A stretch of 64,000 nt of DNA, taken from contig CAJFCJ010000009.1 in NCBI GenBank assembly GCA_904063045.1, positions 476,942 through 540,941 of the forward strand, in the 5' to 3' direction. The stretch is from Dimorphilus gyrociliatus (taxonomy: Eukaryota > Animalia > Annelida). The position numbers and the translations under genes are program-made. Below, one piece after another: positions 1-64,000 of this stretch (the first letter of the stretch is position 1; each line of letters opens with the position of its first letter). The notes below the pieces were generated by a model. The model made no database searches and had not been told where the DNA came from. It saw only the letters and a program-made list of their open reading frames with translations.

Positions 1-106
1 TTTTTTTGGAATTGAAATATTCGCCCCTCGTGGGATTATATACAAAACAGTCGACAAATAGACTAAAGGATTAACATTTTATTTCATGCTGCTTTTTTTT
101 TATCAG

Positions 107-1771
107 CAAGATTCTATCCTGATAAGCAATGAAGACGAAGTGTTTTTTGATCCGAACGATACCTGGACGAAAGAGGATTTAACTAAATACTCCGATATCC
201 TTGCTAAAAGGAAATTGCCCAAAGATTCGCTGATGTGAGGAAAAAAATTCCAATTTACATACAAAACGCAGAATAATATATTATTCATCGAACAGAAGCT
301 TAGACGTATCTGTTGCTGATTTACTCCTGACTATGGAAACCGAAGAAAGAGCATCTCCCAAATCAGACGAACTTATACCAGTAAAGGACGTACCTAATTC
401 AACTGATAATCATATTCCACTAACTCCTCAACTCTCAAATAATAGTGATTCATTAAATATATTCAAACAGTGCGAAGACGTTTTATACTCAATTAAGAAA
501 AGCCAAAACGAAGGTAACAATTATTCTTTTATAAGATATTTATATTTTTTAGGGAAAAAAACACCGCCAGCTAATCAAGAGTTTTCAAAATAGGACATTA
601 TACCTTATTCTTCATTTCGGAAATAAAAAAAAAGTAGTAATATAGAGAGAGAAAATGCTAAAGTGCTTTTCACTTTGCTTGGTCTTTATAACACTTGAAA
701 ACCTACCGGTTTTAATTTGCAATAACTATCTTTCTGTTAGTCCTATTAAGATTGTTTTTGGGATATACAGTATATATATAAATTTATATATGCTATATAC
801 GCTATACTTATATTTATATGTCTAGAGTATAAAGTATAAACAGATTGCTATTTATATTTTCAGAACAACCAAGTTTTATTGATAGTATTATATCAAATTG
901 CCAGAGGCTAATCAACACCTTTCAAGTGTTCGCTGTGAACGAGGAAAAGTCTATGTTTCATTGTATTCCTGCTTTGGAGAAATTAGACACTGTCTCCAAT
1001 CTATGGCGTCGTACAGTTCGTAGTACAGTCCTAAGTAGAACGACTGGAGATTCGCTTAGGGATTCGATTCGGGAATTAACCAATAATCTGCTATTATTCG
1101 TCCAAACTCGCCGAGGCTTGTCGGACTGTGAAAAAAGCGTTTTAAAAACGGTTTTTGCTGCTTCCTCTTTGGCATTAATTGCTGGAGATACGCCCTCTTG
1201 TCTTCGCAAAAAAAGTAGACGCACTTCAGTGTCCACTCAGACTATAAACGCCGATTTAATAACATTCGATGGAGATGAAGAGGATATTACGCAACCGCTT
1301 ATTCAATTAAATGTTAGAAAATCGATATTAGAGGGGGCAAAGGCTGCTTCAGATTGCGTTTTTGAGGTTGTTAAACAATCATTAAAGGCTAACGAGGAAG
1401 AGATATTAGAAAAGAATCTCAAAGATGTTATAAGAACCTCTATAGACATTGTTTCGGCACTGGCTACCAGAATCATGGATGTGGAAGAAGATCATAAAAT
1501 CTGGAAGAATTTTCGTCGGGACATTACCCAGATCAATTCTCTGGCCGATAGCGTCACGCTAATGGTTACAGCAAGCCGTACAACTCCCCAAGCAAATGGA
1601 AGATGTGCTCAAATGGTCCTTAAATCTCTGGTGACATTGACACAGCATTATCCACTTTTTGAATCTGCTCTTATAGCTGTTCGTCATTCTATAAAAAACA
1701 TTAAACTATCCCCGGGTGATAACAGCGTTCGACTCTTGCCACCAGTACCGTCTGTTGAATTATCTACATAA
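107..1771 (+). CDS. TLNRD1: Talin-rod-domain protein (TLNRD1/MESDC1-like), spliced; 5' end probably upstream of the window
   Basis: Exons about 107-234, 296-513 and 864-1771 join in frame through GT-AG introns. VADLLL, FKQCED, SILEGA and C-terminal RLLPPV resemble human TLNRD1 (VADLLL, FEQCRD, AILGGA, RTLPPV) as recalled; helical-bundle composition. Confidence 0.6.
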
Positions 1772-2018
1772 TACAATCAAAGAATCAATTTGCAATCAAT
1801 TTCAATGAGAATCGATCTCTTTCCGTATTTCAAGGAATTGCCGAAATAAAGATTATTGCGTAAATTCTTTCATCTTTTGTTCAATTTTCTGTTTCTAGGG
1901 CACGGCATTTCTTTTATTCCTATGCGACGTTTGCGTGTAACGTAAATAGACGTCTACCATATAAAGGATAAACGCCGCTCATTTAATTATGAATCACGGA
2001 AGAATTTCGATCTAAACT

Positions 2019-2033
2019 CACTAGATGGCAGCA
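2019..2033 (+). promoter_or_regulatory. CTCF-like motif CACTAGATGGCAGCA between TLNRD1 and RABL3
   Basis: Close match to the CTCF core consensus; intergenic. Confidence 0.6.
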
Positions 2034-2342
2034 GAAGTGTTTTTGGCGGGGGAAAAGGAAAGAGAAGAGAGAGAGAGAGAGATGAAGAGAAAAGGGATAG
2101 AGAACTAATTACAATATGTCGTTTCTTTTATTTTGCTAGTGGAATTGATATTCTAAGAAATTTACTCCATATTTGCAAATTAAATCATTCACATTCAATA
2201 AGATATTCTATTATGAAAAGAGTTAAAAAACTTTTCAAAATTGTTCCCTTTCACGGATAGTCCACGTAAAAAATTTTACTTGTGCAACAATTGCGCCTAA
2301 ATAAGACGGTAAACCGCTACTTTGACGACTTTGATTAACTTT

Positions 2343-3803
2343 ATGGCGGCAATAGAAAAAGTACGAGTTTTGATTGTAGGAGATTCGGGTAAAATTATCT
2401 ATAATAAATATGATATATCTAAATATATTAAAGTTGAGCGATAATATAAGATATTATAATTAGGTGTTGGGAAGACATCTCTAATTCACTTAATATGTCA
2501 TAACGAACCAATCGCTAATCCTTACTGGACAATAGGCTGTTCAGTTGAGTGTAAGGTAAATATGCAGTGATATCTGTACGGCAAATACTTAATGTACACT
2601 TTATTGTTCAAGCTTCATGAATATAAAGCTGGAACACTTCATCAAAAAGATTATTTTATTGAGCTATGGGATATTGGAGGCTGGTCGGCTCATACAAATA
2701 GCCGTTCAATATTCTACAATCCAGTACACGGAGTTATTCTTGTTCACGATTTAACTAATAGAAAAACTGAACAGAATTTACGGAAATGGCTCGGTGAAGT
2801 TTTGAATAAAGAACAAAAGGAGAGAATAGAAGGGTAACTACAGCTCTTGTTAAACAAAAACCCATATCTTTCATATTAATGTCGATCCTGATCAATCAAA
2901 TGAATCGGGCAATCACCCTTTCCCACTCTAAAATCTGCTTCATTGCATAGACACGATTATGACCCGGAAATATTCGCTGGTACTCAAGTTCCTATTCTTC
3001 TTATTGGTACAAAAGTTGATATGGCTGAAAGTGTCCAAAAATCCCGTAGGCGATCAGGTATTTGTGAAGAATGCGGAGCAGATGAAATTACTCTTGTAAG
3101 TTCAATAGAATAGATTTTCTTTCTCCAACAAGAAGAAACATTAATAATGTTTAAAAATAATTAATAATAATCAACAGGATTGTACTCAAGTAAAACATTT
3201 AGCACCTGGTACAAGTAACGCTGTAACATTAAGTAGATTTTTTGACAAGGTGATTGAAAGGAAATATTATGCCAGAGAAAGTAATGCGACTAGCATTAAT
3301 GCGGCTTTTACAAGTCCTGTGAGTGTTTTTCAATTTGACCTCTTTATTTCAATCTTTTCTATTCAATATTTAAAGTGCAAGTACTTTTAATCAGCTTTTT
3401 TTTTCTTTTTTTTTTACCTATTTCTTTTTTTTCAACAATTAATTTTTTCGATAAAAACATCAAACGAACAAAAAGCATAGTTAACTAAAGAAAATTTAAT
3501 AATAAAACAAGTAGGATATAAACAAACTTTTATTGGAAACGTTTATTTTATTTCTATAATTTATAAAAAAATTTATTGAATAAAACTTAATCTGTTACGG
3601 TTAAGTGACTTATTTTCGTTCAATTGTTGTTTTAAGTTGAATATTCTATTAAACGGTAATTAATGCTCTCTTTTTTTCTTTCTTTCTTTCTTTCTTTTTG
3701 TTATTGTAATGCCGATGTTATTTTTCCTGCTTTTTTTTTTCAGATACAAGTTGGTGGACTTTTTCAGGATCGGCGGCGTGTAATTAATACAAAAAATGAC
3801 TGA
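2343..3803 (+). CDS. RABL3: Rab-like protein 3 small GTPase, about 6 exons
   Basis: Spliced translation [16 protein letters not shown]|VGKTSL...TIGCSVECK|LHEYKAGT...ELWDIGG...VHDLTNRK...IGTKVD...RFFDKVIE; last exon 3744-3803 ends TGA. Confidence 0.92.
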
Positions 3804-4721
3804 TATCTCTTTTTAAAATGTCCATTATTTTTGGAATAAACAATGGTTAATCGTTTGTTATTAAATGATTCTATTCTTTTATTTGAGAATTTTTTTTCAA
3901 ATTCCCTAATAGGGCTAATGTGTTTTAAGTGGAATGGCAAATCAATACCGTTCCCATTTCAGGCTCATTCTCCCTACTATTTAAACGTATAGGGCAAATT
4001 GTTGTTGTATGTATTTTAACCACTCCCTGTTGATTAAGCAGTAGAAATCAATTTAATATTCATCTTGCAATGTAATTGTTCTGCTCCAAATCTCATCGAT
4101 AAAAAGTCAGGAAGTGTCTCTCTTGACTGGAGTCATTCAAGCGTTCGATAATCATTTCTATGTTTCGTGTGCACGCGATATGGCAATTCGAAAAAAATCC
4201 GCTTCTTAACTTTCTTGAGCAGTTTAATCCCTACTCCACTAAAACTATGACGAAAATCACAGATTAAATAGACCCCTACCACTAAAGTGGCGGTGAGAAG
4301 TTATTCGACTGTAAAGTCTATTAAAACTTTTTACTTTCCAAAGATGGCGCCATCTTTTGGACGATATCGTCTTAATTAAGTGATTAAAATTCAGAAAGAA
4401 AATTAAAGGGGAACGAGAGAATGAGGGGGGAGGAGGGGAGAGAAAACGAATATAAGTATGAAGCAGGAAAGAAAAAAAATGAAAGGGAATGAACGAAGTA
4501 AAAATCAATCTAAATTCTATAATTCGAACGTGTATTTTTTTATTCGTCTATATAAGGAGAAAAAATGTGCAAGAAACGGACAAATTCGATGAGCGGGACG
4601 CGTCGTCGTTCAGTTAAGACGTCGTTTGTCAATAAAGCAACAGTGCAAATATGTGACTTTGTTTGTCAAGATTATTTGTTTGCATTCGATTTTGCGTGCG
4701 TTGCGAACCAAACCACCTGTT

Positions 4722-5821
4722 TCAATCGTTGCAACACTGAGCTTCAAGATGCTTAGAAAGGTAGGATTTGAGGGCGAAGGAACGCTGGCAACGATGACAC
4801 TTGTATTGTTTTGACGAAGAATGAGTGTGCATATGAGCGCGAAGGTTAGACCTGTTGGAGTTAGAGTAAAGTAAATAGACACATAGTTTTCAATTTTTCT
4901 TTGATTTCATGCATATTTCATTAAGCTATTGTAACGGAGCAAATTTTCTATAGTTGAGACAATAAAAAATCTTAGCTTTAAGTGGAAATGAAAACTAATT
5001 ACGTAATATCCTTATAAATAGAATATTTGTGTATATTTATACATATTATATATACATATCTTGTATTAATATAAATGTTGTGAGTTTACTGAACATATAT
5101 TATATACATCTATATCTGAGCCTATATTTATTCTAATAAATAATTAAAGAATATTTTTCTTATAGTGATATTCAATAAATAGCATCTGGAGATGAAAGTA
5201 AATGGTACGAACCTGTCAGCGAAAGCCTTTCCGCAATGAGCGCATCCAAAAGGACGCTCTCCAGTATGAGATCGCATATGACCTTGTAGGAGCCAAGGTC
5301 TGGAAAACCTCTTCCCGCACATTCTGCATTCGTGTCGGAGTTCGTGCGTTAATACATGCATTGCCAGTGCTGGCATAGAAACATAGGCCTTGGAGCAATG
5401 AGGGCACTTCTTAGCTGATGTTGAATCCAACGCTCGGTGAGTCTGTTTATGACGGGAGAGATTTGAAGAAGTGGCGTACGTCTTTCCGCACTCATCGCAG
5501 GCATACTTTGTGCTTGGAACTTTTTCTGAATTTTTTTTGTTTCGTCTTGACCTTCCATCCGAAACGAAAAAGGCGTCATAAGTATAAGCGACGGTTGTCG
5601 ATGCGGTTTGTGTCTTTTGTTCCGATGGCGGCGGCACCAGGGAATTGCTGTAATCTGCTAGCAACGATGATTTTATAAGAAACGACTCGCTCTCTTTTTG
5701 AATACCAACCTAGAAAAGGGAAGCATCTGACCAATGGCATAAGTGGAGGTATAGTCCAATCATTTTTTCTGGAGAAATTTTCACCTACAGAAATTTTGCG
5801 AATCAGGAACGACCGCGGCAT
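4722..5821 (-). CDS. scrt: Scratch-family (Snail superfamily) C2H2 zinc-finger repressor, 3 exons
   Basis: SNAG domain MPRSFLIRK at 5821. Scratch-type fingers [60 protein letters not shown]|[10 protein letters not shown]. Last exon 4851-4722. Confidence 0.93.
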
Positions 5822-6030
5822 GATCGGCGTCACTTTATGACTGTTGAACGTTCGGCGTGCGACGAGCGCTGATTGGCTGGAATAGTTCTGCGCGCGTTTT
5901 ACTGTAAAAAAGAGACGCCAGCAATTTCTAGCGAATTTCCTCCTTCCATTTTCGGATCCCGGACTGGGTTTGCCGCGTAGAAATACTTTACGCCAATTAG
6001 TCCATAATTGCGAGAATAAGTGACGCTTTT

Positions 6031-6063
6031 TAGACGCTTAGTAGATGCTTAGTAGACGCTTAA
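6031..6063. repeat. 3 x 11-bp tandem repeat TAGA(C/T)GCTTA(G/A) upstream of scratch
   Basis: TAGACGCTTAG TAGATGCTTAG TAGACGCTTAA read directly. Confidence 0.8.
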
Positions 6064-9000
6064 TTAGACTAATTTGCTATAGAGCCGGGCATTTTTCATC
6101 TTCTTCCTTGTACAGTATGTACAATCTATATATAGATGTCTCGATCTAGATGGACAGCCGTCGGCCGTCACTTGGGATGAGCGTCTCCGCCGACGGTCTT
6201 CGGGAATTTAGCAATTCAATCAGTCCTATTTATCCGCCTTCTCAAATTGAATGATTTTCAAAGGCTATAAAACGCTGCCTGCGGCTGCAGTTTGCTTCCG
6301 TTACAGTCCTTTTGATGTCTATGGTGCAGTCGAGCAAAATATATTCTACACTTTAGTGGGATAAGCCGATCCAGCACGCGAAAAGAACAAGAAAGGAGAA
6401 TGTTCAAATGTAAATGGAGCGTTCGTAAAAGTAAAAGAACGCAAAGTTTTTCTTTCTACATAAGGGAAATAGCGCTGTACGCCGCCATCCTGTTCAAAGG
6501 AAATAACGGAAAGAGAGACGGCTGAGAAAAGAGTGTGCGCAAGTCAGCGCGGGAGGAGGGAATGAAGAAGGGAAGGTAAGGAGAAACGGTAGAAGGCAAA
6601 AAGTCGCAACTTTTTCCACGTCATCCATCTCCTTCCTTTAAACGCGTCTTATAATGAAAAGAGGAGAGAAAATAATAATACTCTCTCGTAAATATAGGAC
6701 TATTCGATAGCCTTTTAAGACGCCCAACCGTCTCTGAGGAATTCAACAAATCGTTTCGTTTAATGGGAGAAAATTTGCCAACAGACGTATTCGAAAATAG
6801 ACGCCCCACAAAAATTCATAGTGCACTGCAATTGACGTGAATTGGAGGCGAAACGCCGCACGCAAATCGAACGTTCGGCATCGGAGAAAAAAAGTCGAGC
6901 GTTTCCGGTATAATTGCGACGGCCACGTGCCGCCACAACAGGTCGGCCCAATTCCGTTTCCGGTTGGCGTGGGGCGTGAGGCACTCGTCGAAGAATGGTA
7001 ACACGATTTGCCAATCTGGAAAAAAATCGATCCGATTCAAAACGTCGCGCTTGAATGACGTTTTCCATTCAGCTGTTTGGTGGCAAAGTTTGACAAAGTT
7101 TGACGCCGTTCGGAAATGAGTTTTCTTCTGTAAATAGACGCTTACTAAGCGCTCACTAAATAGATATGCGAGTAGATATATATTAGGATAAAGGCAGATT
7201 AGATGAGAGAAATATTTTTATAACAACCGTTTTACTATATATATAGATACAGATTGATACGTGTCTAAGGGCTACTTTGAATAACAAATATATATCACTT
7301 TATATAAATAAAATCCAACTGTTAATTGCTCTTATAGCGTTTCTTTTTTGCGCTTTTCCAAAAATAACACAATTATAGGCCTATAGGATTATATTGTGAT
7401 TTTTACTTTTTTAAGCAGACTGGTGCGATTCAAACATTTGACTGAGCTCGGAAATGAGTTTTTCTTCCGCAAACATATCCAGCAATATTTGCTCGCTTTA
7501 TCGCTTCGTCTTCATTCGATTATCGGCGAACGCTTTAGCAATTTCTCCTTTTCCCTTCCATCCCCTCATCTATAAATACATGTGCATTCACAACTTTGAC
7601 CGAAATCGATAAATTATATACCGATAAAGTCATTTACACGCATAGTCTCCTCAACGACCCTCGAAAGAGACGCTCGGGAATATTTATAGAGCTCGACGCC
7701 GAAAAATTTCCCTTCTAATCACTAGTTGCCGGTTCGACGGAAGACTGCGCTATAGGGATAGAAAAATGGCGTCTTCCTAAATTTTCTCCCAATTCACACA
7801 TCGACGCTCGATTACGTAAGGCGGTTTGTCGCAGCATTCGCGTGCCGACTGCAATTAACGCCGCCTTAGTTTGCATTCATCAATATTTGAACGCGTAAAA
7901 CTTTCTTGACGTTTATCAAGGCGTTTATTATTCGCATCGAAATCGTTCGATAAAATCACTGGCTTTATAACACGATTACATCGATTTATGAGACTATAAA
8001 ATTCGGTAGGGTTGTCAGCGCCATCTGTCTTAGCGGAACTTTACTTGTAATCTCTTCATAGTGCGTGTTCCATTCTGTACGAAAGTTGTATTATAAAGGA
8101 TTGATATTGCGTAATCCATGTATATATGTATGTCACAGGATCGCATGTTTCCAGCAATTAACGATTAATTAATGGGTAGTCATACTTAATTGACGCGTCT
8201 TGTACGAATCGACGACTTTTTTTACTATTAATATTCATTGGAATTAATTAGCTTCATAATTACTTGTTAAATATCATCTGTCAAAATGTGCTGTCGCGTG
8301 CCAATCGGGTTATAGATTCAGTTTCGTCAAACAATCTTGTAGACATTATTAAGCGTCTTAATACGATTGTTTCAAGAGCGTCCCCCTCCCCCTCCCCCTC
8401 CCTAAATTTCAGCTTTCTCTTTTTCTAATTTAAGTGTCGACTAGGCCTAAATCTATAAGGTATAATTCCTACTCCACCCTTTTTTTTTCATAATGACTGA
8501 AACTATTCAACGCTGTTATTTCTATTCACTGCTAGCTGACAATTTTCAGTTAACAATGTCGCTTTTAGGCTTATGATGCTTATTGATTTCGGTTCGACCG
8601 TTTCTTTCTACAATCATTTCCCGATTTCGAAACGATTGCCGTTTAAACGTATTGGCTGTAAAAGAGCTATGGGTAGGACTCCACCCCTAAGGAGAAAAAA
8701 GAGTTGTAGTAAAATGGGTAACTAGAGGTTAAAGACGTTATGCTACACGATGCCTTTTTGGAATCCCATCGTTAACTACGCCTCCAGAGCGCTTCCGTTT
8801 TGTGATGAAGTAGCAAATAGATAATCGGCTTTTTGAGTTTGTATTATTTTTGTGGACTATGTCATTGATTTAATTTATCTACCTGTTTTCTTTTTATCTA
8901 TTTACAGAGTTTGTCATATCTAGTAAACGACTATCTTATATTCTATCCATTAATATAAGAATATTAATAAATAAGAAAAAAAGGAAAATAGAATAGAAAA

Positions 9001-10136
9001 TACAGGAATAAAGAATAAAATAGTAATCTTGTATGATTAGTTCAATGATCCGAAAAGAAACGCTTTTTAGTGGAATTCACGCACGGGTAAAAAGTAAGCT
9101 ACCAAAATTACAATACTCTAAGCATTAATTATGGCGACAGAAATTATTTCGTTACGATTGAACAACTTAATAGGGGTCGCGACGAAACTGGAATATCTAA
9201 TAGCATCCACGCTTCGTAAACGATAGGTGTCTCCTTCGTTCTTCATTCTAGAAAAACCTGCCCTCTACTTCATACTTATAAAAATACAGCTTTCAAAGAT
9301 ATTTATATATATACAGTATATACTGTATAATATGATATTGTTTGTACGATAATAATACAGTTTGTCTGTTGATGTTTTTTATTAAATAATGTTTTAATTA
9401 GGCGTAGTTTATTAAGTGTGTACCTGTTCAAAAATAACTAAAACTCCACCTCTTAATGCTCTTTTAAGTGTTTAATCGAAGCGAAAACATCGTAAATCTG
9501 GTGGAAAATTTACCTTAAACAAAACTATTTCAGATACGGGACCTGTTAAAAGAATAACCCCCATTAATCATATATACTTACAAACAGTATAAACTTTTTA
9601 ATCCTTTAGGTAATATCATATACATTTCTATTTTTAAAAAAAGGGCGGGGACGGAGGGAAGGGGGCGAATTCTATATTAAACTAGTAAACTCTTAATTAA
9701 TTAATAAAGGCTTTGGTGACTGTTGTCCTTTAGTAGAAAACGGAAAGAATTTAGAAACCTATGAAACGAAAGTGATATTTAACTATAGGCCAATAGACAG
9801 ACTGTTGCTTACGCACGCGTATACAGGTATGTTATGATAATTGACTGTTTGGCTTATGTTTTTTCTGTTTATTATAGAGTAATTTCAAGTCTATTCGTAC
9901 GCCTCCTAGCAGTTCATTATTATATAATTTGCAGATATTCTCTGCAGTTTGTAAGCGAGATAAAAATATATTGTATTCCTTCTAACTGTGGAATGGTGAG
10001 ATGGAATGGCAGTATGAAGAGAGTATTGATTCAGGTACTACTTTCGCGTTTGAGTGCGCATAAATGTAAGTGATTTTTTTTTCTCTTTGCATGCTCGTAC
10101 AATAAATAGGCCGGGTTGAAGAAAGTTGGTAAGAAA

Positions 10137-10742
10137 ATGGATTTTAGGCTAAAAATTCAGGATATTGGCAACGAGACGCTTATAGCATCCGTGCAAACCA
10201 ACGCGAATTCAAGTTTTAACGCTTACAAAAGAAATGAAGACAGTATCGGTGCTCTGTACTACGTTTGCGTTGTAGTTGTAATTTACGGATTCGGAATAGT
10301 TCTTATGATAGGATCTGTTATAAATAAGGGAAAACAAGATAAGTCTTTTCGTAAGTACTTGTCAGATATGGATAAGGTTAAGAGATTGGAAAGAAAGGAA
10401 GAAAAGATTAAAACTCGCTTACTAATGGAAAAGAAGAGAATTGAATTCCAAACAGAACAACAGTCGTCTCAAAGGACATTTTCATTAAAGGAAGACAGAA
10501 GCGATCTCACTGCTATGGAGAAAACCCCCCGGAAAGTACAAATAAGAATTCAACCCCCTTTTACAGTCGCTTTGGAATGTCATTATAATGGGTTACACTC
10601 GCAGGAATATTCAACGAGTGACGATGTCGAAACGTGTGCTATTCAGATGACAGAAAAAGATGATGATGTGTTTTATAAAGACAATTCCCCATCGCCACTA
10701 GATCCAGTTAAGGAAGAGCAGTATCCGCACGATTTCGCATAG
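10137..10742 (+). CDS. Uncharacterised single-pass membrane protein (type III topology-like); start uncertain
   Basis: Open frame 10116-10742. N-glycosylation sequons NET and NSS precede one hydrophobic helix (ALYYVCVVVVIYGFGIVLMIGSV), followed by a basic coiled segment and an acidic tail. Confidence 0.75.
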   Translation: MDFRLKIQDIGNETLIASVQTNANSSFNAYKRNEDSIGALYYVCVVVVIYGFGIVLMIGSVINKGKQDKSFRKYLSDMDKVKRLERKEEKIKTRLLMEKKRIEFQTEQQSSQRTFSLKEDRSDLTAMEKTPRKVQIRIQPPFTVALECHYNGLHSQEYSTSDDVETCAIQMTEKDDDVFYKDNSPSPLDPVKEEQYPHDFA

Positions 10743-12367
10743 CTGTGCATCTGTTACGTGTTTTGAGCTGCATACAGTGTGATTAACTACATCGTAGATA
10801 CAAAAAATACCCTTCCCATTATTCTATCTGCACTTTTCCAGATGTTAATTCATATCTTCATATTTATTAAAGTTTCTTTTCGTAAGATCAAAAAGTACTG
10901 CAAAATTTTCCTCTATAACCCTTGTTTCCGTGCCTAGCTTTCTATTGCTAAATTCTATAATGGCATTACCCTACACGGGAATTCCCAAAGTAAGCAAGCT
11001 TCTTTTTAAGTCGTTCTCTTTCATAGTGGATTTTTGACGGGGTATTGCACCCTATCTCTAAGAGAAAATACTTAAAAGAGAGCCATCACATGTCTGTCTA
11101 TAAATACAATAAGACATTCAGGTTCTAAATAATACAAGGAAGATGAACGATAGCGCTCATACTTTAATAATACTCTATTAATTTATATATAACTTTTTAG
11201 GTATTAATCTTGAAGTAGTTTAGAATGTTTCTTATGATATTTCTAGACTTTAGCGATTACTACCTTATACTATAGACACTTGTATATACACGATAGATGG
11301 CGTCTATAACGACCACTCCCAAGAGAATGAAATGAAGAAATACAACGTTATATAGTTATAATACAATCCTTCCTTTCTCATTGACTCTTTCTTTCCTTCT
11401 TTCGCCTTTTTTCCTTTCTTTCTCTCTCTCTCTCTCTTTCTCTAAAAATATTTTCATTCAAATAAAATAATGGAAGCAATCAACAAACAATCAAAACTAC
11501 AATAATAATCAATTTAAATATGACAGAGATATCTTACATTCGCTAGACTAGAAGATTCTTTTGTCTTAGTTTATTACCAGATTATTTTTTACAACATTCC
11601 TTCCTCTATAGACTTTTTTAAATAAATAACGTAGATATCTTTAAATAACTTTCTATTTTTAGCCAAATTTTAGTTTTATAAAGCAGATCCAAAAACATAA
11701 AAAAAAACCAGATAGTTTTGATAAAGAAGGCTTGAAAATTATGTTTGGAAAGTCAGAGATGAATTTTATAAACCATACGTTTCTTGTCTTTTTTAGTATA
11801 TAGGCTTAAAGTAGTTTTTTGTTTAATTCTATAAGTAATATACAAAATACAACAGGTGTTTATATTAATTACATCTTTGAAAAGAAGAATAGATTAGAAG
11901 AAGAGATTAATTAAAATATAGATATATAGACGAATTAAAAGGAAATTGTTAAATGAGGAAAGGAAGAGAACAATGAAATTATTAGCTATATATTCCTTAG
12001 TTTTAGATTGCCTCTTGAAATACACTTGCCACACCTCTTAAGAACATGCAAAACAACGCTTTTATTGATAAAAGTATTGTATTTAGCACCTAATTGTTTA
12101 CTATTAGACGTTATTAATGCTCTATCGTCTAAATTTAAGACTAGAAGGCTAAAAAATACACTTAATTTTTTTCTGCTCTAAATTAGACACTAATCAATTG
12201 GAAGAGCCCTATATATAAATAGAATATAGATGGCGACTACAGTAATAAAATCACTCTCATTTATTTGAAAAGAAAACAATAGCCAACGGAAGGTAAAATG
12301 ATCATATTTGTAATTCAAGAAATATTACTATGATCACATCTCTCTCATATATTGCATCAGTTTTTTC

Positions 12368-12420
12368 GCGCATGCGCAATTGTGGTGATGACAGTGGCAG
12401 ACCAATCAGCTTTACACACG
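12368..12420 (+). promoter_or_regulatory. XBP1 promoter: NRF1-type palindrome GCGCATGCGC (12368-12377) and near-ERSE CCAAT-N9-ACACG (12402-12420)
   Basis: Read directly; ERSE consensus is CCAAT-N9-CCACG (one mismatch, exact spacing). Confidence 0.55.
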
Positions 12421-12544
12421 TTCTAGTGTGAGTCATTCAAAGGATAGATAAACAATGTGTTTTCGTTGAAACTTACCAAAATTACGACGGCTATTGCCAA
12501 TATAACAGTACTTTTTTTTAATTAGATATATATAATAGTAAATT

Positions 12545-13470
12545 ATGGCAACGATTATACCTAGAACGGTTATTATTGAACCTTCAATTAATCTTAAACG
12601 ACCCTTCATTGATAATGGTGGTGGTTATGAGGCAGCGGCTGAGGCTCTTGCACAGCAAGATGATTTTCTTGACTGCGACGAACATAACTCTGGAACAACA
12701 TGTAGAAAACGTCGTCGATTAACGGTTTTAACTGCTGAAGAAAGATTATTAAGGAGAAAACTAAAGAATCGGGTGGCAGCTCAGGTTGCCAGAGATAGGA
12801 AAAAGCAAAAAATGTCTGAGCTTGAATTGATGATTGAAAATTTGGAGAAACAGAATCAGCTTCTAAGACGAGAAAATCAAGAGTTGAGAGACGAAGTTAA
12901 AAGAGCAAATAAAGAGACTGACCAGTTGCGTTGTTGCCTAAATGATGAAACTACCAGGAGATGCAAAGATGAGGTTACAGAGTCAGCAGTACTCAAAACT
13001 CCTCTGCAGAAGGATTTGAAACCTCTTCTTCTTCTCCAGCTAGTTACTCATGTCCTGGCGACAATTACAACTCTCAGCCTGATTTATTGCAACAACTCGT
13101 CGATGAAATCACAAATTTCTCAGAAACTAATGAAGAAAACCCAAATTTCGAAAAGCACTCAAGTAAAGCCATACAAATGGATCACCAATATAGCAGATCC
13201 GAAGATGAATCTTTTATTGCTACTAATAAAGATGAAAGATCGGAGGAAGAAGAAGAAGAAATAATAGCATTAGATGATGATTTAAAAGAATTGCAAGAAC
13301 TCAGCTTACAATTGCTAGAAGATAACAAGAACGAATCATATCCCTTGAAATTTTCACCAGAGCCTGACGAAACTGAGGCAAGTTCATCCGACGAATCTGG
13401 TTTCTTGAGCGATGACTTTATAAGCGACGTAGAATCATTATTTTCAGATCTATTTCCCTGTTTATCGTAA
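12545..13470 (+). CDS. XBP1: X-box binding protein 1 (bZIP); unspliced ORF 12545-13264, IRE1-spliced ORF ends 13470
   Basis: bZIP RRRLTVLTAEERLLRRKLKNRVAAQVARDRKK; two IRE1 stem-loops; overlapping acidic second frame ending DLFPCLS, like the XBP1s C-terminus ELFPQL. Confidence 0.95.
12987..13006 (+). other. Non-spliceosomal IRE1 intron (20 nt) of XBP1
   Basis: Hairpins GAGT-CAG/CAGT-ACTC and TCCT-CTG/CAGA-AGGA have CNG|CNGN loops; excision puts the 13087-13470 ORF in frame. Confidence 0.88.
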
Positions 13471-13723
13471 AAAGAAAAGATCAATATTAAAGAATAATAT
13501 AGATCGTGTAACATTAGCCAACGTTTGATTTTGTTGTATTATAGTAAAAATATTGTATAATTTACAATACAATTGTAGAAAAGTCTATCGAAATTTTATA
13601 CTCTTTAACATAATATTAACTTTTATATATGATACAATAGTATTACTAGTTTATGGGAAATTCGATATTTTGAATACTTCGGTTTGGCGCCAAAATAGAA
13701 ATTGTATGCAAAAGATCGACAAC

Positions 13724-13736
13724 TAGCGCCATCTGT
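13724..13736 (-). promoter_or_regulatory. CTCF-like motif ACAGATGGCGCTA downstream of XBP1
   Basis: Match to CTCF core; intergenic. Confidence 0.5.
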
Positions 13737-14984
13737 AAATTGAGATTGAAATTAATACGATGGTCGGTAACTTTCGGTTCCTTTGAAAATTAAGAAAGAG
13801 CGGGACTCTTAATCTGTAAAACGAGATCTAGCGATCGTTTGTATATAATTTACAAATACGTCTATCACTTTTCAATAAATAAACAGAAAAAAGGAAGCCG
13901 TCTCATTCAAAATTTAGTGAACAACTATAATCTTACTGATAAGGAAAAAGTTAACATATCTTTTATATATATATATATAAAAGTTGTCTTTCTTCCTTTC
14001 GTTCTAAGTTGAGTAAAAAGGTAATATTTTTTAAAAATAGAGAATATGAGAATATAACGTAAGCAATATTTTTAGAATTAATTTTGTATTTTTACAATAA
14101 TAAGTAATAAATAAAAGTTTGACGTAGTTGTTTGTTCTGTAAGATTCGCCGATATGTATTTTATATACGAAAGATTAATTGCTATAGAGAATATAAAATA
14201 GAAATAGAAAACCAATACAATATACACAATACAGTAAAAAAATACGAACGTCTTTAAGTTGAAAAAACAAACATTTAAATCTCTTTCGATTAAAGTGTTT
14301 CAATAAAATCAATATTGACGAAACGTGAATAATTCGTTGGAAAAGGCATAAAAATGTTCACAGCCTAAAAATTATTAAAAATTCGATAGTCGAATCGATT
14401 TTTTTGTTCAATTTCAAACGAGCGAAAAAATTCCTTTTGACGTCCGAGTGAAAACGTTCTGTAGAGTTTGCCTCCGGCTCCATCTGTCGAACGCTCAGGT
14501 TATTCGATACGATCGCATGACGCGCGTAAACATACATAACTGTATTTAATGTCAGAACGATGAGCGTTAAAATCGCCACCTGCCCAAGGGCGTCGAATTT
14601 TTTTAATTTGTATAGTCCTGCAAATATATAATTATACGTATACAAGTGAATCTTCTATTTTTTGACAAGAAGGATAGACGCCAAAATTGTTGCTTTGACA
14701 TGGAAAAATATAGTTTATCCAATAACAGATCCATATGGGGTACTTTTGAACAATATTTGAAATCTTTGAATGAATTCTTAGCAAATAATTCAAATCAAAT
14801 ATAAGAGTGAAAAATTAGAATAAGTTAAAAATAAACAAAGTAAATGAAACTGAAAGGAAATTGAAATTCCGAATCGCATCAAACTTTAAAAACTACGGCT
14901 AATTTACATATTCGTAAAAGGCTGAGAATCGAAAGAATTCCGAAAGCAGATGCGTTTCTGACCTCTGCTCACGCACGAACTTCG

Positions 14985-15105
14985 CACTAGGTGGCGCGAT
15001 CGTGAGGATCTTAAACGGCGCTAATTTTCAACAATGCTAGCATTTGCCTAATTAGCCATTTCAAATTCGAAATACATTGAATAGTCAAAGTTGCAGATGG
15101 CGCTG
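14985..15105 (+). promoter_or_regulatory. Two co-oriented CTCF-like motifs (CACTAGGTGGCGC 14985-14997; GCAGATGGCGCTG 15093-15105) downstream of DMRT
   Basis: Matches to CTCF core; intergenic. Confidence 0.55.
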
Positions 15106-15307
15106 TTTTTTTTATAAGACCGTCTATCATTGTTTAATGGAATACAATAGGTTTTTATTCAACAACTAGGTAAAAAAAATATAATAGGTTATAAGCTGGA
15201 GAAAAAAGAGAGGGAATGGAGAAATTGAGACAAAATACGTACAAAAAAAGACTAGCAATTATAGACATATAGGACTATTATTACATGATACAGTTAATTA
15301 AAACTCT

Positions 15308-18300
15308 TTATTTAGCATTATCTGCTGGGTTAAATGGATTGTAGCCAGCTTTAGGAAAGATGTTAGCATAACCATTCATAAAACTTGGTAATAGGGGGCT
15401 GTACGGAAGTGGGAAAGGTCTTGGCGGTACCAGAGGAGAAAATCTGGGAGTCGTTGATGTTGGTTTGAAAGCCGCTAAACCCGGTGGTAAAAATGGAGAT
15501 TGAGAGAAAATTGGTAGCGTGACTTGCGGAGTTTCTTGTCCACCAATTTGACCGTTTTGAGGAGACGCTTTAAGTAGCATTTCTATGCACTTTAAAGCGT
15601 CGTTTTGATGTTGACGAAGTGCTCTACTTAATTCACCAGTGCTTTTTAGCGGAAAGAGACGTCTAAGCATATCCAAAGATTTTCCTTCCGGTGTCTCATC
15701 CTCTTCCGAGGCGTCGTCCGTTGTAACATCTATATCATCGTCTTGATCGCCCATAGCCGGAGATTGTGGCGGCGGAGGGGTCGTAGATACCATTGTCGGC
15801 GTCGTCGCGCCATCGTCACTTCGTTTTACTTTCTTCGTTTCTAATTTGGTTTTAAACAATTTTAATACCGTATAGAATGATATAAAAAGGCAGGTGGATG
15901 CTAGATCAAATATAATGATATAAATTCCGGGATTAAGTTTCTAGAAAATACTAGTGTGTATATCCGAGACCATGTAAACGAAACAGTTGATTAAGAAATG
16001 ATGTAAATAGAAAAGACTGTTTCGAATTAGGGCGGAGCTCACGAAAATAAACAGTTATAAAACTCGGGCAGACGATAATGAAATAAATAAACTGATATAT
16101 CTCCAAGTAAATGAAGCGTAAAATATACGTTTGTACAATTGGCGCCATGTGTTCGAGTAACGCCCCAATTTTACTCACTCGGACGCCTTTCTACAATTCT
16201 GATGTAATCAATTAACAAGATCTGCCAGGTGGCCCCTAAGACGTTTTTATTTTGGCTCCTCCCTCATGAATATATTTGTTTGAAAACTCGTTCCTAGATG
16301 AAATTTTTCAAGTATCATAGACGACGCCTGCAGCAGTCCCCGTCATTAACGGCGGCGTCTCTATACGCGTCATCGCTTCGCAATAGACGCTCCGATTAAG
16401 GGGTGCCATCGGCAAGGCGCGTCATTTATCTATAGAAATCTGTAACGGTGATTTGCCTACAAAGCAATGCTTGCCACTTACAGTCGCCATACATCATCGA
16501 CGTCACCAACATGAGCGTCTCGAGGCGTCTCCGAGCGGAAAAAGCGCGACAATTATTCTTTTGTCTTTGATTAATTACAAACGGGTATGGATTTTTATTA
16601 TTTCCCGACAATAATCCTGTCTGATCTTTTTGAGTGAAAAAAAAAGCGTCAAATAGAAATCTATCAAAAAGTAGATTTATATATGTCTTAGTCACTTGGC
16701 AAAAGATTTGTCAATAATGATTTCCAGCTGGGAAAATGGCTTATAACAAATATATAATTATATTGTAATGGTGTCAAAAAAGAAGAATTTTAAAAGAGGA
16801 TAAATGTATATACAGTACATGTCTCTCATGAAAGAATTTGAACAGTTTTATTTAAAAAATACCATTTTCACGCTTTTCTTTTGTCGGAATTATTTGCCGG
16901 AACCTGAGATTTGTTGACAGTTTTTGTCAGAAGTAAATAAAGTAAAATGTATATTTTAAATCATGCATGTATGAACAGCTATTCATAACTTCAAAAAAAA
17001 ATAGCTTTATATCCGTATGCTCACCTTTTCACGTATTGTTTACCTGTCTACTTAACTTGCGGTTAATTACGTTACCATACAGATATATGTATTTGTAATA
17101 AAGTATATAGACTTTCCGCATTTACTTTTAGCACCTTGCCATAAGAATTTATCAAACGGAAGATTTTATTAAAAAATAACTCAATATCATCGCTCTTTCT
17201 TCCTTTTCACTTTTCTTTCACTCTATCTATTTCTCTTTTCATCTTTTATTATGTTTTTTTAAAGACGTATTGTCAATAGATAAAATATAAAATTAAACAA
17301 AATATGAATAAGTTGACTTTCTAATGATTTTCAATATGATAAATATATACATAGGAATTTCATTTAAGGAAACGGCTTTCTTTTTCCCAAAGTCTCGAGT
17401 TTTTCTTTCTCATTAAAAATTCAACCAGACGCCGCTTTTCAACCCCACTGAATTGTCAACAAAATCTCAATTTCACGCAAATATTCACGTACGATTTCTA
17501 AGTGCGAAAACGGAGTGAAATAAGCGTAGTTAAGGCTTTTCGTTTGTTTGAAAAAAGGTAAATTTGTCAACAGTTTAGCAAACGCGCAATATCTAATGTC
17601 AATAAGGCATTGTATATGATCGTGACTGACGAAAAAGATGGCGGCAACCATGTGTTAATGTGGCCCCGAACCGTCGAATGTAAATATTTTAGCTTACACT
17701 TGTTTCCGCCCGTAGTCTTTTTTTTCATTTGATCACGTGACTTGTCTTGTTTAACTGATGGTGACAAGGAATAAGTTCTAAATATTACATTCAGCCACCG
17801 GCGAAGTTCTTTATTCAATTCCTTTTTTTACTCTTCAAGTTTTTCGCGCGAAAAAAGTACTTTCTTTTTCTTTTTTTTACAAATTGAAAGCAAGTATTGC
17901 GCGCATGCGCTTGCGATGGCAAAGCGTTTTGCGCGGACCGCTATTCGTTACACTATTGTTCCGAATAGAATTTCGGGTCGTAACTTGATATAAGTGATCG
18001 TTCAATAAATAAACAAGTAAGTAAAATATGGCTTACCAACTGTCGACTCGCCACTTGAACTTTCGGCTTTTTGCTTGTCCGACCTGCTCAAAGCTAACTT
18101 TGCTGCTTTAACATCCCTTTCATCTAGGACCGGGAGGCTTTCTGAATTTAAAGATAGTAAACCATTCGGACCGTAAAGTAAACCCAATTCTCTAGCTTCA
18201 TTCTCCTCTTGGGCTTGTTGCCTCCTAAGAGCTACCTGGGCAGCCATAACTCTTTGACGTTCGGCAATTAAAGTACATTTAGCGCACATACAATCCCGCC

Positions 18301-18436
18301 AACGGCAGAATCTTTTATGTCCCTTTAAAGCCGAAACAACTCCATGATTTCTACATCTTGCACATTTAGGTGTTCTTGGGTAACGATCCGTAGATCTGAC
18401 GAAGGAAGCACAGGGAGCGTCCGATTCGTCGCTCAT
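15308..18436 (-). CDS. DMRTA2: DM-domain transcription factor of the DMRTA/dmrt99B class with DMA domain; exons 18436-18037 and 15840-15308
   Basis: [66 protein letters not shown]; DMA-like LDMLRRLFP...[10 protein letters not shown]; phase-1 GT-AG junction fits. Confidence 0.92.
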
Positions 18437-18464
18437 GATTCGAATGACCCGATAGTGGAACGTT

Positions 18465-18479
18465 GGCCAGGTGGCGCTG
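18465..18479 (+). promoter_or_regulatory. CTCF-like motif GGCCAGGTGGCGCTG about 30 bp upstream of the DMRT ATG
   Basis: Match to CTCF core. Confidence 0.5.
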
Positions 18480-20343
18480 TAGAGAGCTCGGGGCGAAAAA
18501 TCGCTAATTGAACGGAAATAAATTTTATATACTAATATATATATATAGTTTTATATATATATATAATGCTTATATATACTATATACATAGATTACTTGTA
18601 TACAGTATATTATACATGTAATATTAATAAGTATGTATATATACATGATACACATATTCAATTGTACATAACTCATTCTGTCTCAAAAACCTTTGAATTT
18701 TTCAATGAATAAATGCGACTACAAAAAGGAGGAACACGAAGAATATCCGTTTGCCGATCCTTATCTGACCCGAAAAACCGAAGTCGTTCAAGCGAACTAA
18801 TCTAATAGGACGTTCGAACGACCCGATAGTCGGAAATATATACTAAATAACGCCATTCGTAACAATACAAACTCGCAATTCGGTTCTTTTAAAGCGCCAA
18901 TTCGATACACTATTAGCCGTTCTTTTTTCAAATATAATAATTCTATATGTACAAGTTTTTTATTATACGTTTACCGGTCCGTAATCGTTGCGTTGAGACG
19001 CGTGTTCGCGTGCCTAATTGCCTTTCATATAATATCTATATACAGAGTTTTTCTTTTCATTTTCATTCAAAGTTCGAAGGTGTTGCGTATGAAACGAATG
19101 TTCCTACACTACATAATGTCTATAGAAATTTCTATAGACAATGATAATGAAATTGCCAGAAACTTATAAAGATCTACTCTCTTCGCCATCTTTATTAACT
19201 TTTGAGAAATTTTCAAATATTTCATGTCTTTGTTGAGATAATAAAAATATTTTTAAAACATCTCTATCCATTTTAGTTACAATATATAATTGAAGGGGGC
19301 AGGAATACTCTTGCGCGGGTAGTGTTGTGCCATCTACCGTCTAAAGTGGTATTAAAATGAAATCCTCTCAAGTTTAATCTAATAACTCTTAGAGTGAAAA
19401 GTGAAGAAACTTTATATGCTATCGCTGAATATTGAATTATCTGACAAATATCATCCGTTAATCGAAAGTTTAACCTTAAATATCAGTTTTGATCATTTAC
19501 TTAGAAAGATAAAGTAAAAGTTTTCATAGAAAAAAAATGAAAGTTACTTTGTACTAAAGAATTATAATCTCCAATTTTGTTAAGATTTCGCCTTTTTAGA
19601 CATTTCTTTATCAAAATAAATTTCATTAAGATAATTTTTACAGCATTGGAAAGGAGAGCCTATAATAAGAGTGAAATTTTAATGAATTTCTCAGGTCCTA
19701 TAATTAGGGCAAGGCTATTTCGCCAGATATCATTTTAACTGATATTATAATATCATCAAAGTCAGCTATAATTGAAAAATATCATTAAAAGTAGTAGATA
19801 TATCTATTACAATTGAAATTTATCGATAAGGATTTTCAAGGCTGGGGTTAGGGTATTCTAATTTATAAATTAGGATAATACATCAAAATTTTGACTAAAT
19901 ATAGTCATATCATACTATTAATAAATATCTGATTAATATTAAATTTTCATTAAACTAGGCCAATAATGATTGTTCTTCTTGTTTGGAAACATTTGTTGTT
20001 AATTAAAAATAATGATTGAACAGATGGCTTATGACTATATGGATAAATAAATACTGGAATTTACTTTGAAACTTATGTTTTGCTTTTTTTTGTTGTTTAT
20101 AATTAGTTTGTTTTCATTGTTGAAAAAGAATTGAAGTAGCAATATTAATATTAAATAGTGTTACTCCTATACGATTATTATATATTGAATATTACAATAC
20201 TAGGGGTTCTCAATGAAAGACATAATTTCATTCAAAATGTATTTATCTTACTAAAATTTATAAATATATTGCATATTGTATTTTTAGGTTCAATCGTACT
20301 CTTTAAAGCGATATTTGAAAGATAGGTCCAATTGTCTAGCATA

Positions 20344-21716
20344 TCATATATTTGGGGTTAAAGGAGAATTAGAAAGCAACATTAAATTGTGCATTGTGTC
20401 AGTTTCGATTGAAAAGGGTGTGTCAATAGAACTGGAAGTTTCGGAGATTGAATTTTCAGTACTTTTTGTCTTATTTTGTTGATTATGGTGTCGTTTTAAG
20501 TGAATTTTTAAAGTAGAATTTTGAGCCGTTCTATAGTCGCAATAATCACATTTGAACGGTTTCTCTCCTAAAGTTAAATGAATTTCATTAAAGTGAAATA
20601 AAGTAACTGATGGCAAAATATTTACCAGTGTGTACTCGAATGTGAACCTTTAAATGACTTCTCTCGACAGTTGAATAATTACATTGGCCGCATTTATAGG
20701 GTTTAATGCCCGTGTGTTTGCTCATATGTTTTTTTAAGTGGATTCTCTGGTTAAAGCTCTCTTTACACATTTCACAAGAGAAAGGTTTAGTGGTAGGGTA
20801 CCTTCGTTTCCTTATTTGAGATCTGTTAACATCTGTAGTAACATTGGAATCACCGTTGTTGGAAGAATCTACTGAATCGCCTCCTGATGTAGGAATATTT
20901 GTTAATTGATGGTCAACTTGACGCTTATGTTCTAAATGCTTCTGAAGGTGTCTTCTCCTCTTTTTAGGAACTATAGAATTACAACATTTTTCTAAAACAA
21001 GACCAATACCACAATCACAATTGTCTGTACTGTTACAGCAACAATTATTGCTTGCACAGTTGTCTACTTCTTCGGATCCGCATTTCTGACCCTCTGGTGT
21101 ACACATTACTAAGGGCTCATCTTCACGCCCTCTCTCACTTTCGTCAGAGTCATTGCCTTTTGCACCGCAAAAGCCCGGAGGACACGCACAAATTTCAGCA
21201 CAAGTTTTACTTTGACACCTGTTAGAACTTTCATCCGTAGCCTGTTCTGCGAGTAACATTAGTGGATTATTTTCTTCTACTGGCGTTGGATCTACAGTTG
21301 GTTTAGCAAGAGTTTGTAAAGTAGAATTTATAGCATTCTTAATCATTTCAGTTAGAGCCTTATGATCTCTCTTTGTTGTTTCACTTAAACCCTTTTTTCC
21401 TACATTATTTATTTGGTCCCTGTAGATTCCGAAACCATGAACATTCTGAGCGTGTTTCAGCAATGACCAAGGGGTATAAAACATCTGAGAACAGGTTGTA
21501 CATTGAAGTATTTTTTCCGTATCTTGCTTCTGGTCACAATCGAACCTCTTATGATTCATAAATAGAAGTATGTCAGATAATTGGAAACTCGATTGACACG
21601 TTCCACAAACAAGATAATCTGAGAGGAAAAACAATCACAATCACATTCATCAGATAGAAATTAAAACTATTTGTTGGAAATTCTAAATAGTAACCTTGCT
21701 GGGTGATTATATTCAT
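20344..21716 (-). CDS. BCL11/ZNF296-related zinc-finger protein; first exon uncertain
   Basis: N-terminal CCHC finger DYLVCGTCQSSFQLSDILLFMNHKRFDC and finger CTTCSQMFYTPWSLLKHAQNVHGFGIY resemble BCL11. Three C-terminal C2H2 fingers with TGIKPY/TGEKPF linkers split by a short intron. Candidate first exon 21716-21695 (phase 1); an alternative start lies near 21836. Confidence 0.8.
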
Positions 21717-22542
21717 ATTTTTGAAAATTTATTTTGCTGATTTGTTCTGACCTTGTTGATAGCGGATCTTTTTTGCACTCAGCTCTTCACGTTTTCGATC
21801 AATAACCAGAAGCAAGTGCAAAATTTTAGCCGCCATCTGCTGAATAATTAACAGTTTCAAAGTGTGGAAAATCTTGGTAAAAAACTTTAAAGATGATTAG
21901 ATCGTACATAATTGAAAGAAAAAATCTTTCAAATTAATTTTAAAGCTTGCAAAAAGCTTGAACAATTATTTTTTCCTAACTTCCGCTTGAATACTAATCG
22001 ACACTACGATATAGAAATTTTTTCTAATAAAATTTTCACTGCTATTTTTTATATTTCGTTTTATCTCAATATATTCTGGAAAAATACTTTAATAAATAAT
22101 TCTGTTTATTTTAATAGAAATATTCTTAACTGCGGTCTTAAGAACCCTAAGGTCAAGGTTAGAATTGTTTGTTGTTCACTGAAGTGCTATTCGAGGTTGT
22201 TTTTTTTTTACTTTTATAAAATATACAATTTTCACTCATCGTCATTATGATAGCTATCCCCCTATGTAGTACTATATCATGTAGGATAGTCTAATGCAGG
22301 TTATTTAGAGCTGTTGTTTTTGTTAGGTCCGTATTCTAATTGAGTGGTGTACCTGTGTGTTCGACGCACAATGCAATTAGCAACAGCTGGTTTTTTCATT
22401 TTAGGAAATTCAACTAGTAGCCTTAAAAAGTCCCTAAGGTCTATAATTCACTTTCTTCTAGCTATCAATGACGTAGAACTTTTCAAAAAGGTAAGATTTG
22501 CTTATCTAGGACGGTCGCCGACTTTCAATATCGAACAAAGTC

Positions 22543-22545
<3 letters not shown>

Positions 22546-22601
<56 letters not shown>
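22546..22601. repeat. (TA)28 microsatellite
   Basis: Perfect TA run about 95 bp upstream of the CPT1 ATG. Confidence 0.95.
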
Positions 22602-22602
<1 letters not shown>

Positions 22603-22695
22603 TGTACAAGTACATGATTTAAACTCGTACTTTAGTAATATTGTTTTCAATTAATTATTTCAACAATCGTAATGAACCCGCATTTCAATAGACAT

Positions 22696-25600
22696 ATGGC
22701 GGAAGCTCATAGTGCAGTAGCGTTTTCGTTCTCTGTTACACCGGAGGGTGTTGACGTTAACGTAAATCACGAAGCTCTCAGAGCCGTTTGGATCAGCGGT
22801 GTACGATCTTGGAAAAAAAAGACGGCTACATTCATGGTATGTTGTCAATAAATTTCAATAACAAATGTAAACAATACACAACATATAATAACCAATAATA
22901 TACCTTAAGAATCACGTTCATAATGGGGTTTACCCAGCCTCCCCGGCTTCGTGGCTGGTAACGAGTGGAGCGTTTGTGGGGCTGCACTATGCAGGATTGA
23001 AACAAATATGTAAAGTTGTCGACTATGTTTCGCAACTTCCCGGATTCAACTTGATTAAAACTCATGAAACTAATAAAAAGATTGTGGCATGTCTTGCCTT
23101 TTCTACGGGTGTTTGGCTAGTTGGCATAGCAACTCTTCGATACACTCTAAAATTAATGTTCTGCTACAAAGGTTGGATGTATGAACCTCATGGAAAAATG
23201 TCGGTGGCAACAAAAATTTGGCTGTTAGGAGTCAAAGTTCTTGTAAACCGAAGACCACTATTATACAGTTATCAGGGATCGCTACCGAGTCTTCCTATTC
23301 CCTCAATTAATGATACTATGAAACGATATTTGCGTTCTGTTAGACCGCTTCTGAATGATACTCAATACGCTCGTATGGAACGGTTGGTTGAAGAATTTAG
23401 GAGAGGAGATGGACCAAGGTTTCAGCGCTACCTTATTCTTAAATCCTGGTGGGCTTCAAACTACGTATCTGATTGGTGGGAAGAATATGTTTATCTTAGA
23501 GGAAGATCACCAATCATGGTTAATTCTAATTTTTATGGTCTTGATGCTATTATGATCCATCCCACTAACATTCAAATAGCAAGAGCAGCCAATGCTATCT
23601 ATGCAATGCTTATGTTTAGACGACAAATGGATAAAGAATTGATCAAACCGATAATGTTGAATGGAACCATTCCTTTGTGTTCTGCACAATACGAGAGGCA
23701 GTTCAACACTACAAGAATTCCTGGCGAAGAAAGTGATAAGCTTGTGCACTATAAAAGCTCAAAACATATCGTCGTTTATCATAAAGGTCGTTACTTTAAA
23801 GTATACATTTACTTTAAGGGAGTTCTCCTACTACCAAGACAAATTGAACAAATGCTCGAAAAAATCATTCTTGATGAAAGTGAACCAGTAAAGGGTGAAG
23901 AAAGATTAGCCGCAATGACAGCAGGTGATAGAATTCCATGGGCAAAAGCTAGAGTAGAGCATTTTGCGAAAGGGGTAAACAAAACTTCTTTAGAAGCTAT
24001 TGAAAAATCTGCATTCGTTGTCGTATTGGACGATGAAGAACATGACTACGACGAAGAAGATCCTACAAAATTAAACAATTTTGGAAAGTCTATGCTGCAT
24101 GGCAAAGGTTACGATAGATGGTTCGACAAATCATTTACGTTGGTAATCTGCAGAAATGGAAGAGTAAGATGATTATTTTTAAAATAAACATCCTTATAAA
24201 ATGTAAATGATTCTTTTTCTCATTTAGATGGGATTCAACGCCGAACATTCTTGGTATGTCATTAAAAAAATGATTACTAATCTAATATTTAAATAATTTT
24301 TATATATAATTATTGTGTATATATATATATATATATATACTGTATATATACATATATTTTTTTTATAAATATGCTAATGTAAACTAAAAGGGCTGATGCT
24401 CCAATAATGGCGCATTTGTGGGAGCATACTTTAATGGAAGATACAGTTAAGATCGGGTACGATTATATAATATTAAATGCAGTGTTAAAAAAAACTGTGT
24501 TTCTCTGCACATCTTTTTTTATTAATTTTCACTGCCTCTACTAAGCACGATTAAAAATGTACAAGAAAGAAGAACTTTGCGGAAAAGAAGTCTATATAAA
24601 CGATTTTTAATCATTCTTATATGTCTTTTGATTTTCTTATCTGTTTTTACTGATTTATTTATTTACTCTTTCATCGGATTGCACAGGGCCGACGCTCCAA
24701 TAATGGGGCATTTGTGGGAAACCACTATAGCCGATGAAGCATCTCTCGGGTATAAACATCTTTATTAACGATTCCTATTTTAAAAGAAAGGAATAATTCT
24801 ATTACTTATTTTTCTAAGCTTGCTTCTCTATTTCTTTTTCCTGTTTTAATATTCCTTTAAAGTAAATTCAAATTTATTGTTATCCATTTTCACCTTGCCC
24901 TCCCCCCTCATATTTATCAATTTATTAGCCTGATTAAATGATAAACATATATATATATATAAATAGATATACTGCTGACGGCCATACTCGTGGAGAATTA
25001 CCATTCAATGCTCCAAATCCGATTCGTTTGCAATGGGATCTTGATGATGAGGTTACATAATATTATAAAATATTAATTACGTAATAAATAAATGATTCTT
25101 TTTTGCTAAAACAGTGTTGTAAAGTTGTTGATCAGCAGCTGGCAATCGCAAAAGCTTTAATAGAGGATGTTGATTTAAATCTATTAAAACATGATGCATT
25201 CGGAAAAGGATTTATCAAAACCTGTAAAATGAGTCCTGATGCGTTTATTCAAATGGCCTTGCAACTGGCCTATTATAGAGTAAGATTTATTCAAATTTTT
25301 AATTCAAAGTTCTTTTTCTATTAAGAAAATTTATTATGAAATTCTATTAGGATGCAGGAAAGTTTTGTTTAACATACGAAGCTTCCATGACAAGACTTTT
25401 TAGAGAAGGTAGAACTGAAACTGTTCGCTCTTGTACAATCGAATCTGCTGAATTTGTTAAAGCAATGATGGACTCCAATGTTTCCGTAAGAGAAATTAAG
25501 CAACACTATATGTCATTTGTGCTTTATCTTTTCCTATGTTTTCTGTATGTAGAGAGACGATAAAGTAAAGTTGTTTAGAAAGGCGACTGATAGACATCAA

Positions 25601-26111
25601 ATGGGTTATAAAGACGCCATGTCCGGTAAAGGAATAGACAGACATCTATTCTGTCTTTACGTTGTTTCCAAATATTTGGGTATTGAAAGTGCATTCTTGA
25701 AGGAAGTTTTAAGTGAACCTTGGAGACTGTCAACAAGCCAAGTAAAAATTTCACTTTTTAAAATTAATAAACACGAAATACTTTTTAATATTTCATATCC
25801 TTCAGACTCCTCATCAGCAAACTGATAAATTGGATTTAGTTAGAAATCCAGAATTTATTTCAGCAGGTGGAGGTTTCGGACCAGTAGCCGATGATGGTTA
25901 TGGAGTATCGTATATAATTGCTGGAGAGGATGTAATATTCTTTCACATTTCGTGCAAAAAGTCCTGCAATGAAACTGTAAGTAAAACTTTTCAATTAGTA
26001 ATATTATTTATTAAATAATAAATATAAACTTTTTGCCGTTTTAAGGATCCAGAAAGATTTGCGAGAAACATAAAAAGAGCAATGTCGGATATGAAAAATC
26101 TTTTCGCATAA
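22696..26111 (+). CDS. CPT1: Carnitine O-palmitoyltransferase 1, multi-exon
   Basis: [14 protein letters not shown]-terminus; [21 protein letters not shown], catalytic [52 protein letters not shown]; all junctions GT-AG. Confidence 0.97.
24391..24456 (+). other. CPT1 alternative exon A (66 nt; [W][22 protein letters not shown])
   Basis: AG/GT-flanked, phase 2-2, homologous to exon B. Confidence 0.85.
24687..24749 (+). other. CPT1 alternative exon B (63 nt; [W][21 protein letters not shown])
   Basis: AG/GT-flanked, phase 2-2, homologous to exon A. Confidence 0.85.
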
Positions 26112-26498
26112 AATCTAATTTATCTCAATCAACAAACATGATTAACATTTTCATGTTTTAAAAGACAATATTAGTTTCATCAACATAACTTTAAAATGCA
26201 AGAAGAACAATCCTTTACCAAGCAATTGTGTATTGCGCAACGTAACTTTTGATATCTAAAGCCTACTTCGGTTGATAAAAATTTTAACGTTATCAATGCA
26301 ATTTTTGTTTGTGATCTGTTTTATAAAAAAATTAACTGCATATATCTTATTGGTCTAATTATAAGTTTCTAACGTCTGTGCTGTTTCTCAACTTTATTAA
26401 ATTTAATGCTTTAAAATTTTCACTTATAAACTTAGACGAACAATTTCCCAATAAAATAGTGAATAAAGAATCGTAGTTTATCACCATAATAAATGCTG

Positions 26499-26508
26499 GT
26501 CACGTGAC
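26499..26508. promoter_or_regulatory. Palindromic E-box GTCACGTGAC (USF/TFE-type) about 100 bp upstream of the PNP ATG
   Basis: Perfect 10-bp palindrome in promoter position. Confidence 0.45.
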
Positions 26509-26611
26509 TTATGCATAACCTACAGTGTATTGATCGCAGTCAGCGGTTGCATTCAGCATTCTATCGTTTAATGTTGACCTCACCTGACTATTTTATCGAA
26601 TAAACTGAAGA

Positions 26612-27792
26612 ATGACAGATAATACTAAGTAAGTAATATTTTAACGTAACGTCTAATTAAATGAACTGTTGAATTTTGAAAAAATTGTTGAATATTGAAC
26701 GTGTTTTATACTTCATTTTAGCGTTTTTTTGCGATTCTGCTATACAAAATAGGAAGAGGTTATTGACTCAAAGCGTAAAACTAGTAAAAATGTTCATTAA
26801 TAAATGTATAACACTATTTTTTAAATGAATTGTTATTAAGAAAATTATTTGAATAAATATCAAATAAATTCAAATTTGCCTTTAAACAGCTTCACTTATG
26901 AAAAAGTCAAGAAAATTACTGACTTTTTACGAACTAAAACTGGCATTGAGCCAACGATTGGAATAATTTGCGGTTCAGGACTAGGAGGCCTAGCTGAATT
27001 AGTCGAAAATAAGTATGTAATTGACTACGCGGATATTCCGGGTTTCCCGATTAGCACAGGTAAGAAAGAAATCTATTTATTAGTATTGTATTATTATGAT
27101 TCCTATTTTCATTTTTGAACAAAGTTATCGGTCACGCTGGACGCTTGGTTTTTGGTAATCTCGGGTCAAAAAAAGTTGTTTGTATGCAGGGCAGATTTCA
27201 TGCTTACGAAGGACATTCAATGGCCAAAGTAACACTTCCTGTGAGAGTTATGAAACTTTTAGGAATTGATACACTTATTGTTACCAATGCTTGCGGAGGT
27301 CTAAACGAAAACTATAAAGTGGGCGATGTTATGATTATTAAAGATCATATTTGCTTGCCAGCCTTGGCTGGAATTGGACCATTAGTAGGTTTAAATGATG
27401 ACGAATTTGGTACTCGCTTTACAGCTCTATCGGACGCCTACGACAAAGATTTAAGAAAATTAGCAAAGGAAGTTGCAGCTGAGTTAGGAGTAGATAAATT
27501 TCTACACGAAGGTGTTTATGCCATGCAGTTAGGACCATTTTACGAAACAATTGCAGAATGCAAATTGATAAGGAACCTCGGAGCAGACGTTGTCGGAATG
27601 AGTACAGCACCTGAAGTAATGGTTGCCAGACATTGTGGTCTACGGTGTTTTGGGCTATCATTGGTTACTAACGAAGCAATCTTTGATTATGATACTGAAC
27701 GAAAAGCAAATCACGTCGAGGTTCTTGAAACAGCTGCAAATCGTGGAGCCCAGATGTGCGAGTTTGTTAGTAAAATATGCACTAGGATCTAA
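26612..27792 (+). CDS. PNP: Purine nucleoside phosphorylase (trimeric type), 3 exons
   Basis: GIICGSGLGG, IPGFPIST, GHAGRLVFG, MQGRFHAYEG, VTNACGG, VGMSTAPE, LSLVTN; short first exon MTDNT 26612-26628. Confidence 0.96.
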
Positions 27793-29012
27793 ACTAGAAA
27801 ATGATTTTAATTCAATAAAATTCGTATGATATACAACATATAGTATAGCTATTACATTTGTTTGTTAAGCTTTAAGTGAAGATAGCTTATTATCTCTTAT
27901 CTAAACAGAAAAGTTACGTGGTTATCAGATTTTAAAAAAGAAAGAAAAAAAAAACAACAACGCTTCTTATAATCTAAAGTTAGAACGATGATTACTGCTT
28001 TTCTATAGCCAATTTAGTCGTTAAATTCTCTTATTATATACAATTGATTACTCATAAATATTATTCATTTTTATGAATAGCCTAAATACAACAATATCTA
28101 TACATTCTTTATCATTTCGTATACCTGCTTTTAAACTAAACTACAAAATGTAAACTAAGACAATTTTGTTTTTTATAAAAAAAAAATTGACAAAAAATTG
28201 TTATCTAATTTTTTAAGTTTTTTAAAAAAAACTGTTACTGAACAGATGAATCAAGATAAAAAATGTTTCAAAGATTTAATTGAGTTCAATTGCATCATTT
28301 AAACGATAAAATAGGTTTAATGGGTAGAATTTTATTATCTTTTACTTATCAATAATTTTCATTGTGTTTTCATTTATCTCTTATTTTAGAATAATTTCTG
28401 ACCCTATAGTCTATATCAAAGTCTCTTAAGTGTGTGATCTAATGCTAACCAACTTTCACTTTTTGTCTATGATAGAGATACGCCAAACCCCCTGCTCGTC
28501 TCTCTTTATTTTTGTTTGAGATAGTGAGAATCCAATCTTCAAAACATGTATCAATATCTTATCGTTCTTGAACCTATCACTCTGAATCATCAATCTGCTG
28601 TTCTTTATTTATTATTGTTTTGCCAAATTGACTTGGATGGACTCCGCGCCCATTACGCAAGAGATTTGGGCCTAGTAGTTCTAGTAGCCATTCATACTTA
28701 AACACGTGATGTTGTAGAGTTTGTTGATTGGCTGAAAAATAGGTCAATATGGCGGTTGACGTACGCAGAAACGTATAGACGTAAGTAAACGATTCGACTT
28801 GGGTATTTTGTGACGTTAAAGACACTATAGTCGTGTTTGTTAGTAAGAAGTGGACGTCTCTTATATATATTAATAACTCGGTATATTCATTCAACGTATT
28901 TATACAAAATAATTGGTAAAAATTTACGGAGAACCTACGCTTTCCTACTATTACGTAATACTCGTGTTTTGGTAAACGAAGAGGAGGTATAGACACGCAT
29001 TGATTGAATGGA

Positions 29013-31030
29013 ATGGCTACGGCTTCGCCGTACGCTATGCTAAGCTGTACATTGTGCCAACGTTGGGAAAGTATAAGGATTTTAGAATGTCAGCATAAAG
29101 TCTGCTTGAACTGCCTTAAGGACGATGCGAAATGTCCAAAATGTAACGCTCCACTCGACACTGACTTTGAACCATTTAACCTGAGCGCCATCGAAGAAGA
29201 GTTTAAAAGTTTTTTCACCGAAACAACTAATTCGTTTTGTTCATCTGGAGACGGAGCGGAGGCGAGTTACCGCTGCGAGGAATGTTGTGAGAATTTGTGC
29301 TCTTCTTGCTTGTCAGCCCACCAAAGGGTACGGTTGACTAAAGATCATTCTATACTACCATTATCTCCGCCACCCTTTAAAAGCGACCCAAAATTACATA
29401 GAAGACTTCGAGACGAAATAGACAACTTTGAACAAGCTATTATTCAGGTTCAGAAAACGGCTGATTGCATCCAGAGACGAGCCGTGGCAGTATCAAATGA
29501 CGTTCATGGGAAAGCATGTCATTTTATAGGCCTGATCGAAGAGCGGGAGCGTGAGCTACTGAGGCAAATTGATAATATCCGTAATTGTAAAGTGGATACA
29601 CTTTATAAGCAGTTGGATAGCCTAAAAGCCATATGCCTACAGCGGAAGTATCAACTCTCTCAATTGGAAAGAGGCGCCGATATCGACTACAACATTGTTA
29701 CCTATCCCACTGAACCGTATGAAGACGATGTAATAACCTTTTCACCTCCAGACGTTCATCTGTTTGATATAGAACAAAAACTTGGTAGAGTATCAAGTTC
29801 TGCCTGTGCTACTCTATGCTATGCTTCGGGCGATGGTTGCAGGTGTGCTGTCGTCGCTAAAGTCGCTGTCTTCTTCATACACGCTGTCGATCATAACGGT
29901 CAAAGTAGAATGGGTGGAGGCGATCCTTTTACCGTAATCGTTAAGAATGCAGCCGAATCTCAGGTTCTTCCTAGCCAAATTGTCGACCGACTAAACGGAA
30001 ATTACGTAGTCAGCTACACACCAAATGTGGAAGGAATCTGTCGAATATATGTCACACTTAGAGGCAGAAGTATAAAAAATTCGCCATTTACTGTTACTAT
30101 TCGGTCAAGCCGAAATTATGCTTCCATATCACGCGCCAAATATATATTTAGTCAGGAGGGAGATGGCGAAGGTCAACTATCCAGACCATGGGGAGTTTGC
30201 ACTAACAAGGACGGTTTCGTAATTATTGCGGATCGCTCAAACAATCGAATTCAAATTTTCGATTCGCGGGGGAAATTTATGAAGGCATTTGGAAGTTTGG
30301 GATCAAGACCCGGCCAACTTGACAGACCCGCAGGTGTCGCTTGTAATTCTCGAAATGAGATTATCGTCGCCGACAAAGACAATCATAGAATTCAAGTTTT
30401 CGATCAGAATGGTCGTTGGCTGAATGGATGGGGCGAGAAGGGTGAGTTGAATTCTTTTAATATCTTTTGTTGACACTTACAACAATCAATGCTTAAGGTT
30501 CAAAACCCGGCCAATTCAACTACCCGTGGGATGTTGCTGTAAATGATAAATCAGTAATAGCCGTTTCAGATACAAGGAATCATAGAATTCAATTATTTTC
30601 TATGGACGGTAGATTTCTTACAAAGTATGGGTCCGACTCAACTATTGGTGCTTGGCGCCACTTTGATTCGCCCCGCGGCGTTTCCTTCCTACCGAATGGA
30701 CATCTAGTTGTTACAGAGTTCAATAGTCACTGCTTGCTAATTATTAAAGACAGTATGTCGGCTGCTCACGTCCATGGTCAAGAAGGATCTGGTGCAGGTC
30801 AATTACTAAGGCCTCAGGGAGTCGCCTGTGATTTCGAAGGGAATATTATAGTTGCCGATTCTCGAAATCATAGGATACAGGTATTCAATACCTCAGGCAA
30901 TCTGATTGCAAGATGGGGAACATTCGGCCATGAATCTGGTCAATTTGATAGACCATCCGGTGTGTGTATTGGACCTGATGGAACGATTTTCGTTGTTGAT
31001 TTCGGAAATAATCGAATTCAAGCTTTCTAA
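29013..31030 (+). CDS. TRIM71: TRIM-NHL E3 ligase lin-41/TRIM71 (RING, one B-box, coiled coil, filamin, 6 NHL repeats); intron 30442-30497
   Basis: C3HC4 RING; B-box [25 protein letters not shown]; filamin GGDPF...YTP...I.GSPF-like; NHL repeats such as [45 protein letters not shown]. Confidence 0.9.
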
Positions 31031-31044
31031 CTTTTATTCATCTA

Positions 31045-31111
31045 TCAGGGATTTTTCAAAATTTTTTTGACTACCTCCTAATAGAAACCTACTTCAAGAA
31101 GATATTCAGGG
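31045..31111 (+). promoter_or_regulatory. miRNA target-site cluster in the lin-41 3'UTR (miR-125/lin-4 and let-7)
   Basis: TCAGGGA 31045-31051; ACTACCTC 31070-31077; CTACTTCA 31089-31096; TCAGGG 31106-31111. Confidence 0.7.
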
Positions 31112-31748
31112 TCTTATTGTATATCTATATATTTTTATATATACATACCTTTTTTGTTTTCTTTTTTTTTGTTTTTTTTTTACCAATTTCTATAATTTTA
31201 TCTCTTTTTATATGCTTCTTTTTCTTTGTTTTACGATTATTTCTTCTATTTTTTTGTTCTGTTTTACAAACTTTATATTATATTTGTTCTTCTACGAAGC
31301 TTTTTTTTATTAAAGACACTTCTTTGACGGAGATGGGCAGCTTAACTTTTCAATACTGCATATAAAGGAAAAAAAGAAACAAAGCAAAAAAAATTGGGAA
31401 TAACTTTTTATTGCATGAAACCTGACTTAAAAAATTAATTAAACGTAATATGTGTCAAGCAAGTTTTGATTACAGTTAACATTATTTTGCAATATTCTCT
31501 ACTTTTATGCTTTTATAATTGTTAATTGATTGTTTTTGGTATTTTAGCTAAAGACGCTAATTTACCTTCTTATTAACATATTTCAGTTTCCCTTTTCAAT
31601 TATTAAAAGAACTTTTCTTTTCATGAAAAAGAGAATATATTATATTCTAAAAATTAAGAGTTAAGAATATAAGAACATTAGATACCCTTTTTATTTGTTT
31701 ATCTTTTCTTTCTTTCCTTCTAGTTCCCTTCTTTAAATTTAGAAATCA

Positions 31749-32297
31749 TTAAGTATTTTTGTTCTCTTTATATAAGGATTTTGTATAAATGGGAGTTGCT
31801 TCTTCAACAATTCTCTTTTGTGATTTAAATCGCTTCGTTTTACTCGGGGGAAGAGAAGACTGTGGCAGATGTATCTGTTTAAATTGTCACTTTCTCAATA
31901 CAGACATTACTTTCGCATTATTTTTGAATTATACTTACCGGACGAGGATAGGGTATCTGATAATGAAGTGCTGGGTTGTAAATGTCATAGCATTATTATC
32001 TCACCAGTGCATGTACATACTTACCCATTTCTATCCGACTTTCCCCTTCTCGTACATGCTGTCTAATCTCTTCAAAGTTTGTTAACTAAAAAAAACTGGC
32101 TTAAGCGAATATTTTGCGAAATGATCGATATTAAGAAATTTTGTTGTTACATCTTTATTTTTTCTAAATAACGTTCTCGTTTCAGCTAAAATGAAGTTTC
32201 TTTCATTAGTCGTTTCGTTAGCATGGAGCGATACCCAGGTTTTAGACAGTTTAATACACCTTCGATACAGTCTGAATACTTCATTTCTTAAACTCAT
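31749..32297 (-). CDS. LYRM1: LYR-motif protein 1, 4 exons
   Basis: EVFRLYRRCIKLSKTW...ILAETRTLFRKNKD|LTNFEEIRQHVREGESRIEM|ALHYQIPYPRP|IHLP matches the LYRM1 pattern. Confidence 0.9.
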
Positions 32298-32823
32298 TAT
32301 GTTTTTTTTTATTTCTAGTCTACTGCTTTCCCACTTAAGAAATATTCATAAGATATTTTCTAAAAGTCACTGAATTTATCTTTCAAAACAAGCCAACTTC
32401 CAGTTAGCAAAAGTTTACTTTACCAGTTTTCTCTGTGTTTTGTTTACAGTAGCTTACTTGCATTTATTTTGCGTAATAACATATTAAATAGAAATTCAAA
32501 TGCAAAACTTTGACATTATCTAAAATGGCTTAAAAAGTAGATTTATGCAGTATATACATATTTTTTTCTTTGAAGATATAAAGCTTCATAAAAAGTAACG
32601 GAATTTTGTTAATTCGAAAATGGTAAAGTGTTTCTCCCATTAGAAAGTATAGCTCTAAGGCATAGTTAACTAAAGCTATAAATAAGAAAGTTAAAAGACT
32701 CGAATACGTAATAGTTCATTATAATTTATTGTACTTTTACAATTACGATAACATTAGACTTTTTTTCAAAAATCGAAAGTGTTGATAAGAATAAAAAGTT
32801 TTGAAATAAGAAGAATATACACT

Positions 32824-33452
32824 ATGATTCGTCGAATAATATTGTTACTTTCCCTCTTATATCATCCATTGTGTAAGTATTCTTTTTTCAAATGCTAAAT
32901 AACCCTAAACAACAAATAAAATAAGTTTTGTATATCTAAGTATAGGTGTAACAATCAAATGTTATGCTTGCGGTAATGAATTCAAATCTCTATGGGAAAA
33001 TTCTTCTGTACTCGATTTGAAAGATTGTCCAATTAATTCAACTGCTAACTTTAATGAAATTTGCGAAGCAGAAATTTGCGTAAAGTCATTATATCTTTAT
33101 CAAAATAAAAGAGAGTTATCGAATGATAATGAACTAGTTGAAATTGATAACGAAGGTTTTACAGTTCGATATTGCGCTTTTCAATTGCATAGACCAGACT
33201 TTCAATTAGATGAAAGAGGAGAGGCTATAATTATGGAGGAGAAGAAAAGTTAGAAATTTCATCTTTCTTTAACAGTTTCTTTTTTACTATTAAAAGTCTT
33301 TATTTATTATTCTTATTACTTTAGATCTAGGAAGGAAAGAATTCTATTATTGTTCGACAGACTATTGTAATTCATCAAATATCGAAAAATTTGAATTACG
33401 ACATGTAATTATTATATTTCTCGTACAAATATTATTTATTTACTCTGCTTAA
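32824..33452 (+). CDS. Ly6/uPAR three-finger (quiver/sleepless-like) GPI-anchored protein, 3 exons
   Basis: Signal peptide MIRRIILLLSLLYHPL|C; IKCYAC...C...C...CVK...RYC...; YYCSTDYCN followed by a hydrophobic C-terminal tail. Confidence 0.8.
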
Positions 33453-33675
33453 AGGAAATTACGTTTTTGTTAAACTGCCAGTTTTATTTAAATATGGATA
33501 AATATAATAAATAAACAAAGTATAAGTTATCTTCGTACAAATATTAATAATAGACAGAATTTTTAGCTCTATTCAGTTTCTTGAATTATTGCTCAATGAA
33601 GCATTCCCCCTATAAATTTATATCACTGCATTTAGCAATTGTCCTTGAACTTGACTAAATTTAGTGACAAGTTTC

Positions 33676-34208
33676 ATGGAGAGATCACGAGAAATAAAAA
33701 TATTCTCTGCTGGAATGATTATCTATAGAGATATTGATAATAAGAGAGAGTATTTGGTATTACAACACATGAATCCGAGAAATTGGACTCCTCCTAAAGG
33801 TAAACCTCATAAAGTATTGCACAACTATTACAAATTGAATTTTGAATTATAAGCTTTATTTCTTTTTCATATTTAGGAAGAATGGAAGGTAGTGAAGATG
33901 AAAAAATGACCGCAATTAGAGAAGTCTTCGAAGAGACTGGGCTAACTGAAAAGAAATATAATTTTATTGAAAATTATAAAAAAGCAACTCAATATAATAC
34001 AAGAAAAGGTTTCAAACAAGCAACTTTCTTCCTGGCCCGTCTGAAAAATCCTTTAGAACCCATAGTTCTTCGTCCAAGTGAACATCAATCTTTCGGTTGG
34101 ATTTCTCTTACTAATAATGATGGTATCCAAAACAAATTACAGTCCAATCTTAATTTACTTAATCTACTGAAAGATGCAAATGATTATATAACTATGCATA
34201 ATCTATAA
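33676..34208 (+). CDS. NUDT2: Nudix hydrolase, Ap4A hydrolase-like, 2 exons
   Basis: SAGMIIYR, WTPPKG|RMEGSEDEKMTAIREVFEETGL (Nudix box), SEHQSFGW. Confidence 0.8.
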
Positions 34209-34445
34209 TCTATTTTTTAAGACAAAGAGTAACAATAATAAACTTAAGCATATTATAAAGAATTTACTTTAAAAATATAGAAACAAAAAAAAATATAAAC
34301 GAATTATAACATAAGATTGAAAAAAAACTAAATATTATATCTATCATAGGATAGTAAACATTTAAGTTGTGTGTCGTTGAAAATGCGAACTTTTCTAAAA
34401 AGTTTGCGTGAATGTCAAAAGAAATCACTAAGTAAGTTCGATTTA

Positions 34446-35607
34446 TTATTTTTTTCTTCTCTTCCTTAAAGGAGAGGCCAAGTTAGGATCTGGACTCGGA
34501 GATTCGGATTGCGATGGCATTTCTCTATCGTCAACTGCTTTAAAAGTTATTATTACAAACAAATTGAATCAATGATAACCAAGACTTACAATAGGTGGAT
34601 GATTCGGGGAAATTTTTTTCAGTTCCGTCAGAACTATCAGAATTCTGTCCTTTGTTTACAGCATTTATTACAAAGTTTTTCCATACGCTTATATTTAAAG
34701 TATCTTCCCCAGTGTTATAATATACATGATCTAAACATAATTCCATTTCGCTGGCTTTTTTTAAAACATCTTTTTTGTTGTATTCAAAACATATAGACAG
34801 AAGCTTGTGGCATCTACTCAGGATTTGATGCTGGTCATCAGGTAATCGTTTGTCCGAATCTTTAAACATTATCAATTTGAAATATACTTAGAATGGGGCA
34901 ATAGAGGAACCTTACTCTTTATTTCTTCCAACTTAAGTCCTATTCTCTTTAGGATATCCCATTGTAGATCATCGCTCTGTACTAAATAGTTATCACAGCT
35001 AACAACTGTATAAGGAAACTGATCATGAGCATCCTGCTCTTGTATTTGAACAGTATATGCAGTTTCATACAGCTCGCTCAGAGGTTTTTCCGATCGGTTC
35101 ATTTCTATTCCCTAAGAATTTTGACCAATAACATTATTTTTATTTAGCACGATGGCATGTTAAACCAACAATACCTTAACTTTATTCTTTAGATAAGTAA
35201 ACATTTTAAGGAGCGTTGATTTCCTAGGCTTTTCTCCACCTTTCGGATTATTGGGATCTTCGAAAGGTACATCAGGCGGCCAATCTGCAGGTGTTTTGGA
35301 CCAAATACCTCTGGCTAATAAACAAAACTTGTATATTTTGTAATAAAATTTCAAGAAAATTCCCTTTAACAGACTAACCTTTTTTGTATGATTTGTGCTG
35401 TCCATTATTTGTGTAAACGACCATCATGGGAATTATTTTTCTATATAGCTTAACTGGAATTTCTTTTTTACTCTCAGCTGCTATCTCTTCTTTATCTATA
35501 AAGTCCAAAATTTCCTTTCGTGCATTATTTTCACTAACAGTTACCTCCACCACATCCTCATAAGCAGCCGGAGTTCCTCTACAGATAGGCTCAAAGCTAT
35601 CCATCAA
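34446..35607 (-). CDS. Uncharacterised nuclear protein, about 5 exons, with a WPPDVPFEDPN motif and C-terminal RKRRKK
   Basis: Four ORF-track fragments plus a terminal exon 34537-34446 join through phase-consistent 50-70 nt GT-AG introns. Confidence 0.7.
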
Positions 35608-36390
35608 AAGAGTTTATGTCGACTTTATACAAATATCTTCTGACCAAATTTTTTATTTTCTATATTCTTAATCTAAAAAATTGAAGATATAAATTACAAA
35701 TTAAGAATAATAACAAATTTAAATACAAGAGTTGATTTGATCAAAAAACATTTTTTAAATTTCAATCTGACTGATTACGGTTGTAATTACAGTGGTTAGC
35801 TTATCACAATTCGATATTTTAAAACCATACAACCTCTATTTGCTGGTGAACATTGGTTTATGGATAAATTATATTTTAAATTGACACTATCCCAAGTTAT
35901 CAAAATTACACACACATGTTTTAAAGAAAATGTTTTCAATGAAAAATACCTTTTAAAGTTTGTTAGCAGTAGAAACTGACAAAATGGCCGGCTTAAAAGT
36001 AATTGATATACAAAATAAATTTTCTTCGTATTTATATCTCTTTTTTGAAATAATAGATTAGTAAATAATATTTTAGTTTTTTAAAAAAACACCCATGGTT
36101 ATCTTACCATAACCACCAAATTTTAACCATACCTTTAACCATATCAATTAAAGATTGGATTTTACAGAATATCGATCTATATCTTTTGAAATTAATAAAT
36201 TTATTGAAGTATTCTCGTTTTTTATATAGTACAACGATTGGACATTAATCTAAATAAACAAAAAAGTAATATTGACCTATTATCGCTCTTAACAATTGAA
36301 CTACAACAGCACTTTTTAAAATCCCTGTCTGCTATATAAATGTCAAGGCCAGTTTTATAATGATGTTCGTCTGGCCAAAAGTGAATTTTC

Positions 36391-38137
36391 ATGGATAAAA
36401 ACACAAATACGGACCTTGAATACGTGTAAGCTGAGAGTGAAATTCCATTATTTGTTGTGACTTAATTTACCCCATTATTATGTTTTATTTTACTTATTTA
36501 GAATTCAAGTGATAAGTAGGAATATTCAGCTATGCTCAAGTAAGAAACAAGAATCTATAGGTATTTGTAACAAGTTCTCTAAATTACTACATCCTTGGGA
36601 TATTCCAAAAAAAAATGAGAAGCTGAATACAGAATCAGATGAGAAAGCTCCAATGTTATCTGGTAAGATTACAAAGCTTTTTTTTTTATGATATAAAATT
36701 CATCCAGTTTGTTATTGCAACTATAGAGAGAGAGTTAATGACCTTGAGTGAAGCTGATAAAATTCTTGCAAAAGCTGCTAAAACTTTAGCAGATAAAACT
36801 GCAGAAGAAGAAAGATTGCTCGAACTACAGAGGAGAAAAGAGAAACTAGATAGGGTACTTCAAACAAAAGAGTTACTAAAACCTGAGAAACCTGTTAAGC
36901 CTACAAAAGCTATTGAGTTAAAACCCCATAAACCAGTTTCAGAAAAGACCAAAGCTCCACTATCTACTCGAACCCTTTCTAGCAATTCTCAGAAAGGGAA
37001 TCAAGTAAAAACTGCTCCAGTTCCTACCTATAAAACAGCACCATTCAAAACTGATGTAGAAACAAAACGAAAAGTATTGAAGGCTCATAACACGAAAACA
37101 AGTCTAGCAAGGCAAAAGTTAACTAGATCCGCAACAATACAAACTAAGCAAAGTTTAGTAAAGGAAACTCAACAAGCTTTATCAAGCCTCTCTGTTGATG
37201 AAACAGTAACTTCAGAAACTCCAACTATAGATAGTAATCAGAAAGAAGAAACTATTCCATGTCAACCTCATATAGCAAATAAAAAAAATGAAAAAGGAAA
37301 AAATACAGAAATCAATGAGAATACGAAACGTTTCAACATTATGAAAGAAGGGTAAATAGAGAAAAACTATTGTTTAATGTTCTTTTAATACAGAACAAAC
37401 AATTTTATCGACAGGAACAATCTAAAACTACCGCAAAACGTACAAAGATTGGCGCGCTTAAACAGAAAATTTCAGAAACAAATTCGTGACGTTCGCAAAA
37501 AATTGGCAAATAATCCACAGCCTTCTTTTATTACAAATTTAGAAAAAACTGTGTTTTATAATAGTGATAACCGATTAAAGCGTTTATTAAATGTTCAACA
37601 AACAACTACTCGATATACAAATCTTTTCTCAACACTTGAAGAAGCTAGTGCTGCAAGAAATTGGAAACAGGTACCTTTAGATGAAAAATTGAGTATTTGT
37701 AAAGCCTACCAGGCAATTTGCAAGGAGTTTGAAAATTTAACAGAAGCCTATACCAAATTTATAACTGTTCAGAAAAAGTCTTTAAATGGTAAGTGTCAAT
37801 TAATATTTAGACTCATTAACAACTTGTATTATTTTTAGTTTATTCAACCGTAAATGAAAAAGCTCTAAAGAATTTAAAAGCCGTTGGAACACTTTTCAAG
37901 ATTCCCAGAGCCGTCTCTTATAAAAATATAAGAGAAGTTCATGAATATATTAGCATCCTTTGTGATTATAAAGTGACTATAATACGTCTTTTTATATTAA
38001 ATAATTTAGATAATTTAATTAGACAATTAAATATCCAAGTCCAAAAGAATGGAAAGCCGGATGATTGGCAAACCTTTAGAGCCTTATATGCATTATCTTC
38101 TGATAACGGATTACCAACTTTAATAAAATACAGTTGA
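36391..38137 (+). CDS. TEDC2: TEDC2 (C16orf59)-like centriolar protein, about 6 exons
   Basis: N-terminal ISRNIQLCSSKKQ...KLLHPWD...ELMTLSEADKILAKA and C-terminal WQTFRALYALSSDNG resemble the TEDC2 ends as recalled; Lys/Pro/Thr-rich linker between them. Confidence 0.55.
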
Positions 38138-38337
38138 AAAATAATTTTTTATAATATCTAGCTTACAGGAATATTATATGTTAAGGTGATAAATGACGTA
38201 TAACTCTTCAAACAATATAATATCTCTGGGAACAATATAACAAAAGACATCAAAAATTAATAGTCATTCTTTTTTACATGCTGTACAATTCATAACAAAT
38301 CAATATTTAGGTCACCATGCTACAGTTTTTATACTAC

Positions 38338-40493
38338 TTAAGTTTTGTTACTGTAAGTATGATCATTGTCACCCTTCACTGATAAAATTCTTTGGAACCG
38401 ATACTTTGACACGGTAAAGCTGTGCCCATGTCCTCCTGTTAAGGAGGAGGCTGAATCGCTAAATTCTCTATGAACTGGAGTAGTTTTCTGACTAAGTCTT
38501 TTACGAAGTTCATTTAACTCTAACCAAATAGTCTCTTGATGGGCCTCCCCTATTTTCAGTTCTTTTAAATTCTATAATATAAGAATAAAAGCGAAATATG
38601 AACATAGTCAATTATCGACAAGTAAAAATGAAAAGGAAATGCGTACTCTATTGGAGAAGTTTTCCAATTGAGTGACTATTTCAAACCCCTTCGCGTGAAA
38701 CATATCCGTATAAGCAGCCATTCCAATCGACTTTAGCCAATCTTCGACGCTAGTATTCTTATCAATAGCTATAGAACTTGATGTAGTTGAACCTTTTTCC
38801 GGCTCAACTGCAGGAAACGAGTCACCAATGCCAAACTGACCCAAATTAGTAGGAATTGAAATCATTTTTTGTGGAATGGACGGTCTGTAAGTCATTGTAT
38901 TCAGAAAAAAATTACTACAGTCTAAAACAGTACAAATAACAAAAAAAAAAATAAAGTTAGTTCCATATAGGTTAGTAAAAGAGGTAATCGCTCTTCATTC
39001 TAGCCATTCGAGATCTACTTGTGGCCTCAGTTCTGCAAAAATTGTGTTCAATAAATTTAGAGAGAGAACTGAGACAACAAGTAGGTGCATTCAAATGAAG
39101 GGAAATAAAACGGAATACATACTTTCTGGGTACTTCTGGAACAGGTTTCTGAACTTGTTTTTTCATATTTTCTTTTTGTTGTTGTGGTATCATAGATGCC
39201 AACTCCAGAGAATCTCTAATTCGCGTAATGATTTCGTAATTCTCGCGTCCTCTGACCTGTTATATAAACTTATTAGTAATTTTATTTATAAGTTTGTATA
39301 AAATAAGTTGAATAGATACGGTAACGTTGAAGACTTCATCATCATCTAGCTTTTGTCGCTTAGTGGAAACGGTAGTTATCTCAGTATTAATAGCTACTTG
39401 TTGTGGTTTCTCATCCTCTGTTGGTGATGCAATACGAGTTTTCAAATTTTGTACATGATGCTTTTCATCTGCCTTTCTGTCCCGTCCAGGACAGGCACAA
39501 ATTCGTACTTCCACTGCTTGCCTTCCCAGAACATTTCCATGCCGATCTTCCAAAGTAAAGACTAGTTCAATTGGTCTCCTATTCAAACCTCCAACACAAG
39601 ATGAGAAACACATAAATCTAAATATATTTGTGACCCATTCTGCTCCTGGTTGAGGTTGCTCTTGAGGAAAAGTTACACTTTGCCTTAAGGTATATTCATC
39701 AGTAAAATACTCTGCCGTTTTATGTTCACATCGTACTAAATGCTCAGGCGCTGTCATCGTCTTATCTTCCTTTGACGAATGGTTGGGACAGCGCTTAACG
39801 ACCTCTCTAATATGTTCTGGCTTTGTGTATATTGGTATGGCCCTGATAAAACAACTGAACGGCGGGGTTGTAGATGTTTTGAATTTAACTGGACAAGCTG
39901 AATCCATGCGAACGTAAAGCTTATGCAGTGTTTCTGAGTATGTCCACGTGATTGATTTGGTATCTTTCTGTTGCTTTTGAAAGCCTATTTTAAAATCGTA
40001 TTCACCAGCATACGATACATTGGACGGAATGATAGGAGAGCTATGAATTTGAGTAGATTCGGGTAGATTAGGTGACATCTGGTCACAGTAGGAATCCGGA
40101 CTGGTTGGTTTCTGAGTTATAATATTCTAAAAAAAGAAATACAATTTAGTTTTCTTGATTATTGATACTAAGTGAGAATTTACATAATCTGAAATCATTT
40201 CCGCTTGAACACTAGGTTGAATATGATAACGTTCAATCTCCAATAGCGCCGAATCGGATTCACCATTGTGTGCGTACTCAACGTCCACTTGCTTCTCATA
40301 TATGAAATCCCTGTAAGAAAAGGCTCAAGTTATTGATTACTCTTTTATCAATAGTCCTCTCTTTTTACCCTGTTTCTTTAATATCTCTCACGGATTTTAA
40401 AAGCATTTCAAAAGTCTCTTGAGACATTGGAGGCTTTGTTTGACTTTCTTGAGACGAAAGATTTAATTTTTCCTCGCAAGATGTAGGTTCCAT
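38338..40493 (-). CDS. TP73: p53/p63/p73-family transcription factor (TAD, DNA-binding domain, oligomerisation domain, SAM, TI-like tail)
   Basis: PPMSQETF; [16 protein letters not shown]; VVKRCPNH; [15 protein letters not shown]; [13 protein letters not shown]; [10 protein letters not shown]; [20 protein letters not shown]. Confidence 0.96.
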
Positions 40494-40972
40494 AATGTTC
40501 TGTACGGATAAAACAAATTTCCAATTAAGAAGCTTTGCGAAAGCATATCTGAGTCAGTAATGACTTTTCTTTTGTACAACACATTAATGCGGATCGAATC
40601 GGGGTAGAAATTGATCAGGCGTCTGATGAATAGCGTTCCGTTCTATTTACACACAAATCGAAACTGCTTGACATCGAATAAACGTTTGTAAAAACACCGA
40701 CAAAAGCGCCATAGCAAAAGAAGTATCGCTGCACTTTTATAATATGAATTATATCGCATAATCAATGTAACAAACCCTCATTAATTGTCTAATATCAGTA
40801 GTTATAGTCTCATAGCGCGCGTGGTTTTTTTTCTACTAACTCAACTATTTCCGGTTTGCTGCTTCCTGCTTTGTAAAAGCTGTGTTGGTTGATCAGAGAA
40901 TAGCGCCTCCAAGCGCTTCAATACTGGTAGATGATTCATGCGCGAAACATGCGACCGGTTTGATTTGAAACT

Positions 40973-42918
40973 ATGAATTTCTCGGAATGTTTTCAACAAA
41001 CTTCCGATCTGGTGGCTTATTCCCCAGATGGAAACTTTGTGGTTTGTATCATATAGACATACTTTTTCCACTATAACTCTGCTTGTTTATTCAAGTTAAA
41101 ATATTTATTGTTATTTATTTCCTACCTGTCGAATTTTCCAAGTTCTGGCCATCGACATTGATTTCTTTAATATGTAATCGGTTTTTTTTACGTCCTTACA
41201 GGCAAACGCCGTTCAATACCGGCTTGTAGTAAGAGACGCCGAAACTCTGCAAGTAGCGCGTATGTTTACCTGCGTTGATGTGCTGCAGTTTCTCCAGGTT
41301 TGCTATGCAGTGACGTCATACAGATTTTCCCATGTGTCACAAAAGCTTTTCATAGTAGTCTCATTAAATGTTCCCAATAACCCCGTTACTAATGATTTAC
41401 TCTGACTACAAGCGACGCTTTACTTCCAGTGGTCACCAGACTCTCAATTTATACTCTGCGCCCTCTACGACAGAGGAATAATTCAAGTATGATCATTAAA
41501 TTATTCAAAACTTTCATTTATTTCAAGTAACTTTATTAAAAAACACTGCAGATCTGGAATATAGAGCATTCTGAATGGAACTGTAAAATTGATGAGGGAT
41601 CAGCCGGACTAATCGATGCCTGTTGGAGTTCCGATTCCCGCCACATATTAACAACATGGCAATTTTACTTACGCATCACTGTATGGTCATTAGCTGCTAA
41701 AACTGTTTCATATATAAAATATCCCAAAAATTGTCCCAAAAATAAATCTTTCAGTAGAGATGGAAAGTTTCTGGCTCTACTGGAGAGGCGCGATTTCCAA
41801 GACTGTATTAGTATTTTTAATGTAAACTCTAATTGGCAATTACATAAGCACTTCCAATGTGAGACGGAGGATGCTAACGGTATAGAATGGATTCCAGACG
41901 GTAGCGGAGTCGTCGTTTGGGAGTCGCTCATTCCAAATAACTTAATTGTCTATGATATGCAAGGAGTCAAAAAGGCAAACTTTCAGCCAACTTCATCAAC
42001 TGCCGGCTTTCGCTGTCTGCAGTTTGATAAATCAGCTAGTCTATTAGCTGCAGGCTCATTTGATGGACGTCTTTTCATTTTGAATACAGTTACCTGGAAG
42101 GCTCTGTGTATTAGAGGTCACGAAACTGAAATTGATTCTGTTGACACTATTGTGTATCGGCAAGAAAACAAAACACCGGATCTAAGTTTGAAAGATCTAA
42201 AAAGTATTCGACAGTCTATGCAGAGTCATTATGCGTTAGTTGATGACAAGAAGACCGAATTACCTCTAAAAGAGATTTGTGAACAAACGGAAGTTGCTAC
42301 TGGAATATCTCGTCTGGGATTCAGCCACAATTCTCAATTTCTTTATACAGTGAACGGTATTTTGTTTTTTCATTGATCATTTCATGTATAATTTACACTT
42401 CTTTTGATAAATTCATTAATGCAGAATGAGATTACGTGCACCTTGTGTATATTTTACCGTTTTGTCTGTTTGTAGATGCTCATCCTCAATGCTTGTTCAT
42501 TTGGAAAATATCAGAAATCTTTAAGCTTCATTCTGTTCTCATTCATAAAGAAAGCATTACAGGTCAATATATTCAATGAGAATATTTGGTGTTTGTTTAT
42601 GCACTATTTTCTTTCAGATATAGCTTGGGATCCCAACGAAACTCGATTAGCTTTAGCAACGACATGCAATAATCTTTTTATGTGGTCTCCGTCAGGAAGC
42701 CTGTGCGTCAGAATTCCATCAACGCCTAGTTTGTATTATAACCCTTTCATTCATTAGTGTTCAATAAATGAACATATGTTAATCTTTCCTTTATGTCAGA
42801 TATAATGAACGTTTCCGGATTATGCTGGAATAAAAATAGCAAGAGTCTAGCTTTAATGGGAAGCGGTAGTTACTGCGTGTGTTTTTTCTCTAGTGACAAA
42901 CGTTTATCTGAAGCCTAG
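40973..42918 (+). CDS. WRAP73: WD-repeat protein WRAP73/WDR8, multi-exon
   Basis: MNFSECF...YSPDG; VQYRLVVRD; WSPDSQFILCA; WNCKIDEGSAGL; LRITVWSL; YIKYPK; GSFDG; LNTVTWK. Confidence 0.93.
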
Positions 42919-43150
42919 TGATGAAATTTTTCTAATATATAATTCAAAAAACTTTCTTTCTAAATACAGTGAAAAGTATTACAAAACAATCAATAACAAA
43001 ACGGATATTGCAGCGTGCAACATCGAGAGTTATTAGAAAAAACTTTTAATTCATTATAAAATTTTTAACAAAAGTAAAATTCGTTTTTCTTGTATTGAGA
43101 TTAAAGACTGATCATGATTTACTAATAGTTTTAATATCAAAGGTAGATTT

Positions 43151-44252
<1,102 letters not shown>

Positions 44253-44497
44253 TTTTAATAATTCTCTTTAAAAATTTATTTAATATCTTAAATTCTAAGG
44301 TAAAATGTTTTAAAATAATAATTTCGATATACAATAAAAAAATTATTGAATAATAGATGTTTTATAACCTTTCCGCGCTGAAAAAGAACACTGGAGCCTG
44401 CCATTTTTTAAAGAACAGTATTGTATCTTGGTGCCTATAATTCGGCCATATTATATTCCCGAACTTGGTCGTTTCATTTCTATCAAAAACATCGCAA

Positions 44498-46054
44498 ATG
44501 AGAGCCGCATCGAGACCCATTGCTGCGTCTGTTCAGGTAATTAATTACCTTTCTAAGATTTTTTTATTGAAAAATTGAGAAAAAATTGTCATTGACTTTC
44601 ATTCGGCTTATAAAAGTTCGTCCTCGAGTGACCCGTCCTTTATTTTCGCTCGGTTTTTATATTCGCGTTTCTCTTTTCTACAGAAAAGGTTATATGCCAC
44701 ACGTTTGGCTGAACATCAAGAGGCGTCGCGAGTTTCTCTTCCCAAGCAAAGTGCTCAGGTAGATTAATTTGAAATATGACACCAATGACATTGACAGAGA
44801 ATTTTTTTTTAGATAACACGTCTAAATAATGGAGCTTTGGTAACCTCCTTGGAAAATTACGCTCCAATAGCCCATATTTCCATTCTCTTTAAGGCTGGAA
44901 CACGTAATGAAAGCTATGAAAATTTGGGTGTTTGTCACGCTCTAAGGACAGGGGCTGCTCTTAGTACCCAAAATGTAACACAATTTGGCTTAACCAGAAA
45001 CTTGCAGCAACTAGGAGCCGATTTGACTTGCACAACCACTAGAGAACATGTTTGTTACTCACTCCAGGCTGACAGAGACAAATTAACACAAGCTTTTCAA
45101 TTCCTTGGTGAAGCAGCATTTATGCAGAACTTCAAGCGTTGGGAAGTGAAAGATCGCGTTCCCGATTATTTAAATTTGGATTTGGGCAGGCTAGATCTAG
45201 ATTACAATACACGTGTCATTGAATTGTTGCATACAGCAGCTTACAGAAGAACCTTAGCAAATTCCTTGTATATCGATAGGAATAGAATTTCGGGTATCAA
45301 TCATGAAATGATGACATCGTACGCAAAGGATATGTTTACTGCTGGGGACCTGATTGTTTCTGGAGTAGGAGTGGATCACAAAGATTTAGTAAAATTAACA
45401 CAGAGTATGAATGTAACTGGTACAGCAAAAAAACCTCAAGAGGCTGTATTTTATGGAGGTGAACAACGTGTTGACATCCCAGGGGAATTTACATTCGCCG
45501 CTCTAGCCACTAAATCTTCTAGTATAGGCGACAAGGAATACTTTGCAACTTTGGTTTTGCAAAGAATATTAGGTGTTGGACCTCATATGAAATATTCAAA
45601 TACCGGCAAATTGCAAGATGCGGCAAGCAAGGCAGCTAAATCTCCTGTCCAAGTCTCTAGTATGAACTTAGTCTATTCCGATAGCGGTTTATTCGGTGTA
45701 CAGGCTGTTGCAAAATCAGCAGATATTGCTTCTGTTCTTAAAGCAACTACAGAGCAGATTGGACAGGTTGCCTCTGGTTCCGTATCCGCCGAAGCTTTGG
45801 AAACAGCAAAGCGTAGTGTGAAATCTACCATGTGGATGGAGTTGGAGAGTAGTGCTGGCTTAGTACAAGATTTGGCATTGCAAGCCGCTTACAGGGGAGC
45901 CCTTATGGAACCAGCCGAGTTTGGTAAAGCAATCGATGAAGTAGATGCAAGCGCAGTAAAGAACGTCGCTGCTCAAATTTTCAAAGGAAAACCTGCGTTC
46001 GCAGCCGTTGGTAACTTGTCACAAGTACCATATCTTGACGAACTAAAATTATAA
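44498..46054 (+). CDS. UQCRC2: Cytochrome b-c1 complex core protein 2 (M16 peptidase-like), 3 exons
   Basis: Mitochondrial-presequence-like exons 1-2; KAGTRNESYENLGVCHALR, FKRWEV, YSDSGLFG, AVGNLSQVPYLDEL. Confidence 0.94.
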
Positions 46055-46154
46055 AAAAGATTGCGTGTTACTTTAATGTCGAATGGAAAATTAGATGTTT
46101 ATGTGAAAGCCATCCCTTAAAAAAAATAAATTTAACGAAAATTAATTTATTCTG

Positions 46155-47183
46155 TTAAACGTCATATTTAATTTTAACTCCTGGCCAATTTCTTCCGTCA
46201 CCTAATTGTTTAAGAATAGGATGAGCGGGGAAAATAAAATTTATCGGCCAAAATGATCCAAAAACGCTTTGAAAATTGTACGAAATTGGATTAAGAGACC
46301 GAATTCTATTCGGTCGTCGAGTTTTAGCCAGCTCATAAGCTGTTTTGCCGTAATATATAGCAATTAATTGGTACAAAAAAAAGCCCAGACAAACAGGACC
46401 AGACCACCAAAAAGTATATATCTGAATCATAAGTAAGGTATGAATTAGACTAACATCTCCCATCACGAATCGTGTGAGAGTGACTGGAAAAAACCAGTCA
46501 ATGATCGAATGAAATGGATAATAAGTATCTTTCATGTAAACTGCAATGTGGGCTAGTCCCACAAAACTAGCAATAGCTACGTAAAAAGTAAGTATTACGA
46601 AGAAGCGCTGGTTATAGAAGCCAATACAAGTTCCAACTAAGAAACAGTGGTGATCCCTCTTTAATATGCAGCGTTCGCAGATAGGACAATGATGAGATCT
46701 AGGGGGCGCCGGAACTTCACAGGTTTTACAGAATGTCCAGTGCAAATCACTTCTATCGACGCTTCCAAGGTTTATTATCTGTTCTCCAGAGTGGTCGGTA
46801 GAGTTTTCGTATTTCTTCCAGGCAAGATTAACACTATCAGGTCTGTCGTTGTCTTGAGGAACGTGAGTCTTTGTTAATACAGTGAGCATCCAATTGGCAA
46901 TAGTATTTATAAAGACAAACATTGCTATAACCTTCATAAAGTAGACATACTCCCAGCCGAATTGAGAATAGAAATATGGTATAATTTCAGTAAAAGCACA
47001 GTACAACTCAGCAGAACAGATACAGAAGAAATAACCAAAAGAGTAGTATTTTGAAACAGCTACAGATCTTCTTCTATTGCTTTCATAACTCTTCCTCCAT
47101 TTGGACATCAGACTTTCGTTGGGATCAAATCCGACATTTTTTTCCTCCGCATGAAGACGGATAACCGTTGAATTTGAAGACAT
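46155..47183 (-). CDS. DHHC palmitoyltransferase (ZDHHC22/24-like), single exon
   Basis: [44 protein letters not shown] plus four hydrophobic segments. Confidence 0.93.
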
Positions 47184-47282
47184 CTAAGGTAAGAGTATTT
47201 CTGCCAAGGCCTATTCAATAAGAGAGATTATTGCAGACGATATTAACTGTTGCCTAAGCGACATGGGAAGAATACGGTTGTA

Positions 47283-47297
47283 CACTGCCATCTGTAG
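47283..47297 (-). promoter_or_regulatory. CTCF-like motif CTACAGATGGCAGTG upstream of ZDHHC
   Basis: Match to CTCF core. Confidence 0.55.
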
Positions 47298-48940
47298 GCA
47301 TACATTTATTATATCTAAACAATTAATTTGTATCGGACTTTTGCCAGTAGAGGGGTAGTGGAAATGAAATTCTAAAATGAACGTGGGACGTGTAGACCTA
47401 TTATACTTCTTTGATTCATTTTCTTTGTGAATTTTCTTACTGGTAAAATCAACTTCATTTTCCGCTTTACAACTCTATTACGTCTCAGTTGTCGTTTTTC
47501 TAACTTCAAGTTCATTTATATGCGTAGACTGAATCTTAATATCATGCCATTAATGCCTTGTTTATTTACGCATCATACATTTTGCAGTATGTGTAGACCA
47601 TCTCCGAAAGTATAGAGTAGACCTCATTGTGTTTAAATTAATACACAGTATTTCAACATTATTTCACATAGTACAGCAAATAGCAGTATATATTTATATA
47701 ATATATATATATACTGCATTATATTTCGTACAATGCACACAATTAGTCTACAGTGATAGTATTCAAAAATAATTGCGTGTGGCGCTTGTAAACTTCAAGA
47801 ATTATTATCCGGTATTATTGCTCTTTTGAATATAGGCCTTTCAACTTATCGTAATTTAACGGTTGGCTATAAGTACAACCCTAGGGCACCATCGATAACT
47901 GACCTTTACGGTGTAGGTAGTGTACAAATCTAGTTGAGCAACGACCTTTATAATAAATTTATTAGCTTAGATAAACGCCAATAGAATAAAAGGTAGCTTC
48001 CGTCGCTCAGGCTTCTTCTATACCTGTTAATATAATTTTTCTCATGTTTTGGCAGTTTAACACTTTTTTGCTTAATAGATGTCACTAGTGACTTTTCGCT
48101 TTTAAGGTGTCACCACAGTCGACGCGGTATCGTTCAAAAGAATAAGGGCAGCTTATACCGACGGATTAACGGACCACTCGATCGAGCACGTTGACGGCTG
48201 TGGACAAAAAAAGAAAGAATGCTACGTTCGATCTTGCTTTTGGCCTTTCTATCGAATTCGGTAACAAAAATCTCTTTCACTTTGAGTACGTCGTACTATA
48301 GTAGTGTATTCGATAATCAAAAAAAACTTTTCCGATTACGTTATAAGCAAAGAATTGTATTTGCATAAATGCGTTTAGAAGAGAATGATATCGAAACTAA
48401 TAGAGTAGTACATCTAGTCCTCTTTTTTTTCCTTGGAGTCTTTTCAGAGTTTTGTATAAAACGCTCCCCAAAGACGCTAATCTGCACCCGAACAAACGCG
48501 CCCATTAATTGTTCCGTTAGTTAATTAACGTTTCTTAGGCTCAAATCGAACGCGTTCGAATCGCCTCACTGACCTGGTCTACCGATATCCGTTCCCGTTT
48601 GGCAAACACACGAATAGATGCTCTAATAGAAAATGAAAGCAATTCTACTGTCAAGACGACGCTCAAGCTTCGCATACCCCGTTCTGCCTACGTATGTAAT
48701 TTGACGGTGTAAGTTCGTTTATTTTTTCGCTTTTCCTCCGGGGAGAGTTCGGGAAGCGTTGAAAATGAAGTTTTTATTGCGACAGATTCGACGCTTGGGG
48801 TAATACTGATCGGGCCAGAGTCACCGACAGGGCTAAGGATACTGAAAAAGTAAAGGGGTGAGAAAAAAATTCCTTCTTATCGATCTTTATGCTATGCGTA
48901 GTTATATGGTATCGAATTCAGCCCTACCGACACAATAGAA

Positions 48941-51244
48941 GTGCAAACAAAACTAGAAGTACAAGCCCACAGTTCAGCTCGGGTCGAACTGGATTATGTT
49001 TTGCTCCTTAATGAAAGATCCGGGGTCATAGAACACATACTCCATGTTGACCCTGGAGAAGCTTTAGTTAGGAACCTCAAAGCGGATATTAGGGTAAGGG
49101 AAACTAAGGAAATTGAAAAATTTGAAGTAAAACCAAAGACTTCAACTAACGTCACGATAAGGAGAACAAACGAATTACGGGTGGTTTGGCAACAATTAAA
49201 CTACAAGAAACAGAAGACGCCACTCGAGCAGATCGTTTTACTGTACTATTTGCGTAAGAACGGAATAGATGATGCAGGCGTTCTCGCCGTAGGCGGCGGT
49301 TATATGCTGCATGCAGCAAAAATTCATGTAAAAAAACCGGTAGAACGAAGGGTAGTCTTTGCAGTAGACAGTAGTGCCTCCATGAAAGGCTTCCGTTTGC
49401 AGCAACTTAGAAAAGCTCTGACGGCGGCTTTGGACCAGCTGACCGAAGCAGATTACTTTAACGTGTTGCATTTCAATACCAAAGTGACGTGGTGGAGACA
49501 GGGTGAACTGCAAAAGGCGTCTGCGAAAAACGTTGAGGACGCTAAGGACTTCATGTCAAGCAGGATTCGGCCTACTGGCTGTAAGTTAATTTTAACCTAA
49601 TTACTATTCAAAGCCGAACGGTGTCGACTCGCTGCAGGGACCAACATTAATTCTGCGTTACTGGAAAGTGTCCGTATGCTGACGAAAGCTGCTCGCCACG
49701 TTCATCCATCCAAGGCATCCTTCATCATCTTCATAACGGACGGCCGGCCTTCTGTTGGTGTAACAAACCAAAGTCAGATCATTTCTAACATCAAACGACG
49801 AACGTCGTTTCCTTTGTATGGCGTAGCATTAGGGCGTCAAGCGGACGTCTTGCTCTTAAGAAGATTGTCAGCAGTCACCGGCGGATTTTCTCATCAGATT
49901 CGAGTTGACCCTCAGGCATCAACGAGATTGAAGTCTCTGTTTGACAGGCTCAATAAACCAGCTCTTCTTGCATTCCAAACTACTTACGAAGGGATAGAGG
50001 AACGCACGCTGTCTAGAACACGTTGGCCAATTTATATGAACAATTCGGAAGTTCTAATTGCAGGTAAACGCAAGTCGCCGGAAACACCGCTTAAAGCCCA
50101 TCTAAACGGCTTAGATGGCGATGGACATAACCTTTCGAAAACAACGACCAAGTGGGATGATATTGGGAATGCCAGTTTAGCATGGGCTTATCTAACTATC
50201 TCTCAATTGCTGGATCTCACATCATCAGAAAACAGACGCAGAGCTCAGCGGTTGTCATTAGAGGTAAGAGCTTTGACGAATGAGTACAGCAAAGAGTCAC
50301 GTTATGCATTTATAACAGTATGGTCTAGTGACGCCCGTTTCCTCTTTAACGTTTCATTCTCCTCGTATTCAAGTGCATCTTGAGCGTCACGATGACTGGA
50401 ACGCGCTCGATAAAAATTCAGGTATGGGTGTATTAGATTATCTTTGCAAATCGATATTGACACTGATGGATAACATTTTTTTAGCACCCTGGACGTGGTC
50501 TCCGGCACCTGGAGAGCGTCATGACGATTTCGGTAAGAAATTTTATGAAATATAGCATTTTCTTGTAAGCCTATTTTGCACTTTGCAGCTGAGAGCGACC
50601 CACATTTTTTGTTGAAAGCGTCAGGGGGAGCCAGTGTTTGTTTCGACGTCACAGCCGAAAACGGCACGGTCGTTCAATTATTGCATGACTCCCGAATTAC
50701 GCTTAACGCTCGTCTTGTCGAATACGAAGCCAATCGAACGTTTTTCGGGCAAATGGCAGCCGCAGTGGGCCGTCACAGAATCATAGTGACGCCGCGGAAA
50801 ATTCTCGTCGATTCAGCGCCTTATAGATGGAAGAGTGTCGGATATAGCCTAAATGTATCTGCAATAACTTCCATCTCTGTTTCGCGTTTTCGCGTCCGTA
50901 TCAAAATTAAAGGGGGTTCAAACATAACTCTTTTACGCCATCTGGCGGGAACAGATCGTCCAGATCATTTGGGTATCTATATAAAACGATCCAGATCTGA
51001 CAGTCACCGAGGGTCAGGTTTACTAGCCTTTCTAAGAAGATCACGAGTTCGAATAAAAGAGATGAAAAATGAGACTGAAATAACTTTGTTCGACGGTGAT
51101 AAACTGATAAAGACTGTGACAGGGAAAAAATCGGCCCGATATAGTCGATTAAAAAAGAAGAGAATAGACTGTTGGTTTGTCAAAAAACTAGTTAATGTCA
51201 ATAATTTCGTTGTTCCATTTTTAACGTTTAATGTCCGCGCTTAA
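48941..51244 (+). CDS. Inter-alpha-trypsin-inhibitor heavy chain-like VWA protein; 5' exons not resolved
   Basis: VVFAVDSSASM (MIDAS), DYFNVLHF, TNINSAL, IIFITDG, WAYLTISQLL, VTPWTSLVV-like segment, AAESDPHFLL and VCFDV (ITI heavy-chain C-terminus). Confidence 0.8.
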
Positions 51245-51327
51245 AATATAACTAAAATGTATTAACGCGTCAGACACGAAGCTCATTTCATGATTACAGT
51301 GCACACACTCGTTACTTTGACTCCGTG

Positions 51328-51891
51328 ATGGGATGTTCAGCGTCTAAATCCATTGCACCACCAACTATTCTACTCTCTCGTTCAGATCAACTTTCCGAAA
51401 AACAAAAGAGTGTTATACGTAATACTTGGAAGAGGATATCGAATGACCTAAGTGGGAGAGCGGCTATGGTATTCTTGAGGATTTTCGAGTTGCATCCGCA
51501 AATTAAGAATCTTTTTCCTTGCCGAGATTTAGAAGGTGAAAAACTTCTAAACGATCATCATTTTAAGGGGCATGCCTCTAGATTTATGCAAGCTGTGGGG
51601 GCAGCCGTTGATAATCTTGACGATATGGAGGTTTTATCACCCCTTCTCATTGGTCTGGGCAGAAGACACGTTCTCTTTCAAGGCTTCAGACCGAAATATT
51701 GGGACGCTTTTACTGAAGCGATTCTTTTCGTTTGGAAGCAGGAGCTAAAATTTCGATTCAACGGAGATGCTCGAGATTCATGGCAAGCCGTTTTGAATTT
51801 TATCATAATCAAGCTTAATGAAGGCTACAATGAAGCATTGAGAGAAAAAATGGAAAATGAAGAGAAAAATGAAAGTAAGGCGAATAGTTAA
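51328..51891 (+). CDS. Globin with N-terminal acylation signal (globin X-like), intronless CDS
   Basis: MGCSAS start; A-helix W (RNTWKR), CD1 Phe (KNLFP), E7 His (KGHASRF), F8 His (GRRHV). Confidence 0.9.
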   Translation: MGCSASKSIAPPTILLSRSDQLSEKQKSVIRNTWKRISNDLSGRAAMVFLRIFELHPQIKNLFPCRDLEGEKLLNDHHFKGHASRFMQAVGAAVDNLDDMEVLSPLLIGLGRRHVLFQGFRPKYWDAFTEAILFVWKQELKFRFNGDARDSWQAVLNFIIIKLNEGYNEALREKMENEEKNESKANS

Positions 51892-54288
51892 AAGCTCAAA
51901 ATCGTGACAACTTTATATACTTTGTCTCTTTTTGTCTCTTTCTTCTATACCTTCCTTTATCCTTTTACTCTTCCCCCTGCTATATCTTTCTTTCATAGCT
52001 GTGAGCAGGTTACTAGAAAGAGAAAATCGCTGGCAATATATGAAATGGAATGAAAAACGAATGAAAACCCCTATGGATGACGTGATTTTGATGTTTCTTT
52101 CTTTATTCTATATAACATCTTTTTTGGTTAGCTTTTATCTATTTGATTCTACCCTATTTGCACAGGTTTGTGGTCTTGACTAACTTTTTCAGATCAGCAT
52201 CCATCACGGAGTACTAGATAAGGGAAAAAGAAACGCTCTTCGTGCTGGATTTCACCAGATACAATCATCTTACACTATAGATAATAGAAAATGCGATGAA
52301 TACGTATTTTCCAACTCGTTGCGTCCCAATTATTTAGTTCCACACTAAAAAAGAAACAATAAATACACACATAAATGTATATTTATAAGTGATTACGAGA
52401 TTTTCAAAACGAAAAAAAAACCCCATAGTGTTTGCTTACGGCAAAATATATAAGCCCCAATTTTTTAAGTGAGTATTTATTTAATGTACCGGAGTGGAGA
52501 GGAAGGAGAGGTAGAGTGTTGGGTTAATTGGCTTCGTTCTCGCAATTAAACGCCCATAGCCCGAATTGTCACAAAACTCTAATAAGTTTTTGTAAAGAAA
52601 TTTTTGATTGACATTTTAAGAAAAGACACGAGTGAGGTGACATTTTGCTTTCTCTCTATCTTCTATCCTGAACCCGGTTTCTTAACTATCTACTCTAACT
52701 AAATGTGGTTTTCTTTCCTCTCGAAAGCCGCATTGCAGTATCAATCATTAGAGCCATAGGCAAATTTTCTCGATCTGTAGCTTCTTTTTGTTCGTATAGG
52801 ATTTGTTTTTTATTTTCTCTTCTCTTGAAGTACTTATATGAGCCTTGTGTTTTCTCCTTCCTTCGCCTATAGGAATTCGATTATTATGCATCGTCGGTTG
52901 TCGTAAAAACAAAAAAGATAGATAATCCAAGCTAATAACGTTGTCTTCCAACCGCCTAACTGGATTAACGCAAACGCATTTGCTTTTCTACATTTTTTTT
53001 TTGCTTCCACCTCTCTTTCACTTTTTCGACTGTTTCCTGAGCCAATTTCCGGTCAAAGGCAGATGTCAATTATTATCCTTTTTTATTGGAAGGAGTTAGA
53101 GAGGGAGCAGTTTATATATAAATGACATACTGGTCTTGCAGGGACACAGCAGGTAGGGAGAAGTGGTAGGAAAGCCATGAATACTCTGATATTAGTTTAT
53201 CTCTTAAGCGGCTTTTTTTCGTTTCCGTCTTCGAATCGCTGTACTTATTATAGTTGTTCCTGGGATTGTTTTTTTGTATTGCCTTCATTTTGCGTGTTTA
53301 GAGCACGTTCGTCGTCACGGACGAACGTTTCGTATTTGTATGGAATGGTTATTAATAAAGAAATTTGTACGCCGTAAAATTATATTTGCTTAGAAGCGAG
53401 TGAAAGAGAAGAAAGTGTGGGCTAAACTAAGGTAGGCAAATAGAAGATCTTACGATCAATTCCAAATTAAGTATCTCAATAAACTAAAGAAGTAAATTAG
53501 ATTTAACAATCAAGAGTTTAAGGCTTTAAATAGTTAAATTTAGGGGATAGAGTATAGAAAAAAAAAACAAAAGAGACGCCTTATCCTTTTAGATTATGCA
53601 CAATTTGGAAATGTTTTTTCAACGTTCGACCCTATCTATCATATTTTTAATAATCAACGCGTCCAACTTGTCGACATTGAATTTGATATAATCGGCGCCT
53701 AAGTATATATAGTTAGAAACGTGCTTAATATTAGTCTAAATTAGTATAGATGTATTATTAATATCATCATTATTTTTACTATTATTATTAAATTTTCGGA
53801 TAAAAAGAACTGTTTGAAATGCTTTCAGAATATAAATATCTGTATAAAAATTCTTATTTCATAAGAAAAGAGATTAGTCTATTACAACAAGACTGTTTGA
53901 GGTTAATGGAAAGAACAAAGAACATTTTTATTATAGTAGAAAACGTTCTTACGATTAATCATCGGGGATTAAATAGGTGATACAAACAATCCTACTTCAA
54001 ACCTGTTCAAAAAATTGCGGTTGACATTCCATTCTTTTTCTTGCCATACAATACTAAACACCGCTTTACGTGTTTCGTTTTAGCTTATTTTATAGGTCTG
54101 TTCTTTTTTTTTCCTGATATTCTTTTCTACGTATAATTTAACAATATTTCAAAAATTAATTGGCCGTATAAACCTAAACAAACAGGTTATATATATATAT
54201 ATTTTTTATCTATAAAAGAAATCCTAATAATATGAAACTAAACGGAAATATTAGATTTAATGTCATTCATTTATTTCCTTCTATTTTT

Positions 54289-54350
54289 TCTCTATCTCTC
54301 TCTCTTAGTCTCTCTTGTCTCTCTCTCTCTCTGTCTCTCTTCTCCCTCTT
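54289..54350. repeat. Imperfect (CT)n tract
   Basis: Read directly. Confidence 0.75.
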
Positions 54351-55753
54351 TAAACAATTACTTTATTTAAAAGTATTGTAAAATGTTGATAGTAAATTAT
54401 TAATTAAAGGGTAACTACCTCCATCTAGTTGTTTTTTTAATAACTAAGGTAATAAAGGATTATTTTGCATGGTAAGAAATCAAGTAGAGTGAATAACTTT
54501 CTAATGCTAAAATGTCACTGCAGCTATGTTGCCTTTTATTTGTATTTCTTACCATTTACATTAGCAAAGCAGATTTGACATTTACGGTTAATTCTTTAAA
54601 GAGAAGAAGCTGTAAACTCCTGTTCGTGTATACTATATACTTGCCTATTGTATTTATGTATATTTTCGTTAGAAAGAAACTGCAATTTCTTACAGTTTTT
54701 CCTCTACTAAGGATAACTAGATTTCATATAATTTCTGATCTATCTTAGATGTTTTATTATGTAAAATAATGGTCTGTTGTACTGATCAGTTTAAAATACT
54801 CTCTCTTTCTCTCTCGCTCCAAGATTTGAATTAAAAGTGAAAAATTTCCTCCCACAGAACTGTTTAATAGCACTAAAAGCAATGAAAGAAATAAGAATAG
54901 AAAAAAATAAAGAATAGGAGAATAGGAGGAAAAAGATAAGGAAAACCTTAAAAATAGATTATTATTCTCTTTCTTCTTTTTCTTCTTCTTTTCCCTTCTT
55001 TATTTTATATGAATTTCTTTTATTGTTTTTTTTATACAATTAAAAATAAGGAACCTGCTTCAGGTTATGTACTAACGAAATACAATTTTCAGTAAACGCA
55101 ATTTTACGTCCATTGCGTTTTATCTATTTATAGAACAAACTTTATTCGTTACCTTGATGGACTCTAATCATCATAAACGATTTATTTTTTTTCCCACGCT
55201 ATCAATGCAATGATTCATTATTAATGTTTGGGGTATTTCTTCTCATCCCTTCTCTAATCTTTGTCCAAATGTTAAAAATAGACGAAAAAAGTCTTTAAAG
55301 AGGTTTTTTTTCTAAGATATTTGTCTTATCTATTTGATAAATGGTATTAAATTTGATAAGATTTTAGGAAGGGATCAAACTTCTGTTTTTCTTTAGGGGC
55401 CATAGTAATGATTTTTGTACGGGTGGAAGCTAAACCTACTAACCATGGTAGTCGTGCGTCATGTAATTGAATTTGATTGAAGTTATTTTTACAAGAAAAG
55501 GGATACATACAGATGTCTTTCTTATGGATGGAACGTCTTTCGTGATTGAAACGAAGACTGCCTTCCCCCTTTTTAAGACTATCTATATCCGGGAGAAGAA
55601 ATTGGAAGCCTCAAATTTTGGACATTTATATATTAAAAATAGGGTGTCGTGTTACTTGAACTATCTATTTAAGGTTATTTTGTATGGCCTGTGGCTTTTT
55701 CTCGTCTCTGTGTTACCTCTTGATACTGTGTGCTACATTCATATCGCTTATTC

Positions 55754-55791
<38 letters not shown>

Positions 55792-56005
55792 GTTATCTAT
55801 TTAATTATCAAAGTAAGTACGACTCGACGTATAAAGGTTAAAAGGTTGTATTGGTAGTCAATTCCAGAGGAAAATAGGACAAAGCGAATTTTAAATTTAG
55901 TCCCTTATTTCTTTTTTATAAATCAACAGAAATGCTTTATTTGTTAGAGACCTCAAAATTTTGTTGACAAAACAATTATTAAAACAACTAAACATATAAA
56001 GATTA

Positions 56006-57179
56006 TTATTCTCTACCAACAAACTCGTCCATACAGTTACTTATACCGAAAAATTGACTTAGCAAGGCTTGGCATTTAGTTGGTAATAGTCTGTAGGAAA
56101 AGTATAAAAATATATATTTACATTTATCATGAACAAACATTCAGAGAATATTTTAAGGAAAACCTTAAATATTATGATAAGAAAGAGAAATTACTTACCC
56201 TTTTACAGATAGTAGGACGTATAATGATCTAGGAATCCAAACTTCACTTTTGTTGGAAAGAATTCCATCCATCATTCTATCAACAGCGTGTTCCGGAGTT
56301 ACTATCGGCAATATTTCCGGAAATCTGAATAGTAAGAATAATAATCAGTAAAGTAAAGTCTAATAATTAATTTTTCAGGATTTTTCTGTCCAAGAAAGAA
56401 AGCTAACTTTGTTTTAACTCCTTTGAACATGCCAGTATCTATATAGTATGGACAAACAACGGTTGTTTTCACCCCTGTTTTCTCTAATGAAGTTAATTCC
56501 ATTGATAAACTCTCAGTAAAGCCAACGACAGCGAACTTTGAAGCGCAATAGTCAGCTAATCCTGTAACTCCCGTTAATCCTGCGGCACTGGCTATATTAA
56601 CAATATGTCCGTGATTAAGCTTTAACATTCTTGGAAGGAAGGCTTTTGTTGTCTAATTACAGAAAGAAATTTGTACATTAATTATAAGATTCAGAATAAA
56701 CATTATAATAAAATTTTAACCCAGAAGTGAGCTGACGTATTCACTTGGAATGTCTTTTCAATAAGAGCATCTTGGCATTCCATAAACTTTTTACCAGTAA
56801 CTATACCAGCATTGTTTATCAAAATATTTATTTCTCCTATATCTTCTTTAACTTTATTTGCAGTTTCATAAATAGATTCTTTACTACTCAAATCAACTGT
56901 ATAGGTTAAGCATTCACTATTGTATCGTTGTTTAATTTCAGCTGCTGTTTTTGCATTTCCCTTAGAATCAATGTCCCACAGTACTGTTGCACATCCCAAT
57001 TTTGCGAATCTGAAAGCAAGAAGGCGTCCCAATCCACTACCGGCACCAGTAATTAGAACTGTTTGATTTTGGACGTCTTTATATCGCCAACTGTTTGGTA
57101 AGAACGTCCAAACTATAGATTCAATTAAATAGTAAAGAACTAGGATAACGGTAAAAAGTGTTTCCACAATTAGATGCAT
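56006..57179 (-). CDS. SDR16C5: Short-chain dehydrogenase, SDR16C / retinol dehydrogenase family, 4 exons
   Basis: TM N-terminus; TGAGSGLG; [11 protein letters not shown]; HFW|TTKAFLP; YCASK; [11 protein letters not shown]. Confidence 0.88.
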
Positions 57180-57261
57180 TTTTATAACGGAATGAATGAC
57201 AGAAGACTCGAAGTCCAGTAACCTTCGCCTTTATCTAAAATATAATTTCGTATAAAATACA

Positions 57262-57273
57262 AGCGCCATCTGT
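57262..57273 (-). promoter_or_regulatory. CTCF-like motif TACAGATGGCGCT upstream of the SDR gene
   Basis: Match to CTCF core. Confidence 0.5.
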
Positions 57274-57503
57274 ATCATTACGTAATGAATAGCAGCTATA
57301 ATTTTCATTCATAGAACATATAATAGTTCATTAAACCTTTTAGCTATGTGAATTTTTATTAATATAAACTTTTTTGGAATTATATTACATTCATATTTGA
57401 ATATCAAATTAGACTTTAATCCCTATATTTCACGTATATCAGTCAATTATTTTCTTCGTATTCAAAGTACCGTCCCACTTTTTCTTACGAGTTCATTAAT
57501 AAG

Positions 57504-57755
57504 TTAATGGAAGTTTTTTCTTTCGCGCCTCCCTTTCCTTCTAGCCTTTCTTCTATGCTTATTAGAATTGGTTTTCTTCGTTGACTGTCTTTTAATTGAA
57601 GCTCGTCGCATAAGAGGTGATTTAGCAACCCTTTTACCACTTTTTCCATTTTCTTTACCCAAGTAATCTTCTTCCGAGCTGTCTTCATTATCGCTTAATA
57701 TTCTTATACTTACTACTGGATTGAATGTTAATTGTTTTTTTAGTTTTTTTTTCAT
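57504..57755 (-). CDS. Possible small basic protein (83 aa) with an RVxF-like motif
   Basis: ATG ORF in otherwise stop-rich AT DNA; KQLTFNP motif, acidic patch, Arg/Lys-rich tail. No homology recognised. Confidence 0.4.
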   Translation of the reverse strand: MKKKLKKQLTFNPVVSIRILSDNEDSSEEDYLGKENGKSGKRVAKSPLMRRASIKRQSTKKTNSNKHRRKARRKGRRERKNFH

Positions 57756-58173
57756 GTTATTTTTTTTTTCATATATAAAAAAAAATGAATAATTTAATTT
57801 TTTAAACTCTTTAAAATGATGTCCAAATCGAAATATAATGTTAATTATTAATATTAAAATAATTACTCTTTTAAATATTATCGTTTCAACAGTTGAATAG
57901 TTAAATAATACTATAACTTTTCCAGATGTTTTTTTTTTAAATGATTATCTATTATTTTCAATGGGTTCTTAGTGAGGAGAGAAAAAAAAAACAGAGTTCA
58001 TTAATTATTTCTTTATTGATATGAAAAAAATATTAATTATACTTTCGAATGTTTTAATTACTGTTTAATATGAAATAATTGAATTATATCTTTAAGGGAT
58101 GAGTAAGAAATTTAGGGTAAATAATTAACATAAAATATTCAAGTTTTTGTTCTTAATATTCTATTTACAGCTT

Positions 58174-58734
58174 TTAAGGTTCTTGTACTTTTCTTTCTCT
58201 CTCGTGATTTAGTAACCATTGTTTCATTTCGTCTTTTTGGCCTGCTGCGTAGTGGCCAGGTTTCTTTGAGGCGAGTATTACTCTATGGCAAGGAACAATT
58301 AAAACAACAGGATTTTCTCTCATAGAATGTCCAACTGCCCTTGAAAATCTCTTGTTATATCCGCTCATTTCGGCTAATTGGCCATAGCTTACTGTCTGTC
58401 CAAACTTAACTCTTTCAGCTAGTGTTTTCCAAATATTCAGGTGAAAATCTGTTGTCTTTTCTTCTGACCAACATATTGTAGGTAGTGAACTGGGCTCTTT
58501 GTTATCAAAAAATTCTTGAAGCCAATTTACACAATCTTTCACTGGCTTATATTGATAGCCATTGTCAGGATACCTCTGGTCTGACACAACAACCGAGGCA
58601 GTCTTTTCTACTTTGAAAACTTTTGGCATATGATGAAGACTGTGGATACCATATGAGCAGCATTCTAGTTGAAATTCTCCCAGAGGTGTGTTAATCATAT
58701 ATGTATTTGTTGGACCGTATTTACATTTCTGCAT
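58174..58734 (-). CDS. MGMT: O6-methylguanine-DNA methyltransferase; start at 58734 or 58800
   Basis: TPLGEF, VKFGQTVSYGQLA, RAVGHSMRENP, IVPCHRV active site. Confidence 0.94.
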   Translation of the reverse strand: MQKCKYGPTNTYMINTPLGEFQLECCSYGIHSLHHMPKVFKVEKTASVVVSDQRYPDNGYQYKPVKDCVNWLQEFFDNKEPSSLPTICWSEEKTTDFHLNIWKTLAERVKFGQTVSYGQLAEMSGYNKRFSRAVGHSMRENPVVLIVPCHRVILASKKPGHYAAGQKDEMKQWLLNHERERKVQEP

Positions 58735-58973
58735 TGTTGAAAAAAAAAGCGCGCCGGATATTCTAGAAGTAAGCATTTCCGTTTCCGCTGAACAATTCAT
58801 AAAACATTCTGCCGTTTTATCCGCTAAACAGGTAGAGGGGGTTACTGAGCTCGGAAGTCGGAAAGTGTGTCAACAACAATGGCGGATTAATTGCTCTTGA
58901 ATTTTTACAACTTATACCCGTTCTGACGTTTGTTAAGTTCTAGTTATTAAGTTAAAAGGATAGTTGTAGAACA

Positions 58974-61900
58974 ATGGCAGACGGAGTACCTGGGGGAAGA
59001 CAGGGATCCCTTAATTTTGATTCGCCACATTTAATTTCTTCTCATCGACCGGTAGACACCTTATCGAGAAGAACACCTCAGAAGAAGAGAAGCCTAGCAT
59101 CTGTGATCAAGAAATTTTTTTTAAAGAGTTCGAAAGATGATGAAAAACAAAAAATGCTTAGGTATTGATAAAAAACTATTTATTCTATACTATCTCCTGT
59201 AAGCCTAATTTAGCAAAACAATTAGGTTTAGTACTCATAATGACTAAAAATTATCTACTGATATCGATGGGAATTATGAAATTGTCACAAGATATGAACA
59301 AATATCTAATAGTTTGATTAGCAGAAACTTTATCATTCTGCGTAAATATTAAATGTAATATCGCAAGCTAGATAACAATCTTTCCAAAACTTTTAACTTT
59401 TTGTGGGTAATTCTCAAGTTAGCGAGAAATAGTCTAAAAGATGGTAGATAACTTTTAACATTTCTCTTTTTACTGATACTTTCAGACTCGCTCAAAATGC
59501 GAATGCCGGGATTGTTGGCTTATATAATCATGGAAATACATGCTATATGAATGCAGTTTTACAATGTCTTAGTCATACTCTAGAAGTGACAAAATATTTT
59601 GTACTAAATAAATATAAGCAGGATGTTTTAAAGAGAATTGGAAATTCTCAAGAACTATCTGACTCACTCTCTAGAGTTCTAAAATCTCTGTGGACAAATG
59701 GATACAAATCTGAAATATCTAGTTCATTTAAGCATATTATTGGGAAAAAAGCCGTCCAATATAGTGGTACTGAACAGCACGACGCTCATGAATTTTTACT
59801 ATGGCTACTTGACAATCTTCACGATGAGATGAATATTGCCAAATCAACAAAAAACAAAAAGATTTCTACGAGAAAGGTTAGTTGTTCGGTTTACCTGAAC
59901 TAATTATTACGACGTTAAATAAACTGGCCTTTGTATTTTATCAGTCGGCCTGTTCTATAAAAAGAAATTTTTCCCAATCATAAAACTAAGTCTTTTAATT
60001 GAAAGTTCAGAAAAAAAGCAATTTTTTTTCTCATTACTATTCTAGACTGTCGGAATTTATATACAAATAGAGGGCATTATATAAACAAACAGTATATACA
60101 TTTAAAATTTATTTAACATATATATGCGTACAAATTGATATGGGAAACGCCTAATTATTTTTTTCAATACCTTCTCTTAAGTATTGAAATCTAAAAGCAG
60201 TTGAATACAACTCGCGAGTCAACAATAGGTATTGATTATGGTTTTTATTTTGAGGAATGTTTATCACATATTTGTGTATAAAGAGTTTATTTGATAAATA
60301 AGTATTGAAAATTCTTGCATTTAATATTGTTACAGACGAAATTTATTCTTACAGACGGTAATCAGAGATGATGCGAAAGCCGCAGAAGAAGCTCTTTCTA
60401 ACCAATCAAAATGCAATAAGTCATTTATTTACGATCGATTTCAAGCTCTGTATCGTTCATCAATAACATGTCCAATGTGTAACAAGTGTTCGAATACTTT
60501 TGATCCATTTTTATCACTCTCCCTACCACTTCCTCACCAAGGACGGCGACCTGTATTCATTGTGATTGTTTATCTACCCGAAACCTTGCACTCGTTTCCT
60601 AAACAATTGAAAGTCGGTATGCTAATGGATGCTGATGAGAATATTCAGCGACTTCGAGAGGTTGTGGCCGAGGATACTAACATAAGTCATAAGAATTTGA
60701 TTCTAGCCGAAATATATTATGATGGCTTTCACCGGACGCTGACAGATGAATTATCTATCAACAGTATTCATGAAGCTGATCCCATCTACGCAATCCAAAC
60801 CCTTCCTCCCTCACAGAATAGTAGCTATATTCTTATCGTTCTTATAACAAGTTTAGGAGGTCGACGGTTTGGGTCACCTTTAACGTTTAGCTTTGATCGT
60901 CTCGCTACTTACTCTGATCTTTCTGGCTATATTTCTCAATTAATAAGAACAAATTCTGAAGCTGTTAGTTTAAAAGTAATTAGTAGCGATGGCTCAAAAG
61001 AGCTACCAAGAGACGTAGAGCATCCTCTTCTCGTTGCTGAAGTTGAGAAGATTCTCGAAGAACACATTCCAAGTTCTGGACCTGTTCATATTAAGATGGT
61101 AGCAGAGTTTCAAGATGAAATTCAGAGCGGTCTGGCTCATCAAACGGTTGACGAACACGAATCTGTTGAGCAGGTTCGTGTCGCCAATGCTTCAAACCCT
61201 ATTTGTACGTTATACGATTGTCTTCAATTGTACACAAAAGATGAACGTCTCGAAGATGACACATGGATGTGTCCTAATTGCAACAAACGGCCGGCGAAGC
61301 CAAATAAAGTTTTAAAATTTTGGTCAACTCCAGATATGTTAGTTATACACTTGAAAAGATTTCGACAAATCGCCCCAACTGCAAGAAGGGTTAAGGTCGA
61401 TCTATTGGTCACATATCCCATAACAGGGTTAGATTTATCAAAATATGTTTGTGAAAGTTCTCATCGATTCAAGTCTCCTCATAATCAGCACATATACGAC
61501 CTAGTTGGCGTGGTCAATCATTATGGTAATATGTTGGGCGGTCACTATACAGCTGTTTGTCGGTCTGGTCACCCAGACAAGAAGTGGCATATATATGACG
61601 ACAAACAAGTGAATAAGATAATGGAAAGTGAAGTTGTTACTTCTTCTGCTTATATGTTGTTCTATAGAAAGTGTTCTTTGCCTCCGGTCAACCTGGACTG
61701 GATTCCTAACTCGCCTCCACATAATATTTCAAATTTACGACGTTCGAATTTAACACGATCATTAGAGAGAATAAATATAGGTAAGTCGGAATCTTAACAA
61801 CTCAAACAAACTCGTACTTTGTCAGATATTGCTAATCAATTCAAAAAGCATTATATAAATTTTTATGTATACTTTATAGAACAAATGCAGATTACTTTCT

Positions 61901-62135
61901 ACTTGTTAAAAGCTTTCTTATTTGCCCTCCAGCTGAACCTGCGAATCAGAGAGTAATACAATCGTATGGGACTATTAGCAGAATGCGCCGAGATTCCTCC
62001 GCTCCGGAACAATTGAATACTCCTCATAATTCTTCAAATATATCGGCGCCTGCAGCAACTTTACCTCGTCGTCCTGTAGTTGAAACACAGCCAAATTTTC
62101 AATCACTCACTATTATACAAGAATCTTCCGTCTAA
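58974..62135 (+). CDS. USP31: Ubiquitin-specific protease, USP31/USP43-like, multi-exon
   Basis: Cys box GLYNHGNTCYMNAVLQCL; QHDAHEFLLWLLD; TFDPFLSLSLPLP; VIHLKRF; His box NHYGNMLGGHYTA...DD. Last exon 61933-62135 ends ESSV*. Confidence 0.9.
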
Positions 62136-62381
62136 CAACTTAAACTTTTCCTGTGCCATTTTTCCTGCAGCTAAATTCATTTGTAGATATATCATATTTT
62201 CTAATTTTGCAGAACGTTTCAAACAGATTGATTTTGACTTGAACGTTAATCTTAGATTATTTTCGTACTTGAATATTTCGTGTTTAATATTGTTACCCTT
62301 TTACTAATAAAAATTTTTTGTTTAAAAAATAATCCTCAATTAAATAATGTTGTTCTTGTTTCTTTATTTATAATCGTATGT

Positions 62382-62394
62382 TAGCGCCATCTCT
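62382..62394 (-). promoter_or_regulatory. CTCF-like motif AGAGATGGCGCTA between USP31 and the tetraspanin
   Basis: Partial match to CTCF core. Confidence 0.4.
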
Positions 62395-62850
62395 TGTTTG
62401 TCAAGAAAAATCAATAGTTTTGTAGCTTTGTAGCATAAACAGGGATTTAGAGTGAATGGAGAGAATTTGACAATAATAAGTTAATAAGGTTCTATTTAAA
62501 GTGAAATTGATCTAATTTAGTCACTGACAAATTGATAGCGGATGAAGTTTTTAAATATCAACTTTTATCATATTCTTATATAATAAGAACAATACTATTT
62601 GTGTTGCACCTAATACAAGCCAGATTCAATTCTCTGTTGACGCCTTACTTTTTGGATATTCTCTACAAAAAACTATTTACCCATAGTCGTTATGTAATTT
62701 ATAAATTAACTACTTTTTCACGGAGTCTGTCAAGTGATTAAACGAATAATTTCTTCTTTTCTTTACATTGAGTGCAAACGCGCATCATGCAGCAATTTTA
62801 AACTTTTAAAATAATTAATAATTAGTAATTAACATTTTATTTTAAAAAAA

Positions 62851-63961
62851 ATGACCTCTCAATCAATATTAATATGTGTTAATGTCTGTTTAATCTTTAT
62901 TGCATCTGGGGCTGTAGTAATTTCCATTTTCTTAGCTAATACCTCTTCGTATGATTTTCTATATAGAGCAGCTGAGTACCAAAGGCATAAACATCCTGAC
63001 AGAAAAGAGAGTGTGAATGTCATTCAAGTGGCAGTTTTTTCTCTAGTTTCTCTTTTTTCGATTGTATATATCACTGGGATTATAGGTCTATCTGGAGCAG
63101 TAACAAGAGAATCCTTAGCAGTTACAATTTACATGAGTCTTCTTGGATGCCTTTTATTTATAAAGGTTTAACCTGAAATTTAAATAGACACAAACCATAA
63201 ACGTAATTACTTTTCAGATAGCTCTTGTGATTTATATATCTATGGCAAGTCCTTTAGCATCATTTAGCGACACAATTGTAGAAATTTTTAAGAGAAGCTT
63301 CTCTCCAGAGGAAGTTGAAGCAGATCAAGATCCAAAGCTTTTTGATTTAAGGAAAATAATCAATAGATTACAAATTAATTTTGAATGTTGTGGTTATGAA
63401 AATATCACTGACTTTCTGGAGATTACAACTATAACTTATAAAGATGACAAAACAGTTTATCCAAAGTCCTGTTGCTACTCTTACAAAAGGAAAAAGTATA
63501 GATTTTCCAGTAGACACTGCTTTCAGCAACTGAAAAACCATATAAGTAGGTTGTAGGCAATTTATTTTGTATTTCTATAATTATTATTTCCAACAGTGTA
63601 TTTAAACGGAAGTGATACGAGAAATGAAACAAAATATGTAGTTGAAACAATTCATAATAAAACTTGTGGGCCTTTATTTGAGAAATATTTTAATGATAAT
63701 AAGCATTTTATTGTCATTCTATTATCAATTTTCCCAATATTCATATCGGCTTTTCTGATATGTTCATATGTTATTCATAGAGAAGGAAAAACTATTGAAG
63801 AAGAGGAAAAAATGATGATTTCAGCTCAAGTTTCACGTTTCTCAACGGCAGCACTGAATATGAAGAGATCAAGTAAGAAACGACCAGTTGAAAAGCTTTT
63901 GGAAAAATTCGATGGACTGAGGAAATTAGACATAAACCATGCAGAAGAAGATTTCATCTAA
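62851..63961 (+). CDS. Divergent tetraspanin, 3 exons
   Basis: Four hydrophobic helices; large loop with FECCG, PKSCC and a terminal Cys (TCG) before TM4; introns phase-consistent. Confidence 0.82.
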
Positions 63962-64000
63962 TTAAAATGTTATTTATTTCTATTCTCCGAGCCTCTCTTT

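Follow-up and report, generated by a model that had tools for sequence, protein, structure and literature searches.

In mitochondrial fatty-acid oxidation, the rate-limiting step, which is under the control of malonyl-CoA, is that catalysed by CPT1. Vertebrates obtain kinetically distinct enzymes for this step through gene duplication (CPT1A, CPT1B and CPT1C), while in the annelid Dimorphilus gyrociliatus, the subject of the present analysis, it is an exon that is duplicated. The closest described system is found in Drosophila: the source study for the alternative CPT1 exons 6A and 6B is reportedly that of Price et al. 2010 (J Biol Chem 285:7857). According to two reports, the 6A and 6B forms of Drosophila CPT1 (whd) differ in activity and kinetics, and the 6A/6B ratio shifts with starvation via SR proteins and PKA, with 9G8 and Tnpo-SR among the factors involved (PMC3793950, PMC10879661). 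A comparable arrangement is that of COQ-2 in helminths, annelids and molluscs, where the properties of a metabolic enzyme are switched by a pair of homologous, mutually exclusive active-site exons; enzyme and pathway are different, and COQ-2 is taken here as an analogue only (PMC7434440).

The Dimorphilus locus resembles Drosophila 6A/6B in its main traits: a single CPT1 gene carries, right after the catalytic His, a tandem of homologous exons, each about 21 codons long, which are apparently used alternatively. Unlike the first exons of insects and crab (ADAA/GDAA..MSH), both Dimorphilus exons start with ADAP. These two exons, indicated as A and B, very probably constitute a true tandem-duplicated, alternatively used pair, with one of them in each mRNA. 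The preliminary description of this DNA had presented alternative CPT1 exons as an insect feature, in agreement with the literature that we found: our search retrieved no description of a CPT1 exon pair outside insects, where CPT1 diversity is otherwise ascribed to gene duplicates. Databases, on their side, already list such CPT1 isoforms for crustaceans and molluscs. The insect 6A/6B pair being known, the additions made here are modest: lophotrochozoan-wide conservation, the order of the two exons and a TG|A stop, formed when both are skipped.

The window, that is the whole stretch of DNA analysed, is 64 kb long. An insect source would have refuted the preliminary description, by its own account; the source being an annelid of the family Dinophilidae, this objection falls. 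CPT1 is located on the + strand, at 22696-26111, and consists of 11 coding exons, separated by introns which are all GT-AG and 63-230 nt long. Three public sequence sets bear on its structure: a coral metatranscriptome (X1), sequences from a relative at about 95% (X2) and one run of 2017 (X3), for which assembled contigs were used rather than raw reads; depth is a rough measure. The X3 contigs are at least 99% identical to the gene and lack ten of its introns, which shows that they derive from RNA.

Exon 1 (22696-22836) includes the start codon and the N-terminal regulatory domain (Pfam CPT_N, PF16484, E 2.4e-24); its joint to exon 2, from 22835/6 to 22909/10, is present in X1 and X3. Exon 2 (22910-24163; 418 aa), covered by a single X3 contig, encodes hydrophobic segments, visible as such in the translation, and the first half of the acyltransferase domain (Pfam Carn_acyltransf, PF00755, E 4.4e-90), which is matched by later exons as well; its best representative match is crab CPT1, with 54% identity. 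Exon 3 (24228-24253), of just 26 nt, encodes MGFNAEHS plus TG, ends in phase 2 and contains the catalytic His, whose motif NAEHSW may be read directly. The joint 24163 to 24228, at its start, is found in X2 and X3, and its end, ..AEHSW|, falls at the identical place in 9 out of 9 protostome loci. Downstream of A and B, the constitutive exon 5 (24967-25051; YTADGHT...) provides the base A which completes a Gly codon after either of them. Later exons are located at 25115-25279, 25351-25485, 25553-25741, 25806-25976 and 26046-26111, the last including the stop codon; all their joints are found in X3, and some also in X1 and X2. The predicted product, open in both versions, is 765 aa long with exon A and 764 aa long with exon B.

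Maximum-likelihood phylogeny places the protein within the protostome CPT1 clade (support 98/96), which is sister to amphioxus CPT1 and vertebrate CPT1A/B/C. The gene is thus classified, by sequence comparison, as orthologous to animal CPT1 and not to CPT2, CrAT, COT or ChAT. A PDB search retrieved no CPT1 catalytic domain: the relatives present there (CrAT, COT and CPT2) align with the catalytic domain of Dimorphilus CPT1 only. An Rfam scan of the whole window gave zero matches. Within the same window, the neighbour gene UQCRC2, a single exon at 44813-46051, matches DgyrCDS7275 of Dimorphilus gyrociliatus with 100% identity.

Exon A (24391-24456; 66 nt, 22 aa) and exon B (24687-24749; 63 nt, 21 aa), both on the + strand, are flanked by AG and GT, and are both in phase 2-2: the opening G completes a Trp codon, while the closing GG is completed to Gly by base 24967. 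They have 13 identical residues and share a 26-nt stretch with 25 identical bases; by tblastn, the two match each other within the gene with an E of about 3e-7. A third copy is absent within the 64-kb window. The variable segment of 21-22 residues begins two positions past the catalytic His. Its start, ADAP..HLWE, is invariant in the two versions save for one residue (Ala or Gly before His); beyond it, A and B differ throughout. Either exon splices in frame to exon 5, and so do the two together; skipping of both generates a TG|A stop at the junction of exons 3 and 5. The acceptor of A is purine-rich (...aaactaaaag, 42% pyrimidine), and a dinophilid relative keeps it as ...tttaaaaag, while that of B (...ttgcacag) contains 63% pyrimidine. 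Coordinates, flanks, phase and in-frame joining, as given in the preliminary description, were borne out by direct re-reading, and so was its contrast between a weak acceptor in A and a pyrimidine-rich CAG acceptor in B. A weak acceptor as a general feature of first exons was considered and rejected, as it is specific to dinophilids.

The exon pair is not a dinophilid novelty: it is common to annelids, molluscs, brachiopods, nemerteans and bryozoans, and the cluster is probably common to arthropods too. Pairs were read directly in genomic loci, as two exons of 60-66 nt, flanked by AG and GT and sharing the phase, which follow ..AEHSW| and are 216-1471 nt apart. They are present in the annelids Capitella, Owenia and Lamellibrachia, in the brachiopod Lingula, in the nemertean Lineus, in the bryozoan Watersipora and in the crab Portunus; the loci of Lineus, Watersipora and Branchiostoma were located by using the corresponding isoform X1 proteins. 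The first copy is unannotated in Capitella and Lamellibrachia, the second in Owenia. In all, the pair is found in crustaceans, in molluscs and, among the other phyla, in five annelids and in one brachiopod, one nemertean and one bryozoan; in amphioxus the segment exists once, as part of the catalytic-His exon, HSW and ADAP being uninterrupted by an intron. Ten further representatives, from sponges, a ctenophore, protists, an orthonectid and a tick, gave no isoform information. For the RefSeq isoform pairs of crabs, molluscs, Lineus and Watersipora, where the locus was read, the first exon is of a 22-aa 'MAH..WEY/H/F' type and the second of a 'MGH..WE(V/T)' type, mostly 21 aa long.

Annotated proteins extend the list. 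A profile search, biased towards lophotrochozoans, supplied named CPT1s of many phyla, and RefSeq isoform pairs differing solely in the segment were found for Lineus, Watersipora (three variants), Octopus, the chiton Liolophura, Saccostrea, three scallops and Haliotis. Isoforms differing in the same segment are also available for crabs (Scylla, Portunus, Eriocheir), Chironomus and Apis; in crab and Chironomus the contrast is between ADAA.MSH.. and ADAPIMGH... A RefSeq isoform pair for the segment is absent in Branchiostoma, Tubulanus and Pomacea. The segment varying in the crab, mollusc, Lineus and Watersipora pairs is the same as in Dimorphilus, but these are automatic annotations, and some of the models fuse the two exons, either wrongly or because they are rarely joined. 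Gene models with both copies in tandem, which may be either annotation artefacts or real, are those of Lymnaea, Biomphalaria (isoform X2), Lingula, Mercenaria, Ylistrum, Octopus (isoform X1) and the insect Timema. The presence of the pair in lophotrochozoans also flags models that may be mis-annotated, where exons are fused or one of them is missing.

The order of the two exons was compared in twelve species for which it is known, by setting the similarity of first exons to first and of second exons to second against that obtained by swapping labels within species (2048 labellings). The observed order ranks 5th of 2048 when all comparisons are used, and 5th of 2048 again when only cross-phylum ones are retained (25/2048 with soft gap costs); label permutation assumes independent species, an assumption that does not hold, and the cross-phylum restriction is a partial correction. 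The best labelling differs from the observed one by the flipping of Mercenaria only. The exon order thus appears significantly conserved, as expected of homologous exons, among lophotrochozoan phyla. Single comparisons may be added: Dimorphilus A is nearest to the first exon of Capitella (AHLWEHTL in common), Owenia, Lingula and scallop, and for Dimorphilus B the nearest are the second exons of scallop and Lingula, those of oyster and Lamellibrachia resembling it as well.

When arthropods are compared to lophotrochozoans, the observed order ranks 185/2048 (332/2048 with soft gaps): the signal is not significant, and a protostome-wide distribution by descent accordingly stays at the level of the probable. 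Exon B contains PIMGH, like the arthropod second exon, while exon A is without the arthropod 'DAA..S' signature. An origin shared with the arthropod pair is plausible. It is also possible, if somewhat doubtful, that the lophotrochozoan and the insect/crustacean pairs are independent duplications of the same exon, their likeness to 6A/6B being convergent. This would fit the weak order signal between the two groups, the first exons of arthropods (DAA..MSH), partly matched only by Capitella and chiton (both DAA), and the variation of the cluster in size, with a third variant in Watersipora, and in order, with what seems to be an inversion in Mercenaria. Yet the crab and all the lophotrochozoans examined coincide in position, phase (TG|G...GG|A), length (60-66 nt) and TG|A stop, an exon of the 'PIMGH' type is the second one in crab, Timema, Dimorphilus, scallop, Lamellibrachia and Lineus, and twenty variable residues carry too little signal to reject homology.

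In the fullest version of common descent, pair, order and TG|A stop would all date to the last common protostome ancestor, more than 500 million years ago, as an ancestral route to two kinetically different CPT1 enzymes from one gene, with the role that CPT1A/B have in vertebrates; we hold this full version with about even confidence. Of the two options left by the preliminary description, a switch much older than insects or a convergent one, the former is favored by the same position and phase being found across lophotrochozoans and crustaceans, but, with the order test at 185/2048, descent in common with arthropods is no more than probable. As it occurs in an annelid and in all the lophotrochozoan phyla sampled, the switch belongs with the older of the active-site exon switches that are conserved. 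Concerted evolution of the 5' halves of the two exons was also considered, and not retained: identities within species are 21-30 out of 34 nt, the mean between species being about 25, and are raised in Dimorphilus and Lingula only.

At a shorter distance, the pair was compared to that of a related dinophilid (Logan contig L001), whose proteins are 94% identical for CPT1 and 86% for UQCRC2, and whose contig is syntenic (zinc-finger gene, CPT1, PNP, TRIM-NHL). Both A and B are present there, with intact AG and GT. Nucleotide identity is 92% for exon A (pN/pS 0.06) and 87% for exon B (pN/pS 0.04), to be compared with 81-84% for the flanking constitutive exons (pN/pS 0.13 for exon 5) and 44-54% for the introns. 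From these values, both A and B appear to be under purifying selection in the relatives.

A few blocks stand out within the introns for their conservation in the same comparison, all on the + strand. In the intron between A and B, one element (24490-24511) could form pairs with bases 24436-24448, at the 3' end of exon A, and a second one, ATTTTCACTGCCT, is at 24525-24537. Further downstream, the conserved region 24645-24672 contains a candidate branch point and a candidate pyrimidine tract of B (TTTTACTGAT and TTACTCTTTC), the branch-point candidate (24645-24654) being proposed from the yUnAy consensus. Past exon B, 13 intron bases (GTATAAACATCTT, 24750-24763) are identical in the two species, and a last conserved element, TCTAAGCTTGCTTC, is found at 24813-24826.

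The use of the two exons was followed in X3. The contig joining exons 2 and 3 stops 27 nt into exon 3. Two others begin within exon 3, some 25 nt short of its end: one runs on into A (joint 24252/3 to 24390/1, depth 607), the other into B (joint 24252/3 to 24686/7, depth 819). The sides of these junctions are just 25 nt long, as expected at a branch of the contig graph, and a graph of this form is what mutually exclusive exons would produce. No joint from A to B is among those listed for X3, and the bin within the A-B intron has depth 0. Exon A occupies a 0.50 share of its bin, whose depth of 310.7 implies about 607 for the exon, the same as the A branch; exon B occupies a 0.48 share of a bin of depth 431.5, which implies about 897. 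This value fits the B branch alone (819) and not the sum of A and B (1426), indicating that mRNAs containing A are mostly without B. From contig depths, the A and B forms are in a ratio of roughly 43:57 in this sample. The joints from A and from B to exon 5 are missing from the X3 listing because 24935-24974, a TA repeat at the exon 5 acceptor, was masked in the RNA comparison. The other two sets are uninformative on exon choice: in X1 an unspliced piece spans exon B, while X2 reads from exon 3 into the intron. The mutually exclusive use proposed in the preliminary description is thus supported, in the contigs of one run, by both upstream junctions at comparable depth and by no A-B joint among those listed.

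It is very unlikely that either exon is cryptic, or a duplicate in decay, and included as functionless splicing noise: the poor acceptor of A and the examination of a single transcriptome might be taken in its favor, but the two branches have similar depths (607 vs 819), pN/pS is at most 0.06 in both exons while introns fell to 44-54% identity, and both exon types are kept across phyla. Constitutive inclusion of A and B, giving a CPT1 with a duplicated segment of 21-22 residues, is hardly credible, since, although it would be in frame and some public models of other species carry both exons, the direct joint from exon 3 to B, at depth 819, bypasses A, no A-B joint is listed, the depth of B does not include the A branch, and the active site would probably be impaired by a duplicated stretch right after the catalytic His.

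Alternative use of A and B, one at a time, calls for some means of keeping them apart. Frame, intron length (230 nt) and type of splice site (all U2-like) do not forbid inclusion of both; in particular, as A and B together are in frame, the reading frame forbids nothing. The sole candidate complementarity involving an intron is a stem in which the 3' end of exon A pairs with the conserved block some 40 nt further downstream, enclosing the donor of A. Its 8-bp core is kept in L001 through two one-sided changes, and the stem is part of the MFE fold in both species, with weak z-scores (-1.75 and -0.30). As a candidate only, a hairpin around the donor of A may help to prevent double inclusion: conserved in the relative, and together with the weak acceptor of A, it could hinder the inclusion of both exons. 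The combination of hairpin and conserved poor acceptor suggests, speculatively, that A could be the regulated member of the pair. When docking/selector pairings were sought with RNAalifold in two species, no convincing candidate emerged. A GCAGTG/CACTGC pairing in the A-B intron was discarded, being lost in L001, and so were exon-exon pairings AUGCUCC/GGGGCAU (A-B and B-exon 5), which lie within the coding motifs DAP, MGH and NAP and may be a coincidence. With its introns of 63-230 nt, this compact gene offers a model for how an in-frame exon pair stays mutually exclusive.

Skipping of both exons may be dealt with differently. The opening base of exon 5 is the third position of a Gly codon, hence free to vary; still, it is A in 9 out of 9 protostome loci, so that skipping gives TG|A in all of them, and G in amphioxus, which has no cluster. 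Double-skipped mRNAs would meet a TGA at the junction of exons 3 and 5, and would be truncated or degraded. The conserved A may reflect selection for a stop disabling such mRNAs; an effect of splice-site context is an alternative reading.

One exon per mRNA would result in two CPT1 enzymes, of 765 or 764 aa, differing solely in the 21-22-residue segment. In mammalian CPT1A, what we take to be the counterpart of this segment begins with Ala476-Asp477-Ala478-Pro479, just past His473, and presumably includes residues implicated in catalysis and in malonyl-CoA sensitivity, as for the P479L variant. By analogy with Drosophila 6A/6B, the A and B isoforms would be expected to have distinct affinities for acyl-CoA and distinct sensitivities to malonyl-CoA, and we lean slightly towards a role like that in Drosophila, where one gene supplies two kinetic/regulatory flavours of CPT1. 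A parallel between the Ala/Gly difference before His and vertebrate CPT1A/CPT1B was dropped, because some vertebrate CPT1A carry Gly too. The pair in lophotrochozoans provides a clean case of exon and gene duplication as interchangeable solutions.

Finally, X3 also contains a CA..TG joint, from 24126 to 25232, which was rejected as a CPT1 splice form: its 26-nt sides lie on the two most conserved acyltransferase motifs and are accompanied by long unmatched flanks. Most likely, it comes from the transcript of a paralogous acyltransferase.

Every one of the nine protostome CPT1 loci read has A as the opening base of the exon downstream of the alternative exons. These loci are Dimorphilus (window position 24967) and L001-L005 and L007-L009, which belong to a related dinophilid, Capitella, Owenia, Lamellibrachia, Lingula, Lineus, Watersipora and Portunus. 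Since exon 3 ends in TG, a TGA stop codon is therefore generated at the junction whenever both exons are skipped. The CPT1 gene of amphioxus is without the exon pair; there, the corresponding base is G.

The size of the cluster appears to differ among phyla: isoform X3 (protein P0476) of the bryozoan Watersipora (L009) carries the segment in a third form, HSC-FDAPIFSQMWEEFIAQDLEHYG. One alternative exon is absent from each of the public CPT1 models of Capitella, Owenia and Lamellibrachia (exons at L002:4250-4312, L003:25864-25923 and L004:16531-16596, respectively), and both exons are fused in a single protein in those of Lymnaea, Biomphalaria (X2), Lingula, Mercenaria, Ylistrum, Octopus (X1) and Timema.

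Complementary motifs are found within the coding sequences of exon A (GAUGCUCCA, 24395-24403), exon B (UGGGGCAUU, 24704-24712) and exon 5 (AAUGCUCCA, 25007-25015): 9-bp duplexes can be formed by exon B with either exon A or exon 5. Both duplexes are retained in the related dinophilid; there, the one between exons B and 5 is entirely Watson-Crick owing to a synonymous U-to-C change in exon 5. Such complementarity may have arisen by chance from the codon motifs involved.

In the contig of this relative (L001), a zinc-finger gene, CPT1, purine nucleoside phosphorylase and TRIM-NHL follow the same order as in Dimorphilus (window 20591-31027); its UQCRC2 gene is on a contig from the same run.

Contigs at least 99% identical to the Dimorphilus CPT1 gene (window 22400-26300) are found in a coral metatranscriptome (run X1), and those of a relative at about 95% in a marine one (run X2), indicating that dinophilid worms were present in those samples. 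One contig of run X3, listed as a CA..TG joint with 1105 nt skipped, matches only two 26-nt stretches (24100-24126 and 25232-25257), its long flanks being unmatched. Both stretches correspond to the most conserved acyltransferase motifs (GYDRWFD and SPDAFIQ), and the contig is probably the transcript of a paralogous acyltransferase.

Follow-up and report, generated by a model that had tools for sequence, protein, structure and literature searches.

A compact candidate let-7/miR-125 response element behind the TRIM71/LIN-41 stop codon of the annelid Dimorphilus gyrociliatus

The 81 nt behind the stop codon of the Dimorphilus gyrociliatus TRIM71/LIN-41 gene most probably constitute a compact microRNA response element, a candidate cassette in which four seed matches follow one another in the order miR-125, let-7, let-7 (with one G:U pair) and miR-125. 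The gene is encoded in the 64,000-nucleotide stretch of DNA analysed here (the window), which is AT-rich (~34% G+C) and was taken from a 77.9 Mb assembly of 349 contigs. Judged from sequence comparisons, the cassette is a real, selected and compacted member of the known let-7/miR-125 module. The features on which this reading draws are listed in Table 1.

Table 1. Coordinates of the TRIM71 gene, the seed matches, the conserved blocks, the microRNA genes and the sites at other TRIM71 loci (window positions unless a contig or locus is named)
Feature	Position	Strand	Basis or remark
TRIM71/LIN-41 coding exon 1	29013..30441	+	ORF; Pfam; PDB; 3′ boundary from spliced RNA contig
Intron (56 nt, GT..AG)	30442..30497	+	RNA joint 30440/30497 (cut +1)
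TRIM71 last coding exon (NHL repeats 3-6)	30498..31030	+	Translation; Pfam; PDB
miR-125 8mer in CDS, CTCAGGGA, status uncertain	30813..30820	+	Pro-Gln-Gly codons, NHL repeat 5
Probable 3′UTR	31031..31335	+	RNA contigs; 3′ end inferred
Identical block, 14 nt, with site 1	31038-31051	+	L009 alignment
Site 1, miR-125 7mer-A1, TCAGGGA	31045..31051	+	Inside spliced RNA contig
Identical block, 13 nt, with site 2	31065-31077	+	L009 alignment
Site 2, let-7 7mer-m8 with nt 9 pairing, ACTACCTC	31070..31077	+	CTACCTC core 31071-77
Site 3, let-7 8mer with one G:U at nt 4, CTACTTCA	31089..31096	+	Weakest element
Identical block, 10 nt, with site 4	31103-31112	+	L009 alignment
Site 4, miR-125 6mer, TCAGGG	31106..31111	+	Seed match
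Candidate poly(A) signal ATTAAA, uncertain	31309..31314	+	First AATAAA/ATTAAA past stop (+279)
let-7 copy	C2:1227299		Seed GAGGUAG intact; 2 mismatches to canonical let-7
let-7 copy	C24:1041242		Seed GAGGUAG intact; 2 mismatches to canonical let-7
mir-100	C24:429302	-	Near mir-125
mir-125	C24:428910	-	Seed CCCUGAG intact
Upstream let-7 sites, Ridgeia	L014:5767-5823		
Upstream let-7 sites, Lingula	L016:5805-5859		
Upstream let-7 sites, Haliotis	L029:5811-5990		
Upstream let-7 sites, Tubulanus	L030:5759-5766		
Upstream let-7 sites, Argopecten	L033:5978-5997		
Upstream let-7 sites, Saccoglossus	L031:5676-5683		
CCAAAGGCA-like motif, Haliotis	L029:8425-8450		Approximate
CCAAAGGCA-like motif, Argopecten	L033:8560-8580		Approximate
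CCAAAGGCA-like motif, Lingula	L016:8470-8500		Approximate

Pfam analysis of both coding pieces, which end at a TAA stop codon (31028-31030), revealed a B-box, a Filamin domain and NHL repeats (two in the first piece and four in the second). Exon 1 encoded the B-box, a coiled coil, the Filamin domain and the first NHL repeats; there was no Pfam RING match in the ORF, and a RING pattern was recognised by eye at the N-terminus. The protein was queried exon by exon in searches, folds and trees. TRIM71 was the top PDB match for both pieces (E values of 3e-94 for exon 1 and 3e-92 for the last exon), followed by Drosophila Thin (1e-63 and 3e-53) and TRIM2/3 (~1e-44), such that TRIM71 ranked above Thin and TRIM2 by 30-40 orders of magnitude. 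All named matches of a protein word search were also TRIM71. The domains, the PDB ranking and the named homologues all agree with the lin-41/TRIM71 identity proposed in the first-pass annotation of this DNA, and by these matches the gene ending at 31030 is the TRIM71/LIN-41 orthologue.

All four motifs that the first-pass annotation had placed within about 80 nt of the stop codon were found at their positions, the last ending at +81. They match the seeds on the + strand only. The sole other + strand CTACCTC of the window, at 54415, was also reproduced. Folding of the sites with RNAduplex paired site 2 with nt 2-12 of the let-7 copy on C24 (-16.7 kcal/mol), and sites 1, 3 and 4 formed seed-only duplexes of about -11 to -12 kcal/mol. 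Pairing beyond the seed reached at most nt 9-12, no stable 3′ helix was found for the G:U site, and RNAduplex did not return a let-7 site of the C. elegans type, in which a bulged or wobble seed is compensated by extensive pairing of nt 13-19. As modelled, the UTR sites are therefore canonical seed sites and not the bulged, 3′-compensated type of C. elegans. The gaps of 9-11 nt between the seeds of sites 2, 3 and 4 may block simultaneous occupancy.

The cognate microRNA genes were found in the same genome. The Rfam let-7 model (RF00027) matched two loci with 47.8 and 45.8 bits (E values of 1e-7 to 1e-6; gathering cut-off 53.5). The mir-125 gene was located by a pattern together with the mir-10 Rfam model, which scored 31 bits (below the gathering cut-off of 47.5); the Rfam lin-4 model scored no higher than 25 bits (E value of 0.39). 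The mir-100 and mir-125 genes were 390 nt apart (C24:428859-429330; L007:1050-1532, minus strand), with no let-7 between them, both let-7 copies lying elsewhere. Each of the four sequences folded as a hairpin, with energies between -31 and -37 kcal/mol. With two let-7 copies, mir-100 and mir-125 present as hairpins with intact seeds, the absence of these microRNAs, which had been raised as a ground against the cassette, does not apply. The Dimorphilus microRNAs in MirGeneDB 3.0 are genome-only predictions without small-RNA reads (PMC11701709). There were no mir-100 sites in the three Dimorphilus-type UTRs, namely those of the window gene, of its paralogue and of the relative L009.

L009, a Logan contig of SRR23372229, was the sole close relative compared. 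It encodes a syntenic PNP-TRIM71 gene pair; over exon 1, the protein is 92% identical. Fourfold-degenerate sites showed a raw difference of 51% (124/245), which is near saturation, and the L009 3′UTR contains an insertion of 26 nt behind the stop codon and many further changes. An alignment of the two UTRs revealed that the three longest identical blocks other than poly-T (14, 13 and 10 nt) were those containing sites 1, 2 and 4. Site positions were identical at 27 of 29 nucleotides, versus about 68-70% over the remainder of the UTR (Fisher p 0.004-0.005). The L009 counterpart of site 2 is a full let-7 8mer. At site 3 the core TACTTC was kept and both ends were altered, removing the position-8 match and the A1, which makes this site doubtful. 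At the level of this alignment, the comparison shows that sites 1, 2 and 4 of the cassette are under purifying selection; the conservation in relatives that had been proposed as a check held for these three, and was only partial for the G:U site.

The miR-125 8mer in the coding region was also retained in L009, as follows from the conserved Pro-Gln-Gly codons, and was missing in the paralogue and in both Capitella and Ridgeia. It paired with nt 1-8 and 10-14 of the genome's own miR-125 (-22.7 kcal/mol). The 15 codons around it (30797-30841) differed from L009 by one synonymous change, against an expectation of about six. About 3% of 15-codon windows in the CDS were as quiet, and synonymous change was similarly low in its opening codons and its final 20. 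A let-7 7mer-A1 in the CDS (TACCTCA, 30889-95) was considered as a site, was not retained in L009 and was taken as a chance match.

A second TRIM71-like gene, fast-evolving and encoded by a single exon, was found at C2:2200474-2202692 (L010:1415-3633, minus strand). Its product has 45-51% identity to that of the window gene and contains a RING recognised by eye, a B-box-like region, a Filamin domain and six NHL repeats. The public protein model of this gene begins at the B-box, and the open frame extends upstream through a RING-like motif. A quick tree paired the two Dimorphilus genes on long branches, a grouping that may reflect long-branch attraction. The 3′ flank of the paralogue contains a miR-125 7mer-m8 at +7 (about 6-7 nt past the stop codon), a let-7 7mer-m8 at +77, a let-7 7mer-A1 at +237 and an AATAAA near +320. 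The miR-125-then-let-7 order is therefore that of the window gene, in unrelated flanking sequence, and the paralogue supports the candidate cassette independently.

The two let-7 copies differ from the canonical A at nt 10, which is C in the C24 copy and G in the C2 copy; one copy begins with C rather than U. Opposite nt 10, the window site has a G, which pairs with the C of the C24 copy, and the paralogue site has a C, which pairs with the G of the C2 copy. This match-up could be partner-specific pairing or chance.

TRIM71 loci of eight other bilaterians (Capitella, Ridgeia, Lingula, Haliotis, Argopecten, Tubulanus, Saccoglossus and Limulus) were compared with the window gene. These loci are orthologous and, like that of Dimorphilus, have sense-strand let-7 and miR-125 7-8mers downstream of the stop codon. 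Over all eight, let-7 matches numbered 49 in sense versus 7 in antisense, and miR-125 matches 29 versus 8. A miR-125 8mer lies 27-176 nt past the stop codon in 5/8 loci, and miR-125 is the first site past it in 6/8; in these six the let-7 sites come next, between about +500 and +1300, or later in Limulus. Most outgroup sites are full 8mers, distributed across about 1-4 kb, whereas those of the window gene lie within 81 nt, which bears out the earlier description of the cassette as compact.

Additionally, let-7 7-8mers were observed 11-325 nt upstream of the annotated TRIM71 ATG in 6/8 outgroup loci (Table 1). They form pairs ~45 nt apart in three species, and in Ridgeia and Haliotis one upstream let-7 site is fused with a miR-125 8mer as CTACCTCAGGGA. 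Most of these sites are separated from the ATG by an in-frame stop codon and are therefore non-coding. Sites of this kind were absent upstream of the ATG in both Dimorphilus paralogues and in L009. Haliotis, Argopecten and Lingula have in common a CCAAAGGCA-like motif, which includes a miR-9-type 6mer (CCAAAG) and lies ~12-20 nt before the miR-125 8mer near the stop codon. The Capitella 3′ flank contains an overlapping let-7/miR-125 composite, CTACCTCAGGG, at +501 (L013:8550-8560) and a mir-100 8mer at +2842, and hence has sites for all three members of the ancestral microRNA cluster.

How much of the Dimorphilus cassette is functional is a matter of degree. That only part of it works, namely the let-7 match at 31071-77 and perhaps one miR-125 site, with the rest marginal or inert, is a serious possibility, albeit one to which we give less than an even chance. 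Two of the four sites, the 6mer and the G:U match, belong to weak types, the G:U site of L009 lacks the position-8 match and the A1, and the duplexes of sites 1, 3 and 4 are as weak as reported above. Site 1 starts only 14 nt past the stop codon and the miR-125 site of the paralogue only 6 nt past its own, in a zone where sites are reportedly usually ineffective (Grimson et al. 2007). Against this, both miR-125 blocks are perfect over 14 and 10 nt despite the 51% fourfold divergence, and the paralogue and five of the eight outgroup loci also have a miR-125 site close behind the stop codon.

We consider it very unlikely that the conserved blocks bind another factor, be it an RNA-binding protein or a structure, and overlap the seeds by coincidence. 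The identical blocks do exceed the seeds, for example by 7 nt upstream of TCAGGGA that have no predicted microRNA pairing. This explanation would nevertheless require three separate blocks each to coincide with the seed of one of two pre-specified microRNAs, and the same two seed families recur in the paralogue with its unrelated flanks and in the eight distant loci. A screen of 44 conserved microRNA seeds revealed let-7 and miR-125 to be the only families with 7mer sites in the window TRIM71 UTR and the only ones matching all three Dimorphilus-type UTRs; none of the remaining seeds was common to these UTRs.

A chance cluster in an AT-rich flank is effectively refuted. Single seeds do occur elsewhere, as at 54415, and the pattern TCAGGG, 1-100 nt, CTACCTC was not enriched genome-wide (30 matches over 2 x 78 Mb versus 39 for the reversed control), so the argument rests on the location of the matches and not on their number. 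Two of the 30 matches lay directly behind the stop codons of the two TRIM71 paralogues. Over both strands together, the window contained only four let-7 and three miR-125 7mers, of which two of each family fell within 265 nt at the end of the gene, in the final 220 nt of the CDS and the first 50 nt of the 3′UTR. Both families occurred as 7mers in 0/1000 simulated flanks (first-order Markov, 320-nt flank). Together with the conservation in L009, these counts uphold the earlier claim that the clustering in the expected gene exceeds chance.

RNA contigs placed the cassette inside the mature TRIM71 mRNA. A 2663-nt contig (record 20 of X7) is spliced over the TRIM71 intron, and therefore derives from RNA, and extends to 31068. 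Further X7 contigs, at 31039-31090 and 31062-31116, overlap with it, such that coverage is unbroken from the CDS through 31031-31116. Contigs of a ~1% divergent metatranscriptome (X1) aligned to 30613-31085 and 31069-31290. The RNA runs were searched as contigs only, with 31117-31189 skipped as a repeat. Polyadenylation before 31045, which the first-pass annotation had named as a threat to the cassette, is contradicted by these contigs. There was no AATAAA or ATTAAA between the stop codon and +279. The ATTAAA found there was not conserved at the aligned position in L009, which leaves it an uncertain signal. RNA past 31190 was present in one contig together with a convergent gene and could derive from either strand, which makes the TRIM71 3′ end at 31335 a putative one.

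The convergent gene is a four-exon member of the LYR family (Complex1_LYR) on the minus strand (31190-32322), with introns of 54-65 nt, a 32-nt micro-exon (31939-31970) and CT..AC joints in the RNA contig; its four exons were joined solely to read the frame. It has a stop codon near 31749 and an AATAAA that reads TTTATT on the + strand (31397-31402). As its RNA contig continues to 31190, TRIM71 and this gene may have overlapping or adjacent 3′ ends. It is extremely improbable that the cassette belongs to this gene as a long 3′UTR or read-through: an RNA contig does connect 31190-31874 to its spliced exons, but its AATAAA falls ~300 nt short of the cassette and its stop codon lies farther still, every seed match is on the + strand, and it is the spliced TRIM71 contig that enters the cassette.

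A let-7/miR-125 response element in the TRIM71 3′UTR would act as let-7 and miR-125 of the worm accumulate: loaded Argonaute would bind the seed matches of the cassette and the TRIM71 mRNA would be repressed, by the same post-transcriptional switch as in nematodes and vertebrates. The cassette could thereby have a role in developmental timing. The earlier proposal that the heterochronic module survives here in compact form is supported by the gene identity, the microRNA genes, the RNA contigs, L009, the paralogue and the outgroups. Comparison with the outgroup loci indicates that the order was kept in Dimorphilus and the spacing shrunk. The arrangement with miR-125 near the stop codon and let-7 further on looks ancestral, and the spacers, once hundreds of bases long, appear to have been reduced to 10-20 bases in this 78-Mb genome.

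More tentatively, and we regard this as rather doubtful, the cassette could be what is left, in reduced form, of a TRIM71 mRNA design ancestral to bilaterians, with let-7 sites in the 5′ leader (sometimes as CTACCTCAGGGA), a stop-proximal miR-125 8mer and downstream let-7 8mers. Dimorphilus would have lost the 5′ sites, compressed the 3′ sites and gained second copies of let-7 and TRIM71; the match-up at nt 10 hints at partner-specific pairing. Such a three-part design may not have been described as such so far.

The pairing of let-7 and miR-125 with lin-41/TRIM71 is a textbook case of conservation, covered in the literature searched mainly for nematodes and vertebrates, with no treatment in an annelid or other spiralian. 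In Dimorphilus, a miniature and progenetic marine annelid, the module would have persisted through extreme genome compaction, under measurable purifying selection, and been retained in both TRIM71 copies after gene duplication. An element of ~80 nt is small enough for direct mutagenesis or reporters, and the cassette provides a handle on the possible involvement of heterochronic genes in the paedomorphic life history of the worm.

[quoted passage not shown] The C. elegans lin-41 gene resembles the Dimorphilus cassette in that the target gene family and the two microRNA families are the same and the sites lie close together in the 3′UTR. That UTR, of about 1.1 kb, reportedly carries the let-7 sites LCS1 and LCS2 and a lin-4 site (Reinhart 2000; Vella 2004); in these C. 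elegans sites, extensive pairing of the microRNA 3′ part makes up for an imperfect seed. The main Dimorphilus sites differ in being canonical 7mers with little 3′ pairing, and all four lie no more than 81 nt from the stop codon, in a UTR of ~300 nt. The vertebrate Lin41/TRIM71 genes (mouse, chick and zebrafish) are like that of Dimorphilus in that both microRNA families target the orthologous gene, and unlike it in having 3′UTRs that are kilobases long.
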